A DNA stretch of 7,203 nt, taken from IMG/VR virus record IMGVR_UViG_3300018486_000146; one strand, written 5' to 3'. The notes below the pieces were generated by a model. That model saw only the letters and a list, made by a program, of their open reading frames with translations, had not been told where the DNA came from and did not search any database. This document shows positions 1-7,203 of this stretch, piece by piece. How positions within the stretch are numbered: position 1 is the first letter of the stretch; every line of letters begins with the position of its first letter. The translations under genes were made by a program, and so were the position numbers. This stretch comes from a virus. Taxonomy: Duplodnaviria > Heunggongvirae > Uroviricota > Caudoviricetes.

Positions 1-22
1 CAGACGTGTGCTCTTCCGATCT
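1..22. other. Illumina TruSeq adapter remnant (CAGACGTGTGCTCTTCCGATCT), a library artefact and not biological sequence
   Basis: Bases 1-22 are the exact reverse complement of AGATCGGAAGAGCACACGTCTG, the start of the TruSeq read-through adapter, as recalled from memory. Confidence 0.85.
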
Positions 23-119
23 CTTTATCCGGTTGTGTGGCCTCCAGCGCCAGACTTCCTGGGCAGCGCATCCATCGATGCGCTGATGATGGAGAAAGTT
101 GTGCGTGAACGTCTGGCAT
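23..119 (-). CDS. 5' part of a further early-left gene, truncated by the window edge and adapter; unknown product, possibly a PD-(D/E)XK/Cas4-like nuclease
   Basis: ATG at 119..117 lies 2 nt after the TAA of the 300-aa gene and is preceded by GGAGGG with a 6-nt spacer. The frame stays open to the adapter boundary and reads [32 protein letters not shown]. The SxSxxxRWxxCPGS pattern recalls the N-terminus of Cas4/RecB-like phage nucleases, but the fragment is too short to be sure. Confidence 0.4.
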
Positions 120-121
120 GA

Positions 122-1024
122 TTAACCCTCCAGTGCTTTTTCAGCCAGGGTGATTACTTCAGCGAGATTTTCATCCGTTACTTCACCAAGTTTCCTGGCT
201 CCCTGTTTTTCCAGAATTGCAATAGCTTCTGCCCGGTAACCCCCTTTTGCTAACTGGAGGATCAACCCTTCAGCTTGTTTGCGTAGTGCCGCGAAATCAA
301 TTGTATGGTCATCTTTGGCGTCATTATTCTGGCTGGAATTTGCTGCGTCTCTGCGTGCAAATTCTTCCTGCAGCTGAAGGTACTCAACACGGTTGATCTC
401 GATATGGCCTTTTTTCAGCATCTCGTTCAACTTGCGTAAGGTGTGGAGTTCACTGGCTGCTGTGCCGGATACATTTTTGACGTAAAACGGCCCCGTGCGT
501 TCTCCATCCTTGTTACTGGCCTTTTTCGGCTTAACTTCATCACGCCCATCCGCAGGTGCATCAAGTAGCTGCTCGGCAAAAGCACGTCGTTCGCCGATGG
601 TTGGCAGGTCGTCCCAGAACTTAAGGATGTTACGGGACAGGTCCAGGAGAGCAGGTTTAAGCAGCGCCCTGGCTCGTTTGACGCCCTGCAATGCGCTGTC
701 GAGAGCATCAATCTGAACTACTCGTTTATCGCCTTCAGCATCACGGTAGGCAACAGCACGTTGCAGCATGTCTTCTGTGATAGGGGTGGCTACCGGGTAG
801 AAACCAGCCAGTGCGATAACGTCGCTGAACTCCAGATCATCCAGTGTCATTGCCGCTGACATATTTTCAGTTTCAGTTGCTGTATCCCGACATTCCTGCA
901 CTCGTGAAATCGTGTCAGGATGCATAACAATGCCTGATGCCATTGTGCGGATAAGACGTTCAAGCAGCGCATTATGTTGTGCCAGAAGTTGATTATTAAG
1001 TTCTAGACTGGTTTCTAAACTCAT
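122..1024 (-). CDS. Hypothetical early-left protein, 300 aa, function unknown
   Basis: Long ORF with an ATG start and a GAGGA Shine-Dalgarno 7 nt upstream. Its ATG overlaps the TGA of the upstream small ORF (ATGA coupling). The protein is predicted helix-rich, has an acidic C-terminal half and is not low-complexity. No family recognised by eye. Confidence 0.8.
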
Positions 1025-1170
1025 ACTGTGGTCCTCGCTACAAGGAGAATGAAAGTGATGATCAGACCGAGCGCAGTGGCAACGGCCAGACCGGTCATCA
1101 AATCGAAGTTTTTACGGCGATAACGGAGAACATCGCGCCCCGTCAGTCGATGGATGTGTTCAGGTTTCAT
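1021..1170 (-). CDS. Small membrane protein, 49 aa with one C-terminal transmembrane helix; possible kil-like or host-toxic early protein
   Basis: ATG at 1170 is preceded by AAGGA with a 9-nt spacer. Alternative in-frame starts are ATG 1191 and GTG 1203 (the ORF-track start). The C-terminus LMTGLAVATALGLIITFILLVA is hydrophobic. The stop overlaps the start of the 300-aa gene. Confidence 0.6.
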   Translation of the reverse strand: MKPEHIHRLTGRDVLRYRRKNFDLMTGLAVATALGLIITFILLVARTTV

Positions 1171-1227
1171 CGGTTGTATTCCTTTTTTCATATCGGGGAG
1201 CACGCTGTTGCGAGTGCGCTTTCAGAC

Positions 1228-1255
1228 ATAAAAAAGCCCGTCACGTGAGGCGGGC
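1228..1255 (-). terminator. Intrinsic terminator on the minus strand, in a tL1-like position
   Basis: On the minus strand the sequence reads GCCCG-CC-TCACGTGA-CGGGC followed by TTTTTTAT: a GC-rich stem then a U6 tract. On the plus strand the A-run precedes the hairpin, so it is unidirectional. It sits between the Cys-rich ORF and the downstream early-left genes. Confidence 0.55.
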
Positions 1256-1286
1256 AAAGACTACACACAGCAATTACATGGATGAT

Positions 1287-1481
1287 TCAGTTGGTATTGT
1301 GCGTACGTGGTACCACAAGGTTGAAGCGGACACGCCAGTGCGTTGCAATGGTATGCAGGAAAGCACCACATCCAGGGCAGTGCTCATAACATTCGTTGAT
1401 TTGGTATCGTTTTGGCTTTGGTGTCAGAAGCTGTGTTTGGCAAGCAGGGCATTCACCTTTGAGCGGTTTATACGTTTTCAC
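1287..1481 (-). CDS. Small Cys-rich protein, 64 aa, putative zinc ribbon (CPAC ... CYEHCPGC)
   Basis: GTG start at 1481 preceded by GAGGA with a 6-nt spacer. Five cysteines in a CxxC...CxxxCxxC arrangement. It is the first ORF downstream of the putative pL and is followed about 30 nt later by the terminator. Only 64 aa with a GTG start, so moderate confidence. Confidence 0.45.
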   Translation of the reverse strand: MKTYKPLKGECPACQTQLLTPKPKRYQINECYEHCPGCGAFLHTIATHWRVRFNLVVPRTHNTN

Positions 1482-1648
1482 GCCGTTTCCTCATTCAGTT
1501 CACTTTGGTGGTTCGGCGGCTTCGACTTGTATCAGTAGACAGTGCTTCGCCGCACCCCAAAGGGAACTTACTGACCCGTATTGCCGACATCCTGTCCCGC
1601 CACGGTCCCGACGCATGGATTAGAGTCGCGCCGTTCGACTTGTGGCTA

Positions 1649-1677
1649 AAGATACAATTTGAGTTGTATTGTGTAAA
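1649..1677 (-). promoter_or_regulatory. Candidate pL-like leftward promoter (-35 TTTACA, 17-bp spacer, -10 TATCTT) overlapping the left operator
   Basis: Read on the minus strand: TTTACA (plus 1677..1672), 17 nt, TATCTT (plus 1654..1649). The -10 is weak, and the transcription start is not determinable from sequence alone. Confidence 0.3.
1654..1667. promoter_or_regulatory. Candidate left operator: 14-bp 434-type site ACAATTTGAGTTGT
   Basis: Matches ACAA-N6-TTGT, the operator pattern of phage 434-family repressors. Its flank (TTGTATT followed by a -35-like hexamer on the minus strand) parallels the OR-A site at 2475-2488. Confidence 0.5.
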
Positions 1678-1764
1678 CCACAAATGTGGTATTTTGTGGG
1701 GTGTGAATACTACTTTATTGATATTTAAGTGAATTTAATTTGTAAGACTTTACAAATGGGGTAA

Positions 1765-1784
1765 GGGAGGCTGTTACGCCTCCC
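1765..1784 (-). terminator. GC-rich hairpin just 3' of cI; possible terminator or insulator for the cI transcript
   Basis: GGGAGGC-tgttac-GCCTCCC is a perfect 7-bp stem, 20 nt downstream of the cI stop. The following T tract is interrupted on both strands, so the strength is uncertain. Confidence 0.4.
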
Positions 1785-1803
1785 GATATTTACGGTGGGA
1801 ATA

Positions 1804-2427
1804 CTAACGTTTACGGCGGTAAATACGGTGTTCGATCATTACACCTATGATCTGTAAGTTCATATCTGCACTACGAAAAATAGGGTAATCAGGATTTAGG
1901 GGGATTAATTCAAAGTCGTCGATGCCGATTCCTAATGGACGGTATTTTTTAAATGTAGCTTCGTGGCCGTCGTTTTTGGCGACAACAAACTCCCCTGGTG
2001 CAGGACATAGATCAGGATCGATGATAACAATGTCTCCTTCTTTAAACTCTGGTTGCATGCTGTCGCCATCGATACGTAATGCGAAGCATGTTTCTGGAAT
2101 GTCAGAGTCTGCCAAAATATATTCAAATTCCCCTGTCAGATCTGTTATGTCTCTTGCTTCTGTAAGCTCTCCTGCCTGAACGTAACTTAATATAGGTATG
2201 CGTCTGGTACTTATCTCCGCGAGAGGCATAATATTTTTACCGTTCAGTAGCCAGTCTGGGCTACATTTCAAGGCCTTAGCCAGATCCAGAAGATTGCGTG
2301 GCTTTCTGGTTCGTCCACTTTCGATGGATTCTATGGATTGTTGGCTAACCCCTGCAGAATTCGCTACTTCCACTTGAGTCATTCCTAATTCCAAACGACG
2401 TGCTTTAAAACGGGCTGCGAGAGACAT
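1804..2427 (-). CDS. cI: cI-type prophage repressor: N-terminal XRE/434-like HTH plus C-terminal LexA-like S24 autopeptidase domain
   Basis: The HTH region (MTQVEVANSAGVSQQSIESIESGRTRKPRNLLDLAKALKCSPDWLLNGK) aligns with the phage 434 repressor DNA-binding domain as recalled. The C-terminal domain carries an Ala-Gly cleavage site (VQAGEL), a GDSM serine motif and a downstream lysine (FKKY), typical of RecA-stimulated autocleavage. Start set at ATG 2427 (AAGGA 8 nt upstream), not the ORF-track start at 2478, which falls inside the operator region. Confidence 0.93.
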   Translation of the reverse strand: MSLAARFKARRLELGMTQVEVANSAGVSQQSIESIESGRTRKPRNLLDLAKALKCSPDWLLNGKNIMPLAEISTRRIPILSYVQAGELTEARDITDLTGEFEYILADSDIPETCFALRIDGDSMQPEFKEGDIVIIDPDLCPAPGEFVVAKNDGHEATFKKYRPLGIGIDDFELIPLNPDYPIFRSADMNLQIIGVMIEHRIYRRKR

Positions 2428-2450
2428 GGGATTAGTCCTTCTGGGTTGTA

Positions 2451-2472
2451 TTAATGTGTATCCCCACATTAA
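2451..2472. promoter_or_regulatory. 22-bp inverted repeat TTAATGTG-N6-CACATTAA in the cI-proximal part of the switch; unassigned protein-binding site
   Basis: Perfect 8-bp arms with a 6-bp spacer, 25-45 bp upstream of the cI start codon. It differs from the ACAA-N6-TTGT operators. A related AATGTGG / CCACAAATGTGG motif occurs at 1678-1689 near the left operator. Confidence 0.4.
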
Positions 2473-2474
2473 AA

Positions 2475-2488
2475 ACAATTTTTGTTGT
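2475..2488. promoter_or_regulatory. Right operator site OR-A (ACAATTTTTGTTGT), 434-type
   Basis: Exact ACAA-N6-TTGT match, immediately upstream of the -35 TTGACA of the rightward promoter. Confidence 0.5.
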
Positions 2489-2490
2489 AT

Positions 2491-2520
2491 TTGACAAACC
2501 TCGTTTGTTGTTGCTAAATA
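2491..2520 (+). promoter_or_regulatory. pR-like rightward promoter for cro and the primase-helicase (-35 TTGACA, 17-bp spacer, -10 CTAAAT/TAAATA)
   Basis: Consensus -35 TTGACA at 2491-2496; -10-like hexamer at 2514-2520; about 25 nt upstream of the cro ATG. Operator sites overlap it. Confidence 0.5.
2494..2508. promoter_or_regulatory. Right operator site OR-B (ACAAAC-CTC-GTTTGT), a perfect inverted repeat overlapping the pR -35/spacer
   Basis: Perfect 6-bp arms around a 3-bp centre. ACAA/TTGT ends as in 434 operators, but 15 bp long rather than 14. Confidence 0.45.
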
Positions 2521-2533
2521 CCACTAAAATTGT
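2520..2533. promoter_or_regulatory. Right operator site OR-C (ACCACTAAAATTGT), a degenerate 434-type site over the pR start region
   Basis: ACCA-N6-TTGT, one mismatch to the pattern, between the -10 and the cro ribosome-binding site. Confidence 0.35.
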
Positions 2534-2547
2534 ATGAGGTGAAAGCA

Positions 2548-2760
2548 ATGACCTTAGCGACCCGAGTAAAAGAACGACGTAAAGAACTCAAAATGACGCA
2601 AGTTACGTTGGCTGAGCTCACAGGAGTGAGCCAGCAGGCAATAAACAGAATTGAAAGTGGTGTTATTGCTCGGCCACGTTATCTTCTTGAAATGTCTATA
2701 GCATTGGATTGCGACCCTAATTGGCTGTTGTATGGCTCACAAAACGATAAAAAGGCGTAG
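2548..2760 (+). CDS. cro: Cro-like HTH repressor, 70 aa, phage 434 Cro family
   Basis: ATG 2548 with GAGGTG 6 nt upstream (the ORF-track start at 2530 is TTG). The sequence MTLATRVKERRKELKMTQVTLAELTGVSQQAINRIESGVIARPRYLLEMSIALDCDPNWLLYGSQNDKKA aligns along its length with 434 Cro as recalled. Divergent from cI across the operator region. Confidence 0.9.
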   Translation: MTLATRVKERRKELKMTQVTLAELTGVSQQAINRIESGVIARPRYLLEMSIALDCDPNWLLYGSQNDKKA

Positions 2761-2766
2761 CTCCCC

Positions 2767-4959
2767 ATGTCCGATAGCAAACCATGGGGAGCTACGCCTG
2801 ATGAGTGGTTTCATTTCGACCTGGTATTGGGGAGAACTGATCATCTTCTCCCAGTTGTATGTAACCCCAGTGCGACCATATCCCCTGATAGTAAACTGAA
2901 AGCGTTGGGTAAGACGCCGAGTCGCTATAACCGGGACCGCCAGGTCACCGGTATTGCTCAATGGACCGGGCATGTTGTTACTGAGCATGATTTTGCCCGC
3001 TGGTCGAATGAACCGGATTATGGCATCTGCGTGCGTACAGGCCATGGCTGGCTGGCGCTGGACTGTGATAGCGAAGATGAAGACATTCATGCAGATATTC
3101 GCAAAACGCTTGTGCAACTTCTGGGTGAGTTGCCGCCGCGACGCTGGCGAGCAAACAGTAATAAGTGTCTGTATCTGCTGGCCGTTGATGGTGATTTCCG
3201 TAAGCGTATCCATCGCCTGGCGGGGGATATGGGCATTATCGAGTTGCTGGCGAACGGGCAGCAGTTCGTTGCCTGCGGTACGCACAGCAGCGGCGCGCGT
3301 ATTGAATGGGACGGCGGTTTGCCGGATGAACCTCCGGCTATTACTGGTGAGCAGCTTGAAACGCTGTGGCAGCGCCTGGCTGAACAACTCCCTGTGTCGG
3401 TAACCACCGAAGCGGGCAACACGAAGATGCGCGACCGATCAGCATTCACGCCCGGCGCGACGGATGATACAGCTGAATATCTTGATGCCAATGGCTGGAC
3501 GCTGCTGGATGGCGCAAATGGTGAACGATATATCCGCTGTCCGTTTGAAGACGGCCACAGTAGCGGGGGCGATCCAACAAGCACAGTTTATTTTCCTGCG
3601 GGAACCGCGGGCTTTGAGCAGGGGCATTTTAAATGCCTGCATGCCAGTTGTGCGCATCGTGATGACGGAGATTTCCTTAATGCCATCGGGATCCGCAACG
3701 ACGATTTCGAAGATCTGACCAGCACCGAAGTGGCGGAACCTTTACCGCTGCCTGCTTTCGAGCGTGATAAATGGGGGCGTATCGAGGCAACAATCAGCAA
3801 CGCAGCCAAAGCAGTAGTACGCCCTGATTTTGTGGACATCGATATTCGCTTTGACCAGTTCCGCGACGAAATCATGTTTGCCCCTGCAGGATCCGGACAA
3901 TGGCGGGCATTCACCGATGCGGATTATGCGCGCCTGCGCATCACGATGGAAAAGCGGGGATTTAAACCTGTTGGTCGTGAACTTATTCGCGATGTGGTGT
4001 TACTTGCAGCCGATGAACAACCATTCGATTCAGCGATCACCTGGCTGAACGGACTGGAGTGGGATGGCGTGCCGCGCATCGAATGTTTCTACCATACGCA
4101 CTTCGGTACAGCCGACACGCCTTATACCCGTGCGGTGTCTATGTACATGTGGACCGCGTTGGCGGGGCGAGTACTGGAGCCAGGCATCAAAGCGGATATG
4201 GTGCCGATCCTCGTTGGTCCGCAGGGCTGCGGTAAGTCTTCCGGAGTGGAGGCACTGAGCCCTGATCCTGCGTTTTTTACTGAAATCTCTTTTGCCGAAA
4301 AAGACGATGATCTCGCTCGAAAAATGCGTGGTCGGCTGGTGGCAGAGATTGGTGAACTGCGCGGACTTAATACCAAAGAGCTGGAGTCAATCAAAGCGTT
4401 TGTGACGCGTACTCACGAAAACTGGATCCCGAAATACCGGGAGTTCGCCACCCAGTTTCCTCGTCGCCTGGTGTTCGTTGGTACCACCAATGAGGACGAA
4501 TTCCTTGCGGACAAGACTGGTAACCGTCGCTGGCTCCCCGTGGAAGTGTCGAAAGTCGACGTGAAAGCGATAAAAAGAGATCTCCTTTTACTTTGGGCTG
4601 AGGCTCGTGAGGTGTTTCAGCGTCTGGGGGGTATCCAGTTCCGTGAGGCTGAACAACTGGCAGCGAGTGTCCATGAACAGTACACCATCAAGGATGCTTG
4701 GCTTGAAACGGTAGAGAAATGGCTCGACACGCCAGACCTGATGACTAATGAACTTCCGCGAAATTGCGAATTTTTACGCGCAAGTGATGTTTTGCGTGAT
4801 GCGATTGGGCTAAATCCTGACCGCATCGGAAAACGCGAAGAAATGCGAATTAGTAATGTTTTGCAAAATTGCGGGTATAAGCGTGCCCAAAGGCGAATTG
4901 GGGGGAAAATGACTCGAATTTTTGAGGCGGTGTCCCAACCTGTACCAACCTCAAAATAG
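2767..4959 (+). CDS. Replication initiator: primase-polymerase N-terminal domain, zinc-binding Cys/His cluster, and C-terminal P-loop SF3/D5/VirE-like helicase domain (730 aa)
   Basis: N-terminal DxD motif (LALDCDSEDED) and GTHSSG, consistent with prim-pol. Cys/His cluster CPFEDGH...HFKCLHASCAH. Walker A GPQGCGKSS and an SF3-like motif C (VFVGTTNE). Starts 6 bp after the cro stop. Iterons lie at and after its 3' end. Confidence 0.92.
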   Translation: MSDSKPWGATPDEWFHFDLVLGRTDHLLPVVCNPSATISPDSKLKALGKTPSRYNRDRQVTGIAQWTGHVVTEHDFARWSNEPDYGICVRTGHGWLALDCDSEDEDIHADIRKTLVQLLGELPPRRWRANSNKCLYLLAVDGDFRKRIHRLAGDMGIIELLANGQQFVACGTHSSGARIEWDGGLPDEPPAITGEQLETLWQRLAEQLPVSVTTEAGNTKMRDRSAFTPGATDDTAEYLDANGWTLLDGANGERYIRCPFEDGHSSGGDPTSTVYFPAGTAGFEQGHFKCLHASCAHRDDGDFLNAIGIRNDDFEDLTSTEVAEPLPLPAFERDKWGRIEATISNAAKAVVRPDFVDIDIRFDQFRDEIMFAPAGSGQWRAFTDADYARLRITMEKRGFKPVGRELIRDVVLLAADEQPFDSAITWLNGLEWDGVPRIECFYHTHFGTADTPYTRAVSMYMWTALAGRVLEPGIKADMVPILVGPQGCGKSSGVEALSPDPAFFTEISFAEKDDDLARKMRGRLVAEIGELRGLNTKELESIKAFVTRTHENWIPKYREFATQFPRRLVFVGTTNEDEFLADKTGNRRWLPVEVSKVDVKAIKRDLLLLWAEAREVFQRLGGIQFREAEQLAASVHEQYTIKDAWLETVEKWLDTPDLMTNELPRNCEFLRASDVLRDAIGLNPDRIGKREEMRISNVLQNCGYKRAQRRIGGKMTRIFEAVSQPVPTSK

Positions 4960-5112
4960 ATGTTGGTACATTTTAACTAATTGAATTTAAAGGCCGGTAC
5001 CAACTGTACCATCTGTACCAACCTAATTACTAAGAACCCCATATATATATATAAGTCGCTTGGGGAAAAGGTTTGAAAAGAGCTGGTACAGGTGGGTACA
5101 GGTTGGTACAGG
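4931..5112. repeat. Iteron array flanking an (AT)n tract: putative phage origin of replication
   Basis: Core TGTACCA(ACC) in direct orientation at 4931-4950 (two tandem 10-mers inside the primase 3' end), 4996-5004, 5005-5013 and 5014-5023. ATATATATATATA at 5041-5053. Inverted copies (C/T)(T/G)GGTACAGG at 5083-5092, 5093-5102 and 5103-5112 with exact 10-bp periodicity, plus one inverted copy at 4961-4970. Confidence 0.65.
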
Positions 5113-5167
5113 CCGAACAAGGAATTTTTTGCGCATAACAGCGTGTAATAAGCGAATCGGAACTGCG

Positions 5168-5176
5168 TTATCCACA
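5168..5176 (+). promoter_or_regulatory. Consensus DnaA box TTATCCACA next to the iteron origin
   Basis: Exact 9/9 match to TTATCCACA, about 55 bp downstream of the last iteron. An inverted GGATAA follows 8 bp later. A single 9-mer can occur by chance (roughly 5% expectation in this window), so the location is what gives it weight. Confidence 0.45.
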
Positions 5177-5240
5177 CCCACGGATAAACAAACGTGGTTC
5201 TCAGAAAATTTTTTCGTAGCAAAACGTAGAGGTCAGAGCT

Positions 5241-5663
5241 ATGCGTAATATTCAACAGGTTTTAGAGCGCTGGGGTGGCTGGGCAGCGAGTGAAGGTGGT
5301 AGCGTCTACTTTCCTCCTGTTGCAGCCGGGTTTAAGAATCTGCTACCCGCGACGCAGTCTGGAAGGCTGAAATGCAGTGACAATGACGGACTTATCATCA
5401 ACTCCGCTATGAGCTGCCTGAAGAAAAAAGATCCGTATCTGTGCACGCTCCTTGAGTGGCATTACGTCCAGGCCATGCCCGTGCGGGCGATGGGTGAGAA
5501 GCTCGGCGTATCTCACACCCACGTTCTGAAGAGGCTTCAGGCGGCAGAGGGATTTATTGACGGTTGCTTAGCCATGCTGGATGTGGTGCTCGAAATGGAT
5601 CAGTCGGTTCAGTCAAAGCCTCAGGCTATCAGGACTTTGCGTAGGAGCTGCTCGGCGGCATAA
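5241..5663 (+). CDS. Q: Late-gene antiterminator Q, phage 82 / QuuD family (140 aa)
   Basis: ATG 5241 with TAGAGG upstream. Motifs LERWGGWAA, AAGFKNL and KRLQAAEGFIDGCLAMLDVVLEMD align with the E. coli DLP12 QuuD antiterminator as recalled (LERWGAWAA, AAGFKGL, KRLQKAEGIIEGMLMALDIRLEMD). Confidence 0.82.
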   Translation: MRNIQQVLERWGGWAASEGGSVYFPPVAAGFKNLLPATQSGRLKCSDNDGLIINSAMSCLKKKDPYLCTLLEWHYVQAMPVRAMGEKLGVSHTHVLKRLQAAEGFIDGCLAMLDVVLEMDQSVQSKPQAIRTLRRSCSAA

Positions 5664-5664
5664 T
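5637..5664 (+). promoter_or_regulatory. Candidate late promoter pR' at the 3' end of Q (-35 TTGCGT, 16-bp spacer, -10 CATAAT); tentative
   Basis: This is the position where lambdoid pR' promoters sit, immediately after Q. The hexamers are only moderate matches and no Q-utilisation or pause element could be verified by eye. An alternative location is the AT-rich 6128-6357 region. Confidence 0.25.
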
Positions 5665-5694
5665 ATCCAGCAATCAATCACGTAAGGGAACCAG

Positions 5695-6036
5695 ATGGCT
5701 CTGATCAGCGTTCGCAACAGATTTGAAAGCTTCATGGAACAGAGGTACCCAGACCTGTCGTTGCAGGTCAAAGGTAATATTAGCGCATCAATGAAGGCTC
5801 AACTTGGCATCAGGATTGAACGAGAATTGTACAGTGAAGATGTTACTTACTGTGATTCAGCAGTTCAGTTGATGTGGACACTCTTTCAGGCAGGTGTTCT
5901 GGCCGAACGAAGAGCTACCAGCGTTACGCTTCCTGCGCTGAAGGCAAAGCCGGATAGCTTCTACGATGCGGGTTATAACGAAGGTATTCAGGACTGTCGT
6001 AAACATCTGACGGCATCAGGCATCAAGGTAAGATAA
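5695..6036 (+). CDS. Hypothetical protein, 113 aa, in the Q-to-lysis (stx-equivalent) cargo slot; function unknown
   Basis: ATG 5695 with AAGGGAA upstream. The protein is not low-complexity and no transmembrane segment or signal peptide is obvious. An intrinsic terminator follows about 70 bp downstream. No family recognised. Confidence 0.6.
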   Translation: MALISVRNRFESFMEQRYPDLSLQVKGNISASMKAQLGIRIERELYSEDVTYCDSAVQLMWTLFQAGVLAERRATSVTLPALKAKPDSFYDAGYNEGIQDCRKHLTASGIKVR

Positions 6037-6103
6037 AAAATAGTTGTGGAATTCCAAAAAGCCGATTAGCCTGATATCCGTTGAAAACAGTTCATCACGA
6101 AGA

Positions 6104-6127
6104 GGCTTCCGCAAGGGGGCCTTTTTT
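6104..6127 (+). terminator. Intrinsic terminator downstream of the 113-aa ORF
   Basis: GGCTTCC-GCAA-GGGGGCC forms a 7-bp stem (5 Watson-Crick and 2 G-U pairs) with a GNRA tetraloop, followed by TTTTTT. Confidence 0.6.
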
Positions 6128-6357
6128 ATTGCCCCATTCTGGGGAAAAGTTAATAAAACAGGGCTTTCGCTGCGAAAAAACGCTATGCAGTTTTTGCCCT
6201 TTTTTATGCACCTTTTATTCACTCGAATTTCGTCATTCTGGACCACTTAAGTTGATTAAATAGTCCTTTCATCGCAAATCTATTGCGAGCGGGGATCGTG
6301 TGGTTCCTATAACGTACATTATGTTAAATAACTTCCTTTTTTAACAAATTTAACAAG

Positions 6358-6380
6358 GTTCGCTATGGCGAACTTTTTTT
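6358..6380 (+). terminator. Strong intrinsic terminator upstream of the lysis genes, a tR'-like candidate
   Basis: GTTCGC-tatg-GCGAAC is a perfect 6-bp stem with a 4-nt loop, followed by seven T. It lies about 100 bp upstream of the holin start. Confidence 0.7.
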
Positions 6381-6481
6381 GTATTCAGGGCCCACCGAAG
6401 GACGGCTCATAACCCAATCCTACGGGCGTATACGCAGGGCCCGCCTTTCAACAACACCCCGTAATGGCGGAGGTGGGAAGT

Positions 6482-6823
6482 ATGAAAATGCACAATGCTC
6501 CTCATTCCTGGCCTGACTTACTGGAACTCTTACAAAGTTGGTGGCGTGGAGATACGCCGTTGGGCGCAGTGGTTATGTCAATTGTTATGGCTGGCTTGCG
6601 CATTGCCTATTTTGGCGGTGGCGGCGGCTGGAAACGAAAAACGCTTGAGATTTTGCTCTGTGGTGCTCTGACGCTGACTTTTGCATCCGCTCTTGAGTAT
6701 GTCGGATGGCCTAAATCGCTTTCTGTTGCCATTGGTGGTGGTGTTGGGCTGATCGGTGTCGATGCTATTCGTGGGGCTGCAATGCGAGTAATCGGTAACA
6801 AATTTGGTGGCTCTAAGGAGTAA
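6482..6823 (+). CDS. Holin, 113 aa, three predicted transmembrane segments, with a Met-Lys-Met dual-start motif (possible holin/antiholin pair)
   Basis: GGAGGTGGG at 6469-6477 precedes ATG 6482, AAA, ATG 6488. Hydrophobic segments LGAVVMSIVMAGLRIAYF, LEILLCGALTLTFASALEYV and SLSVAIGGGVGLIGVDAI. The stop lies 3 nt before the endolysin start. The ORF-track start at 6464 falls inside the Shine-Dalgarno and was rejected. Not similar to lambda S by eye. Confidence 0.8.
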   Translation: MKMHNAPHSWPDLLELLQSWWRGDTPLGAVVMSIVMAGLRIAYFGGGGGWKRKTLEILLCGALTLTFASALEYVGWPKSLSVAIGGGVGLIGVDAIRGAAMRVIGNKFGGSKE

Positions 6824-6826
6824 TTT

Positions 6827-7203
6827 ATGCAGGTACTAAATTCCCAGCGTAAAGCTTTCCTGGATATGGTGGCATGGTCAGAAGGAACGGATAACGGGCG
6901 ACAACCGACACGTAACCACGGTTATGACGTTATTGTTGGTGGTGAACTGTTTACTGATTACTCCGATCATCCTCACAAACTTGTCACGCTAAACCCGAAA
7001 CTTAAATCAACAGCTGCCGGACGTTATCAGCTTCTTTCCCGTTGGTGGGATGCTTACCGTAAACAGCTTGGTTTGAAAGACTTCTCCCCCAAAAGCCAGG
7101 ACGCTGTGGCATTGCAGCAGATTAAAGAGCGTGGCGCTTTACCGATGATTGATCGCGGTGATATTCGTCAGGCTATCGACCGTTGCAGCAATATCTGGGC
7201 TTC
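6827..7203 (+). CDS. R: Endolysin, lambda R-type lytic transglycosylase, 5' portion (truncated by window end)
   Basis: AAGGAG 6 nt upstream of ATG 6827. The translation MQVLNSQRKAFLDMVAWSEGTDNGRQPTRNHGYDVIVGGELFTDYSDHP...RCSNIWA is nearly identical to lambda R as recalled, including the catalytic-glutamate motif AWSEGTD. The open frame runs to the window end. Confidence 0.95.
   Translation, partial: MQVLNSQRKAFLDMVAWSEGTDNGRQPTRNHGYDVIVGGELFTDYSDHPHKLVTLNPKLKSTAAGRYQLLSRWWDAYRKQLGLKDFSPKSQDAVALQQIKERGALPMIDRGDIRQAIDRCSNIWA

Follow-up and report, generated by a model that had tools for sequence, protein, structure and literature searches.

The record IMGVR_UViG_3300018486_000146 opens with 22 bases that raise a simple question: are they the edge of a phage genome, or did they come from the sequencing library? 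To address this, we analyzed the whole stretch of 7,203 nucleotides (the window), for which a first-pass annotation had proposed that positions 1 to 22 are Illumina adapter sequence. On the plus strand, these positions read CAGACGTGTGCTCTTCCGATCT. This string matches positions 13 to 34 of the 34-mer GTGACTGGAGTTCAGACGTGTGCTCTTCCGATCT at 22 of 22 bases, with zero mismatches and with the terminal T included. The 34-mer is printed widely in the literature and is given as the Illumina "Read2 sequencing primer" in PMC7380104, where its reverse complement, AGATCGGAAGAGCACACGTCTGAACTCCAGTCAC, is the i7 index-read primer. The window opens at adapter position 13; the first 12 nt of the adapter, the index, and P7 are absent, and with the last two the identification would have been fully redundant. 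We take the 34-mer to be the i7-side arm of TruSeq/NEBNext-type ligation adapters. Its reverse complement is the string that is clipped off Read 1 at its 3' ends, and AGATCGGAAGAGC is an example of the adapter-trimming string used with cutadapt.

The match is unique within the window. When up to three mismatches were allowed, the 22-mer was still found only once in the whole window, at positions 1 to 22 on the plus strand, and no match was found in 200 dinucleotide-preserving shuffles of the window. Any particular 22-mer is expected with a frequency of about 6e-14 per position. The 13-nt core that is common to both TruSeq arms, GCTCTTCCGATCT, was found at positions 10 to 22 only; a second copy of this core was absent from the whole window, including its 3' end, and no Nextera adapter was found anywhere in the window, again including the 3' end. 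In some genomes, the match to the window extends through its final base (7203), which indicates that the 3' end is not adapter. The remnant is the 22-nt 3' end of the Read 2 primer site; it forms the 5' edge of the window on the plus strand and lies in adapter-to-insert orientation.

We then compared the sequence on the two sides of the 22/23 junction to that of natural relatives. Using window positions 1 to 1200 as a megablast query, we recovered 152 complete Escherichia coli genomes and three induced E. coli phages (vB_EcoM-606R2, -689R2, and -611R5; 99.2% identity), and every listed alignment started at query base 22. When the whole window was used, prophages in 45 genomes aligned in one piece from position 22 to position 7200/7203 at 99.1% identity. 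The 730-aa VapE-domain protein of the window (described below) was also looked up by exact protein identity, which returned three E. coli contigs (L160 to L162), none of them with the adapter. The homology of these contigs starts at base 22 as well, and they are 100% identical to the window over positions 22 to 6801 (L160). Homology to every natural relative thus begins at the boundary between adapter and insert.

In place of the adapter, the upstream sequence of the natural relatives is ...GCAAAAGTTGTTT. The 22 bases upstream of CTTTATCC were CCCTC[G/A]ATTGCAAAAGTTGTTT in 39/39 relatives examined, and their ungapped identity to window positions 1 to 22 was 7 to 8 of 22, which is the chance level. 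An alignment made with MAFFT introduced a 20-nt gap and part-aligned the adapter to the upstream genomic DNA; given the low ungapped identity, we rejected this alignment as an artefact. Across the junction, the relatives read ...AAAAGTTGTTT and continue directly into CTTTATCC, and the window opens with CAGACGTGTGCTCTTCCGATCT and continues directly into CTTTATCCGG.... The chimeric junction GCTCTTCCGATCTCTTTATCCGGTTGTGTGGCCTCC had no exact matches in IMG/VR, JGI metagenome contigs, or GTDB genome contigs. The presence of CAGACGTGTGCTCTTCCGATCTCTTTATCCGG inside any natural isolate genome would be contrary to the adapter reading. The genuine junction, AAAAGTTGTTTCTTTATCCGG..., was found in 37 IMG/VR contigs; it was always internal and was preceded by 109 to 12,300 nt of further sequence. 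Among INPHARED phages, there was no 100% full-length match to the window.

The single base at position 22 deserves separate mention. In TruSeq chemistry, the adapter supplies the terminal T, and the T overhang is needed for ligation. Because the window contains only one T before CTTTATCC and ligation proceeds through this overhang, the library insert began at base 23. This agrees with the first-pass annotation, which had placed the true start of the insert at that base, with one nuance: T22 is the terminal T of the adapter and, by coincidence, is also the genomic base in the relatives. Accordingly, BLAST homology starts at position 22 rather than 23, and the correct sequence results whether 21 or 22 bases are trimmed. 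Collectively, the exact match to the adapter and the loss of homology right at the adapter boundary in all relatives bear out the proposal that positions 1 to 22 are Illumina adapter. We estimate a probability of roughly 97% that these bases represent the 3' end of a synthetic i7-side adapter that was ligated via its T overhang to a fragment ending at base 23, and that their presence in the record is an assembly artefact.

The junction falls within a coding sequence. Positions 23 to 119 on the minus strand (start codon at 119 to 117) contain the 5' fragment of a DUF2800 / PD-(D/E)XK nuclease-superfamily gene, and the corresponding open reading frame (ORF), 119..1, runs off the 5' end of the window. 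Its translation has 39 residues and reads MPDV...QPDKE followed by IGRAHV, six residues that are encoded by the adapter, where the prophage protein WP_032348529.1 (433 aa) reads MPDV...QPDKE-TTFAIEGTAAH.... The translated frame leaves the conserved protein exactly at the junction. There are 32 genuine complete codons, and codon 33 spans the junction (GAG in the window and GAA in the relatives, both of which encode Glu); the remaining 400 of 433 codons are missing from the window. The natural continuation leftward from base 23 would lead into ...AAACAACTTTTGCAATCGAGGG, in the DUF2800 gene. The full-length 433-aa relative matches PF10926 (DUF2800; E = 3.3e-110) and PF12705 (PDDEXK_1; E = 4.9e-10). 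Residues 1 to 33 of the window are identical to this protein, and it is through this identity, rather than through a profile match of its own, that the fragment is assigned to the DUF2800 / PD-(D/E)XK family. The warning that ORFs crossing positions 1 to 22 are invalid was therefore justified, as ORF 119..1 gains IGRAHV where the relatives read TTFAIE....

If positions 1 to 22 are a ligation product, the same string should not be peculiar to this phage, and an exact scan of IMG/VR for the 22-mer identified at least 120 unrelated contigs that carry it (L003 to L122), with 125 occurrences among the matches listed. In 122 of these 125 listed occurrences, the 22-mer faces inward and is no farther than 250 nt from the end of a locus. 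Across the listed occurrences, the 12 nt that precede the 22-mer agree with the rest of the adapter, GTGACTGGAGTT, at 98.6% of positions, and where there was enough flanking sequence to look further, a fragment of P7 (which we take to be ATCTCGTATGCCGTCTTCTGCTTG) was found upstream in 31 of 43 listed occurrences. On the other side, the downstream 15-mers are distinct in 124 of the 125. A tail of exactly 22 nt, as in the window, was seen in 9 of the 125 listed occurrences, and the median tail is about 48 nt. This pattern is the signature of a synthetic sequence that became ligated to whatever fragments were present and that remained at the tips of contigs. In three of the contigs (L014, at 10 to 31 on the plus strand and 4624 to 4645 on the minus strand; L047; and L053), the 22-mer is present at both ends in an inward orientation, which creates false terminal inverted repeats. 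In L068 (1037 to 1058), the 22-mer is internal and is preceded by non-adapter sequence, which may reflect a chimeric join.

While the fusion at base 23 is observed directly, its history can be proposed from standard knowledge of Illumina libraries. If a library fragment was shorter than the read length, Read 1 would run through the insert and into the i7-side adapter. The minus strand of the window reads ...CCGGATAAAG followed by AGATCGGAAGAGCACACGTCTG, which we take to be the classic string produced by Read 1 read-through. The adapter in such reads would have been left untrimmed or only partly trimmed, and the assembler may then have lengthened the contig tip with read-through reads, such that the contig stops inside the adapter. 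The true continuation may have lost out through low coverage, a co-resident prophage repeat, or an over-represented fragment end.

Could positions 1 to 22 instead be genuine phage DNA, where a mosaic recombination breakpoint joins the window to a module unlike that of all relatives? The phages of this group are indeed mosaic: the induced phages share only positions 22 to 1283 and 5216 to 7200 with the window, and the endolysin allele switches at about position 6802, so a loss of homology is not unusual by itself. The breakpoint would, however, have to coincide with a 22/22 match to a synthetic adapter that ends at the last base of that adapter, for which the chance is about 6e-14. It would also have to interrupt a conserved nuclease gene at codon 33 of 433. 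No variant was found at this position in 155 annotated relatives, 37 viral contigs, and 3 near-identical contigs. Moreover, among the IMG/VR matches listed, the same 22-mer is joined to 124 unrelated sequences near contig ends. The synthetic match, the conserved gene, and the lack of a natural variant effectively refute a mosaic breakpoint, which we regard as vanishingly improbable.

Two further explanations accept that the bases are adapter, and we consider each of them very unlikely. The adapter might mark an internal chimeric join between two unrelated fragments in a longer record, in which case base 1 would not be a contig end. Internal occurrences do exist: 3 of the 125 listed in IMG/VR (in L026, L068, and L079) are separated from the nearest locus end by more than 250 nt. 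But the boundary of the window would then need to fall by chance within a 34-nt adapter, the other 122 listed occurrences are near an end (nine with a 22-nt tail, as here), and the junction pattern was matched in none of the three contig collections, so that no longer parent record is visible. Alternatively, the adapter could be real while base 23 represents an over-represented physical DNA end (a nuclease cut, a molecule terminus, or a replication/packaging intermediate). Assemblers normally prune low-coverage adapter tips if coverage of the true continuation is good, from which we infer either poor coverage beyond the junction or a frequent fragment end; in the latter case, many fragments would start at base 23, and the assembler would have favored the adapter junction over the genomic continuation. 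Against this, base 23 falls within the coding sequence of DUF2800, with the terminase genes about 7 kb away, and the relatives have continuous sequence on both sides of it with no mark of packaging or excision. Also, adapter tails are found on at least 120 unrelated contigs, so no special biology is needed to account for this one. We therefore favor ligated adapter retained at a contig tip: positions 1 to 22 are an ordinary, well-known technical artefact without biological meaning and are not a feature of the phage genome.

By contrast with its first 22 bases, the rest of the window (23 to 7203) is genuine and belongs to a temperate phage or prophage of E. coli. Its left part is a block of leftward genes. 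A complete gene for a 300-aa hypothetical protein (122 to 1024, minus strand; from the ORF list, with the same annotation in relatives) lies directly upstream, in the direction of transcription, of the truncated DUF2800 gene in the same block; no Pfam family was found for this protein. It is preceded by a 49-aa gene (1021 to 1170, minus strand; ORF list and annotation of relatives). Farther right is a CI/LexA-type repressor with HTH_3 and Peptidase_S24 domains (1804 to 2427, minus strand, with coordinates transferred from the annotation of L160; PF00717, E = 2.3e-21; PF01381, E = 1.2e-12). Together with a cro-like HTH gene (2548 to 2760, plus strand), this repressor forms a divergent immunity switch, of which it is the left arm, and the genes to the left of the repressor are on the same strand as it. 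Between the repressor and the leftward genes lie 600 nt (1204 to 1803) that have no annotated gene in RefSeq relatives. This stretch contains a 64-aa ORF (1287 to 1481, minus strand) with two CxxC pairs (CPAC...CPGC) that is zinc-ribbon-like, and this ORF is followed on the same strand by a GC hairpin (about 1226 to 1255) and U6, which is terminator-like, with a fold z-score that is not significant.

In the relatives, this block extends past the left edge of the window, first through the rest of the DUF2800 gene and then through a DUF2815/Enc34 single-stranded DNA-binding protein and a family-A DNA polymerase. Farther leftward are small genes, a VRR-NUC nuclease, and a DEAD/SNF2 helicase, and in the prophage L001, an HTH gene and an integrase follow the helicase, by about 9 kb. 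L160 has about 7.3 kb of this block beyond the window, and L001 about 8.2 kb (overall, about 7 to 9 kb). The first-pass annotation had also stated that an early-left operon continues beyond the record, and the relatives do add 400 DUF2800 codons and about 7 to 9 kb of minus-strand genes. The label "early-left operon" fits the gene order, and it is only by gene order that the block would qualify as an operon in the lambda sense. A promoter consensus scan of the window found 6 sites compared to 8.1 expected from shuffles, which argues neither for nor against a PL-type promoter, and no N-like protein was identified. Beside the DNA polymerase, L160 (2283 to 3044) and L002 (the phage vB_EcoM-689R2; 3105 to 3866) carry a TIR-domain gene (PF10137, CAP12-PCTIR_TIR), and the E. 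coli 97-3250 prophage (L001, 3215 to 3726) has ANR-family and DUF4406 genes at this position instead. This cargo slot is therefore variable, and its contents are possibly defence-related.

The cro-like gene opens a rightward block on the plus strand, whose assignments are based on Pfam and on the annotation of relatives. It is followed by the gene for the 730-aa VapE-domain protein (2767 to 4959), a Q-family antiterminator (5241 to 5663) with a 113-aa ORF downstream (5695 to 6036), a lambda-family holin (6482 to 6823), and an endolysin gene (6827 to beyond 7203), of which the end of the window leaves the first 125 codons. Of the terminator-like sites in the window, the best one has a 9-bp stem with a T run behind it (6355 to 6376, plus strand); it sits in a 426-nt non-coding gap (within 6037 to 6481) between the 113-aa ORF and the holin gene. 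The Q antiterminator could act here, with the site as its tR'-like target region. Across the whole window, Rfam (at gathering thresholds) and a tRNA scan found nothing.

The significance of the adapter remnant is one of data hygiene only. Positions 1 to 22 (or, equivalently, 1 to 21) should be removed before the record is annotated, used in homology searches, or submitted, and the fragment at 23 to 119 should be flagged as a 5'-partial DUF2800 gene. If the record is left untrimmed, the truncated nuclease ORF carries six false residues (IGRAHV), and the contig has a false "unique" end that may produce spurious matches to other contaminated contigs. Being artificial, this contig end carries no information on the terminus of the phage genome or the boundary of the prophage; it simply cuts the DUF2800 gene after codon 33 and hides the rest of the leftward block.

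Among known phages and prophages, the window is closest in organization to a group of E. coli prophages and induced phages, represented by the prophage of E. coli 97-3250 (NZ_CP027599.1, 1.374 to 1.394 Mb) and the three vB_EcoM phages. The prophages are collinear with positions 22 to 7200 at 99.1 to 99.5% identity. The gene order is shared: DUF2800, the 300-aa protein, repressor/cro, the VapE-domain protein, Q, holin, and endolysin. The induced phages vB_EcoM-689R2, -606R2, and -611R5 share only the two flanking segments with the window (22 to 1283 and 5216 to 7200) and have a different immunity / replication module at positions 1284 to 5215, which is a typical module exchange. The window also departs from L160 (GCA_012075565.1): all 38 differences between them fall within the last 400 bases (6802 to 7201; about 10% divergence), inside the endolysin gene, and the endolysin allele of the window differs from that of its otherwise identical relatives. 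This looks like a swap of the endolysin allele in which the holin/endolysin junction forms the mosaic boundary. For the first 22 bases, the appropriate comparison is to terminal adapter contamination, the class that is screened by VecScreen/UniVec and NCBI FCS-adaptor, the last of which is named in published papers. Compared to this class, the window has nothing distinctive, and its 22-nt tail is among the shorter ones; it shares with the class the same position at the edge of the record, the inward orientation, the break in homology, and the attachment to unrelated sequence.

What the first reader, a model, noticed from the sequence alone, without database searches (positions are those of the whole stretch)
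23..1203. Early-left operon of three translationally coupled genes (small membrane protein, 300-aa unknown, putative nuclease) in the kil/bet/exo position
The small ORF's TGA overlaps the ATG of the 300-aa gene, and the next gene starts 2 nt after the 300-aa stop behind a GGAGGG site, so the three are tightly coupled. The layout parallels lambda kil-gam-bet-exo, and the fragment at 119..23 carries a motif reminiscent of Cas4/RecB-type nuclease N-termini. However, the 300-aa protein does not resemble Red-beta, RecT, Erf or Sak as far as I can tell by eye. It could be an unrecognised annealing protein, a nuclease partner or inhibitor, or an anti-defence factor; early-left regions are known hotspots for host-takeover and anti-restriction genes.
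Basis: partly seen in the sequence, partly recalled or inferred. Interest (0 to 1): 0.55.

Follow-up and report, generated by a model that had tools for sequence, protein, structure and literature searches.

The report
Helper protein beside a phage nuclease
The three genes are real and begin the known nuclease, DNA-binding protein and polymerase operon of a common E. coli prophage, and the unknown 300-aa protein belongs to an uncharacterised family that sits just upstream of this nuclease in many phages.

Summary
A 49-aa tail-anchored membrane protein (1170..1021, minus strand) overlaps by ATGA a 300-aa gene (1024..122). Two bases after that gene's stop comes the start of a DUF2800 Cas4/RecB-like nuclease, cut at base 23 by an Illumina adapter (bases 1-22).

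The window is a common E. coli prophage. The operon continues as DUF2800, DUF2815 (a T7 gp2.5-like SSB/annealase), Nmad5, PolA, VRR-NUC, SNF2 helicase, xis and int. This is the published duf2800-gp2.5-polA module, not a lambda kil-gam-bet-exo set. The annealase role is already filled by DUF2815.

The 300-aa protein has no Pfam, NCBIfam, PDB or informative fold match. It is modular:
- an N-terminal helix;
- a helical domain linked, through intermediates only, to the YdfE_C region of lambdoid "exonuclease VIII-like" proteins;
- a "GPFY" module also found inside those exonucleases (hhalign 97%);
- a C-terminal three-helix bundle homologous to small proteins (phrog_408 group) encoded directly upstream of DUF2800 in Staphylococcus, Streptococcus, Listeria and Bacteroides phages.

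My best reading (about 0.45) is a non-catalytic adaptor or regulator of the DUF2800 nuclease. Function is inferred, not shown. Interest is moderate.

The parts
23..119 (-). First 32 codons of a DUF2800 (Cas4/RecB-like PD-(D/E)XK) nuclease gene, including Cys19 of the presumed 4-Cys cluster. It is truncated by the adapter at bases 1-22.
   Evidence: PF10926 E 9.6e-9 and phrog_69 exonuclease. The full 433-aa protein in L002 scores PF10926 2.7e-109 and PDDEXK_1 5e-10.
122..1024 (-). 300-aa acidic (pI 5.1), non-enzymatic-looking modular protein (phrog_6784). Proposed accessory or adaptor of the DUF2800 nuclease.
   Evidence: It is always immediately upstream of DUF2800.
938..1024 (-). N-terminal helix (aa 1-29, 'MSLE..L..N..LL'), followed by a disordered linker (aa 37-55).
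   Evidence: AF2 model helix 3-29, with pLDDT<50 for 37-55. The same N-terminal helix motif occurs in minimal family members and in the Staphylococcus phage 120-aa protein.
530..853 (-). Central all-helical domain (aa 58-165) with a conserved W137 / ERRxFAE motif. It is related, through intermediates, to the YdfE_C region of lambdoid exonuclease-VIII-like proteins.
   Evidence: pLDDT about 95. hhalign to P0188/P0185 gives 90.7%, E 1.2e-6; P0188 to the Tritos exonuclease N-terminus gives 99%; the direct comparison gives only 0.2%. P0188 carries PF27430 and PF27432.
359..502 (-). 'GPFY...EI.K.EYLQL' module (aa 175-222; beta-hairpin, helix, strand, helix). It is optional and positionally shuffled within the family, and also occurs inside exonuclease-VIII-like proteins.
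   Evidence: fold; shuffling or absence; BLASTP E 3e-4; phrog_2082/20376 'exonuclease' hits at positions 370-441; hhalign 97.3%, E 1.6e-11.
125..298 (-). C-terminal three-helix bundle (aa 243-300, 'LAKGGYR.EAV.IL..FGAKKLG.V'). This is the conserved core shared with the phrog_408-group small proteins encoded upstream of DUF2800 in many phages.
   Evidence: phrog_408 E 3.3e-5, hit by 17/23 family members with best E 2.8e-8. hhalign 87%, E 3.8e-6. Neighbours in other phages.
1021..1170 (-). 49-aa tail-anchored small membrane protein (phrog_11981), first gene of the coupled trio.
   Evidence: Relatives with the RLTGxD motif plus a C-terminal TM helix lie upstream of the p300-like gene in Pluralibacter, Serratia and Yersinia phage YeP5.
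1229..1255 (-). Terminator-like hairpin (GCCCG / 10-nt loop / CGGGC) plus a U6 tract in the operon leader, 58 nt before the 49-aa gene.
   Evidence: The hairpin plus U-tract is kept at the same place with different stem or loop sequences in phage 606R2, L003, L006 and L007.
1287..1481 (-). 64-aa CxxC...CxxC zinc-ribbon ORF between the early-left promoter and the hairpin. It lies in a variable region that is absent from phage 606R2.
   Evidence: weak zinc-ribbon hits. Called as a gene in one assembly (L027); not annotated by RefSeq. Homology to 606R2 ends at 1283.
1649..1677 (-). Probable early-left promoter (TTTACA-17-TATCTT) with the operator ATACAACTCAAATTGTAT (1652-1669) in its spacer.
   Evidence: promoter scan; on its own not above chance; 3 operator copies in the window against 0.03 expected, the other two at 2473-2490 and 2518-2535 between the repressor and cro genes.

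Best explanation
The region is the promoter-proximal part of the early-left replication/recombination operon of a temperate E. coli myovirus.

Shown or directly supported:
- Transcription probably starts at the operator-bearing promoter at 1677..1649. It passes a zinc-ribbon ORF and a conserved terminator-like hairpin.
- It then reads a translationally coupled trio: a 49-aa tail-anchored membrane protein, the 300-aa protein, and a DUF2800 Cas4/RecB-like end-resection nuclease.
- Downstream come a gp2.5-like SSB/annealase (DUF2815), PolA, VRR-NUC and an SNF2 helicase.
- The conserved core of the 300-aa protein family is an N-terminal helix, a disordered charged linker and a C-terminal three-helix bundle.

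Inferred:
- The 300-aa protein is a non-catalytic accessory subunit (adaptor or regulator) of the DUF2800 nuclease.
- The N-terminal helix oligomerises. The C-terminal bundle docks on the nuclease, or on the matching acidic C-terminal tails that the nuclease and the SSB both carry.
- The enterobacterial version has added two further modules that otherwise occur in the non-catalytic N-terminal halves of lambdoid 'exonuclease VIII-like' proteins. These may bind DNA ends or a host factor.
- The net effect would be to couple or time end resection with SSB/annealase loading for recombination-dependent replication.
For: 1. Conserved adjacency. A homologue lies immediately upstream of DUF2800-DUF2815-PolA in 8/8 enterobacterial genome loci, in Hamiltonella phage APSE-1 (P53 overlapping P51) and in Yersinia phage YeP5.
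2. Tight coupling. The gap is 2 nt with a strong SD here, a 4-nt overlap in the Staphylococcus phage and 1 nt in the Listeria phage.
3. The C-terminal domain is homologous to the small gene upstream of DUF2800 across phyla:
   - Staphylococcus phiSa2wa, 120 aa, phrog_408 E 4e-36;
   - Streptococcus Javan630, 78 aa, E 1.9e-24;
   - Bacteroides BF503P2, 141 aa, E 3e-10;
   - Listeria LWP01, 214 aa, E 2.5e-9.
   17/23 p300-family members hit phrog_408, and hhalign gives 87%, E 3.8e-6.
4. Rosetta-stone-type links to nucleases. The GPFY module recurs inside an 823-aa exonuclease-VIII-like protein that has a DEDD exonuclease domain (hhalign 97.3%). The central domain is linked through the Cedecea proteins P0185/P0188 to the YdfE-type N-terminus of the same proteins.
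5. No catalytic signature. Only L24, L64, W137, R146 and L271 are invariant or nearly so across the family. The protein is mostly helical with long disordered linkers.
6. The annealase and SSB role is already filled by DUF2815 (PMC5686142, PMC2896510).
7. The nuclease and the SSB carry co-varying acidic tails in 9 of 11 modules compared, which implies a shared docking partner.
Against: - There is no direct evidence of any physical interaction, and complex prediction was not possible with these tools.
- DUF2800 occurs in 1766 phage records, but clear full-length p300 relatives occur in only 19. Some modules (Ruegeria V7, BcepNY3) show no detectable partner gene. The protein is therefore not universally required.
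- By T7 precedent, the receptor of the acidic tails could equally be the polymerase or the helicase.
- The C-terminal bundle is not markedly basic (pI 5.3).
- The link from the central domain to the exonuclease N-termini is only transitive; the direct hhalign gives 0.2%.
- The protein evolves faster than its neighbours (48-63% identity against 74-93%). That also fits a host-interaction or anti-defence role.
Confidence: 0.45

Rival explanations
1. Host-takeover or anti-defence factor. One version is a Gam/Abc-like modulator of RecBCD. Another is a decoy that shields the phage nuclease or its DNA ends from host sensors. On this view the gene sits next to the nuclease only because early-left regions collect such genes.
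For: - It occupies the promoter-proximal early-left position.
- It is acidic, with pI 5.1 and a central domain of pI 4.6.
- It evolves faster than the neighbouring enzymes and shuffles its domains.
- DUF2800 nucleases are known triggers of a retron defence (bioRxiv 10.64898/2026.07.14.737667), so a masking partner is conceivable.
Against: - The core domain is paired with DUF2800 in Gram-positive, Bacteroides and proteobacterial phages whose hosts differ in RecBCD/AddAB and in defence repertoire.
- Two of its modules occur fused to exonuclease domains.
- There is no similarity to Gam, Abc or Ocr.
Confidence: 0.2
2. Safety catch for the nuclease. The protein would be a stoichiometric inhibitor or timer that keeps DUF2800 inactive until replication intermediates appear. 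Translational coupling would ensure it is made first.
For: - Upstream position and coupling.
- Conserved pairing with DUF2800.
- Expression of a DUF2800 protein alone is enough to trigger host toxicity through a retron.
Against: This reading cannot be told apart from the adaptor model with the present data. The extra modules shared with exonuclease N-termini suggest recruitment rather than simple inhibition.
Confidence: 0.15
3. Unrecognised single-strand annealing protein.
For: It sits upstream of an exonuclease, as bet and recT sit beside exo and recE. The GPFY module contains a beta-hairpin followed by helices.
Against: - There are no RecT, Erf, Rad52 or Sak matches by sequence.
- The GPFY module is absent from many family members.
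- A gp2.5-like annealase is already present (PMC2896510).
Confidence: 0.04
4. Transcription or antitermination regulator of the early-left operon, or a replication-origin organiser.
For: It is promoter-proximal and lies downstream of a conserved terminator-like hairpin. The C-terminal helix-Gly-helix pattern loosely recalls SAP/HeH DNA-binding motifs (my own reading, untested).
Against: - No HTH or known DNA- or RNA-binding domain was detected.
- Gram-positive relatives sit in the middle of replication modules, not at promoters.
- The prophage already encodes a Prim-Pol/VapE primase-helicase gene in the rightward operon, between cro and Q.
Confidence: 0.06

Closest known systems
duf2800-gp2.5(DUF2815)-polA phage replication/recombination module (Steczkiewicz 2012 PMC3424549; Lopes 2010 PMC2896510; PMC8093625; Enc34 ORF6 PMC5686142)
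   Same: The window's operon is this module: DUF2800 nuclease, DUF2815/Enc34-type SSB, PolA, VRR-NUC and SNF2 helicase in the same order.
   Different: In the papers I read, the module is described without the upstream helical protein. Here, and in many other phages, a fourth gene precedes DUF2800.
Lambda Red (gam-bet-exo) and Rac RecET early-left recombination operons
   Same: Repressor-controlled early-left position, a 5'-end-resection nuclease paired with an annealing protein, and small toxic or membrane genes nearby.
   Different: There is no homology to Gam, Bet, Exo, RecT or Kil. The nuclease is Cas4/RecB-like and the annealase is an OB-fold gp2.5-type protein. The operon also carries a polymerase and a helicase.
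phrog_408-group small proteins (for example the Staphylococcus phage phiSa2wa 120-aa protein WAX25797, and Streptococcus phage Javan630_0016, annotated 'rRNA biogenesis protein rrp5')
   Same: N-terminal helix, charged disordered linker and a C-terminal bundle of about 55 aa with a 'GA.KL' signature. The gene abuts the DUF2800 start.
   Different: They are only 78-214 aa and lack the central helical domain and the GPFY module. Function is unknown and no Pfam family exists.
YdfE / 'exonuclease VIII-like' proteins of lambdoid prophages (for example Escherichia phage Tritos TRITO_27, 823 aa; Pfam YdfE_N PF27430 and YdfE_C PF27432)
   Same: They share the GPFY module (hhalign 97%). Through the Cedecea proteins P0185/P0188 they also share the region corresponding to the p300 central domain. 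Both are early-left genes.
   Different: In those proteins the modules are fused to a DEDD (Rv2179c-like) exonuclease domain. Here they form a separate protein next to a PD-(D/E)XK nuclease. K-12 RecE itself lacks the GPFY module. p300 is not detected by the YdfE Pfam models.
Red-beta C-terminal domain (PDB 6M9K), the exonuclease-docking three-helix bundle
   Different: The match ranks 44th among generic helical bundles, so it is an analogy only and not evidence of homology. Here the bundle sits on a separate protein, not on the annealase.
Hamiltonella phage APSE-1 P53 (phrog_33976)
   Same: It is 307 aa, lies directly upstream of and overlaps the P51 exonuclease (DUF2800), then P50 (gp2.5-like) and P45 (polymerase). 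It shares the central and C-terminal domains.
   Different: It has a different N-terminal part, no GPFY module was detected, and it sits in a podovirus backbone. It is also uncharacterised.

Membership tests
DUF2800 (PF10926) Cas4/RecB-like PD-(D/E)XK nucleases (for the 119..23 fragment) | Match to the family HMM above the curated cut-off | tested here: met
   32-aa fragment: 35.3 bits against a cut-off of 21. Full-length protein in a 99%-identical prophage: E 2.7e-109.
DUF2800 (PF10926) Cas4/RecB-like PD-(D/E)XK nucleases (for the 119..23 fragment) | PD-(D/E)XK catalytic motif, QxxxY motif and a 4-Cys cluster | tested here: met
   Only Cys19 lies in the window. In L002 the protein has D...IHDLKYGK...QLQLY and CRFCKAKAIC, and matches PDDEXK_1 at E 5e-10. 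Nuclease activity itself was not tested.
Single-strand annealing proteins (Red-beta/RecT, Erf, Rad52/Sak, Sak3, Sak4, gp2.5) for the 300-aa protein | Sequence or fold match to one of the SSAP families | tested here: not met
phrog_6784 (uncharacterised phage protein family) | Full-length HMM match | tested here: met
   E 1.5e-179, residues 1-300 against profile positions 1-298.
phrog_408-group 'upstream-of-DUF2800' proteins | C-terminal helical domain of about 55 aa matching the family profile | tested here: met
   phrog_408 E 3.3e-5 for this protein; 17/23 relatives hit it, best E 2.8e-8. hhalign 87%, E 3.8e-6. This is remote but consistent.
phrog_408-group 'upstream-of-DUF2800' proteins | Gene located immediately 5' of a DUF2800 gene on the same strand | tested here: met
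   2-nt gap here. The same arrangement holds in 8/8 related loci, APSE-1, YeP5, and Staphylococcus, Streptococcus and Listeria phages.
phrog_408-group 'upstream-of-DUF2800' proteins | N-terminal helix plus a charged disordered linker | tested here: met
   AF2 helix 3-29 and low-confidence segment 37-55. Alignment with minimal members and the Staphylococcus protein.
YdfE / exonuclease-VIII-like N-terminal region (PF27430, PF27432) | Match to the Pfam YdfE_N or YdfE_C models | tested here: not met
   The precomputed Pfam column is empty for the 300-aa protein. The local Pfam copy lacks these models. Only a transitive link exists through P0188 (hhalign 90.7% then 99%; direct 0.2%).
YdfE / exonuclease-VIII-like N-terminal region (PF27430, PF27432) | Shared GPFY...EI.K.EY module | tested here: met
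   hhalign 97.3%, E 1.6e-11; PHROG 2082/20376 hits; BLASTP E 3e-4.
Lambda Gam / RecBCD inhibitors | Sequence or fold similarity to Gam, or demonstrated RecBCD binding | tested here: not met
   No Pfam or PDB hit. RecBCD binding cannot be tested with these tools.
Kil/KilR-type division inhibitors (for the 49-aa protein) | Match to Kil/KilR families; filamentation on expression | tested here: not met
   No Pfam hit, including none to PF27398 KilR, in the precomputed tables. It matches only phrog_11981, of unknown function. The phenotype cannot be tested here.

The most novel reading that the evidence does not exclude
The phrog_408-type three-helix bundle, of which this 300-aa protein is an expanded enterobacterial form, could be a general and so far unrecognised fourth component of DUF2800-gp2.5-PolA modules. 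It would act as an oligomeric hub that captures the matching, co-evolving acidic C-terminal tails of both the nuclease and the SSB/annealase. This would assemble a resection-annealing complex, doing in trans what the Red-beta C-terminal domain does in lambda. The same module set would have been fused onto lambdoid exonuclease-VIII-like enzymes.
Probability: 0.25. Interest if true: 0.6.

Novelty: new variant of a known kind. Interest (0 to 1): 0.42.

Why it matters
DUF2800-gp2.5-PolA modules occur in at least 1766 sequenced phages. These include Staphylococcus (phiSa2/Triavirus) and Streptococcus phages, Jersey- and Chi-like phages, and very common E. coli prophages. How the nuclease is controlled and coupled to the annealase is unknown.

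A conserved partner gene gives a concrete, testable handle on three questions:
- whether these modules can be turned into recombineering systems;
- what the unexplained N-terminal halves of RecE/YdfE-type exonucleases do;
- how phages manage a nuclease that host retrons sense.

If the protein instead proves to be an anti-host factor, it would be a new one. Either way this window holds a typical copy, not an exceptional one.

Tried and rejected
Searches that gave nothing for the 300-aa and 49-aa proteins:
- Pfam, NCBIfam and PDB sequence searches, with a single sequence and with a profile.
- Pfam on ten distant relatives.
- The afdb50 library was unavailable.
- The search for related loci with the diverse alignment failed for lack of conserved stretches.
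- Rfam found nothing in the window.

Ideas considered and rejected or downgraded:
- Homology to K-12 RecE itself. RecE lacks the GPFY module and shares only residues 278-591 with the Tritos protein.
- A direct match of the central domain to the Tritos-type N-terminus. hhalign gives 0.2% without bridging sequences, so only transitive homology is claimed.
- The leader hairpin judged on folding energy alone. Its z-score is 0.18, so it rests on positional conservation with changed stems.
- The promoter scan alone, which is not above chance. The promoter call rests on the operator statistics.
- Ruegeria V7 gp80, VLCpiS11a gp17/gp18 and ER6 109-aa as partner-family members; no signal was found.
- SETP7 gp41 and VLCpiS11a gp15 show the same three-part architecture, but the scores are weak (5-29%).
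Full report
**What is in the sequence**

On the minus strand, a 49-aa ORF (ATG 1170 to TGA 1021) overlaps by ATGA a 300-aa ORF (1024 to 122). The purely mechanical ORF for the small gene starts at GTG 1203. Two bases after the TAA of the 300-aa ORF, behind GGAGGG, a third gene starts at 119 and runs to base 23. Bases 1-22 are the reverse complement of the Illumina adapter AGATCGGAAGAGCACACGTCTG, and every database match begins at base 22. The third gene is therefore cut by a contig-end artefact. The 49-aa product has a basic N-terminal half and a C-terminal transmembrane helix.

**Where it comes from**

The window is 99% identical over its whole length to prophages in 45 complete E. coli genomes, and parts of it match in 2786 of 5426 genomes. 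Bases 22-1283 are 98.9% identical to three induced myoviruses, vB_EcoM-606R2, 689R2 and 611R5.

In strain 2003-3014 the prophage sits next to yfhL/shoB. The leftward operon there reads:
- 49-aa protein, 300-aa protein, DUF2800 (433 aa), DUF2815, Nmad5;
- one gene on the opposite strand;
- PolA, ANR regulator, DUF4406, VRR-NUC;
- another gene on the opposite strand;
- SNF2/DEAD helicase, excisionase-like HTH, integrase.

This is the duf2800-gp2.5-polA module described by others. DUF2815 is a T7 gp2.5-type SSB with a crystal structure (PMC5686142). The phi12 member has annealing activity in vivo and clusters with the 'recE-like' (DUF2800) gene (PMC2896510). The three-gene module is noted in both Gram-positive and Gram-negative phages (PMC8093625). 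A 2026 preprint shows that a DUF2800 protein resembles the AdnA/RecB resection nucleases and triggers a type IX retron.

**The nuclease call is right**

The 32 codons in the window already pass the Pfam cut-off for DUF2800. The full protein scores E 2.7e-109 and also matches PDDEXK_1. It has the D / HDLK / QLQLY motifs and a Cys19 plus CxxCx5C set.

**Regulation**

An 18-bp palindrome, ATACAA-N6-TTGTAT, occurs three times in the window against 0.03 expected. Two copies lie between the LexA-like repressor gene (1804-2427, minus strand) and cro. One copy lies at 1652-1669, inside the spacer of a sigma70-like promoter on the minus strand (1677..1649). This is the likely early-left promoter.

Between that promoter and the 49-aa gene lie two features. 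The first is an unannotated 64-aa zinc-ribbon ORF (1481..1287). The second is a hairpin followed by U6 (1255-1229). The hairpin plus U-tract is retained 40-97 nt upstream of the small gene in phage 606R2, Pluralibacter and two Serratia prophages, with different stem or loop sequences. So 'early-left operon' is supported, but the operon is much longer than three genes and has a terminator-like element in its leader.

**The 300-aa protein: what it is not**

It has no hit in Pfam, NCBIfam or the PDB, by single sequence or by profile. The newest precomputed Pfam tables are empty for it. It is full-length phrog_6784, of unknown function.

**The 300-aa protein: anatomy**

The model and the alignments show five parts:
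- an N-terminal helix (aa 3-29);
- a disordered linker;
- an all-helical central domain (aa 58-165);
- a small beta-hairpin/helix 'GPFY...EI.K.EYLQL' module (aa 175-222);
- a second linker and a C-terminal three-helix bundle (aa 243-300).

The family is modular. Some members lack the GPFY module. In others that module sits before the central domain. Minimal members of 100-130 aa consist of the N-terminal helix, a linker and the C-terminal bundle only.

**Context is the strongest evidence**

A homologue lies directly upstream of DUF2800-DUF2815-PolA in all eight loci recovered from other species: Pluralibacter, Trabulsiella, Pectobacterium, two Serratia loci, two Mixta loci and Erwinia. The same holds in Hamiltonella phage APSE-1 (P53 overlapping P51) and in Yersinia phage YeP5. 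The protein diverges faster than its neighbours: 48-63% identity, against 74-79% for DUF2800, 89-93% for DUF2815 and 85-90% for PolA.

The C-terminal region also matches phrog_408 (E 3.3e-5 for this protein; 17 of 23 relatives hit it, best E 2.8e-8). I sampled DUF2800 genes from unrelated phages and looked at the upstream gene:

| Phage | Upstream gene | Best match | Position |
|---|---|---|---|
| Staphylococcus phiSa2wa | 120 aa | phrog_408, E 4e-36 | 4-nt overlap with DUF2800 |
| Streptococcus Javan630 | 78 aa | phrog_408, E 1.9e-24 | immediately upstream |
| Bacteroides BF503P2 | 141 aa | phrog_408, E 3e-10 | one short ORF between |
| Listeria LWP01 | 214 aa, two copies of the domain | phrog_408, E 2.5e-9 | 1-nt gap |
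| Chi-like Salmonella ER6 | 138 aa | phrog_7721, with weak hits to phrog_38276 and phrog_3709 | two genes upstream |

A profile-profile comparison of the two sets gives 87% probability, E 3.8e-6. The Staphylococcus protein even shares the N-terminal helix motif and the charged linker. No partner was detectable in Ruegeria V7 or BcepNY3. Jersey-like phages have proteins with the same three-part architecture, but the scores are weak. None of these proteins has a Pfam family.

**Links to exonuclease N-termini**

Two 500-513-aa Cedecea prophage proteins, P0185 and P0188, match the p300 profile over its central and GPFY parts (E about 1e-14 with the A3 profile). Their own N-termini match the N-terminus of the 823-aa 'exonuclease VIII-like' proteins of lambdoid phages, for example Tritos TRITO_27. 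The C-terminal domain of TRITO_27 is a DEDD, Rv2179c-like exonuclease. P0188 carries the new Pfam domains YdfE_N and YdfE_C and sits in an early-left operon: KilR ... P0188, Rrf2, xis, int.

The evidence differs for the two modules:
- GPFY module. TRITO_27 contains it at residues 385-437 (BLASTP E 3e-4). PHROG 'exonuclease' profiles 2082 and 20376 are hit at the same positions by three p300 relatives. hhalign gives 97.3%, E 1.6e-11.
- Central domain. The link is only transitive: 90.7% to P0188/P0185, 99% from those to the Tritos type, but 0.2% directly.

K-12 RecE lacks these modules. Its own N-terminal region is of unknown function, although it enhances linear-linear recombination (PMC11611040).

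**Interpretation**

Each of the three folded modules recurs either fused to, or encoded directly beside, a phage exonuclease. The protein looks non-catalytic, and the annealase/SSB slot is already taken by DUF2815. The most economical reading is therefore an accessory subunit of the DUF2800 nuclease, acting as an adaptor or regulator.

One extra observation fits a docking model. The DUF2800 nuclease and the DUF2815 SSB end in near-identical acidic tails that change together from phage to phage:

| Phage | Nuclease tail | SSB tail |
|---|---|---|
| This prophage | NDFDDVSDDTLTADLI | DDFDDISEGADAEALI |
| YeP5 | ...AESLI | ...AESLI |
| Chi-like ER6 | ...AWDDEDDDEV | ...AWDEDEDWEDEV |
| Ruegeria V7 | ...DDLLG | ...DDLLG |
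| Staphylococcus phiSa2wa | ...EDDFDKL | ...EDDFDEL... |

Matching tails imply a common receptor. By T7 precedent this could be the polymerase or the helicase. The conserved bundle of the upstream protein is another candidate, by analogy with the Red-beta C-terminal bundle that docks on lambda Exo (PMC11611040). From memory, that domain also binds the SSB tail. All of this mechanism is inference. No interaction was tested or could be tested here.

**Alternatives**

The protein's acidity, its rapid divergence and its early-left position also fit an anti-RecBCD or anti-defence role, or a nuclease-masking role. I cannot exclude these. Pairing across hosts with very different defence repertoires argues against a host-specific target.

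**The 49-aa protein**

Relatives with an RLTGxD motif and a C-terminal TM helix precede the p300-like gene in Pluralibacter, Serratia and Yersinia phages. Mixta, Erwinia and APSE-1 have a different small basic protein at that place. Its function is unknown, and the Kil analogy is untested.

**Verdict**

The operon is a known module in a very common prophage. The 300-aa protein is an expanded member of an uncharacterised but widespread family of nuclease-adjacent proteins. This gives a useful, testable lead of moderate interest, not a new kind of system.

Noticed in passing
window 1-22: Reverse complement of the Illumina TruSeq adapter (AGATCGGAAGAGCACACGTCTG) at the contig end. Genome matches start at base 22. 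It truncates the DUF2800 gene and adds false codons (..DKE|IGRAHV).
   Followed up: yes
L002 12233-14098 and loci L011-L014, L019, L021-L024 (outside the window): The DUF2800 nuclease and the DUF2815 SSB of the same phage end in near-identical acidic C-terminal tails that co-vary between phages (for example ...DFDDVS..ADLI / ...DFDDIS..EALI, AESLI/AESLI, DDLLG/DDLLG, AWDDEDDDEV/AWDEDEDWEDEV). This implies a shared docking partner, as with the T7 gp2.5 and gp4 tails. None of the papers I read mentions it.
   Followed up: partly
window 1229-1255 (minus strand): Terminator-like hairpin plus U6 in the leader of the operon, 58 nt before the 49-aa gene. The position is conserved, with altered stem or loop sequences, in phage 606R2, Pluralibacter and Serratia prophages. 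This suggests regulated read-through, analogous to lambda tL1.
   Followed up: partly
window 1287-1481 (minus strand): Unannotated 64-aa CxxC...CxxC zinc-ribbon ORF (GTG start behind GAGGAA) in the 'N position' between the early-left promoter and the hairpin. It has weak zf-IS66/zinc-ribbon hits and was called as a gene in one assembly. The segment 1284-1800 is replaced by other genes in phage 606R2.
   Followed up: partly
window 1652-1669, 2473-2490, 2518-2535: Three copies of the operator-like palindrome ATACAA-N6-TTGTAT (expected 0.03). They define oL and a two-site oR for the LexA-like S24 repressor (1804-2427, minus strand) and cro (2530-2760). Phage 606R2 has different repeats (CTGTAGGGGT x2) at the equivalent place, meaning a different immunity.
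   Followed up: partly
L016 3432-5903 (Escherichia phage Tritos TRITO_27) and L018 (K-12 recE): Proteins annotated 'exonuclease VIII' in many lambdoid prophages are not RecE-type. They carry a C-terminal DEDD Rv2179c-like 3'-5' exonuclease domain (PF16473, E 2e-67) and share only the middle region (about residues 262-625) with Rac RecE, whose nuclease is PD-(D/E)XK.
   Followed up: partly
L008-L011 upstream of the p300-like gene: In Mixta, Erwinia and APSE-1 the small gene preceding the p300-like gene is not the TM protein. It is a conserved basic 47-64-aa protein (motif VRRLR[WY]LRK.D.L.RN...P.TLY) of unknown function.
   Followed up: no
window 2767-4959 (+): 730-aa Prim-Pol/VapE-type primase-helicase directly after cro. 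A variant prophage has a 648-aa form, and the 606R2 version is only 53% identical over the N-terminal 400 residues. The replication-initiation gene is therefore mosaic between otherwise near-identical phages.
   Followed up: no
L002 11540-12181 and L015 2356-3054: An Nmad5 (nucleotide-modification-associated) gene is inserted in the module after DUF2815 in the E. coli prophage, and upstream of DUF2800 in Klebsiella phage VLCpiS11a. It is truncated to 79 aa in one E. coli assembly.
   Followed up: no

Follow-up and report, generated by a model that had tools for sequence, protein, structure and literature searches.

A probable 434-type lysis/lysogeny switch with its own operator sequences in an Escherichia coli prophage

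The repressor of phage 434 contacts DNA through Gln28 and Gln33, and its binding is strongly reduced by changes within the ACAA half-site. A/T-rich operator centres favour binding of this repressor via indirect readout (PMC3317979). The key paper on the 434 PR and PRM promoters, as cited in PMC4848623, is that of Xu and Koudelka (2000). We analysed a 7203-nt stretch of DNA (the window) carrying a cI–cro region that is very probably the lysis/lysogeny switch of an E. coli prophage, homologous to the 434 switch in both its proteins and its DNA layout. An initial annotation had called it a 434-family immunity region. This assignment holds on the observed homology, positions, spacing and conservation: the top matches among solved structures were 434 repressor and 434 Cro, and the control regions match those of 434 operator for operator and hexamer for hexamer. 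Both genes are intact in the window and in 44 complete E. coli genomes, and the prophage around the switch is apparently complete. Of 5426 complete E. coli genomes, 44 to 65 (about 1%) carry the immunity group. When the whole window was compared with phage records by megablast, its primase and Q-lysis parts were matched, the immunity region never.

Proteins and control regions of the switch

The cI gene (1804–2427, minus strand) was characterized from the list of open reading frames, a phmmer search against PDB, Pfam and alignment with 434 cI. It encodes a 207-residue repressor with an N-terminal 434-type helix–turn–helix (HTH) domain and a C-terminal S24 self-cleaving domain (Pfam HTH_3 and Peptidase_S24, the latter with E = 1.8e-21). 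Its best PDB match was residues 1–69 of 434 repressor, a five-helix HTH domain (E = 5.9e-16), with P22 c2 far behind at about 1e-7. Pairwise alignment with full-length 434 cI gave 38% identity and paired the motifs VQAG/VRAG, GDSM and TFKK. As in 434, an Ala–Gly site and a Ser/Lys autocleavage domain are predicted (Ala85–Gly86, Ser123 and Lys160, numbered from Met1). The recognition helix keeps Gln28, Gln29 and Ser30 of 434 and differs from it by Thr27→Ser and Gln33→Ser. A GC-rich hairpin downstream of cI (1765–1784, minus strand; fold −16.1 kcal/mol, z = −4.8) is its likely terminator.

The cro gene (2548–2760, plus strand) encodes a 70-residue protein of the 434-Cro type, as judged by PDB match, alignment and Pfam (HTH_3). 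Its top PDB match was 434 Cro (E = 1.9e-19), to which it is 55% identical over 69 residues; the 434-Cro type is all-alpha and paralogous to the repressor N-terminal domain. Three helix positions differ from 434 Cro (S→A, Q→N and L→R). The alignments bear out two observations of the initial annotation, that both proteins keep a Gln-Gln-Ser/Ala start of the helix (QQS in cI, QQA in Cro) and that residue 33 of cI is Ser where 434 has Gln. Genes of the group are annotated in E. coli genomes merely as 'LexA family protein' or 'HTH domain protein'.

The divergent cI and cro genes surround three 14-bp operators, with start-to-start spacings of 23 nt (OR3–OR2) and 22 nt (OR2–OR1), the same as in 434. 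OR3 (ACAATTTTTGTTGT, 2475–2488) is an exact match to ACAA-N6-TTGT at the position of 434 OR3, inside the putative PRM spacer; 33 of the 38 distinct related sequences carry it unchanged. OR2 (ACCTCGTTTGTTGT, 2498–2511) keeps the register of 434 OR2; it is situated within the PR spacer, directly against the PRM −35. Its left half-site is weak; among relatives the right half, GTTGT, never changes, in contrast to the variable left half and centre. OR1 (ACCACTAAAATTGT, 2520–2533), which shares the register of 434 OR1, spans the region where PR starts. It has one mismatch to the pattern, in agreement with its original description as a degenerate site, and is conserved in 30 of 38 distinct sequences, its left half differing at position 3 only (ACCA, ACTA or ACAA). 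The string GTATTTGACAAAC, running from the last two bases of OR3 through the OR3–OR2 spacer into the first two bases of OR2, is the same in 434, and the two OR regions match at 39 of 69 positions without gaps.

PR (2491–2520, plus strand) has a −35 TTGACA at 2491–2496 and a −10 CTAAAT/TAAATA at 2514–2520 preceded by TG at 2512–2513; its position is homologous to 434 TTGACA-N17-GAAAAT, and it is conserved in relatives. The putative PRM (2468–2497, minus strand) was read from the sequence and from the same layout in 434, TTGTCA-N17-GAAGAT. Its −35 (TTGTCA, 2497→2492) overlaps that of PR on the opposite strand, and its −10 (TTTTAA/TTTAAT, 2474→2468) lacks the key A at position 2, making PRM the weakest of the assignments. 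A consensus promoter scan of the window called pL alone and neither PR nor PRM, so that these two rest on homology with 434.

The left operator, annotated initially as the single site at 1654–1667, has two or three sites, OL2 and a likely OL3 having been overlooked. OL1 (ACAATTTGAGTTGT, 1654–1667) is an exact pattern match, conserved, at the position of 434 OL1 in the pL spacer. OL2 (ACCACAAATGTGGT, 1677–1690) is a perfect dyad directly against the pL −35, at the 23-nt distance from OL1 that 434 also has. Of 43 distinct related sequences, 29 contain it and another five have one central base changed (ACCACAAACGTGGT). The promoter pL (1649–1677, minus strand) consists of TTTACA (1677→1672), 17 nt and TATCTT (1654→1649), a layout seen in 434 as TTTACA-N17-TAATTT; in relatives the −10 keeps TAnnTT (TATCTT, TAGATT or TACATT). 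Between OL1 and OL2 both the window and 434 have TGTAAAC, containing the complement of the pL −35, and 32 of 49 OL1–OL2 positions match. Candidate third sites one operator step (22–23 nt) to either side of OL1–OL2, at ~1631–1644 and ~1700–1713, were rejected by eye. The probable OL3 (ACTACTTTATTGAT) was placed at 1709–1722 because the 434 spacing fits (32 nt from OL2 here, 31 nt in 434) and the site is conserved, forming an island AC[CT]A-N6-TGAT past the hypervariable OL2–OL3 spacer. It resembles the inverted OR1 region (81%). OL3 is a weak site: its right half, TGAT, is non-canonical, and in the most distant relatives the site has disappeared or moved.

Operator assignment and immunity specificity

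The initial annotation read the operators as strict or degenerate ACAA-N6/7-TTGT sites at 2475–2488, 2494–2508 and 2520–2533, with one OL site and with pL and PRM arising from a duplicated cassette, taken here as a recent duplication. Taken as a whole, this reading is improbable. Its two exact sites, 2475–2488 and 1654–1667, do exist and are the only ACAA-N6-TTGT sequences in 7203 nt. The string at 2494–2508, by contrast, is a 15-nt ACAA-N7-TTGT sequence that breaks the 23/22-nt register, being displaced by 4 nt from OR2 proper; the ACAA in it closes the PR −35 sequence TTGACAA, which stands at the same place in 434 and is not an operator of that phage. OL2 and OL3, for which the reading has no place, are conserved.

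The similarity invoked for a duplication exists, though it is weak. The minus-strand parallel on which the proposal was based is present (TTGTCA-a-ATACAAC-aa-AAATTGT on the OR side, TTTACA-ca-ATACAAC-tc-AAATTGT on the OL side), and there is a 37-nt direct repeat of 70% identity between 1654–1690 and 2475–2511. This repeat, however, itself pairs OL2 with 2498–2511. Moreover, OL1–OL2 and OR3–OR2 are identical at 33 of 49 positions here, 34 of 49 in 434 and 36 of 49 in phage CobraSix, barely above the shuffle maxima of 32–34, and OL matches the inverted OR1–OR2 of the window equally well (32 of 48). The pL/PRM resemblance is found to the same extent in 434 and in sister phages, and so is a family-wide layout. 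It is the product of shared half-sites, the −35 hexamer and the fixed 23-nt spacing, and any duplication would predate the family.

The two exact sites, which flank cI, compare with 0.12 expected in the window, a count of two being reached in 1 of 200 shuffles. Sites with one mismatch were not enriched window-wide (seven against 3.8 expected; 20 of 200 shuffles reached seven), and the degenerate sites therefore rest on homology and conservation rather than on counts. The broader pattern ACMA-N6-TKGT, which OL2 fits, was picked post hoc with the data already seen; it occurs four times against 0.56 expected, a count reached in none of 200 shuffles, and all four occurrences lie in the two control regions. 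Conservation was assessed across 58 loci sharing this recognition helix, which gave 38 and 43 distinct sequences. Column conservation averaged 0.99 for OR3, 0.97 for OR1 and 0.95 for OL2, as compared with 0.73 for the cI 5′UTR and 0.72 for the OL2–OL3 spacer. Because the entire OR core is conserved, promoter hexamers included, operator and promoter positions are inseparable by conservation alone. Sister clades have the same scaffold with ACAG-N6-CTGT operators and different helices, so that operator sequence changes along with the recognition helix. This covariation is the behaviour that would be expected of operators.

Four of the six operators depart from ACAA/TTGT. Among the 12 half-sites ACAA occurs six times, ACCA three times, and ACCT, ACTA and ATCA once each. 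Both halves read ACAA in OR3 and OL1 and ACCA in OL2, with OR1 mixed; the ACCA halves show conservation, not drift. The site that best fits the 434 consensus is OR3, not OR1, and should ACCA be a poor half-site, the sites would fill in an order other than that of the lambda/434 paradigm. A tentative reading, which we consider rather unlikely, is that two half-site classes, ACAA(T/C) and ACCAC, determine how strongly cI and Cro bind relative to each other. Were Cro to prefer ACAA and cI, with Ser27 and Ser33, to tolerate or prefer ACCA, the choice between OR1 and OR3 would fall to operator position 3, whereas 434 makes this choice at position 4 and the central bases. If true, the switch would solve the regulatory problem of 434 in another way while keeping its scaffold.

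Because its half-sites are AC(A/C/T)A rather than strictly ACAA, the phage probably differs from 434 in immunity. The initial annotation had proposed this from the helix residue; the suggestion is plausible, given T27S and Q33S in cI, the three Cro changes and the four deviating operators. Membership of imm434 would imply nearly all half-sites ACAA/TTGT, as compared with six of 12 here, and the contact residues Thr27, Gln28, Gln29, Ser30 and Gln33, of which the first and last are Ser. It is accordingly very unlikely that the two phages share one immunity, each repressed by the repressor of the other, even though OR3 and OL1 agree fully with the 434 consensus, cI retains Gln28, Gln29 and Ser30, and the operator centres are of the A/T-rich kind favoured by 434 repressor. 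The left halves of the PR-controlling sites are ACCA (OR1) and ACCT (OR2), and both halves of OL2 are ACCA, the kind of change within ACAA that lowers 434 repressor binding; the C-terminal domains of the two cI proteins are also highly diverged.

That the sites are chance strings in an AT-rich intergenic region, with the switch controlled elsewhere or defunct, is hardly credible: despite the unenriched one-mismatch sites and the loss of cro in some relatives (Sodalis, Acerihabitans), each of the six 434 operators has a counterpart in position, the sites stay conserved where their flanks vary, operators and recognition helices change together across sister clades, and both genes are intact in a prophage that appears complete.

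The put-like leader and a model for the switch

The window has no N gene and no cII gene. The pL leader, adjoining the immunity module and outside it, contains a putL-like antiterminator RNA segment (1569–1640, minus strand), found by blastn against annotated phages, with 81% identity over ~72 nt to the annotated putL of HK022, HK75 and O276. It lies within a few nucleotides of the predicted pL start; HK022-type put elements are two-stem RNAs of ~70 nt encoded just past an early promoter and homologous to putL/putR. In a three-sequence alignment the stem bases of the segment show paired changes (GUCG/CGAC here, GACG/CGUC in HK022). Single-sequence folding gave z = +0.97 for the segment, −0.84 for the putL of HK022 itself and −0.72 for a longer leader. 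A second copy (putR) was searched for within the window and not found, and Rfam at gathering thresholds gave no match in the window; the put family is apparently absent from Rfam, since the element was found by blastn against annotated phages only. In HK022-type elements, read-through of terminators depends on the RNA and on the zinc-binding domain of RNA polymerase β′; for this leader, put-type antitermination is a putative function.

Homology with 434 and lambda suggests the following model, in which DNA binding, its cooperativity, the activation step and the order in which the sites fill are inferred; heteroimmunity with 434 is likewise an inference. Dimers of cI would bind the 14-bp operators AC(A/C/T)A-N6-T(G/T)GT. 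On OR1 and the intrinsically weak OR2, probably cooperatively, they would block PR (−35 at 2491–2496, start predicted at ~2527), and at OR2, centred ~43 nt upstream of the PRM start predicted at ~2461, cI is placed to stimulate PRM. Since the −35 hexamers of PRM and PR overlap on opposite strands, the two promoters should exclude each other, as is reportedly the case in 434. Occupation of OR3, in the PRM spacer, by cI or Cro would shut off cI synthesis. Repression of pL would be exerted via OL1 in its spacer and OL2 abutting its −35, with a contribution from the weak OL3. Upon SOS induction cI would be cleaved at Ala85–Gly86 by the Ser123/Lys160 dyad. Derepressed pL transcripts, starting at ~1642, would at once make the put-type RNA and render RNA polymerase terminator-resistant, the RNA standing in for N protein.

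Relation to known switches

The switch shares with phage 434 the 14-bp operators, their spacing at OR and between OL1 and OL2, and a pL with OL1 in its spacer. It differs in its AC(A/C/T)A half-sites, near-invariant ACAA in 434, in having no rex-like gene, N or cII nearby, and in its flanking genome, which is non-lambdoid (PrimPol/VapE, DNA polymerase A and a myovirus-type tail). Among sequenced phages, the nearest repressors (58–60% amino acid identity) come from Enterobacter phage CobraSix, Klebsiella phage ST16-OXA48phi5.2 and Yersinia phage vB_YenM_29.18. These phages have the same OL layout and the same OR scaffold with TTGACAAAC, but their helix is QQSW(Q/G)(S/A), their operators are ACAG-N6-CTGT and cII follows cro. 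A paper on mEpimmI phages (PMC11893012) mentions neither 434, put nor VapE, and we found no link from it to this element.

As in HK022, the put element lies directly downstream of pL; here it is joined to a 434-type rather than an HK022-type immunity region, and its ATCCAT replaces the −10-like AACCAT of HK022-type putL. At the pL start a 434-type switch meets an HK022-type put RNA, within a replication and morphogenesis chassis that is non-lambdoid. The map presented here gives an uncharacterized immunity group precise operator and promoter positions that are open to testing. Together with the sister clades (ACAG-N6-CTGT and others), the group provides a naturally occurring set of 434-type repressor/operator pairs built on a single fixed scaffold, useful for studying the evolution of HTH specificity and heteroimmunity. 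Neither the switch, the set of pairs nor the put junction challenges current understanding; we conclude that the switch is an ordinary additional member of the well-understood 434 family with its own operator sequences.

Repressor, Cro and the register of their operators

The switch in the window truly belongs to the 434 family; it is well conserved and has an operator variant of its own. Among all PDB sequences, the best match of cI (1804-2427, minus strand, 207 aa; start codon with a Shine-Dalgarno AAGGA, 2440 to 2436) was 434 repressor residues 1-69 (E 5.9e-16) and that of Cro (2548-2760, plus strand, 70 aa) was 434 Cro (E 1.9e-19), with P22 c2 far weaker at ~1e-7. The 434 likeness proposed in the initial annotation is thus upheld for both proteins. 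Against the phage 434 genome's own proteins, identity was 38% for full-length cI and 55% for Cro. cI comprises HTH_3 and Peptidase_S24 domains, and in the alignment its VQA-GE, GDSM and TFKK motifs correspond to the cleavage site and the Ser/Lys dyad of 434 cI. Alignment with the 434 proteins also confirmed the retained Gln-Gln-Ser/Ala start of the recognition helix and the Ser for Gln at cI residue 33. Numbered as in the crystal structure, cI retains Gln28-Gln29-Ser30, with Ser in place of the 434 Thr at residue 27 and of the 434 Gln at residue 33; the Cro helix reads Ser-Gln-Gln-Ala-Ile-Asn-Arg versus Lys-Gln-Gln-Ser-Ile-Gln-Leu in 434 Cro.

The window has just two exact matches to ACAA-N6-TTGT, the reported sites at 1654-1667 and 2475-2488, against 0.12 expected (two or more in 1 of 200 shuffles). 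One-mismatch sites number seven versus 3.8 expected, which is not significant, so the sites initially described as degenerate need other evidence. The cI-cro intergenic DNA and the DNA past the cI stop were extracted from a 434 genome and related phages. The known 434 operators OR3 (ACAAGAAAAACTGT), OR2 (ACAAGATACATTGT) and OR1 (ACAAGAAAGTTTGT) were located in the 434 genome, where the start-to-start distances are 23 and 22 nt; the right operators of the window are spaced likewise. In the 434 frame, OR3 is the exact site at 2475-2488, OR2 is ACCTCGTTTGTTGT at 2498-2511 and OR1 is ACCACTAAAATTGT at 2520-2533. GTATTTGACAAAC, which spans the OR3-OR2 junction, is identical in 434 and the window, and 39 of 69 OR positions are identical without gaps. 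A 15-nt string at 2494-2508, previously taken as an operator, departs from this register by 4 nt; its ACAA is formed by the last four bases of TTGACAA, the PR -35 sequence, which is present in 434 too.

The left operator reads GGCTAAAGAT-ACAATTTGAGTTGT-ATTGTGTAA-ACCACAAATGTGGT in the window and GGCTTAAAATT-ACAAGGAAGATTGT-ATGTTGTAA-ACAATAAATATTGT in 434 (32 of 49 positions identical). This match identifies the exact site at 1654-1667 as OL1 and ACCACAAATGTGGT at 1677-1690 as OL2, and the repeat finder independently pairs 1654-1690 with 2475-2511 (direct repeat D1). A third left site, the probable OL3 (ACTACTTTATTGAT, 1709-1722), resembles the inverted OR1 region (inverted repeat I4). The 434 OL1, OL2 and OL3 starts are 23 and 31 nt apart, the second step being 32 nt in the window. 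The left operator first described, 1654-1667 alone, was incomplete. In the 434 record OL657227 (L006), 'protein_bind' features for OL1-OL3 are placed at 1641-1722, inside the cI coding sequence, while the canonical OL sequences lie between a rex-like gene and N, at ~2585-2652; the public record seems to be misannotated here.

Promoters, conservation and specificity of the switch

The sole promoter called by the promoter scan was pL (TTTACA 1677 to 1672, 17 nt, TATCTT 1654 to 1649, minus strand), which mirrors 434 pL (TTTACA-N17-TAATTT); OL1 fills its spacer and OL2 abuts its -35. PR was assigned by homology to 434 PR (TTGACA-N17-GAAAAT), with TTGACA at 2491-2496, OR2 in the spacer and CTAAAT/TAAATA at 2514-2520 with TG before it (plus strand); OR1 covers its start region. 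The least certain of the three is a putative PRM on the minus strand (TTGTCA 2497 to 2492, 17-18 nt including OR3, TTTTAA/TTTAAT). The -35 hexamers of PR and PRM fall on the same base pairs. The OR2 centre would lie ~43 nt upstream of the PRM start, a position from which the lambda and 434 repressors activate PRM.

Scans with cI yielded 34 loci from species-representative genomes and 80 from IMG/VR; 59 shared the recognition helix SQQ(S/A)(I/V)E(S/T)IE, and operator blocks from 58 gave 38 distinct OR and 43 distinct OL sequences. Mean column conservation was 0.99 for OR3, 0.97 for the -35 segment, 0.86 for OR2, 0.93 for the -10 segment and 0.97 for OR1, with 0.73 for the cI 5'UTR; on the left it was 0.90, 0.95 and 0.82 for OL1, OL2 and OL3, with 0.72 for the OL2-OL3 spacer and 0.66 for DNA left of pL. 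The left half and centre of OR2 vary (ACCTCG, ACATCA, ACACCA, ACATGA and others) and its right half GTTGT is fixed, as would be expected of a site that is intrinsically weak and filled cooperatively. The OR1 left half varies at position 3 alone (ACCA, ACTA, ACAA), OL2 is ACCACAAATGTGGT in 29 of the 43 distinct sequences, and the pL -10 varies (TATCTT, TAGATT, TACATT) with TAnnTT kept. The pattern ACMA-N6-TKGT, picked post hoc from these footprint data, has four matches in the window versus 0.56 expected (0 of 200 shuffles reach four), all within the two control regions. Three relatives in Sodalis (L012), Acerihabitans (L019) and an IMG/VR contig (L089) keep cI and the OR and OL operators with no cro after OR1, a Q-like gene starting there in L012; they look like decayed prophages retaining the repressor module.

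The closest cI proteins in the phage collection (58-60% identity) are those of CobraSix, ST16-OXA48phi5.2 and vB_YenM_29.18, with which many Pantoea, Erwinia and Enterobacter prophages group. This clade has the same scaffold as the window, including TTGACAAAC, with a QQSW.. helix and ACAG-N6-CTGT at every corresponding operator position; a third clade has QQSIEAIENG and ACAG/ACCAG..CCTGT operators. Helix and operator thus change together within a fixed frame, as expected of operators.

The twelve half-sites of the window are ACAA (six), ACCA (three), ACCT, ACTA and ATCA. In 434 co-crystals, Gln28 reads A1, Gln29 reads the G of pair 2 and packs with Thr27 on the thymine methyl of pair 3, and Gln33 reaches pairs 4 and 5. 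In these repressors, inner positions are specified by thymine-methyl pockets, and A/T-rich centres raise 434 repressor affinity through indirect readout (PMC3317979). Ser27 and Ser33 of cI would agree with looser or changed recognition of positions 3 to 5, and hence with a distinct immunity. Oddly, the two sites that fit the 434 type perfectly are OR3 and OL1, and OR1 is not among them.

Prophage setting and flanking elements

The window belongs to an E. coli prophage. BH100N and many other E. coli strains carry the 1301 nt at 1480-2780 in their chromosomes at 99.4% identity, with matches in 65 of 5426 complete genomes, covering at least 80% of the stretch in 44. In BH100N the element adjoins yfhL and runs from integrase through SNF2, methyltransferases, a family-A DNA polymerase and DUF2800/DUF2815 to cI and cro (annotated as 'LexA family protein' and 'HTH domain protein'), then VapE-domain primase, Q, holin, lysozyme, terminase and a contractile-tail-type module. 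The immunity region had no DNA-level match in any phage-collection record; the primase and Q-lysis block alone matched. Positions 1-22 (CAGACGTGTGCTCTTCCGATCT), which we take to be the reverse complement of an Illumina TruSeq adapter, look like adapter left on the end of the contig rather than a biological feature.

In more than 20 E. coli genomes the shared part is limited to 1480-1645, the put module, beyond which they diverge into a different immunity region, while IMG/VR relatives have the same immunity region and a different left flank. This one-sided sharing places a mosaic joint at ~1643-1646, at the pL start. Directly after the predicted start lies a putL-type antiterminator RNA (1569-1640, minus strand), 81% identical to the annotated putL of HK022, HK75 and O276, with paired base changes in its stems. 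It reads CTCTAATCC where relatives have CTCTAAACC or CTCTAAGCC, altering the -10-like AACCAT motif discussed for putL. Neither a second put copy nor an N gene was found in the window. The first ORF of the pL operon (1287-1481, minus strand) encodes a 64-aa zinc-ribbon-like protein, unannotated in RefSeq genomes; the hairpin and U6 run after it (1226-1251, minus strand, GCCCG...CGGGCUUUUUU, -9.8 kcal/mol) may plausibly serve as a terminator, one that polymerase modified by put would pass.

On the right, the primase/VapE-domain gene (2767-4959, 730 aa) begins 7 nt after cro (2760-2767), with no cII between them, unlike CobraSix, ST16-OXA48phi5.2 and vB_YenM_29.18, which have cII after cro. Two inverted clusters of ~10-nt iterons (CTGTACCAACCT / AGGTTGGTACAG) at 4930-5112 overlap the 3' end of the primase gene (stop 4957-4959), extend downstream and flank an AT-rich core, TATATATATATA (5041-5052). 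This region is likely to be a replication origin.

Likeness of the left and right control regions

The initial annotation was right in outline, requiring correction at OR2 and OL; it over-interpreted the resemblance of the pL and PRM regions as a duplicated cassette. The likeness itself is real, with 33 of 49 identities between pL/OL1-OL2 and PRM/OR3-OR2 in a gapped alignment, where composition-matched shuffles averaged 26-27 and peaked at 32-34. The window OL fits the inverted OR1-OR2 equally well (32/48). A duplication specific to this phage is not evidenced, since the same comparison is no weaker in 434 (34/49) or CobraSix (36/49); LH50c gave 32/50. The likeness is a family-wide design, in which two operators 23 nt apart hold a -35 hexamer between them.

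Follow-up and report, generated by a model that had tools for sequence, protein, structure and literature searches.

A perfect palindrome at the predicted cI promoter of a phage-434-type prophage switch is probably an incidental feature of the core promoter

How should we read a perfect palindrome that sits between the divergent cI and cro genes of a prophage, right beside the operators, when its half-site is not that of the operators? We take up this question in a stretch of viral DNA of 7,203 nucleotides (IMGVR_UViG_3300018486_000146; the whole stretch is referred to below as the window). A first-pass annotation, made from the letters of the sequence, had drawn attention to positions 2451-2472, and we confirm what it saw there: TTAATGTG-TATCCC-CACATTAA, an exact palindrome of 22 bp with perfect 8-bp arms and a 6-bp spacer. 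The palindrome starts 24 bp upstream of the cI ATG (2427 to 2425, minus strand), and a perfect operator, ACAATTTTTGTTGT (2475-2488), sits 3 bp to its right. The annotation considered such a repeat unlikely by chance, and proposed that it either binds a regulator distinct from the phage repressors or forms a hairpin in the cI leader. Here we ask which of these readings, if any, is favored once the promoter is placed by homology and the locus is compared with its relatives.

The window belongs to an E. coli prophage. Among 5426 complete E. coli genomes, 82 match its 1.2-kb immunity region (43 of them at full length), always on the chromosome. In the collection of named phages (INPHARED), neither megablast nor blastn finds a DNA match, and the closest named cI, that of Enterobacter phage CobraSix, is only 60% identical. 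Besides cI and cro, the neighborhood contains genes for an integrase, a DEAD-box helicase, a family-A DNA polymerase and DUF2800 and DUF2815 proteins; further neighbors are a VapE primase, Q, a holin, a lysozyme and a terminase. The cI gene (1804-2427, minus strand) encodes a repressor of 207 aa with HTH_3 and Peptidase_S24 domains that is 38% identical to the cI of phage 434 (E = 6e-43); its recognition helix reads QQSIESIES, with a Ser in place of Gln33 of the 434 repressor. The divergent cro gene (2548-2760, plus strand) encodes a helix-turn-helix protein of 70 aa that is 55% identical to 434 Cro (E = 4e-28). The VapE primase gene comes directly after cro (2760-2767), and downstream of cro there is no cII-like gene or pRE arrangement, unlike in 434. 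Just 3' of the cI stop codon we also note a perfect inverted repeat, ATTTGTAA-GACT-TTACAAAT (1738-1757), which is semi-conserved in relatives and is followed at 1764-1783 by a GGGAGGC/GCCTCCC hairpin that is probably the cI terminator.

To place the operators and promoters we use the annotated phage 434 record (GenBank OL657226), in which OR1 to OR3, pR, the pRM -35 and -10 elements and the pRM start are marked. The 434 OR/pRM region can be aligned with the window throughout without a gap, and the two share the 12-mer TTGTCAAATACA letter for letter. OR1, ACCACTAAAATTGT (2520-2533), is identified both by an exact match to the operator pattern and by the alignment; OR2, ACCTCGTTTGTTGT (2498-2511), has a degenerate left half and is placed from the 434 spacing and alignment; OR3 is the perfect ACAA-N6-TTGT site already mentioned. 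The centers of the three operators are 22 and 23 bp apart, the same spacings as in 434. The OR2 halves read ACCT...TTGT here and ACAT...TTGT in a related lineage (lineage C), and the center of this site varies among relatives. As a separate observation, OR3 and OR1 with their flanks (2475-2533) form an imperfect inverted repeat of 23 nt around OR2. The -35 of pR, TTGACA (2491-2496, plus strand), and that of pRM, TTGTCA (2497 to 2492, minus strand), overlap each other within TTGTCAAATACA; the -10 of pR is CTAAAT (2514-2519), aligned with GAAAAT in 434. As judged from these homologies and from the operator geometry, the locus is a phage-434-type immunity switch.

The same alignment assigns the remaining elements of pRM, the promoter of cI. 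Its predicted -10, TTTTAA or TTTAAT (2474 to 2468, minus strand), abuts OR3 just as the annotated 434 element GAAGAT does, and a G-rich discriminator separates it from an A at 2461 that aligns with the annotated 434 start. With these assignments, the palindrome would cover roughly -12 to +11 of pRM and would be centered on +1, so that the first-pass annotation was right to draw it over the probable -10 and start region. The usual A at position 2 is missing from the proposed -10, TTTAAT, and a sigma-70 promoter scan lists neither pR nor pRM; both escape it because their -10 elements break the rule of an A at position 2 and a T at position 6, and the promoter assignments thus rest on the homology to 434. 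The right arm contains an ATG in frame with cI (2467-2469, minus strand), 14 codons ahead of the annotated start, and a still longer cI ORF starts from a TTG at 2478. The upstream ATG is not conserved in other lineages, one of which (lineage C) has a stop codon in frame, and it lies upstream of the predicted +1, so its use is unlikely.

The operator pattern itself can be stated compactly as ACMA-N6-TKGT. It has four exact matches in the window (at 1654, 1677, 2475 and 2520), all of them in OL or OR, where 0.56 would be expected; in 200 shuffles four matches were never reached. The two matches on the left are OL1, ACAATTTGAGTTGT (1654-1667), which lies in the pL spacer, and OL2, ACCACAAATGTGGT (1677-1690), a perfect ACCA-N6-TGGT site 23 bp from OL1. 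One suggestion of the annotation falls away here: the pair of half-sites CCACAAATGTGG (1678-1689), which the annotation had regarded as related to the palindrome, is the core of OL2, is conserved in all lineages and has the polarity CACA...TGTG, opposite to that of the palindrome. We assign OL2 as a site for the repressor itself, and the operator half-sites of this prophage family may include ACCA besides ACAA.

How surprising is the palindrome as a matter of chance? Of 5000 dinucleotide-preserving shuffles of the 120-bp cI-cro spacer (34% G+C), 252 (5%) contain a perfect inverted repeat whose arms measure 8 bp or more and are separated by 0 to 12 bp. When the window's four intergenic regions are pooled, 23% of the shuffles hold at least one comparable repeat, and over the whole 7.2-kb window the expected number is 1.4. 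The most favorable framing takes the 51-nt leader alone, where 0.3-1.7% of mononucleotide shuffles reach the quality of the palindrome. The claim that such a repeat is unlikely by chance in 120 bp therefore overstates the case: the repeat is mildly unusual locally, while 5% of the spacer shuffles do as well or better. The palindrome is borderline non-random within its immediate surroundings and without significance once the size of the search is accounted for.

A sharper question is whether relatives with the same switch keep the palindrome. We collect 114 related loci from E. coli genomes, GTDB genomes and IMG/VR, which reduce to 82 distinct upstream sequences. Identity between the window and sister lineages falls into three zones: over 2468-2535, which holds the pRM -10, the operators and pR, it is 91-97% (82% in the most distant lineage); over the flanking cI and cro codons it is 67-87% (72-87% in the sister lineages at 91-97%); and over 2428-2467, which holds the left arm, the spacer and the inner three bases of the right arm, it drops to 25-50%. 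This last segment, with the lowest conservation in the immunity region, is the hypervariable cI leader and includes the Shine-Dalgarno sequence AAGGA (2440 to 2436). The block ATTAAA(T/A)ACAATTTTTGTTGTATTTGACAAAC...GCTAAATACCACTAAAATTGTA is present in all lineages whose cI is 67-100% identical, and the outer ATTA(A) of the right arm is kept in 32 of 32 leader variants. Of the 32 distinct leaders, which come from about 10 lineages, only leaders of lineage A, that of the window (cI 99-100% identical), contain the 8-bp inverted repeat. In the distant lineage L093 an unrelated inverted repeat of 7 bp occupies this position, two lineages have 6-bp repeats made up of A and T only that are not significant, and the remaining lineages have none. 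The closest lineage without the palindrome, lineage B (cI 94% identical), has a leader that is still recognizably homologous, in which both arms have diverged (to CTAATAGG and CACTCAAT on the cI strand) with no compensation. Neither conservation nor compensatory change of the palindrome is thus seen among relatives with the same switch; across lineages only the ATTA(A) of the right arm is conserved, which fits a promoter element and not half of a dyad. The hypervariability of the leader possibly reflects relaxed constraint or diversifying pressure. Leader length is a different matter: it is 50-52 nt in nearly all lineages with a cI at least 71% identical, the exceptions being L003 (47 nt) and L077 (76 nt).

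Within the lineage that carries the palindrome we find three alleles: one with the spacer TATCCC, one with the spacer TATACC, and one, CGCATTAA, that breaks an arm; this last is carried by two E. coli strains (JNE23-001 and 16F5M1D1) whose cI gene is intact. Most copies in lineage A keep both arms whole. The scan for variants, with fixed flanks and a free 22-mer, returned these three alleles only and so has no power on constraint, and the lineage is too shallow to speak for or against constraint.

Taken together, we think it probable that the palindrome arose incidentally within the core of pRM in a 434-type switch and is not a separate element. In this explanation the right arm (2465-2472) would be, on the cI strand, the -10 block TTTAAT followed by the first three bases of the G-rich discriminator, the 6-bp spacer would contain the transcription start at about 2461, and the left arm (2451-2458) would be approximately +4 to +11 of a cI leader of some 34 nt, within the hypervariable segment. 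The -10 block owes its conservation to its role in the promoter, where it abuts OR3. The leader would be free to drift, and in one lineage would have become complementary to the -10 region by chance; TTAA is self-complementary, so only four more matching positions are needed to make the palindrome. Regulation would then proceed as in 434, with pRM repressed by cI or Cro at OR3 (center near -20) and activated by cI at OR2 (center near -43), and presumably no further protein binds the palindrome. There are points on the other side. That a perfect 8+8 palindrome should be centered on +1 by accident is somewhat unlikely (a chance of 0.3-5%, depending on how the test is framed), most lineage-A copies retain both arms, L093 has its different 7-bp inverted repeat at the same place, and the 16-base pattern occurs in tandem in unrelated phages. 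The homology-based placing of the pRM -10 and +1, with a -10 short of its usual A, is a further weak point.

In the best of the alternatives, a dimeric DNA-binding protein distinct from cI and Cro would use the palindrome as an operator specific to this lineage; its gene could lie in the host, in a second resident prophage or in another part of this prophage. Bound over -12 to +11, it would block pRM and stop cI synthesis, as in anti-immunity or cross-talk between prophages. In favor of this reading are the perfect dyad centered on the predicted +1, the half-site unlike ACMA and the local chance expectation of 0.3-5%, and also the company that the pattern keeps elsewhere. Searching IMG/VR for TTAATGTG-N6-CACATTAA yields 28 stretches, of which 10 are the same prophage and about 18 are unrelated contigs, a number near chance level by a rough estimate from the size of the collection rather than by computation. 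In two of the unrelated contigs the pattern occurs as tandem pairs 32 bp apart (L121, 1137-1190; L143, 5076-5129), and in three others of 66-67% G+C (L128, L138, L139) it is embedded in longer palindromes, GGATTTAATGTG-N6-CACATTAAATCC; these five look like true protein sites and are likely operators of other proteins. Proteins with this specificity probably exist, then, none of them linked to the cI-cro locus, and the exact-pattern scans give no link from the palindrome to other enterobacterial immunity regions. The sites in L121 and L143, as well as in L123 and L125, are identical to ours in their 8-bp arms and 6-bp spacer; they differ in that they belong to unrelated phages of low G+C content, come in pairs at a distance of 32 bp and have no 434-type switch in their vicinity.

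Other observations speak against such an operator. Further copies, as would be expected of the operator of a phage-encoded regulator, do not appear: no second copy with up to three mismatches is found in 25 kb of the roughly 40-kb prophage, and the half-site is not enriched in the window. Sister lineages run the same switch without the palindrome, and the allele that breaks an arm persists in nature. With a single shallow lineage, no second copy and such natural alleles, the proposal of a separate regulator site finds no support. The only lineage-restricted small ORF nearby encodes a 64-aa zinc ribbon (1287-1481, minus strand), which is intact in LH50-c, a strain that lacks the palindrome, and is weakly rejected as the cognate regulator.

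Nor does the palindrome fit the patterns of the host regulators CRP, LexA and IHF. It shares with a CRP site the elements TGTG and CACA in the same orientation, but the distance between them is 6 bp here and 8 bp in CRP sites, and no match to TGTGA-N6-TCACA is found at 2451-2472 within three mismatches. The resemblance to the LexA SOS box (CTGT-N8-ACAG) is in the TGT-N8-ACA spacing (ATGTGTATCCCCACAT). The outer C and G of CTG and CAG are essential in a LexA box, and the palindrome reads ATGT...ACAT, so that both of its mismatches fall at the invariant C and G of CTG-N10-CAG; the LexA pattern is in any case common in the window at two mismatches (40 found, 28 expected). For IHF, no match to WATCAANNNNTTR is found within one mismatch, TATCCCCACATTA having two, and a literature search for motifs of the TGTG-N6-CACA type returned nothing relevant. 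We therefore regard a lineage-specific operator as unlikely, and as quite unlikely its more pointed form, a lineage-A operator through which a candidate dimer from the host or a co-resident mobile element would shut down production of the repressor without any need for Cro or RecA. Were it true, the 434-type switch would have an extra, lineage-specific input, and diversifying pressure arising from it could account for the cI leader evolving faster than the rest of the immunity region.

A second alternative places the function in RNA or DNA structure. The palindrome could form a hairpin in a cI transcript that starts upstream of 2472, affecting stability or translation, or it could set up a sigma-70-dependent promoter-proximal pause, through a second TTAAT, resembling a -10, on the non-template strand at +8 to +12. 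Two observations speak for such a role: as an isolated 34-nt segment, the cI strand folds at -9.9 kcal/mol (z = -5), and the self-complementary TTAA makes the non-template strand read ATTAAT at +7 to +12. The predicted +1, however, falls within the palindrome, so that the pRM transcript would contain one arm only; a transcript from 2462 folds at -1.2 kcal/mol, and in its 77-nt context the segment folds no better than shuffles (z = 0.07). Downstream of cro there is no cII gene or pRE-like arrangement from which a longer transcript could come. The candidate downstream -10-like hexamers are weak, matching at 3-4 of 6 positions and lacking the A at position 2 or the T at position 6, and the structure is not conserved in relatives. 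An intrinsic terminator is rejected as well: the terminator scan is empty at the palindrome, whose stem has G-C pairs at 3 of 8 positions and no adjacent T-run (U-run in the transcript). We consider a structural role very unlikely, and the leader hairpin suggested by the first-pass annotation is not favored by the predicted start.

Finally, that the palindrome is an extended or cryptic cI or Cro site, a fourth operator, seems to us highly improbable: it adjoins OR3, its symmetry is prolonged imperfectly by the flanks TTGT (2446-2449) and ACAA (2475-2478), and GTTGTATT is present twice (at 2445 and 2484), but, as the annotation had already held, it contains no match to ACMA-N6-TKGT and its polarity TGTG...CACA is reversed, while the 14-mer that ends with the TTGT at 2449 has TCCT as its other half and 434 has no such site.

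With the incidental reading preferred, it is worth setting the locus beside the systems that it resembles. It shares with phage 434 homologous cI and Cro proteins, three 14-bp operators with ACAA-type half-sites at 22/23-bp center spacing, pR and pRM -35 elements that overlap in the identical 12-mer, and a pRM -10 that abuts OR3 and is followed by a G-rich discriminator and an A as start. It differs from 434 in that its half-sites possibly include ACCA, its OR2 is degenerate, its cI leader is about 34 nt long (18 nt in 434), a VapE-type primase gene takes the place of the cII/pRE module after cro, and the pRM start of 434 has no palindrome. The logic is also that of lambda OR3/pRM, in which pRM is repressed from an operator in its spacer and activated from the one upstream; the lambda operators are different and 17 bp long, the lambda pRM transcript is leaderless, and the palindrome here lies downstream of OR3 and does not replace it. 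Viewed in this way the palindrome is an ordinary finding. What the window contributes is an uncharacterized E. coli prophage family to the set of 434-type switches, with operators and promoters that can be assigned by homology, in a prophage that has a family-A DNA polymerase and a VapE primase and no cII; the palindrome would add to this only if a protein were found to bind it. Of more use are two by-products, the possible ACCA half-sites and a cI leader that is hypervariable between lineages with nearly identical operators.

Several other features of the window deserve mention. Its first 22 bases are CAGACGTGTGCTCTTCCGATCT, which we take to resemble an Illumina TruSeq adapter, and homology to relatives begins at base 22-24; the left end is probably an untrimmed read or an assembly artefact. 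In the gap of about 600 bp without annotation between pL and the first annotated pL gene, positions 1226-1335 (minus strand) match the Rfam RprA family over its full length, at 50.5 bits where the gathering score is 70 (E = 2.4e-4 for the window as a whole). Toward its 3' end the match, AAUUGCUGUGUGUAGUCUUUGCCCG...CGGGCUUUUUU, agrees exactly with the RprA consensus, terminator included, and the 3' portion (to about 1290) can be aligned in sister lineages at 76-81% identity. This may be a prophage-borne RprA-like sRNA or a mimic of one, and none of the titles listed by a literature search describes such an sRNA. Pairing of the RprA-like RNA or of the pL leader with the cI leader was examined because it would have explained the hypervariability of the latter; the duplex energies are no better than those of shuffled leaders, and the idea is rejected. 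The segment 1290-1490 cannot be aligned in most sister lineages, and lineage B has an ORF of 170 aa there. In the window this segment contains the zinc-ribbon ORF mentioned above, which is unannotated and has a CxxC...CxxC arrangement with weak hits to zf-IS66 and TFIIB-ribbon. Just 3' of the VapE primase gene, a cluster of GGTACA / TGTACCAAC repeats in both orientations extends over 4941-5110; within it are an inverted repeat of 9 bp (4941-4970) and three GGTACAGG units in direct orientation (about 5085-5110). This cluster is probably an iteron-type replication origin.

Follow-up and report, generated by a model that had tools for sequence, protein, structure and literature searches.

A split replication module with a probable iteron origin in the immunity region of an APSE/YeP4-type Escherichia coli prophage

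How does a temperate phage replicate and establish lysogeny when a single gene stands between cro and Q in its early right arm? This question is raised by a 7,203-nt stretch of viral DNA (IMGVR_UViG_3300018486_000146; hereafter the window), in which cro is followed after 6 nt (2761-2766) by a gene for a 730-aa primase-helicase, and then by an iteron cluster and Q (Table 1). In lambda, by comparison, the early-right order is cro-cII-O-P-ren-nin-Q. The initial annotation had described this arm as a very compact operon closer in logic to satellite modules, and all the features that it named lie where it had placed them. We find that the window covers the immunity and early genes of a temperate E. 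coli prophage, whose early arrangement is of the APSE/YeP4 type. As a whole, it is most probably explained by a split replication module, comprising a Rep-type initiator with an iteron origin 3' of its gene, under the control of CI and Cro.

Table 1. Features of the window, with positions counted from its first nucleotide.
Feature	Position	Strand	Basis
DUF2800 / PD-(D/E)XK nuclease, first 39 codons, cut by window edge	3-119	-	
Conserved early-left protein, 300 aa, function unknown	122-1024	-	phrog_6784 E=1.5e-179
Small ORF, 60 aa from GTG (49 aa in RefSeq)	1021-1203	-	phrog_11981 E=3e-36
RprA-like element	1226-1335	-	Rfam RF00034, 50.5 bits, full-length model
CxxC...CxxC zinc-ribbon ORF, 64 aa, unannotated candidate gene	1287-1481	-	weak Pfam below cut-off
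Candidate PL-like promoter, TTTACA, 17 nt, TATCTT	1649-1677	-	promoter scan
CI-type repressor, HTH + S24 LexA-like autocleavage domain, 207 aa	1804-2427	-	Pfam
cI-cro operator/promoter region	2473-2535	.	operators 2473-2490, 2518-2535
Cro-like HTH regulator, 70 aa, ATG 2548, TAG 2758-2760	2548-2760	+	HTH_3 E=1.7e-14
Replication initiator, 730 aa	2767-4959	+	Pfam, PHROGs, phmmer, AF2, Foldseek
Prim-Pol/AEP primase domain, residues ~1-215	2767-3411	+	
SF3 VapE-type helicase domain, residues 427-639	4045-4683	+	
Predicted C-terminal winged-helix-like domain, residues ~665-722	4759-4932	+	AF2
Probable iteron origin	4931-5110	.	repeat analysis; 281-bp gap after 730-aa gene
Q-type late antiterminator	5241-5663	+	PF06530 E=5e-42; phrog_79
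ORF between Q and lysis genes, 113 aa, function unknown	5695-6036	+	phrog_37465, phrog_343
Hairpin + T-run, terminator-like, upstream of holin	6355-6376	+	scan
Lambda-family holin	6464-6823	+	PF05106 E=1.2e-27
Endolysin gene start, cut by window edge	6827-7203	+	aligns to annotated endolysin genes

This prophage is present in approximately 45 complete E. coli genomes, and a near-identical copy (L001, 99% identity) served as the source of the left-arm genes beyond the window. The same gene order occurs in APSE-1, YeP4, vB_EcoM-689R2 (L003), a Klebsiella prophage (L005), and a Salmonella prophage (L006). In APSE-1 and YeP4, as in the window, an S24-type repressor is divergent from a small HTH gene, which is followed after a gap of 3-6 bp by a gene of ~720-750 aa with a VapE helicase at its end, and then by an iteron cluster and Q. 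On the other side, both phages encode a ~300-aa protein, DUF2800 exonuclease, gp2.5-like SSB, and PolA and, further on, a VRR-NUC-type nuclease, SNF2/DEAD helicase, excisionase, and integrase. A Pfam scan of L001 recovered this set from DUF2800 to integrase, with the start of DUF2800 being the part encoded within the window and the remaining genes read from L001. The early region of APSE-1 comprises P1 (repressor), P2, P3, and P5 (Q-like) and, leftward, P53-P51-P50-P45-P44-P41-xis-int. The structural modules differ: APSE is a P22-like podovirus and YeP4 a podovirus, whereas the annotation of L001 contains structural genes of contractile-tail type; APSE also has toxin cargo after Q. Synteny of these early genes across APSE, BPP-1, Bcep, Xfas53, and YeP4 has been described (PMC8579659). 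The arrangement is thus shared by related phages and was already known from APSE-1 (1999), so its novelty is low, an outcome for which the initial annotation had allowed. In the APSE paper, P3 was termed an 'ATPase', p2-p5 were grouped under genome packaging, and no origin was described.

The regulatory circuit is lambdoid, with CI (HTH plus S24), Cro, and Q all encoded. The repressor (a 'LexA family protein' in RefSeq) matches Peptidase_S24 (E=2.3e-21) and HTH_3 (E=1.2e-12); its ATG is at 2427, and the open frame extends to 2478. Cro is 57% identical over 63 aa to the N-terminal DNA-binding domain of the repressor, identifying the two proteins as paralogues. They share operators of the form ATACAA-N6-TTGTAT, located in two divergent control regions. 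Three sites of this pattern (at most one mismatch) occur in the window, all of them in these regions, compared with 0.03 expected. One, the perfect palindrome ATACAATTTGAGTTGTAT at 1652-1669, overlaps the candidate PL, and a weaker ACAA...TTGT site (2492-2509) lies between the two cI-cro operators. A first guess at the operator, ACAAAC-N3-GTTTGT, was dropped as it was not enriched (7 of 200 shuffles reached its count). The candidate PR (TTGACA 2492-2497, 18 nt, TAAATA 2516-2521) was not listed by the promoter scan; both promoters are assigned from operator overlap and reading by eye. Neither the generic promoter scan (6 found, 8.1 expected in shuffles) nor the generic terminator scan was enriched over shuffled sequence.

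Between cro and the primase-helicase gene, and between the origin and Q, nothing is encoded. Within the reach of HMM searches, cII, O/P, and nin are absent from the right arm, as had been annotated. Nine ORFs from the gaps were compared with Pfam in search of a hidden cII, with no match (0/9). O-like and P-like genes were likewise not detected, the sole gene between cro and Q having no O or P domain (Pfam, PHROGs), and no O or P product is annotated anywhere in L001. The CII family gave no Pfam or PHROGs match except phrog_4836, a generic HTH overlap common to Cro and CI. The initial annotation had also pointed to the rest of the prophage as a place for an integrase and for cII or cIII analogues. 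The integrase is indeed present, next to yfhL, and no analogue was detected by homology, a search whose reach ends short of very small or non-homologous analogues. Compared with PHROGs, the small left-arm proteins yielded no CII, CIII, or N; Xis-like and ANR/PerC-like proteins were found instead. Lacking cII does not set this prophage apart among temperate phages.

A cII-like role could be played by a small regulator that is not homologous to CII, although we regard this as unlikely. Two candidates come into question. The first is a 71-aa PerC/ANR-type protein from the left arm of L001, which matches Pfam at E=4.6e-4, below the cut-off, and also matches phrog_10396, a 'transcriptional activator'; the second is the 64-aa zinc-ribbon ORF, which has invariant Cys residues and lies directly left of the candidate PL. 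However, both lack an HTH and show no resemblance to CII families, no Phage_CII-type match was obtained among the ORFs scanned, and no link connects either protein with cI transcription. Moreover, the slot that the zinc-ribbon ORF occupies, between cI and the left operon, is variable, and the ORF is absent from 689R2, L005, and L006. With only three clusters in a collection of 5.8 billion proteins, across which the Cys residues are invariant, and with no HTH, this ORF was rejected as a firm gene and as an HTH protein.

The reading of a single primase-helicase as the replication module did not survive inspection of the left arm. Further replication genes lie leftward of cI, and the start of DUF2800 falls inside the window, where the first 33 residues translated from 3-119 match the N-terminus of the L001 protein at every position (PF10926 over the full protein, E=3e-110). 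In L001, the operon leftward of cI encodes DUF2800/PD-(D/E)XK, an Enc34/gp2.5-type SSB (PF10991), Nmad5, a family-A DNA polymerase, VRR-NUC, and an SNF2 helicase. With polymerase, SSB, nucleases, and helicase supplied by this CI-controlled operon, the replication module extends beyond a single gene and is split across the repressor gene. The first gene of this conserved early-left operon is the ORF at 1021-1203, which is annotated in L001, L003, and L005. The 300-aa protein gave no match in Pfam, NCBIfam, or PADLOC and is locally similar to APSE-1 P53, the protein encoded at the corresponding position. Two plus-strand left-arm ORFs compared with PHROGs, Pfam, and PADLOC gave no CII, CIII, N, or defence match.

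Alternatively, the primase-helicase and its origin may form the whole module, P4- or PICI-like and dependent on the host Pol III replisome, with the left-arm genes serving accessory purposes such as repair, recombination, or anti-defence. This is improbable. The right arm does hold no other replication gene, and SaPI Rep/Pri together with ori is enough for replication in S. aureus (PMC9371898); in addition, the Pfam match of the left-arm polymerase to the PolA model is partial (residues 275-457, E=2.7e-14). Set against these points, the primase-helicase is accompanied by conserved DUF2800, gp2.5-like SSB, PolA, VRR-NUC, and SNF2 helicase genes in all the relatives inspected, spanning E. coli, Klebsiella, Salmonella, Yersinia, and Hamiltonella phages despite their differing structural modules. 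Further, this five-gene set is regarded as the replication module of Enc34-like phages (PMC5686142), and duf2800-gp2.5-polA is a conserved module (PMC8093625). DUF2800, Enc34-type SSB (PF10991), PolA, VRR-NUC, and helicase in the left arm of L001, together with the VapE-type primase-helicase, correspond to the components listed for Enc34, and the duf2800-gp2.5-polA module occurs in Enc34/chi-like and many other phages. In the Enc34-like lytic phages these genes form one block, whereas here the CI/Cro switch separates the primase-helicase and origin from the rest, and the two replication parts sit in divergent repressor-controlled operons.

Within the split module, the right-arm component is the 730-aa initiator, named 'VapE domain-containing protein' in RefSeq. 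Pfam identified a VapE-like domain (PF05272, residues 427-639, E=2.3e-60) and, when the N-terminal part was scanned alone, a Prim-Pol domain (PF09250, residues 51-185, E=1.4e-10), the latter with 42.3 bits against a gathering cut-off of 22.8. The initial call of prim-pol plus a VirE/VapE-type helicase was therefore correct. The motif D99-x-D101 and H173 are invariant across 27 homologues, and a Cys/His-rich linker separates Prim-Pol from helicase. The protein matches phrog_256 and phrog_1156; NCBIfam gave no match for the whole protein or its N-terminal part. Over its helicase part, the protein shows homology to SaPI1 Rep (7pds; phmmer E=8e-34), a relationship also recovered by Foldseek (E=8e-18, ~460 aligned columns, ~22% identity to Rep1), which matched the Prim-Pol to pRN1 ORF904 (1ro0, 3m1m; E ~5e-5) and NrS-1. 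The full-length AF2 model, with an overall pTM of 0.38, is poor at 505-587 (the ATPase core) and 257-324 (the Cys/His region) and usable in the N- and C-terminal parts only. At the C-terminus it places helices at 672-680 and 689-701 and strands at 704-711 and 714-721 (pLDDT ~70-83); the order of these elements and the whole-chain alignment to 7pds, rather than a separate domain match, suggest a winged helix. The predicted wing residues of this domain are KRAQRRIGGKMTRIF in one version and KRERKSIDGKQQRIF in another.

Directly 3' of the initiator gene, where the initial annotation had placed the origin, lies a cluster of iterons with the sequence TGTACCAAC. Ten matches (at most one mismatch) occur in the window, compared with 1.4 expected by chance and a count of 10 reached in none of 200 shuffles, and nine of the ten fall within the 180 bp of 4931-5110. 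Two direct copies lie in the last codons of the 730-aa gene (4931, 4941), followed by an inverted copy at 4962 and three direct copies with a 9-bp period at 4996-5022. After an AT tract (5023-5060) that contains ATATATATATATA, three inverted copies follow with a 10-bp period (5082-5110), and the two iteron sets together form a long inverted repeat. A literature search for a description of this origin found none.

Position and geometry are common to six loci, namely the window and five related ones, while the iterons differ: TGTACCAAC in the window and L005, TAGACAACC in YeP4, TGTAACAAC in APSE-1, GTA(A/T)CCACC in Salmonella, and AGGTGACGG in 689R2. Across these relatives, iteron sequence tracks the C-terminal half of the initiator, a co-variation that is qualitative and spans six loci. 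The 689R2 protein shares 52% identity with the 730-aa protein over the N-terminal 407 residues, but its C-half is unrelated and of the DUF5906 type, and the 689R2 iteron is unrelated as well. Conversely, APSE-1 P3 shows no relationship to the Prim-Pol over its N-terminal third, but its C-terminal 420 aa are 71% identical, and the APSE-1 iteron is related. For the YeP4 protein, identity is 73.6% across 98% of its length. Domain-level swapping within the initiator gene is thus evident across the relatives. It is very improbable that the cluster is a regulatory array acting on PR read-through into Q, or a packaging or partition site, instead of an origin: it does stand in the PR-to-Q transcription path, with no separate Q promoter from the promoter scan, and its long inverted repeat could also act as RNA, but opposed iteron sets around an AT tract directly 3' of a Rep-type helicase gene follow the SaPI origin design, the last codons of the initiator gene already contain iterons, iteron sequence tracks the initiator C-half, and the terminase small subunit gene is sited elsewhere, past the lysis genes.

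The likeness to satellites and PICIs proposed in the initial annotation is therefore real, both in homology to SaPI1 Rep and in origin geometry (PMC9371898). As in SaPIs, the origin-like cluster is directly downstream of the gene, with oppositely oriented iterons on either side of an AT-rich centre. SaPI1 Rep1 (7PDS) and SaPI5 PriRep5 (7OLA) possess a homologous SF3 helicase, and the fusion of primase to helicase is as in PriRep5. In the SaPI mechanism, a C-terminal winged helix binds iterons at an ori with an AT-rich centre directly downstream of rep, and the helicase is self-loading; Rep1 and PriRep5 show ATP-independent origin binding and melting, hexamer formation, and helicase activity (PMC9371898). 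By analogy, the winged helix of the initiator would bind the TGTACCAAC iterons flanking the AT tract 3' of its own gene, and the VapE-type SF3 helicase would load itself, presumably as hexamers on both sides of the tract. The N-terminal Prim-Pol would then make primers for elongation by the family-A polymerase, with the gp2.5-like SSB, DUF2800 nuclease, VRR-NUC, and SNF2 helicase from the leftward CI-controlled operon. Lambda-type O/P would not be needed because the helicase would load itself. Unlike the window, SaPIs are satellites without a DNA polymerase and have iterons of five or six nucleotides rather than 9 bp; the present element is a complete temperate phage with PolA, SSB, and nucleases, and its host is Gram-negative.

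Phage P4 offers a further parallel. Its alpha protein unites a primase, an SF3 helicase, and a C-terminal origin-binding domain for short iterons in one polypeptide, as here; however, the alpha primase is bacterial DnaG-like rather than Prim-Pol/AEP, and P4 depends on an additional distant repeat site, crr. The homology and Foldseek matches of the 730-aa protein included no P4 sequence. With lambda, the prophage shares an S24 CI, a divergent Cro expressed from multipartite operators, Q upstream of a lambda-family holin, and an origin within the PR transcription path. Unlike lambda, it lacks cII, O, P, and the nin region, and an N gene was not found. The lambda origin is inside the initiator gene and that of the window outside it, and in lambda the host DnaB is recruited by P, whereas here the helicase is phage-encoded and predicted to load itself.

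The position of the array raises the speculative idea, to which we give little credence, that the lysis-lysogeny choice is made without a CII-type sensor and that initiator occupancy or firing at the iterons gates transcription from PR into Q, which would be reached solely by PR transcripts crossing the initiator-bound array. Were this so, origin gating would replace the delay that N and the nin terminators impose on late-gene timing in lambda, and replication and late genes would be coupled directly to CI/Cro occupancy through one operator type and two divergent promoters. Reading the 730-aa protein as a Rep-type initiator with an adjacent origin opens no new mechanism but makes the replication origin of this prophage type open to test. 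The type is known from E. coli, Salmonella, Klebsiella, Enterobacter, and Yersinia, as well as from APSE, a phage of an aphid symbiont. Under a lambdoid CI/Cro/Q switch, the family brings together a satellite-style initiator-origin cassette with a T7/Enc34-style polymerase set.

Downstream of the origin, Q and the lysis genes are present as annotated, and the terminator-like hairpin before the holin gene is a candidate tR'-type site for Q action. The 113-aa ORF is absent from 689R2, with the alignment to L003 breaking at 5698-5980, and the endolysin fragment gave no Pfam match. At the opposite end of the window, the RprA-like element scores below the RF00034 gathering threshold (50.5 vs 70 bits), and only its 3' half, comprising a seed-like stretch and the terminator, is similar, with a 46-nt stretch 87% identical to the native rprA 3' end. 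Its predicted fold shows no stability beyond that of shuffled sequences (z=0.26), and a literature search for a prophage RprA-like sRNA found none. An attachment site was also considered and rejected for this piece: the integrase and prophage end adjoin yfhL, ~10 kb to the left. The 3' part (~1230-1275), a terminator-like hairpin with a U-run, is a conserved leader of the early-left operon, and the element is conserved up to 1283 in L003, L005, and L006. The hairpin (1230-1256, minus strand), missed by the terminator scan as its loop is too long for the tool, lies after the candidate PL and ahead of the left-arm replication genes. This conserved RprA-like terminator before the left operon is the oddest incidental observation of the analysis.

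The 730-aa protein was initially annotated as a prim-pol joined to a VirE/VapE helicase, a domain content that both Pfam and Foldseek bear out. A Pfam search placed a VapE-like domain (E=2.3e-60) at residues 427-639. A scan restricted to the N-terminal third added Prim-Pol PF09250 (residues 51-185), whose 42.3 bits exceed the cut-off of 22.8; both domains are precomputed in many homologues. The only solved structure matched by sequence was 7pds (E=8e-34), the SaPI1 Rep1-DNA complex (PMC9371898). An AlphaFold2 model with 27 homologues in the alignment was confident at residues 1-215 and 330-470 and poor at residues 257-324 and 505-587, and its C-terminal end (672-721) follows the winged-helix order of helix, helix, beta-hairpin. 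Foldseek comparison with the PDB returned SaPI1 Rep1 as the top match (E=8e-18, about 460 columns), followed by the pRN1 ORF904 prim-pol, the NrS-1 prim-pol and helicase, and SaPI5 PriRep5.

An ordered repeat array lies directly 3' of this gene's stop codon. The gene's last codons hold two direct TGTACCAAC-type iterons, after which come one inverted copy, three direct copies with a 9-bp period, an AT tract containing ATATATATATATA, and three inverted copies with a 10-bp period. Allowing up to one mismatch, ten iteron matches were found in the window, against 1.4 expected by chance (none of 200 shuffles reached ten), and nine of them fall within 180 bp (4931-5110). This gene and array match the published design of SaPI origins and Rep, in which rep is followed immediately by the origin, oppositely pointing iterons stand either side of an AT-rich centre, and a self-loading helicase recognises the iterons through its C-terminal winged helix (PMC9371898). 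We conclude, from homology and anatomy, that 4931-5110 is the predicted origin and the 730-aa protein its putative initiator, helicase and primase. The initial annotation was thus right to place an origin 3' of the primase-helicase, and its satellite- or PICI-like replication logic holds for SaPI-like initiation, given the Rep1 homology and the array design.

The same array geometry occurs behind the homologous gene, at the same place, in five other loci. The iteron itself is specific to the locus: a Klebsiella aerogenes prophage (L005) shares the window's TGTACCAAC, and Yersinia phage YeP4 (TAGACAACC), APSE-1 (TGTAACAAC), a Salmonella prophage (L006; GTA(A/T)CCACC) and vB_EcoM-689R2 (AGGTGACGG) carry other versions. 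As judged from these sequences, iteron type tracks the C-terminal half of the putative initiator. The 689R2 protein is 52% identical over its N-terminal 407 residues, with an unrelated, DUF5906-type C-half and an unrelated iteron; P3 of APSE-1 has an entirely different N-terminal third, a 71% identical C-half and a related iteron. The VapE-type proteins share a near-constant predicted recognition helix, and every change of iteron is accompanied by a change in the terminal hairpin. Compared with these two and the Klebsiella homologue, the predicted initiator gene is mosaic at the domain level; relative to the latter, identity is 32% in the prim-pol part (residues 1-215) and about 95% at residues 331-640.

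Of 5426 complete E. coli genomes, 45 carry prophages 99% identical to the window; left-arm gene content was read from one of these prophages (L001) and checked by Pfam. Here, the operon leftward of cI runs on past the 300-aa ORF to encode a DUF2800/PD-(D/E)XK nuclease (E=3e-110), whose start is encoded at the window's left edge, an Enc34/gp2.5-type ssDNA-binding protein (E=2e-44), a 687-aa family-A DNA polymerase followed by an ANR/PerC-like protein, VRR-NUC, an SNF2-type helicase and an Xis-like HTH protein; a tyrosine integrase gene adjoins yfhL. Phages are known to carry duf2800-gp2.5-polA as a replication module (PMC8093625; PMC5686142), and in all the relatives examined the left-arm set and the primase-helicase are conserved together, despite differing structural genes. 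Divided between the two arms, these genes therefore make up a putative replisome that would be largely self-sufficient. A compact, single-gene replication module, as initially proposed, is thus wrong, and the satellite likeness is confined to the initiator-origin cassette.

The same operon contains genes for an Nmad5 (nucleotide modification associated domain 5) protein and a DUF4406/nucleoside 2-deoxyribosyltransferase-like protein, hints that the prophage may modify DNA bases. Two ORFs of ~230 aa lie inside it on the opposite strand, without a match in Pfam, PHROG or PADLOC; one plus-strand ORF, likened by position alone, occurs at a comparable place in each of L005 and 689R2. These ORFs are possibly lysogen-expressed cargo.

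The novelty that had been implied for the arrangement does not stand. In APSE-1, a 1999 deposit, the order is the same (P1 repressor, P2, a 3-bp gap, the 752-aa P3, iterons and the Q-like P5), and the other side carries P53, P51 (exonuclease), P50 (gp2.5-like), P45 (polymerase), P44, P41 (helicase), xis and int. APSE early genes have been tabulated, with P3 entered as an ATPase and no origin described, and stated to be syntenic with those of BPP-1, Bcep phages, Xfas53 and YeP4 (PMC8579659). This makes the arrangement a known and widespread one. The present analysis adds a functional reading of P3-type proteins and a predicted origin with co-varying iterons.

The right arm does lack cII, O/P and nin, as initially described. 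There is no room for a gene between cro and the primase-helicase, ORFs in the window's gaps gave no domain match, and Pfam and PHROGs detected no CII, CIII or N family member in the window or left arm. A 64-aa ORF is the only small one that had been overlooked; it is predicted to encode a zinc ribbon, and the absence of cII stands. This ORF has only three clusters in a 5.8-billion-protein collection, with invariant cysteines, sits in a slot that varies between relatives, and overlaps an RprA-like element at its 3' end. The whole APSE/YeP4-type group lacks cII, and the gene is commonly missing from non-lambdoid temperate phages as well.

Cro shares 57% identity with the DNA-binding domain of the repressor. 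The palindromic operator ATACAA-N6-TTGTAT has three sites when at most one mismatch is allowed, where 0.03 would be expected, and weaker copies flank the leftward site. The -35 hexamers of candidate PR and PRM, read by eye, overlap back to back at 2492-2498 (TTGACAA). This layout indicates putative OR/PR/PRM and OL/PL-like control regions, and operators at both would place both halves of the replication machinery under CI.

The RprA-like element scores 50.5 bits over the full-length model, under the gathering score of 70. Its 3' stretch, AAUUGCUGUGUGUAGUCUUUGCCC with a hairpin and U-run, matches the 3' end of the native rprA of essentially every E. coli genome at 87% identity over 46 nt. Unannotated copies of the full 131-nt element occur in 58 complete E. 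coli genomes. In 689R2, L005 and L006 the piece is kept before the early-left operon, and homology to these relatives ends exactly at the upstream edge of the conserved piece, 1283. If PL lies where the operator indicates, transcription must cross this terminator to reach the polymerase genes. The element could serve as a terminator, one that has to be read through or antiterminated, or give rise to an sRNA that mimics RprA.

An ORF map and domain scans, from which the window's gene layout in the table was drawn, agree with the coordinates and gene order first assigned.

Features of the window and related prophages
Locus	Feature	Coordinates	Strand	Details
Window	DUF2800 nuclease gene, first codons	3-119	minus	
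Window	Conserved 300-aa ORF	122-1024	minus	
Window	Small ORF	1021-1203	minus	
Window	600-bp stretch	1204-1803	minus side	no RefSeq annotation
Window	RprA-like element	1226-1335	minus	core 1230-1275; Rfam RF00034
Window	64-aa ORF	1287-1481	minus	unannotated; CxxC...CxxC, two CxxC pairs
Window	Leftward promoter-like site	1677 to 1649		
Window	Operator, perfect	1652-1669		overlaps -10 of leftward site
Window	CI-type repressor	1804-2427	minus	HTH, Peptidase_S24
Window	Operators between cI and cro	2473-2490, 2518-2535		
Window	Cro-like gene, 70 aa	2548-2760	plus	HTH_3
Window	730-aa ORF	2767-4959	plus	starts 6 nt after cro
Window	Three direct iterons	4996-5022		
Window	AT tract	5023-5060		
Window	Three inverted iterons	5082-5110		
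Window	Gap, 730-aa ORF to Q			281 bp
Window	Q	5241-5663	plus	PF06530, E=5e-42
Window	113-aa ORF	5695-6036	plus	between Q and holin region
Window	Terminator-like hairpin		plus	between 113-aa ORF and holin
Window	Lambda-family holin	6464-6823	plus	
Window	Endolysin gene, start		plus	after holin
L001	DUF4406 protein	14215-14514	minus	
L001	Nmad5	17540-18181	minus	
L001	~230-aa ORFs	13240-13950, 16857-17546	plus	
L005	Left-arm ORF	768-1472	plus	
L005	Homologue of the 730-aa protein	10001-12217		
689R2	Left-arm ORF	6041-6670	plus	

The 113-aa ORF, which has PHROG matches of unknown function only, is an insertion relative to vB_EcoM-689R2 and is likely a moron. The E. coli prophages, 99% identical elsewhere, do not align to positions 1-21 of the window. 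The mismatching bases alter the product of the DUF2800 frame beyond residue 33; an edge effect of the window or contig, or else a local sequence variant, may account for this.

Follow-up and report, generated by a model that had tools for sequence, protein, structure and literature searches.

Positions 4931–5110 of the analyzed window (the whole 7,203-nt stretch of phage DNA studied here), or more broadly ~4901–5160, very probably represent the vegetative replication origin of a prophage, recognized by the protein encoded directly upstream. The host element is a ~42-kb temperate prophage of E. coli located between yfhH and yfhL, which contains genes for integrase, terminase, head, tail, baseplate, holin and endolysin, as well as its own family-A DNA polymerase in the leftward operon. 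The element itself is therefore not a phage-inducible island of the PICI type, i.e., a satellite of ~10–15 kb without structural or lysis genes. The core reading of the initial annotation, namely, an initiator-bound origin with an unwinding element, receives strong comparative support from homology of the putative initiator to SaPI1 Rep, from a layout conserved among relatives, and from covariation of the initiator wing with the iterons.

A pattern scan of both strands revealed nine copies of the iteron TGTACCAAC (≤1 mismatch) within 4931–5110 and one further match in the window, at position 4477. The copies are arranged as >> < (AT patch) >>> (58-bp AT-rich spacer with (AT)n) <<<, and the array is located between the last early gene and Q (Table 1). 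The initial annotation had noted seven to eight repeats with a GTACCA core; their clustering was confirmed, and the count was revised to nine. The GTACCA motif occurs 12 times in the window versus 2.3 expected. When the word was not preset, the best 9-mer family in 4931–5110 also comprised nine copies, versus a mean of 2.4 and a maximum of 4 in dinucleotide-preserving shuffles (n = 300), and every other 180-bp stretch of the window contained no more than four copies of its best 9-mer family, with (AT)n words set aside. The cluster is unique within the ~42-kb prophage, single matches elsewhere being scattered and at chance level. The two opposed triples lie on either side of a 13-nt (AT)n tract (5041–5053), just as had been described earlier. 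The array begins 27 bp before the stop codon (TAG, 4957–4959), and iterons 1 and 2 lie inside the ORF, which agrees with the earlier observation that two copies fall within the last codons of the initiator gene. Iterons 2 and 3 form a 12-bp inverted repeat flanking the stop codon.

Table 1. Coordinates of the putative initiator gene, the proposed origin and neighboring motifs in the window.
Feature	Position	Strand	Description
Putative initiator gene	2767–4959	+	ORF of 730 aa; Prim-Pol (archaeo-eukaryotic type), zinc-binding stretch, VapE-type P-loop helicase, winged helix
Winged-helix domain codons	4687–4929	+	predicted recognition helix aa 689–701
Wing strand beta2	4876–4899 (aa 704–711)	+	part of winged helix
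Wing strand beta3	4906–4929 (aa 714–721)	+	part of winged helix
Specificity cassette	4901–5160		beta3 and tail codons, nine iterons, spacer and ~50 bp beyond; from identity profile
Iterons 1 and 2	4931–4939 (TGTCCCAAC), 4941–4949 (exact TGTACCAAC)	+	direct pair, 10 bp apart, in the last codons of the gene
Iteron 3	4962–4970	-	exact, inverted
First AT-rich patch	4971–4995		76% A+T; between iteron 3 and left triple
Left iteron triple	4996–5004 (GGTACCAAC), 5005–5013 (TGTACCATC), 5014–5022 (exact TGTACCAAC)	+	head to tail, 9 + 9 bp, toward spacer
AT-rich spacer, proposed DNA-unwinding element	5023–5081		67% A+T; 58 bp, between opposed triples
Spacer scaffold motifs	5035–5042 (AACCCCAT), 5053–5058 (AAGTCG), 5062–5074 (GGGGAAAAGGTTT)		same whatever the iteron type
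Right iteron triple	5082–5090 (TGTACCAGC), 5092–5100 (TGTACCCAC), 5102–5110 (exact TGTACCAAC)	-	10 + 10 bp, toward spacer
T-run-GC(A) motif TTTTTTGCG	5125–5133	+	10–25 bp past right triple; in distant relatives too
DnaA-box consensus TTATCCACA	5168–5176	+	exact 9/9; 58 bp past last iteron

The predicted initiator combines a VapE-type helicase core (aa 427–639) with a C-terminal winged-helix domain (aa ~641–721). The Pfam search of this protein identified VapE-like_dom (E-value = 2 × 10−60) and otherwise just DUF5906, below the cutoff; it revealed no match to Toprim or DnaG, the primase type of P4 alpha, and none to a plasmid-type Rep initiator (RepA/pi/TrfA). Comparison with PHROG assigned aa 5–318 to a DNA primase (phrog_1156) and aa 281–712 to a DNA helicase (phrog_256), and the Prim-Pol family PF09250 is present in the precomputed annotation of close relatives. 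A profile of the initiator family matched PDB entry 7pds_A, SaPI1 Rep1 with DNA (E-value = 5.3 × 10−40, profile positions 393–656), which indicates a helicase core homologous to that of SaPI Rep. The full-length AF2 model (pTM 0.37, linkers of low confidence) was used for secondary structure alone and not for domain arrangement.

The layout >> < >>> (AT) <<< was found 3' of the gene in 26 of the 27 loci with an intact gene end, representing at least 12 genera, and nine different iteron words were present among the related loci. Genera with this layout included Escherichia, Trabulsiella, Pluralibacter, Pectobacterium, Xenorhabdus, Photorhabdus, Providencia, Morganella, Arsenophonus and Phlomobacter; it was also found in Yersinia phage YeP4, Hamiltonella phage APSE-1 and a Burkholderiales MAG. 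Among farther phages, arrays after the gene were present in Caulobacter Jess A, Acidovorax ACF1 and vB_EcoM-683R1, and in the Caulobacter Rauchvirus relatives, with 45% identity to the initiator, the gene is followed by GTAACCAC repeats. Iteron 3 occupied the equivalent place in 25 of 26 related loci (L032 not scored), and the span from left to right triple was 106–118 bp in 20 of 24. The spacing of the left triple was constant at 9 bp across relatives, and that of the right triple was 9 or 10 bp, the former being commoner. The exact 10-bp spacing of the right block, emphasized in the initial annotation, is thus correct for the window, whereas placement on the same helical face does not hold as a general rule; the rule suggested by these loci is contiguous packing of iterons, not helical phasing. 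Since the position of the stop codon relative to the start of iteron pair 1–2 varies among relatives, from 31 bp upstream to 30 bp downstream, the overlap of this pair with the coding sequence is incidental. Homologues of the initiator number ~1370, and one E. coli genome contains two copies.

The cassette of ~260 bp is the sole stretch that differs sharply among E. coli prophages that are otherwise 99–100% identical. The identity of the window was 99–100% to CB9615 over 1801–4900 and to Rb50 over 2801–4900 (the repressor/cro region of Rb50 is different), and from 5161 onward 18–20 of 20 positions per bin were shared with these prophages, versus 50–76% per 100 bp, or 8–19 of 20 per 20-bp bin, inside the cassette. 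Every iteron copy of CB9615 and Rb50 reads TGGAACCAC, versus TGTACCAAC in the window, and the proteins are the same through aa 713, after which KCKVWE stands in place of MTRIFE. A third iteron type of E. coli, TGTTACCAC, is represented by, e.g., RIVM_C036204. The wing motif, that is, the five residues after an invariant G-K, was paired with the iteron as follows: MTRIF with GTACCAAC, KCKVW with GGAACCAC, LMKVW with GTTACCAC, QQRVF with AGACAACC and VCRVW with GTAACAAC. The same wing motif was accompanied by the same iteron across genera, in proteins with backbones only 73–80% identical or with different N-terminal halves, and the same specificities recurred across genera on spacer scaffolds typical of each lineage; ungapped "body identity" values near 0.25 were register artefacts of one-residue indels and were left out of the cross-genus comparison. 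When the wing motif alone was used to predict the iteron, the prediction held at four of four new loci. A match between the iteron and the C-terminal domain of the initiator, a feature of SaPI/PICI-type origins, was thus found here by covariation and these blind predictions alone.

It should be noted that the wing codons abut the iterons, so that the two would travel together by linkage alone. The wing is nevertheless indicated as the determinant because the rest of the protein is unchanged and because wing/iteron pairs recur across genera. Identical repressor and Cro alleles were found in BH100N and CB9615, an identical Q allele in BH100N and Rb50, and an identical TerS allele in CB9615 and RIVM, with different iterons within each pair. 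Judging from the loci compared, the iteron type goes with the wing motif and does not track the allele of repressor, Cro, Q or TerS.

The 30-mer at 5024–5053, between the opposed triples, is the least stable in the 7.2-kb window according to nearest-neighbor energy (z = 3.6); at the scale of 50–70 bp, the window contains further intergenic stretches of equal or greater instability. The scaffold motifs of the spacer are kept across genera although the iterons change, and the T-run-GC(A) motif was found in the window, YeP4, the other E. coli types, Xenorhabdus L013 and Burkholderiales MAG L015. Folding of the single strand 4925–5120 produced a small hairpin (4941–4970) and a 123-nt hairpin (4992–5114), with dG of −35.1 kcal/mol and z = −4.9. 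A reading of this hairpin and the T-run as a terminator found no support, since the promoter and terminator consensus scan of 4800–5400 returned no match; moreover, the T-run begins 10 nt past the stem. The Rfam search of 4800–5300 revealed no known RNA family, the sole match being a far sub-threshold miRNA precursor explained by the long hairpin. GC skew, computed over 24.7 kb of prophage sequence, gave no origin signal and was uninformative, because its sign change, located near the repressor/cro boundary and not at the iterons, tracks divergent gene orientation.

The folding of this region brings forward an alternative in which the locus is likewise an origin but what is read is DNA structure and not the sequence of the iterons: the opposed arms would form a cruciform, or a single-strand hairpin once melted, at which the replication protein assembles. 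Such a model has been proposed for pRN1 and for Bordetella phage BIP-1/BPP-1: Berkner et al. (2014) showed that pRN1 replication requires the stem-loop located downstream of orf904, explicitly contrasting this element with iteron origins, and noted a large stem-loop 3' of the BIP-1 homologue (PMC4234260). The identity of the Caulobacter Rauchvirus relatives to the initiator speaks in the same direction. However, a stem needs arm complementarity alone, yet each arm consists of three tandem copies of one 9-mer, which recurs in iterons 1 and 2 outside the large hairpin (with iteron 3, these form just the small one). The arms are also out of register, with 9-bp versus 10-bp spacing, and the 9-mer tracks the wing motif across genera, to the extent that it could be predicted at new loci. 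Recognition of structure in place of sequence is for these reasons considered unlikely, and the two readings can be reconciled if sequence-specific loading is followed by hairpin formation.

The exact match to the DnaA-box consensus raises the question of host dependence. The initial annotation had correctly located this perfect box, about 55 bp beyond the iterons by its estimate, and it is the single exact copy in the window, with one-mismatch matches at chance level. According to arithmetic from word length, ~0.001 exact and ~0.006 relaxed-consensus boxes are expected by chance in 100 bp beside the origin, and the box is exact in four of the seven aligned E. coli loci, the window included. 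It could be supposed on this basis that, in the manner of iteron plasmids, the box recruits DnaA, which would aid opening of the AT region or loading of DnaB. Against this, the box reads TTATTCACG in E. coli prophages of the TGTTACCAC type and is missing from the 450 bp after the stop codon in 21 of 26 related loci, including those of Yersinia, Xenorhabdus, Photorhabdus, APSE-1 and Trabulsiella. It also lies outside the exchanged cassette, in a flank whose 99–100% identity is due to recent ancestry. Given its position outside the cassette, its degeneration in one E. coli type and its absence from most loci, the box is not a conserved part of the origin, in which no conserved DnaA box of the iteron-plasmid kind was found, and its inclusion in the origin architecture by the initial annotation was rejected on conservation grounds; the box probably does not belong to the origin module. 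In addition, helicase and primase are both part of the predicted initiator, which is homologous to the self-loading SaPI Rep, and the prophage encodes its own DNA polymerase, which together make a host-dependent origin very unlikely.

Least probable of all, with hardly any weight left to it, is a function other than replication, i.e., a regulatory site for the same protein (autoregulation, or a roadblock timing read-through from the early operon into Q) or a packaging or partition site: with no terminator-like or promoter-like site found between the last early gene and Q, binding at the array could affect Q expression, but the same layout persists in phages in which a gene other than Q comes next (YeP4, APSE-1, Caulobacter Jess A and ACF1), the opposed triples at their near-constant distance around an (AT)n center represent origin anatomy, as in SaPI, and no partition genes are annotated in the prophage. 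Two specific candidates, a packaging site read by TerS and an operator for the repressor or Cro, were rejected on account of the identical alleles with different iterons described above.

For the preferred reading, an iteron origin bound by the upstream protein, we infer from sequence comparison a course of binding, melting, loading of two rings and priming that is independent of DnaA. The initiator would unite the Prim-Pol primase, the VapE-type ring helicase and the winged helix in one 730-aa chain, and the winged helix would bind the 9-bp iterons of consensus TGTACCAAC. Discrimination would be set largely by the beta-hairpin wing (aa 704–721), above all by M-T-R-I-F after the invariant G-K. 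The opposed triples may assemble one helicase ring per side of the 58-bp spacer. Melting of the spacer would occur at the (AT)n tract, and self-loading of the helicase, without host DnaA, DnaB or DnaC, is predicted. Primers would then be laid by the Prim-Pol domain and extended by the phage family-A DNA polymerase. The >> < trio at the gene end may serve as a conserved auxiliary binding cluster.

In lambdoid O/ori systems and in iteron plasmids such as pSC101, RK2, F and P1, the initiator binds repeats beside an AT-rich region, and related lambdoid phages exchange the specificities of initiator and origin jointly. The lambda origin is contained within O, and P is needed to recruit host DnaB; iteron plasmids have iterons of 17–22 bp and functional DnaA boxes in their origins. 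In contrast to both, the initiator here is itself predicted to serve as helicase and primase, with no conservation of the DnaA box; the Rep proteins of iteron plasmids are unrelated to it, as no Rep-family Pfam match was obtained. The greater likeness to P4 alpha and PICI pri-rep modules than to lambda, proposed in the initial annotation, is borne out by the helicase core homologous to SaPI1 Rep and by the same published layout (PMC9371898).

SaPI origins contain 6–12 iterons directly downstream of rep, at least two of them per side in opposite directions, around an AT-rich center, and are recognized by the C-terminal winged helix of Rep, which is self-loading (PMC9371898). The SaPI Rep/PriRep and ori were described by Ubeda and colleagues (as cited in PMC9371898), and cryo-EM structures are available (7OLA, 7OM0, 7PDS). 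The present locus resembles them in its homologous helicase core, its winged helix predicted to read iterons, its origin directly 3' of the gene with nine iterons, its AT-rich center between oppositely pointing iterons (three on the plus and three on the minus strand), and its origin specificity matched to the initiator; in SaPI5 PriRep5, primase and helicase are likewise fused. The differences are that SaPI is a satellite island, whereas the element studied here is a full prophage of 42 kb that encodes a DNA polymerase of its own; that SaPI iterons are penta- or hexanucleotides, in contrast to 9-bp units packed head to tail; that the >> < trio at the gene end and conserved non-iteron spacer motifs are additional here; and that the N-terminal primase is of the Prim-Pol type.

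P4 alpha, with ori and crr, similarly has primase, ring helicase and C-terminal winged helix in one polypeptide (predicted for the protein studied here), its winged helix binding short origin repeats (properties summarized in PMC2777425 and PMC4234260). It differs in its primase of DnaG/Toprim type, and the P4 ori–crr system has two separated iteron regions bound by the initiator, whereas one cluster is present in the whole prophage here. With pRN1 ORF904 and BIP-1/BPP-1, the locus shares the order of Prim-Pol, SF3-type helicase and winged helix, as well as an essential or proposed origin just downstream of the gene with a hairpin of roughly 100 nt; the likeness to ORF904 is one of domain order. 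Unlike in pRN1/BIP-1, the arms here are tandem iterons covarying with the wing, and pRN1 also differs in its helicase family annotation (D5_N/COG3378). The proposed origin is thus a new example of a type already known from SaPI Rep, P4 alpha and pRN1/BPP-1; its mechanism class is not new, and current views are not overturned.

A literature search returned no description of an origin for APSE or VapE-type prophages, and in the APSE genomics paper the origin was placed by a skew program only. The present analysis would therefore place the origin of common E. coli, Enterobacter, Salmonella and Klebsiella prophages, of the aphid-symbiont phage APSE and of Yersinia phages YeP4–6, and the label "VapE domain-containing protein" would gain a concrete role, that of an origin-binding primase-helicase. 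SaPI Rep, P4 alpha and pRN1/BPP-1, three systems studied apart from each other, are thereby connected, and the comparison suggests that the BPP-1-type "stem-loop" origin is really two opposed iteron arrays. Near-identical phages differing just in wing and iterons provide a clean natural series for studying how a wing reads DNA and for orthogonal replicons. It is conceivable, although we propose this tentatively, that origin specificity in the family constitutes a very small natural code written in a few residues of the beta-hairpin wing, whose long-lived, diversifying types of "replicon orthogonality" may have been selected so that co-resident prophages and satellites cannot use each other's initiator. 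If this is true, the family would supply nine or more orthogonal initiator/origin pairs ready for use.

A search with TGTACCAAC at up to one mismatch returned nine copies in 4931-5110 and one more in the rest of the window, confirming as real the GTACCA-core repeats of which the initial annotation had counted seven to eight. When the word was not preset, the best 9-mer family of these 180 bp had nine members, against a mean of 2.4 and a maximum of 4 in 300 dinucleotide-preserving shuffles and at most four members in every other 180-bp stretch of the window. No second iteron cluster was found in the remainder of the 42-kb prophage, which held isolated matches only, at chance frequency. The (AT)n tract between the opposed blocks and the two copies in the last codons of the initiator gene, both described earlier, were recovered as well. 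The placing of copies on the same helical face by 10-bp spacing holds in the right block but not as a general feature, 9-bp spacing being commoner in the family. No 30-mer of the window was less stable than 5024-5053; at the 50-70 bp scale, other intergenic regions of the window were comparable to the spacer in stability. The length of the (AT)n tract ranged from 9 to 13 nt among near-identical E. coli prophages in the alignment of related loci, in a microsatellite-like manner.

Genes of the window and elements of the iteron array
Feature	Position	Strand or orientation	Remarks
LexA/S24-type repressor	1804-2478	minus	
Cro-like HTH protein	2530-2760		
VapE-domain protein (initiator)	2767-4959	plus	730 aa
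Iterons 1-2	4931, 4941	direct	
Iteron 3	4962-4970	inverted	
AT-rich patch			25 bp, 76% A+T; between iteron 3 and left triple
Left triple	4996, 5005, 5014	direct	9-bp spacing
Spacer			58 bp, 67% A+T; between triples; (AT)n at 5041-5053
Right triple	5082, 5092, 5102	inverted	10-bp spacing
Gap between VapE-domain gene and Q			281 bp
Q antiterminator	5241-5663		
Holin	6464-6823		further along than Q

The initiator contains a VapE-like domain at aa 427-639 (Pfam). Its N-terminal 320 residues matched a DNA primase family in PHROGs and the remainder matched DNA helicase families; close relatives, named "replication protein" or "bifunctional DNA primase/polymerase" by some sources, have a precomputed Prim-Pol match (PF09250). 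The family profile gave one strong match to a solved structure, namely, 7pds, the SaPI1 Rep1-DNA complex (E = 5e-40), and the helicase core is homologous to SaPI Rep. In AlphaFold2 models, the last ~85 residues (pLDDT 70-84) were arranged as a helix, a short strand, a helix, a helix at aa 689-701 and strands at 704-711 and 714-721, that is, a predicted winged helix with a beta-hairpin wing; residues 724-730, which are encoded by iteron DNA, were predicted to be disordered.

The same arrangement was found 3' of the gene in Yersinia phage YeP4 (protein 74% identical), where it is built from AGACAACC, and in Hamiltonella phage APSE-1 (71% identical over the C-terminal half), where it is built from GTAACAAC. 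The comparison covered 23 loci from a scan with one genome per species plus phage and E. coli loci, and the layout was present at 26 of the 27 with the gene end intact, a truncated Sodalis copy being the sole exception. The shared layout consisted of >> <, two to three direct copies at 9 bp, an AT-rich spacer, and two to three inverted copies at 9-10 bp, with nine different 8-mer iterons among the related loci; measured from the left triple's first copy to the right triple's last, the span was 106-118 bp in 20 of 24 loci. In relatives, the position of the stop codon varied between 31 bp ahead of the start of the iteron 1-2 pair and 30 bp past it, and therefore the overlap of these iterons with the last codons is incidental. 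In Candidatus Sodalis endolongispinus (L026), the copy of the gene was broken up and shortened, carried in-frame stops and was followed by no iteron array; in this endosymbiont, the whole module seems to be degenerating together. Short tandem repeats directly 3' of the gene were also detected in the more distant phages Caulobacter Jess A and Acidovorax ACF1, as well as in Escherichia phage vB_EcoM-683R1 (L035; initiator 1966-4560), which has only the N-terminal half in common with the initiator (primase half 52% identical, C-terminal half different). The repeat of the latter phage, AGGTGACGG, occurs in direct and inverted copies, a pattern suggestive of initiators exchanging domains, with a separate origin for each. 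The spacer motifs AACCCCAT(AT)nAAGTCG (5035-5058) and GG(G)AAAGGTT (5062-5074) were constant across genera, whereas the iterons varied, and a T-run followed by GC(A) (5125-5133 in the window) recurred 10-25 bp past the right triple, including in a Burkholderiales MAG. Conceivable roles for these elements are priming or contact with the invariant portion of the initiator.

On the left side, up to 4900, the prophages of E. coli CB9615 and Rb50 matched the window at 99-100% identity (from 1801 and 2801, respectively), and from 5161 on they agreed with it at 18-20 of 20 positions per 20-bp bin, whereas exactly within 4901-5160 the identity was 50-76% in 100-bp steps and 8-19 of 20 positions in the 20-bp bins. 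Within this stretch, TGGAACCAC replaced TGTACCAAC at every iteron copy, and a third E. coli type had TGTTACCAC at every copy. The E. coli initiators were identical through residue 713 and then continued as MTRIFEAV..., KCKVWEPL... or ETRRVEGKLMKVWRRA; these divergent residues are the wing. The repressor and Cro-like proteins were identical in BH100N and CB9615, as was TerS in CB9615 and RIVM_C036204, with different iterons in each pair, and Q was identical in BH100N and Rb50. Judging from these sequences, among the repressor, Cro-like protein, Q, TerS and the initiator wing, only the wing tracks the iterons. The xxRIFE wing occurred with the GTACCAAC iteron in Escherichia, Xenorhabdus and Photorhabdus, the KCK[VL]WE wing with GGAACCAC in Escherichia, Trabulsiella and Photorhabdus, and the QQR[IV]F wing with AGACAACC in Yersinia, Providencia, Morganella and Phlomobacter; an Arsenophonus locus (L024) combined the variant IQTRVF with the same iteron AGACAACC. 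For four proteins from a large protein search (backbones 64-93% identical to the window protein), the iteron was foretold from the wing motif alone and the contigs were fetched afterwards; in all four cases, the foretold 8-mer was the commonest after the gene, with 5-9 exact copies in the same layout. The layout, the swap, the linkage, the cross-genus pairs and the predictions make the initiator-bound origin proposed in the initial annotation well supported by comparative evidence. The same iteron and wing types were seen in different genera on lineage-typical spacers (4901-5160 versus L013, L016, L031 and L042), AGACAACC being combined with an Escherichia-type spacer in L042 and with another spacer in YeP4; all nine copies change together, and the spacer stays lineage-typical.

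The hairpin of 123 nt predicted at the array is compatible with an origin defined by structure alone, the model put forward for pRN1 and BIP-1; however, such an origin leaves unexplained the repetition of identical units in tandem along each arm, the conservation of the gene-end trio and the iteron-wing covariation. Readings as a regulatory operator, a pac site or a partition site are contradicted both by phages that keep the layout next to other downstream genes and by the comparison of repressor/Cro, Q and TerS alleles. The DnaA box assigned earlier to the origin is present as an exact TTATCCACA at 5168-5176, but its membership of the origin was not supported: it lies in the conserved flank just past the exchanged 4901-5160, reads TTATTCACG in one E. 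coli type, and was not found in 21 of 26 relatives. Because the initiator carries its own helicase and primase, the box is most likely irrelevant to initiation, and a real role of DnaA at this origin is highly improbable. The box is also the left arm of TTATCC-N8-GGATAA, an imperfectly conserved inverted repeat (5168-5187) inside a highly conserved block upstream of Q in prophages with this replication module, and may serve to regulate Q, or the region upstream of it, rather than replication.

Identity to E. coli prophages (BH100N, F11 and others) of 99.4% over 4600-5400 and 99.3% over 4700-5400 marks the window as part of such a prophage. The BH100N element, a prophage of ~42 kb flanked by yfhH and yfhL, includes genes for head, tail and lysis. 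The operon running leftward (1-9000 of L001, the same prophage, left of the window) encodes the phage's own family-A DNA polymerase and DUF2800, DUF2815, VRR-NUC and SNF2-related proteins, along with two methyltransferases and a "nucleotide modification" protein of the Nmad5 type. In replication, the phage is therefore largely self-sufficient, and it may modify its DNA. At 5695-6036, past Q and ahead of the lysis genes, lies an ORF of 113 aa with only weak PHROG matches or matches of unknown function; it is cleanly missing, as a gap, from the prophages RIVM_C036204 and 357900 and resembles an accessory gene that can be inserted. In the following ~430 bp up to the holin (6037-6463), no CDS is annotated and the ORFs are short, at 45-76 aa; the segment 6307-6356 within them ranks among the least stable of the window. 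A Q-dependent late promoter and qut site are expected here. The region 1204-1803 (~600 bp), bounded by a 60-aa ORF and the repressor gene, has no annotated gene in BH100N; within it lie the 50-mer of lowest stability in the window (1707-1756) and the palindromic TGGTACCA at 1308-1315.

SaPI Rep is initiator and helicase in one; its C-terminal winged helix binds iterons immediately downstream of rep, which are split by an AT-rich centre into opposite orientations, and it melts the origin and self-loads without host loaders, a primase being fused to Rep in SaPI5 (PMC9371898). This model fits in every point, and a corresponding mechanism is proposed as the most likely one for the 730-aa protein. 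It would bind the nine iterons via its winged helix, with discrimination provided by the wing; one ring would be assembled on each triple, the spacer would be opened at the (AT)n tract, and the Prim-Pol domain would prime before handover to the phage polymerase.

The module is of the same kind as SaPI Rep/ori, P4 alpha/ori, and the replicases of pRN1 or BPP-1 whose origin lies downstream. It shares a homologous helicase core with SaPI Rep; the element differs from PICI in being a complete prophage, and the module differs from P4 in primase type and in lacking the two repeat regions of P4. It is not a plasmid-type iteron origin. No published description of the origin in these prophages, APSE or YeP4-6 was found in a literature search. 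New are the anatomy, with 9-bp contiguous iterons, a fixed ~116-bp core and a conserved spacer scaffold, the sharply bounded specificity stretch of ~260 bp, and the simple way in which iterons correspond to wing motifs.

Follow-up and report, generated by a model that had tools for sequence, protein, structure and literature searches.

What is a small, optional gene doing between the antiterminator gene Q and the lysis genes of a lambdoid prophage: is it cargo that a lysogen would express, or an early gene that is switched on together with Q? The question is raised by a 113-aa reading frame (ORF113) in a 7,203-nt stretch of caudoviral DNA (IMG/VR record IMGVR_UViG_3300018486_000146; hereafter, the window), which an earlier note made from the sequence alone had placed in an Stx-like cargo slot between Q and the lysis genes. 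The window comes from an E. coli prophage, of which it forms the regulatory core; lambdoid control is combined there with a myovirus-type late region. Near-identical DNA is present in 147 of 5,426 complete E. coli genomes, EHEC, EPEC and ETEC strains among them, and is chromosomal every time; it is further found in four phage records named vB_EcoM-..., a group that one paper compares with Salmonella phage SEN34. Strains that carry the prophage include E. coli O103:H2 12009, ETEC H10407 and O55:H7 CB9615, whereas in IAI1 the ORF is missing. The relevant features of the window are as follows.

Leftmost of the listed genes, leftward: a 300-aa gene
1226-1335: RprA-like element
1804-2478, minus strand: CI/LexA-like repressor
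2530-2760: Cro
2767-4959: VapE primase/helicase
5241-5663, plus strand: Q antiterminator gene, 140 aa, PF06530 type (Pfam PF06530 at 5e-42)
5637-5664, plus strand: promoter-like TTGCGT-N16-CATAAT inside the 3' end of the Q coding sequence, unsupported as PR'
5684-5689, plus strand: Shine-Dalgarno AAGGGA of ORF113, read from the sequence
5695-6036, plus strand: ORF113, 113 aa, ATG start, a divergent PF26207 (Phage_phiTE_015)/PHROG 343 protein by sequence
6044-6072, plus strand: probable late promoter PR' (-35 TTGTGG at 6044-6049, 17-nt spacer, -10 TAGCCT at 6067-6072), start predicted near 6079 from homology and consensus
6047-6056, plus strand: palindrome TGGAATTCCA of the invariant block TTGTGGAATTCCAAA, the candidate Q-binding element, placed by the pattern of other Q proteins
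6099-6127, plus strand: first leader hairpin/terminator, t1 (stem 6099-6121, GCAA loop, T6 at 6122-6127), at about +21 to +49 of the predicted PR' transcript
6128-6354, plus strand: conserved leader between t1 and t2, in the position of the StxS precursor by analogy (PMC7547250)
6355-6383, plus strand: second terminator, t2 (6355-6376 plus a T-run to 6383), putative tR' equivalent, ~305 nt from the predicted PR' start
6464-6823, plus strand: holin of the lambda S family, the first late gene (Pfam PF05106 at 1.2e-27)

The holin start is given by RefSeq as 6482 (coordinates transferred via L002), and the gene carries a dual-start MKM motif. The Q protein of the window matches the solved Q21 structure only weakly (E = 0.13), and is 42-46% identical to the Q proteins of Stx phages (e.g. 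the 144-aa Q of VT2-Sakai) and of APSE phages.

ORF113 had been described as a well-formed gene with its own ribosome-binding site, and this description holds. In addition to the AAGGGA element upstream of its start, RefSeq gives it identical coordinates (WP_001174015.1), and dN/dS between the window and an 85%-identical homologue (L013) is 0.068 (45.5 synonymous and 21.5 non-synonymous differences), on a par with the 0.065 obtained for Q. Full-length homologues of 42-49% identity are found in prophage loci from Rahnella (L007) and Yersinia (L009), as well as in unassigned contigs (L008 and L033). The alignment of homologues spans 42-85% identity, with conserved motifs persisting to 20-30%. 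To judge by these comparisons, ORF113 is a genuine gene under strong purifying selection.

We then asked where the late promoter lies relative to ORF113. Directly 3' of the stop codon of ORF113, and of the stop codons of its homologues in L007, L008 and L009, there is an invariant non-coding block with the pattern GTTGTGGAATTCCAAA-N8-TAnnCTGnTA, followed 30-50 nt further on by a hairpin with a T-run. A scan of public collections with this pattern (23 specified bases) returned 47 loci, 40 on viral contigs and 7 on bacterial genome contigs. In every scanned locus with enough upstream sequence, the motif lies downstream of a Q gene whose product is 59-100% identical to that of the window. Three layouts can be distinguished. 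In ~17 loci the distance from the aligned end of Q to the motif is 0-46 nt, with no ORF113 in between, and in loci of the L012/L014 type the motif lies inside the end of the Q reading frame. In the layout of the window, shared by L007, L008, L009, L013, L015, L032 and L033, Q is followed by the ORF113 homologue and the motif comes 9-10 nt past its stop. In the third layout (L052-L054), ~930 nt separate Q from the motif, occupied in L052 by a gene for a 147-aa lipoprotein. The block is thus strictly linked to one Q subtype, its -35 and -10 elements are spaced as in the consensus, and its leader contains a terminator, as a Q-dependent late promoter unit should.

Further support for this placement comes from the Stx phages of the Sakai strain (Sp5 and Sp15), where dRNA-seq and Term-seq put the PR' start 258 nt upstream of the 3' end of tR' (Sy et al. 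2020, PMC7547250). Mapped by this distance onto the VT2-Sakai sequence, the start is A592, 7 nt after the -10 hexamer TATCAT, with TTTACG as the -35 element. When aligned on the -10 hexamer, the segment from -10 to +18 is nearly identical in the motif-bearing relatives (L011 reads TAGCCTGTTAAGAGTGGTTACTTTGCCACG) and in Sakai (TATCATGATAAGAGTGGTTACATTGCCACG), and an A-rich run upstream of the -35 element is common to Sakai and the motif-bearing loci. The likeness extends to the whole unit: the Q proteins are homologous, PR' is located where the preceding gene ends, a leader hairpin with a U-run follows at about +26 to +49, a second terminator is found at +258 in Sakai and at about +305 in the window, and cargo and tRNAs lie downstream. 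The two units differ in the -35/spacer half, the putative Q-binding element, which is here TTGTGGAATTCCAAA; they also differ in that the leader of the window is unrelated to StxS, and in that the window has a protein gene intervening between Q and PR'. In characterised Q systems the Q-binding elements lie in the -35/spacer region, so that a divergent -35/spacer half is what would be expected of divergent Q proteins.

Taken together, homology and consensus make it likely that PR' sits directly downstream of ORF113, beginning nine bases past its stop codon, with transcription starting near 6079. The initially transcribed region of the window (GATATCCGTTGAAAACAG...) differs from the Sakai-like block, and no clear sigma-dependent pause element was identified in it. 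Prophages with other Q alleles (IAI1, RMDEC465 and Sx181) rejoin the window sequence at ~6100-6117, i.e. at t1, which fits this placement since such a point is the expected boundary of a module made up of Q and its promoter. Because of the same rejoining point, PR' had at an early stage been placed within the conserved 6128-6354 region; this was dropped, as the Q-linked motif and the homology to Sakai PR' put the promoter at 6044-6079. An alternative -10 element (TGnTA..., 6072-6080, with TTCCAA as -35) was also rejected, its last position being unconserved and the Sakai start fitting the TAnnCT hexamer.

Both terminators proposed in the earlier note were recovered downstream of this promoter. 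The GNRA-capped terminator claimed at 6104-6127 corresponds to t1, which has a free energy of -17.1 kcal/mol (z = -4.9 against shuffles) and was not listed by the pattern scan; a hairpin with a T-run, of other stem sequence, occupies its place in most relatives and in VT2-Sakai. The second one, proposed at 6358-6380, was found at 6355-6383, with a free energy of -10.4 kcal/mol (z = -3.65 against shuffles; listed by the pattern scan), and by analogy to the Sakai tR' at +258 (PMC7547250) t2 can be viewed as the tR' equivalent. The leader between them is ~94% identical in prophages with other Q alleles, and its invariant blocks are seen even in the 78%-identical Sx181. It has no match in Rfam and contains no convincing protein-coding gene, the overlapping mechanical ORFs being short and starting with TTG or GTG. 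Cargo that varies between loci is seen only past t1, where L008 has a tRNA-Gly, L007 a methyltransferase, and L009 a lipase together with a DUF6037 protein. We conclude that the true cargo slot begins after 6127 and that no convincing protein-coding gene occupies it in this phage. ORF113, flanked by PR' on its 3' side, would lie outside the slot to which it had been assigned, and is likely to be an optional gene inserted where Q and PR' meet, and not cargo of the interval from PR' to the lysis genes.

ORF113 follows Q after 31 nt in the window. For the homologues in L007 and L009 the distance is 15 nt, and the L008 homologue has a start codon that overlaps the Q stop (TAATG). Neither a terminator nor a convincing promoter was found in the 31 nt. 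As ORF113 lies upstream of PR', follows Q within 31 nt and is not separated from it by a terminator, it probably closes the CI-repressed early-right operon at the promoter-distal end (gene order cro, primase/helicase, Q, ORF113). As a member of that operon, it would be expected to appear together with Q after induction and to be silent in a stable lysogen. We suggest the following sequence of events. Upon induction CI would be cleaved, and transcription from pR would run through Q and, 31 nt further on, through ORF113. With its own Shine-Dalgarno sequence, and because no terminator intervenes, ORF113 would be made alongside Q as a delayed-early product. Past its stop codon comes the predicted PR' (6044-6072), followed by the leader with its terminators at 6099-6127 and 6355-6383. 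Q would bind the TTGTGGAATTCCAAA block in the -35/spacer region, and RNA polymerase would then read through both terminators into the holin and the other late genes.

This arrangement resembles the nin region of lambda and P22-like phages, whose small, non-essential genes belong to the pR operon and are expressed ahead of late transcription. Members of the wider ORF113 family do occupy the nin region, whereas ORF113 itself is found after Q and not between the replication genes and Q.

ORF113 is dispensable, since frameshifted and deleted alleles exist. The earlier note had proposed comparing related prophages for variability of this slot, and the slot is indeed variable: ORF113 is intact in ~63 of the 147 related E. 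coli prophages, the others carrying a 286-nt internal deletion, a 1-nt frameshift, or another Q allele without the ORF. The 286-nt deletion removes window positions 5699-5984 and leaves a 9-codon remnant; it is present in the four vB_EcoM phage records (aligned for 611R5, L001) and, judged by matching coverage, in roughly 30 E. coli genomes. In L021 and L049 a 1-nt deletion shifts the frame, and shortened products are deposited in protein databases (P0021, P0022 and P0025). Furthermore, many loci with the Q subclade of the window have no ORF113 at all. Absence or frameshift in close relatives, coupled with a lack of codon-level conservation, had been put forward as grounds for doubting the gene; alleles of this sort exist, but codon-level conservation is strong.

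Patchy presence among otherwise similar phages, a hallmark of morons, is thus seen for ORF113. Like the morons and lysogenic-conversion genes of lambdoid phages (stx and others), it is small, optional and close to the Q-to-holin interval, with a terminator downstream. Unlike them, it lies upstream of the likely PR', lacks a convincing promoter of its own and is expected to be repressed in lysogens; we found no toxin, defence or exclusion signature in it.

The protein had been thought to belong to no recognisable family, and this proved incorrect. The PHROG 343 HMM, representing a family of unknown function, matches residues 5-112 of ORF113 with E = 2.8e-18, and precomputed annotation assigns PF26207.1 (Phage_phiTE_015) to the ORF113 cluster and its homologues, labelling the match 'weak' for the Q-linked ones. 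Consistent with this, RefSeq names WP_001174015.1 a 'phiTE_015 family protein'. Partial matches were also obtained to phrog_37465 and phrog_15831; the 'head closure' label of the latter receives no support from gene context. ORF113 and three of its homologues gave no match at E ≤ 10 either in a Pfam scan, whose library was without the PF26207 model, or in an NCBIfam scan, and PADLOC likewise returned nothing for these proteins. The profile of the ORF113 family retrieved nothing from the PDB, so no relative of solved structure was found. A literature search on phiTE_015 and PF26207 likewise found no paper, and the papers on phiTE are silent on gene 015. An exhaustive profile search with the ORF113 subfamily yielded 16 representative clusters only, indicating that the close subfamily is small. 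Once distant members are included, the subfamily profile also retrieves PF26207 proteins that are not marked 'weak' (P0040 at 1.5e-9, P0055 at 8.6e-6 and others). At the level of sequence, ORF113 is therefore a divergent member of PF26207/PHROG 343, a group of small phage proteins encoded in early or nin regions.

ORF113 shares with this family (ST64T orf-86, Pseudomonas phage D3 orf41 and small early proteins of Pakpunavirus) a length of ~90-110 aa, a helix-helix-strand-helix-strand order, an N-terminal R-x-x-F-E motif, a central W, an L-P after the central helix and a C-terminal Y-D-x-G-Y-N-E...C...A-G-(V/I)-K-V motif, as well as a gene position in early or nin-type regions. In the alignment with members of the family, F10, E11, Y52, W61, L79 and P80 are conserved, together with the GYNE...AGVKV block at the C-terminus. 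What sets ORF113 and its enterobacterial relatives apart from the rest of the family is that they match PF26207 only weakly and have a longer variable loop (residues 18-54). Core members differ in turn by not always being located beside Q and PR', as the enterobacterial subfamily is wherever its context was read. Core members are placed with early or nin genes, as are ST64T orf-86, located between gene 12 and ninB, an unannotated match in HK022 between a DnaB-like helicase gene and Q, the members in Pseudomonas phages D3 and PMG1 and in Pakpunavirus-like phages, and those of two metagenomic loci (L058 and L059).

ORF113 is a small soluble protein, for which AlphaFold, using an alignment of 47 sequences, predicts three helices and two short strands packed into a compact fold (pLDDT 78.5, pTM 0.61), with residues 29-46 modelled as a disordered variable loop. 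Its sequence shows no evident catalytic motif, membrane segment or signal peptide. It is conceivable, and we put it forward with low confidence, that ORF113 binds a host or phage protein around the early-to-late transition, in the service of host takeover or counter-defence.

All enterobacterial subfamily members whose context was read adjoin the Q/PR' junction, and this is the case in phages with three types of Q: PF06530, the lambda type (PF03589) and DUF1133 (PF06576, which in Pfam also matches PF06530 weakly). Where Q is of the PF06530 type, the homologue lies downstream of Q and before PR'. In phages of Xenorhabdus, Proteus and Providencia, where Q is of the DUF1133 or lambda type, it comes directly after a unit composed of a strong promoter, a short leader and a terminator, and is followed by a second terminator; one Providencia group has an additional 110-aa gene between Q and the homologue. 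The promoters in question are TTGACT-N17-TAATAT (L062), TTGACT-N16-TATAGT (L070), TTGCAT-N17-TATCAT (L072) and TTGATT-N17-TATTAT (L067). The picture of a gene bracketed by promoter and terminator, drawn in the earlier note for the window, therefore applies to these relatives with other Q types but not to the window itself. Expression timing is unlikely to be uniform across the subfamily, given that the homologue follows the promoter-terminator unit in phages with a lambda- or DUF1133-type Q. Selection for expression at the early-to-late transition could account for this adjacency to the Q/PR' junction, as could a functional link with the switch. Just as well, the junction may simply be a hot spot for accessory genes, for which the area around Q is known.

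Against our preferred reading of ORF113 as an early gene stands the one from which this locus was originally approached, namely that the TTGCGT-N16-CATAAT element at 5637-5664 is PR' or a moron-type promoter, so that ORF113 would be expressed constitutively, in lysogens as well, up to the terminator at 6104-6127, and would serve in conversion, exclusion or defence. The element is certainly there, and L013 keeps it despite a diverged spacer; variable presence is moron-like, and leaky expression in lysogens is plausible for Morganellaceae phages, whose homologues do sit behind a promoter-terminator unit and ahead of a second terminator. Yet the element is weak and lies inside Q, it agrees with the -35 consensus at only 3 of 6 positions, the pattern scan makes no call on it, and ~8 matches stricter than it are expected by chance in the window. 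Moreover, it is confined to close E. coli-type relatives and absent from the more distant loci (L007, L008, L009 and L033), while the Q-linked element homologous to Sakai PR' lies on the other side of ORF113, at 6044-6079, which takes away the argument for transcription in a lysogen. A defence or exclusion role finds no support in PADLOC-DB, to which ORF113 has no match at E ≤ 0.1, nor in the features of the protein, with neither signal peptide nor membrane segment evident. We regard this explanation as unlikely, with the qualification that, because the element is retained in L013 with a diverged spacer, some independent or lysogenic expression of ORF113 from a weak internal promoter in the 3' end of Q may occur.

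A different possibility is that proteins of the ORF113 subfamily are partners in the late switch, whose binding to Q, RNA polymerase or NusA would adjust when, or how efficiently, antitermination takes place. Their genes lie close to Q and directly beside the PR' unit across three Q types wherever context was read, they occur on either side of the promoter-terminator unit, and in L008 the start codon overlaps the stop codon of Q. However, the ~17 loci that have the same Q subclade and PR' manage entirely without ORF113, deleted and frameshifted alleles exist, and core members come from phages whose examined locus gave no Q call (L058 and L059) as well as from virulent Pseudomonas phages; since the area around Q attracts accessory genes in any case, adjacency alone is weak evidence. 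We consider such a role improbable, although it would explain the position beside the PR' unit across three Q types and on either side of the promoter. Finally, the frameshift and deletion alleles of close relatives could suggest a decaying or chance open frame without function. This can hardly be reconciled with a dN/dS of 0.068 over 67 substitutions, with full-length homologues that retain the motifs down to 42% identity, or with a confident predicted fold, and we hold it to be very improbable indeed. The reading that we favour, and think likely as a whole, remains that ORF113 is a dispensable accessory early gene situated after Q and before PR'.

ORF113 should probably be annotated, then, as an early gene co-transcribed with Q and not as cargo expressed in the lysogen. 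It is ordinary in kind and its family has already been catalogued; its modest interest lies in the placement of PR', in the insertion slot and in the adjacency of its subfamily to Q. Specifically, a position can now be assigned to PR' and to the candidate Q-binding block TTGTGGAATTCCAAA in this widespread E. coli prophage family, and the Q-PR' gap would represent a second, less appreciated insertion site, which can be empty or can hold a PF26207 gene or a lipoprotein gene. Should the adjacency to Q reflect function after all, ORF113 might conceivably be a modulator of a textbook regulatory switch.

The place between the antiterminator gene Q (5241-5663) and the predicted late promoter PR' (6044-6072), which holds ORF113 in the window, is occupied differently in a Symbiopectobacterium locus (L052).

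L052, 6569-7012: gene for a 147-aa predicted lipoprotein (lipobox LSGC), in the Q-to-PR' gap

Here the lipoprotein gene takes the place of an ORF113 homologue, which shows this gap to be an accessory slot with variable content. Two further loci, L053 and L054, have the same Q-to-PR' spacing of ~930 nt, gene content having been read in L052 only.

Two other parts of the prophage are also of note.

Window, 4960-5240: 280-nt gap between the primase/helicase gene and Q
L002 (a compared locus), 1-3830: leftward early operon, left of the window's 122-1024 gene

No convincing gene was found in the window at 4960-5240; in related phages the primase/helicase-to-Q position carries different small genes (L001 5710-6000; L005 1585-2004). 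The products of the L002 operon, which adjoins a VapE primase, are DUF2815 and DUF2800 proteins and Nmad5, a putative nucleotide modification protein, and the operon is possibly a DNA-modification or replication module.

Within and directly downstream of PR', three short elements stand out in the window and the compared loci.

Window, 6047-6056: perfect 10-bp palindrome TGGAATTCCA, in the -35/spacer part of PR'
L008, 5562-5637: tRNA-Gly (anticodon TCC), directly 3' of the first PR' leader terminator
L065 (VT2-Sakai), 617-640: hairpin followed by U7, at +26 to +49 of the PR' leader

The palindrome, which contains an EcoRI site, is unchanged in all 47 loci matched by the PR' motif scan and is likely to be the Q-binding element of the window's Q subclade; as such it would be unlike the direct repeats bound by Q21. 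The position of the tRNA-Gly resembles that of tRNA genes in Stx phages. The Sakai hairpin lies far ahead of the published tR' at +258, and a very short transcript from PR' may have escaped notice in this phage, as may also be the case in the window.

Two candidate RNAs of greater length were found in the window.

Window, 1226-1335, - strand: RprA-like small RNA (Rfam RF00034 match)
Window, 6128-6383: conserved leader 3' of PR', ~230 nt between both terminators

The first, flanked by the repressor gene on one side and the leftward early genes on the other, scores 50.5 bits (E = 1.3e-5), under the RF00034 gathering score of 70. Its 3' half, made up of AAUUGCUGUGUGUAGUCUUUGCCCG and a terminator, is identical to the RprA consensus, and the 5' half is diverged. 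It is without RefSeq annotation and is present in ~180 E. coli records, some of them partial plasmid copies. Its presence is noteworthy because StxS, the PR' leader RNA of Stx phages, acts on rpoS via the seed region that RprA also uses.

The window's own leader occupies the same position as the 258-nt StxS precursor, but the two sequences are unrelated, and an Rfam search of 6128-6383 gave no match. No convincing protein-coding gene was found in this interval, which also has a ~21-codon hydrophobic ORF starting at 6186. Identity of the leader is ~94% among prophages with different Q alleles, and invariant blocks such as AAAAGTTAATAAAACAGGG and GTAACGTACATTATGTTAAAT are kept even in the Sx181 prophage locus (78% identical). 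We suggest that the leader may be a PR'-derived small RNA.

Follow-up and report, generated by a model that had tools for sequence, protein, structure and literature searches.

Layout of the interval between Q and the lysis genes

The window, which is the whole 7,203-nucleotide stretch of viral DNA that was analyzed (Caudoviricetes, IMG/VR record IMGVR_UViG_3300018486_000146), carries a Q antiterminator gene of the 933W type (5241-5663), an accessory gene, ORF113 (5695-6036), a holin gene (6482-6823) and an endolysin gene that starts at 6827. The Q, ORF113 and holin genes lie on the plus strand. The non-coding interval between ORF113 and the holin has a GC content of 0.34-0.38 over 6150-6400, against about 0.50 on both flanks, which confirms the AT-rich spacer (34-38% GC) that the original prediction, made from the sequence alone, had placed between two terminators; all of the sequence motifs that it named are present in the window. 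The same region was found in phages vB_EcoM-606R2 and vB_EcoM-611R5, both deposited as complete phage genomes, and E. coli O103:H2 12009 and ETEC H10407 have it as well. At least 80% of 5600-6500 was covered by only 62 of 139 E. coli matches.

The Q protein matched PF06530 (E = 5e-42) over all 118 profile positions (1-118), and its family assignment follows PMC9388147. It was 42% identical to Q of VT2-Sakai (E = 6e-34), and the Q proteins of the Stx phages 933W and VT2-Sakai (Sp5) share both the Pfam family and the full-length architecture. Sakai Q and the phage 21 protein Q21 likewise score to PF06530, but the family covers only positions 3-90 of Q21, and a profile of 13 relatives of Q matched the Q21 chains in PDB entries 6JNX and 6P18 over residues 8-86 only (E = 1.5e-7); the homology to Q21 is with its N-terminal body. 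Whereas Q21 uses a helix-turn-[loop]-helix, the C-terminal domain here is a plain helix-turn-helix, with LGVSHTHVLKRLQ as its recognition helix. Q of lambda belongs to an unrelated family, PF03589.

ORF113 has no Pfam family and matches PHROGs 37465 and 343, neither with an assigned function. Comparison of relatives places it between Q and the late promoter pR', unlike the arrangement in Stx phages: its homologues in relatives L025-L028 follow Q and precede the conserved pR' block described below, and in vB_EcoM-611R5 the gene is almost wholly missing (about 286 bp) with the block retained. The holin belongs to the lambda S family (PF05106, E = 1.2e-27). Its start at 6482 equals the RefSeq start, and we read ATGAAAATG directly at 6482-6490, a Met-Lys-Met dual-start motif of the kind seen in the lambda holin. 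The logic and gene order are also those of lambda: first Q, then a late promoter that is constitutive and gives a short terminated RNA, then the lysis cassette.

A conserved block with the probable late promoter, and a palindrome that varies with Q

Directly downstream of ORF113, a -35 element, TTGTGG (6044-6049), is followed after 17 bp by a -10 element, TAGCCT (6067-6072), in a block that is homologous across relatives. We searched 163 fetched loci and the window with an nhmmer profile, and 134 of these 164 sequences had the block downstream of Q, in one copy per locus and always on the plus strand. It lay either at the Q stop or 0.3-2.7 kb beyond it, with inserted genes in between. When the profile was built without the clade of the window, its sole match in the window was 6042-6076 on the plus strand (E = 1.8e-7). 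The -10 had the form TAnnnT in 79/79 distinct homologous blocks, the first T, the A and the last T being invariant and the interior variable. The relatives share the 17-bp spacing and an A-rich upstream flank, and the window has an A-rich stretch at 6034-6043, 5' of its -35. The Stx phages carry a homologous block built to a common plan, in which a palindrome and an A-tract lie over the -35 and transcription starts 7 nt after a TAnnnT -10.

The block in the window is weak by comparison with the sigma-70 consensus, matching 3/6 positions in TTGTGG and 3/6 in TAGCCT. Because only 6/12 positions match, it had been overlooked even though it lies within the interval that the original prediction covered. 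A promoter scan did not list 6044-6072; it did list a minus-strand promoter in the spacer that scored 9/12.

VT2-Sakai, which carries a type-E copy of the block, ties the homology to experiment. The predicted +1 in Sakai is the A that lies 7 nt after the -10. Its distance from the final T in the tR' T-run, exactly 258 nt, fits the PR'-to-tR' spacing of 258 nt mapped by dRNA-seq and Term-seq (PMC7547250). The agreement is one of spacing only, as the published start at 1,266,203 (PMC7547250) and the predicted +1 are 142 nt apart in NC_002695.2, which presumably reflects an offset between sequence versions. In the window, we infer a pR' start near 6079 (range 6076-6080) from the aligned sequences. 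The aligned +1 is a pyrimidine, C6079 in the window and T in most E. coli copies.

Most relatives, the Stx phages among them, carry the motif G(A/T)TAAGAGTGG after the -10; the initial transcribed sequence here lacks TAAGAGTGG, and the clade of the window has GATATC(C/T)GTTG in its place. Inspection by eye of +1 to +30 in the 79 blocks gave neither a conserved -10-like register nor a position-conserved nAnnnT that would mark a sigma-dependent pause element, and no equivalent was identified here of the clear -10-like TAAGCT that Q21 has at +2 to +7. A conserved TAAGAG at -4 to +2 ends in G, and its counterpart in the window is TATCCG (6075-6080). TATCCG and AACAGT (6086-6091, chance level) are low-confidence candidate pause elements.

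The -35 is overlapped by a near-palindrome, TTGTGGAATTCCAAAA (6044-6059), whose dyad falls between 6051 and 6052 and whose core is TGGAATTCCA (6047-6056). We found the pattern once in the window, where 0.16 matches with up to 3 mismatches would be expected by chance. We compiled palindromes and Q recognition helices in a table of 73 rows, of which 70 could be assigned to six palindrome types: GGAATTCC, GTAATTAC, GTTATAAC, GCGGnCCGC, TTTACG(TA/AT)CGTAAA and CGyTACG. In 65/65 distinct rows with a readable helix region, each palindrome type paired with one class of recognition helix. Changes between types were all symmetric, and the dyad lay 15 nt before the -10 in every type. The Stx phages fit the same pattern, with TTTACGATCGTAAA in place of the GGAATTCC found here, matching a different recognition helix. 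One mosaic relative, L166, has a leader, first terminator and spacer of the window type, yet combines a type-D Q with a type-D palindrome. As each of the six types goes with one helix class, the palindrome at 6044-6059 is likely to be the Q-binding site.

In phage 21, too, the Q site lies within the promoter, but Q21 binds two direct repeats of TGAGCA with an 8-bp period, at -25 to -20 and -17 to -12 (PMC6606751). We read the phage 21-type sequence in phage SfI. The window lacks such an element, having a palindrome at -35 to -20 and no 8-bp direct repeat. Because the palindrome differs from direct repeats and lies about 9 bp further upstream, the loading geometry of Q21 is not simply transferable; a symmetric site implies that Q would load as a dimer, unlike the tandem mode of Q21. 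The Q site of the 933W branch appears to be a symmetric palindrome centered 15 nt before the -10, six helix classes corresponding to six palindromes. A literature search, in which the older Q literature was thinly covered, turned up no account of a palindromic Q site. For strains with several prophages, a helix-to-palindrome code could be used to predict which of them a given Q would activate. The comparison also predicts, in testable form, where late promoters and Q sites lie across a large group of enterobacterial prophages, among them the Shiga toxin phages, in which PR' drives toxin expression.

The original prediction had left the position of pR' ambiguous, between the end of Q and the spacer. 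If TTGCGT-N16-CATAAT at 5637-5664, overlapping the end of Q, were pR', then ORF113 would be the first Q-controlled gene and the first terminator would be a tR' about 450 nt downstream. Its hexamers (3/6 and 5/6) are closer to consensus than those at 6044-6072, the motif is retained in the 91%-identical Q of relative L024, and an overlap of the pR' block with the Q stop does occur in several relatives. However, this is Q coding sequence whose conservation is confined to the clade of the window; the type-A Q genes of L025-L030, L084 and L086 have other C-termini and no such motif. The site has no palindrome and no other element that co-varies with Q type, the profile built without the clade has no match there, and relatives with an ORF113 homologue carry the conserved block after that gene, not before it. 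We therefore regard a promoter at 5637-5664 as highly improbable.

Two terminators and a conserved spacer downstream of the proposed pR'

The original prediction of two intrinsic terminators 5' of the holin was borne out, its coordinates (6104-6127 and 6358-6380) falling within two hairpins that each fold with a T-run. Terminator 1 (T1, 6099-6127, about +21 to +48) folds at 6099-6126 with a 12-bp stem and a run of six T (6121-6126), and at -17.1 kcal/mol (z = -4.4) it folded better than any of 200 shuffled sequences. Its stem shows compensatory variants among relatives (GGCTCCC/GGGGGCC, GGCTCTC..GAGGGCC and GGCTCCCGTGTGGGGGC), and a strict hairpin plus T-run followed the start in 58 of the 79 distinct blocks, with a median T-run start of +56. 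Terminator 2 (T2, 6355-6380, about +277 to +302) has a 9-bp stem (6355-6376) and a run of seven T (6374-6380; -10.4 kcal/mol, z = -3.3). At its position, relatives have other sequences that still form a hairpin with a T-run, such as GGGCTCGC-TTCG-GCGGGCC and GGTCGCC-ACCG-GGCGGCC.

With pR' at 6044-6072, both terminators, and not the second alone, lie downstream of the promoter. The Stx phages are arranged in the same way: one hairpin lies close to the promoter (about +25 to +50), another terminator follows 250-300 nt downstream, and the late genes come next; T2 is the positional analogue of their tR' at +258. They differ in what follows, as here there are no tRNA or stx genes and the holin comes directly. 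The phage 21 type, as read in SfI, has a terminator some 50 nt downstream of its start, while lambda has a single tR' at +194 in place of the two terminators found here. Polymerase evidently gets past the promoter-proximal hairpin of Sakai, since a 258-nt RNA is made there without Q, a point that tells against taking T1 as a complete stop.

Because two terminators precede the holin and the upstream gene encodes a PF06530 Q antiterminator, the lysis genes would need Q-mediated read-through, in agreement with the original prediction. We put the probability at about 80% that the interval controls the late genes of a temperate E. coli phage, present as a prophage, in the ordinary way, with a Q of the 933W branch of the Q21 family, pR' at 6044-6072 overlapped by a Q palindrome, and Q-dependent read-through into the lysis genes. 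The sequences show the block homology, the co-variation of palindrome and Q, the terminators and the gene order; Q binding, the exact start site, a pause step and the read-through itself are inferred.

Early transcription would come from the cro side through the primase gene and Q into ORF113, so that ORF113 would be expressed together with Q and T1 would also end the early transcript. Without Q, polymerase from pR' would halt at T1 and yield an RNA of about 48 nt, and any that leaked past T1 would halt at T2 and yield one of about 300 nt. Q, probably as a symmetric dimer, would recognize the 16-bp palindrome, which spans the -35 and the adjoining half of the promoter spacer, and would load onto polymerase early in transcription. 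By analogy with Q21, for which we presume a similar nozzle mechanism here, the Q-loaded polymerase would resist hairpin terminators and transcribe past T1, a third hairpin in the spacer and T2 into the lysis genes (holin, endolysin and Rz) and the structural genes. For the window the result is mainly corrective, in that the late start is placed, both terminators would come under Q control and ORF113 would move to the early transcript.

The spacer between T1 and T2 is a conserved non-coding module. Its 48-nt core (6178-6225) is nearly identical in Yersinia phage YP3 and in relatives L171, L229 and L164-L174, while the flanks diverge, and it contains two direct 8/9 matches to the DnaA-box consensus (6204-6212 and 6216-6224). 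The core has no Rfam family and no RefSeq feature. Rfam searches of the whole window (E<=1) and of 6030-6490 (E<=10) gave only terminator-shaped chance matches in the interval. RNAalifold gave no convincing common fold for the spacer on either strand, and its small open reading frames (68, 60 and 76 aa) had no Pfam match. A 21-aa peptide over the core was rejected because the substitutions in relatives are non-conservative and indifferent to codon position. The third hairpin, hairpin 3 (6160-6205), has a T-run on both strands; its fold (-14.6 kcal/mol, z = -1.5) is by itself no better than chance, and it is possibly an extra plus-strand terminator, a terminator of a minus-strand RNA, or both. 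In its YP3 equivalent, AGCGTT..AACGCT, a U8 run follows on the minus strand only.

Nearer T2 lies an inverted repeat, TGTTAAA-N11-TTTAACA (6322-6346), that occurs once in the window (0.00 expected by chance) and is unrelated, on comparison, to the immunity operators at 2479-2529. Relatives keep both arms, and the 7 nt in between vary. The repeat coincides with the minus-strand sigma-70-like promoter TTGTTA-N18-CATAAT (6318-6347) of the promoter scan (9/12). One of its arms had been proposed as pR' in the form of an extended -10, TGTTAAATA (6322-6330), which could belong to the Q-responsive promoter or to a second, self-contained promoter-terminator cassette, yielding an RNA of about 45 nt that ends at T2. 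In its favor, TTATGTTAAATA and its surroundings are conserved in distant phages, and the module of YP3 and L171 resembles a promoter-terminator cassette in that it ends in a terminator directly before virion genes. But the sequence 17 bp upstream (GGTTCC / GGTGCC) is not acceptable as a -35, the -10 lacks its final T, and the conserved arms make a better promoter on the minus strand (4/6 and 5/6). The module has no Q-type-specific element and is present in YP3, where 5.5 kb of sequence showed us neither a Q gene nor a pR' block. TTGCGA-N19-TATAAC, the other spacer candidate, is not conserved, the relatives having TGGCGA...GATAAC. We consider a late promoter inside the spacer to be little more credible than one at the end of Q, and retain 6044-6072 as pR'.

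The spacer might instead of an inert leader be a small-RNA gene, which would add to the late switch proposed above, not exclude it. The RNA could be of about 110-160 nt on the minus strand, transcribed from the 6347-6318 promoter as far as hairpin 3, or a plus-strand RNA derived from pR' that ends at T2 and is processed as StxS or PasA. The conserved minus-strand promoter pattern, the terminator that YP3 has on the minus strand only, a core far better conserved than its flanks and a U/A-rich single-stranded stretch before T2 all favor it, as do the precedents for small RNAs between Q and the holin, StxS (PMC7547250) and PasA, PasC and PasD (bioRxiv 10.64898/2026.05.13.724894). Against this, the body of neither RNA shows consistent covariation, there is no Rfam similarity and none by eye to the PR'-tR' (StxS) region of Sakai, the -10 of YP3 (CATAAG) is weaker, L229 lacks the -35 side, and the core could be a protein-binding site, given its two DnaA-box-like 9-mers. 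We rate a small-RNA gene as possible, at somewhat less than even odds.

A leader RNA made from the spacer is plausible by analogy, and the layout, with a pR' start at 6079 and the end of T2 at 6380, is compatible with one of the StxS or Pas type, although the spacer has no sequence similarity to StxS. The Pas RNAs, from prophages of pathogenic E. coli, lie beside a holin-lysozyme operon downstream of a Q gene. They have an intrinsic terminator at their end, and processing of a longer transcript yields PasA (bioRxiv 10.64898/2026.05.13.724894). Unlike the module here, they are linked to a lambda-type Q (PF03589), and we saw no relationship in sequence between them and the spacer.

A Y-shaped RNA and a predicted hairpin before the holin

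Between T2 and the holin, covariation supports a Y-shaped, three-helix RNA on the plus strand (6388-6442). A GGGCCC repeat that had been proposed to regulate the choice of holin start is real, and is the basal helix P1 of this RNA (GGGCCC/GGGCCC, 6388-6393 and 6437-6442). The long arm ends in a CUCAUAA loop (6406-6412) closed by G-C pairs, like those of the initiator-tRNA anticodon arm, and P3 is GCG-TATA-CGC. In the alignment 99.6% of cells were paired and 4 pairs were changed on both sides; the covariation score was reached by none of 500 shuffles, and sliding the partners reduced pairing to 22-47%. One U-G wobble is compatible with the plus strand only. The basal stem has many compensatory variants, in at least 40 distinct contexts.

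The arm with the CUCAUAA loop resembles the anticodon arm of the initiator tRNA, tRNA-fMet, and the likeness is confined to the sequence of that arm. The element is not a tRNA, as ARAGORN found none in the window or in 42 element-bearing loci, and it lacks a D arm and a T-loop. It has no Rfam family, the literature search mentioned above found no account of it, and no candidate stood out as a cis pairing partner for the loop. A covariance model of it gave no matches in 100 other Q-anchored loci; the element travels with the type of late region and not with Q.

A hairpin whose top copies the initiator anticodon arm (GGCUCAUAACCC) recurs in many enterobacterial prophages, right after terminators that are processively antiterminated and right before the first translated gene; in the window it forms the Y-shaped RNA. 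It could direct the trimming of the terminated leader as a processing signal, or serve as a decoy or mimic for a factor that reads the initiator anticodon arm. That these two features, the symmetric Q palindrome of the 933W branch with its helix code and the recurrent initiator-anticodon-like hairpin, are undescribed and act in these ways is a tentative proposal and on balance a doubtful one. The Y-shaped RNA and the spacer module are candidate new phage regulatory RNAs; StxS and the Pas RNAs, at the same position, act on host regulation.

Immediately upstream of the holin, a predicted hairpin (6455-6475) pairs CACCCCGU with GCGG-GGUG and would cover the Shine-Dalgarno sequence GGAGG (6469-6473). 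The CCGCC/GGCGG pairing that had been likened to the lambda sdi structure (6441-6445 and 6466-6470) is present, but it would compete with P1, and in the fold of lowest energy the partner of the Shine-Dalgarno region is CACCCCG (6455-6462). The fold of 6444-6500 (-15.0 kcal/mol, z = -1.6) was equaled by 12 of 200 shuffles, and there is no sequence variation among relatives in this stretch, so that, unlike the lambda sdi, the hairpin has no statistical or comparative support and is an unproven candidate. Lambda has CCCC-UUAU-UGGGG at the corresponding place, and the predicted hairpin would share with it a C-rich/G-rich stem over the ribosome-binding site.

The late promoter block

The window is a segment of a temperate E. 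coli phage, carrying a cI-like repressor gene (1804-2478, minus strand), a cro-like gene (2530-2760), a gene for a VapE-type primase/helicase (2767-4959), the gene for the antiterminator Q (5241-5663), ORF113 (5695-6036) between Q and the studied interval, and, after that interval, a lambda-S family holin gene (6482-6823) and a GH24 endolysin gene (from 6827). Nucleotides 5600-6500 matched 139 of 5,426 complete E. coli genomes, every match being chromosomal, but only 62 of the 139 covered at least 80% of the query. Phages vB_EcoM-606R2, -689R2, -611R5, and -683R1 shared 97.9% identity with this query across 68% of its length; the unmatched rest is deleted (about 286 bp), with the loss of nearly all of ORF113. 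This deletion was seen in all 4 deposited phage genomes, and the presence of ORF113 varies from copy to copy (L001:3057-3152). Homologues of ORF113, called a "phiTE_015 family protein" in one RefSeq record, lay 3' of Q in relative loci L024-L028.

We collected Q homologues with their flanks from 80 loci in IMG/VR and 80 in bacterial assemblies, one genome per species. In several relatives whose Q was 52-71% identical, a common block adjoined the Q stop and read, in order, TTGyGk-AATTmCAAAA, 7 bases, TAnnnT, a stretch of about 40 nt in which G(A/T)TAAGAGTGG and CACAnAGCTTA occur, and an intrinsic terminator. The window's copy lay 3' of ORF113 rather than at the Q stop: TTGTGG at 6044-6049, AATTCCAAAAAGCCGAT (17 nt), TAGCCT at 6067-6072, and then terminator 1 (T1). 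An nhmmer profile of the block matched 134 of 164 sequences (163 fetched loci and the window), always on the Q strand, downstream of Q, and once per locus, in 79 distinct versions. When the window and its closest relatives were excluded from the profile, it still gave a single match in the window, at 6042-6076 (E = 1.8e-7). The predicted -10 element bears the classic signature of a promoter: its first T, second-position A, and sixth-position T are invariant and its three interior bases are free to vary. The -35 to -10 spacing is 17 bp, with an A-rich flank upstream. In many loci the block began close to the Q stop, at most 38 nt ahead of it or 48 nt past it; in others it lay 343-2,736 nt downstream, with genes inserted between. 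The inserted gene in L025-L028 was the ORF113 homologue, and phage 611R5 retained the block though ORF113 was almost entirely lost. We conclude that late control here is of the ordinary Q-dependent kind, that the region is homologous to its counterpart in Shiga-toxin phages, and that positions can now be given for its promoter and Q site.

The original prediction had offered other positions for pR', the Q-dependent late promoter, and none of them was supported. The site at 5637-5664 is Q coding sequence, kept only in the window's closest relatives and without a Q-specific element; TTGCGA-N19-TATAAC in the spacer is lost in relatives; and the extended -10 TGTTAAATA belongs to a conserved inverted repeat, of which it forms one arm. 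The two terminators that it had placed were real and correctly positioned, as judged by folding energies and z-scores: T1 (6099-6126) has a 12-bp stem and T6 (-17.1 kcal/mol, z = -4.4), and T2 (6355-6376) a 9-bp stem and T7 (-10.4 kcal/mol, z = -3.3). They lie at about +21 to +48 and +277 to +302 relative to the pR' start. The proposed Q read-through of "at least" the second terminator was supported. Since pR' lies ahead of T1, Q control extends to both terminators, and T1 is probably also where the early Q-ORF113 transcript stops.

The 933W-type Q of VT2-Sakai was 42% identical to the window's, and its copy of the block read TTTACGATCGTAAAAATCTGCA TATCAT GATAAG A GTGG... In the experiments of Sy et al., dRNA-seq gave the PR' start and Term-seq the 3' end of tR', at a distance of 258 nt from each other (PMC7547250). 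The distance in the Sakai sequence from the A 7 nt after TATCAT to the final T of the tR' T-run is exactly 258 nt, a match of spacing only, as the published TSS coordinate (1,266,203) and the predicted +1 in NC_002695.2 differ by 142 nt, presumably because of an offset between versions. Alignment put the window's start at 6079. As this base is C here, and T in the majority of E. coli copies, transcription may really begin at a purine close by (6076 or 6080). The named tR' of Sakai is the second terminator, at +258, and the window has the same layout; the promoter-proximal hairpin of Sakai evidently leaks, because the 258-nt RNA is made without Q.

A putative Q-binding palindrome

A palindrome of six types overlaps the -35 element and the first half of the promoter spacer. 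In all 65 distinct rows whose helix region could be read, each type was accompanied by a single class of Q recognition helix (73 rows in total, 70 of them within the six types). The window's type, GGAATTCC, went with LG(V/I)SHT.VLKRLQ; GTAATTAC with SHN(E/Q)V.KRLQ; GTTATAAC with SLNQVVIRLQ; GCGGnCCGC with KKDEK.IR.E.Q; TTTACG(TA/AT)CGTAAA with CSD(T/G)HIGK(R/K)LQ; and CGyTACG with LKLNEARIR. Both arms change symmetrically between types, and the dyad is constantly 15 nt before the -10 element. Loci L166 and L169 have the window-type leader, T1, and spacer, yet carry a Q and a palindrome of another type, D; these mosaics indicate that the palindrome travels with Q, independent of downstream sequence. 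The comparative evidence strongly favours the palindrome as the Q site, and from it we infer binding itself. This apparent code, drawn from comparison, merits follow-up.

Pfam PF06530 is the Q21 family (PMC9388147). All 118 profile positions were covered in the window and Sakai Q proteins, and only 3-90 in Q21; a profile of the window's relatives matched Q21 structures (E = 1.5e-7), with the match confined to residues 8-86. In PR'21, for which the phage SfI sequence was read, TGAGCA occurs twice as a direct repeat (-25..-20 and -17..-12), TAAGCT at +2..+7 is clearly -10-like, and a terminator finishes near +50 (PMC6606751). The window's branch and Q21 thus have the protein body and overall plan in common and differ in DNA-binding module and site architecture. 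No sigma-dependent pause element could be placed, and no nAnnnT register was conserved across blocks downstream of the conserved TAAGAG. The TAAGAG lies at -4..+2 and has a final G (TATCCG in the window); it stands 17 bp after the right half of the palindrome, as the -10 element does after the left half, and these equal spacings may bear on the pause element.

Structured RNA before the holin gene

The GGGCCC repeat, proposed earlier as a regulator of holin start choice, is real (6388-6393 and 6437-6442), but we reassign it as P1, the closing helix of a three-helix, Y-shaped RNA at 6388-6442. Across 13 distinct sequences 99.6% of cells pair and 4 pairs changed on both sides; the covariation score was reached by no shuffle, and slid partners left 22-47% paired. 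The CCGCC/GGCGG pairing suggested with the repeat would compete with P1. The holin start, Met-Lys-Met at 6482, is like that of lambda S, and the predicted energy minimum, in which the Shine-Dalgarno region pairs with CACCCCGU (6455-6475), resembles the lambda arrangement, with a z of only -1.6 and no sequence variation to draw on.

The long arm of the Y-shaped RNA ends in GG-CUCAUAA-CC. A covariance model of this RNA gave no match when run against 100 other Q-anchored loci. The hairpin top GGCUCAUAACCCAAU, searched for more widely, turned up in at least 40 distinct prophage contexts, where its basal stem shows many compensatory forms. At Q-associated loci the hairpin was always 3' of the last terminator before the lysis genes, and it was found behind at least three unrelated genes in the antiterminator position. 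A second, larger hairpin family has closing pairs GGG/CCC, like those of the initiator-tRNA anticodon arm. The initiator-tRNA-like hairpin RNA merits follow-up on these comparative grounds.

Members of the second family (L246:3289-3650, minus strand, and about 60 similar IMG/VR loci) are long hairpins with an initiator-tRNA-like top, GGGCUCAUAACCC. Immediately 5' of each is a terminator, itself preceded by an STnc100-like RNA (38 bits, E = 7.5e-7), and immediately 3' are GGAGAAACUAAC and the next gene; the setting is a prophage early region adjoining an integrase and a YfdR-like gene. About 30 nt 3' of the Y-shaped RNA in L166 (gene orientation) is a second long-range pairing, CAGGCTCCGGG ... 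CCCGTGAAGCCTG, conserved in many prophages, including L165, L169, L176, L183, and L189, and not present in the window; L166 also has an IsrI sRNA (RF01392, 101 bits) at a point further downstream. The Y-shaped RNA was rejected as a tRNA, the tRNA search being negative. Loci L079 and L081 carry a tRNA-gene-like sequence ending in GGGTTCGAAT after the proximal terminator, about 70-130 nt past the Q stop, which mirrors the presence of tRNA genes downstream of PR' in Stx phages and SfI.

The spacer between the terminators

GC content is 0.34-0.38 over 6150-6400 and about 0.50 to either side. The 6150-6383 spacer is more than filler: it recurs in prophages with another Q type (L164-L174), in Yersinia phage YP3, and in L171, L229, and L236; it lies 3' of an unrelated ORF in YP3, L171, and L229, and 5' of virion genes in YP3 and L171. 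It has two near-invariant cores. The first, 6178-6225, has two direct 8-of-9 matches to the DnaA-box consensus. The second, 6315-6352, holds the inverted repeat TGTTAAA-N11-TTTAACA, whose bases double as a minus-strand promoter pattern, TTGTTA-N18-CATAAT. A minus-strand RNA from about 6311 would terminate at hairpin 3 (6160-6205), which has a T-run and alone folds no better than chance (z = -1.5); in YP3 only the minus strand has U8 after the equivalent hairpin. Consistent covariation was sought in the body of this candidate RNA and not found, and the spacer matched no Rfam family and no RefSeq feature. Small RNAs are known at this genomic position, namely StxS (PMC7547250) and PasA/C/D (bioRxiv 10.64898/2026.05.13.724894). 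The spacer may encode an sRNA, either on the minus strand or derived from the plus-strand leader, or it may serve as a site for protein binding; on this comparative evidence the conserved module merits follow-up.

The divergent repressor/cro intergenic region (2470-2530) contains palindromes AACAATTTTTGTT and ACAAACCTCGTTTGT, probable operators, which were unrelated to the late-leader inverted repeat when the two were compared. Between a 60-aa ORF and the repressor gene, at 1226-1335 on the minus strand, lies an RprA-like small RNA (Rfam RF00034, 50.5 bits, E = 2.4e-4, below the gathering score of 70), whose 3' half, with the seed-like AAUUGCUGUGUGUAGUCUUUGCCCG and a terminator, is near-identical to the RprA consensus. 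According to PMC7547250, the rpoS site used by StxS is also that of RprA; a prophage copy of an RprA-like RNA may therefore be relevant.
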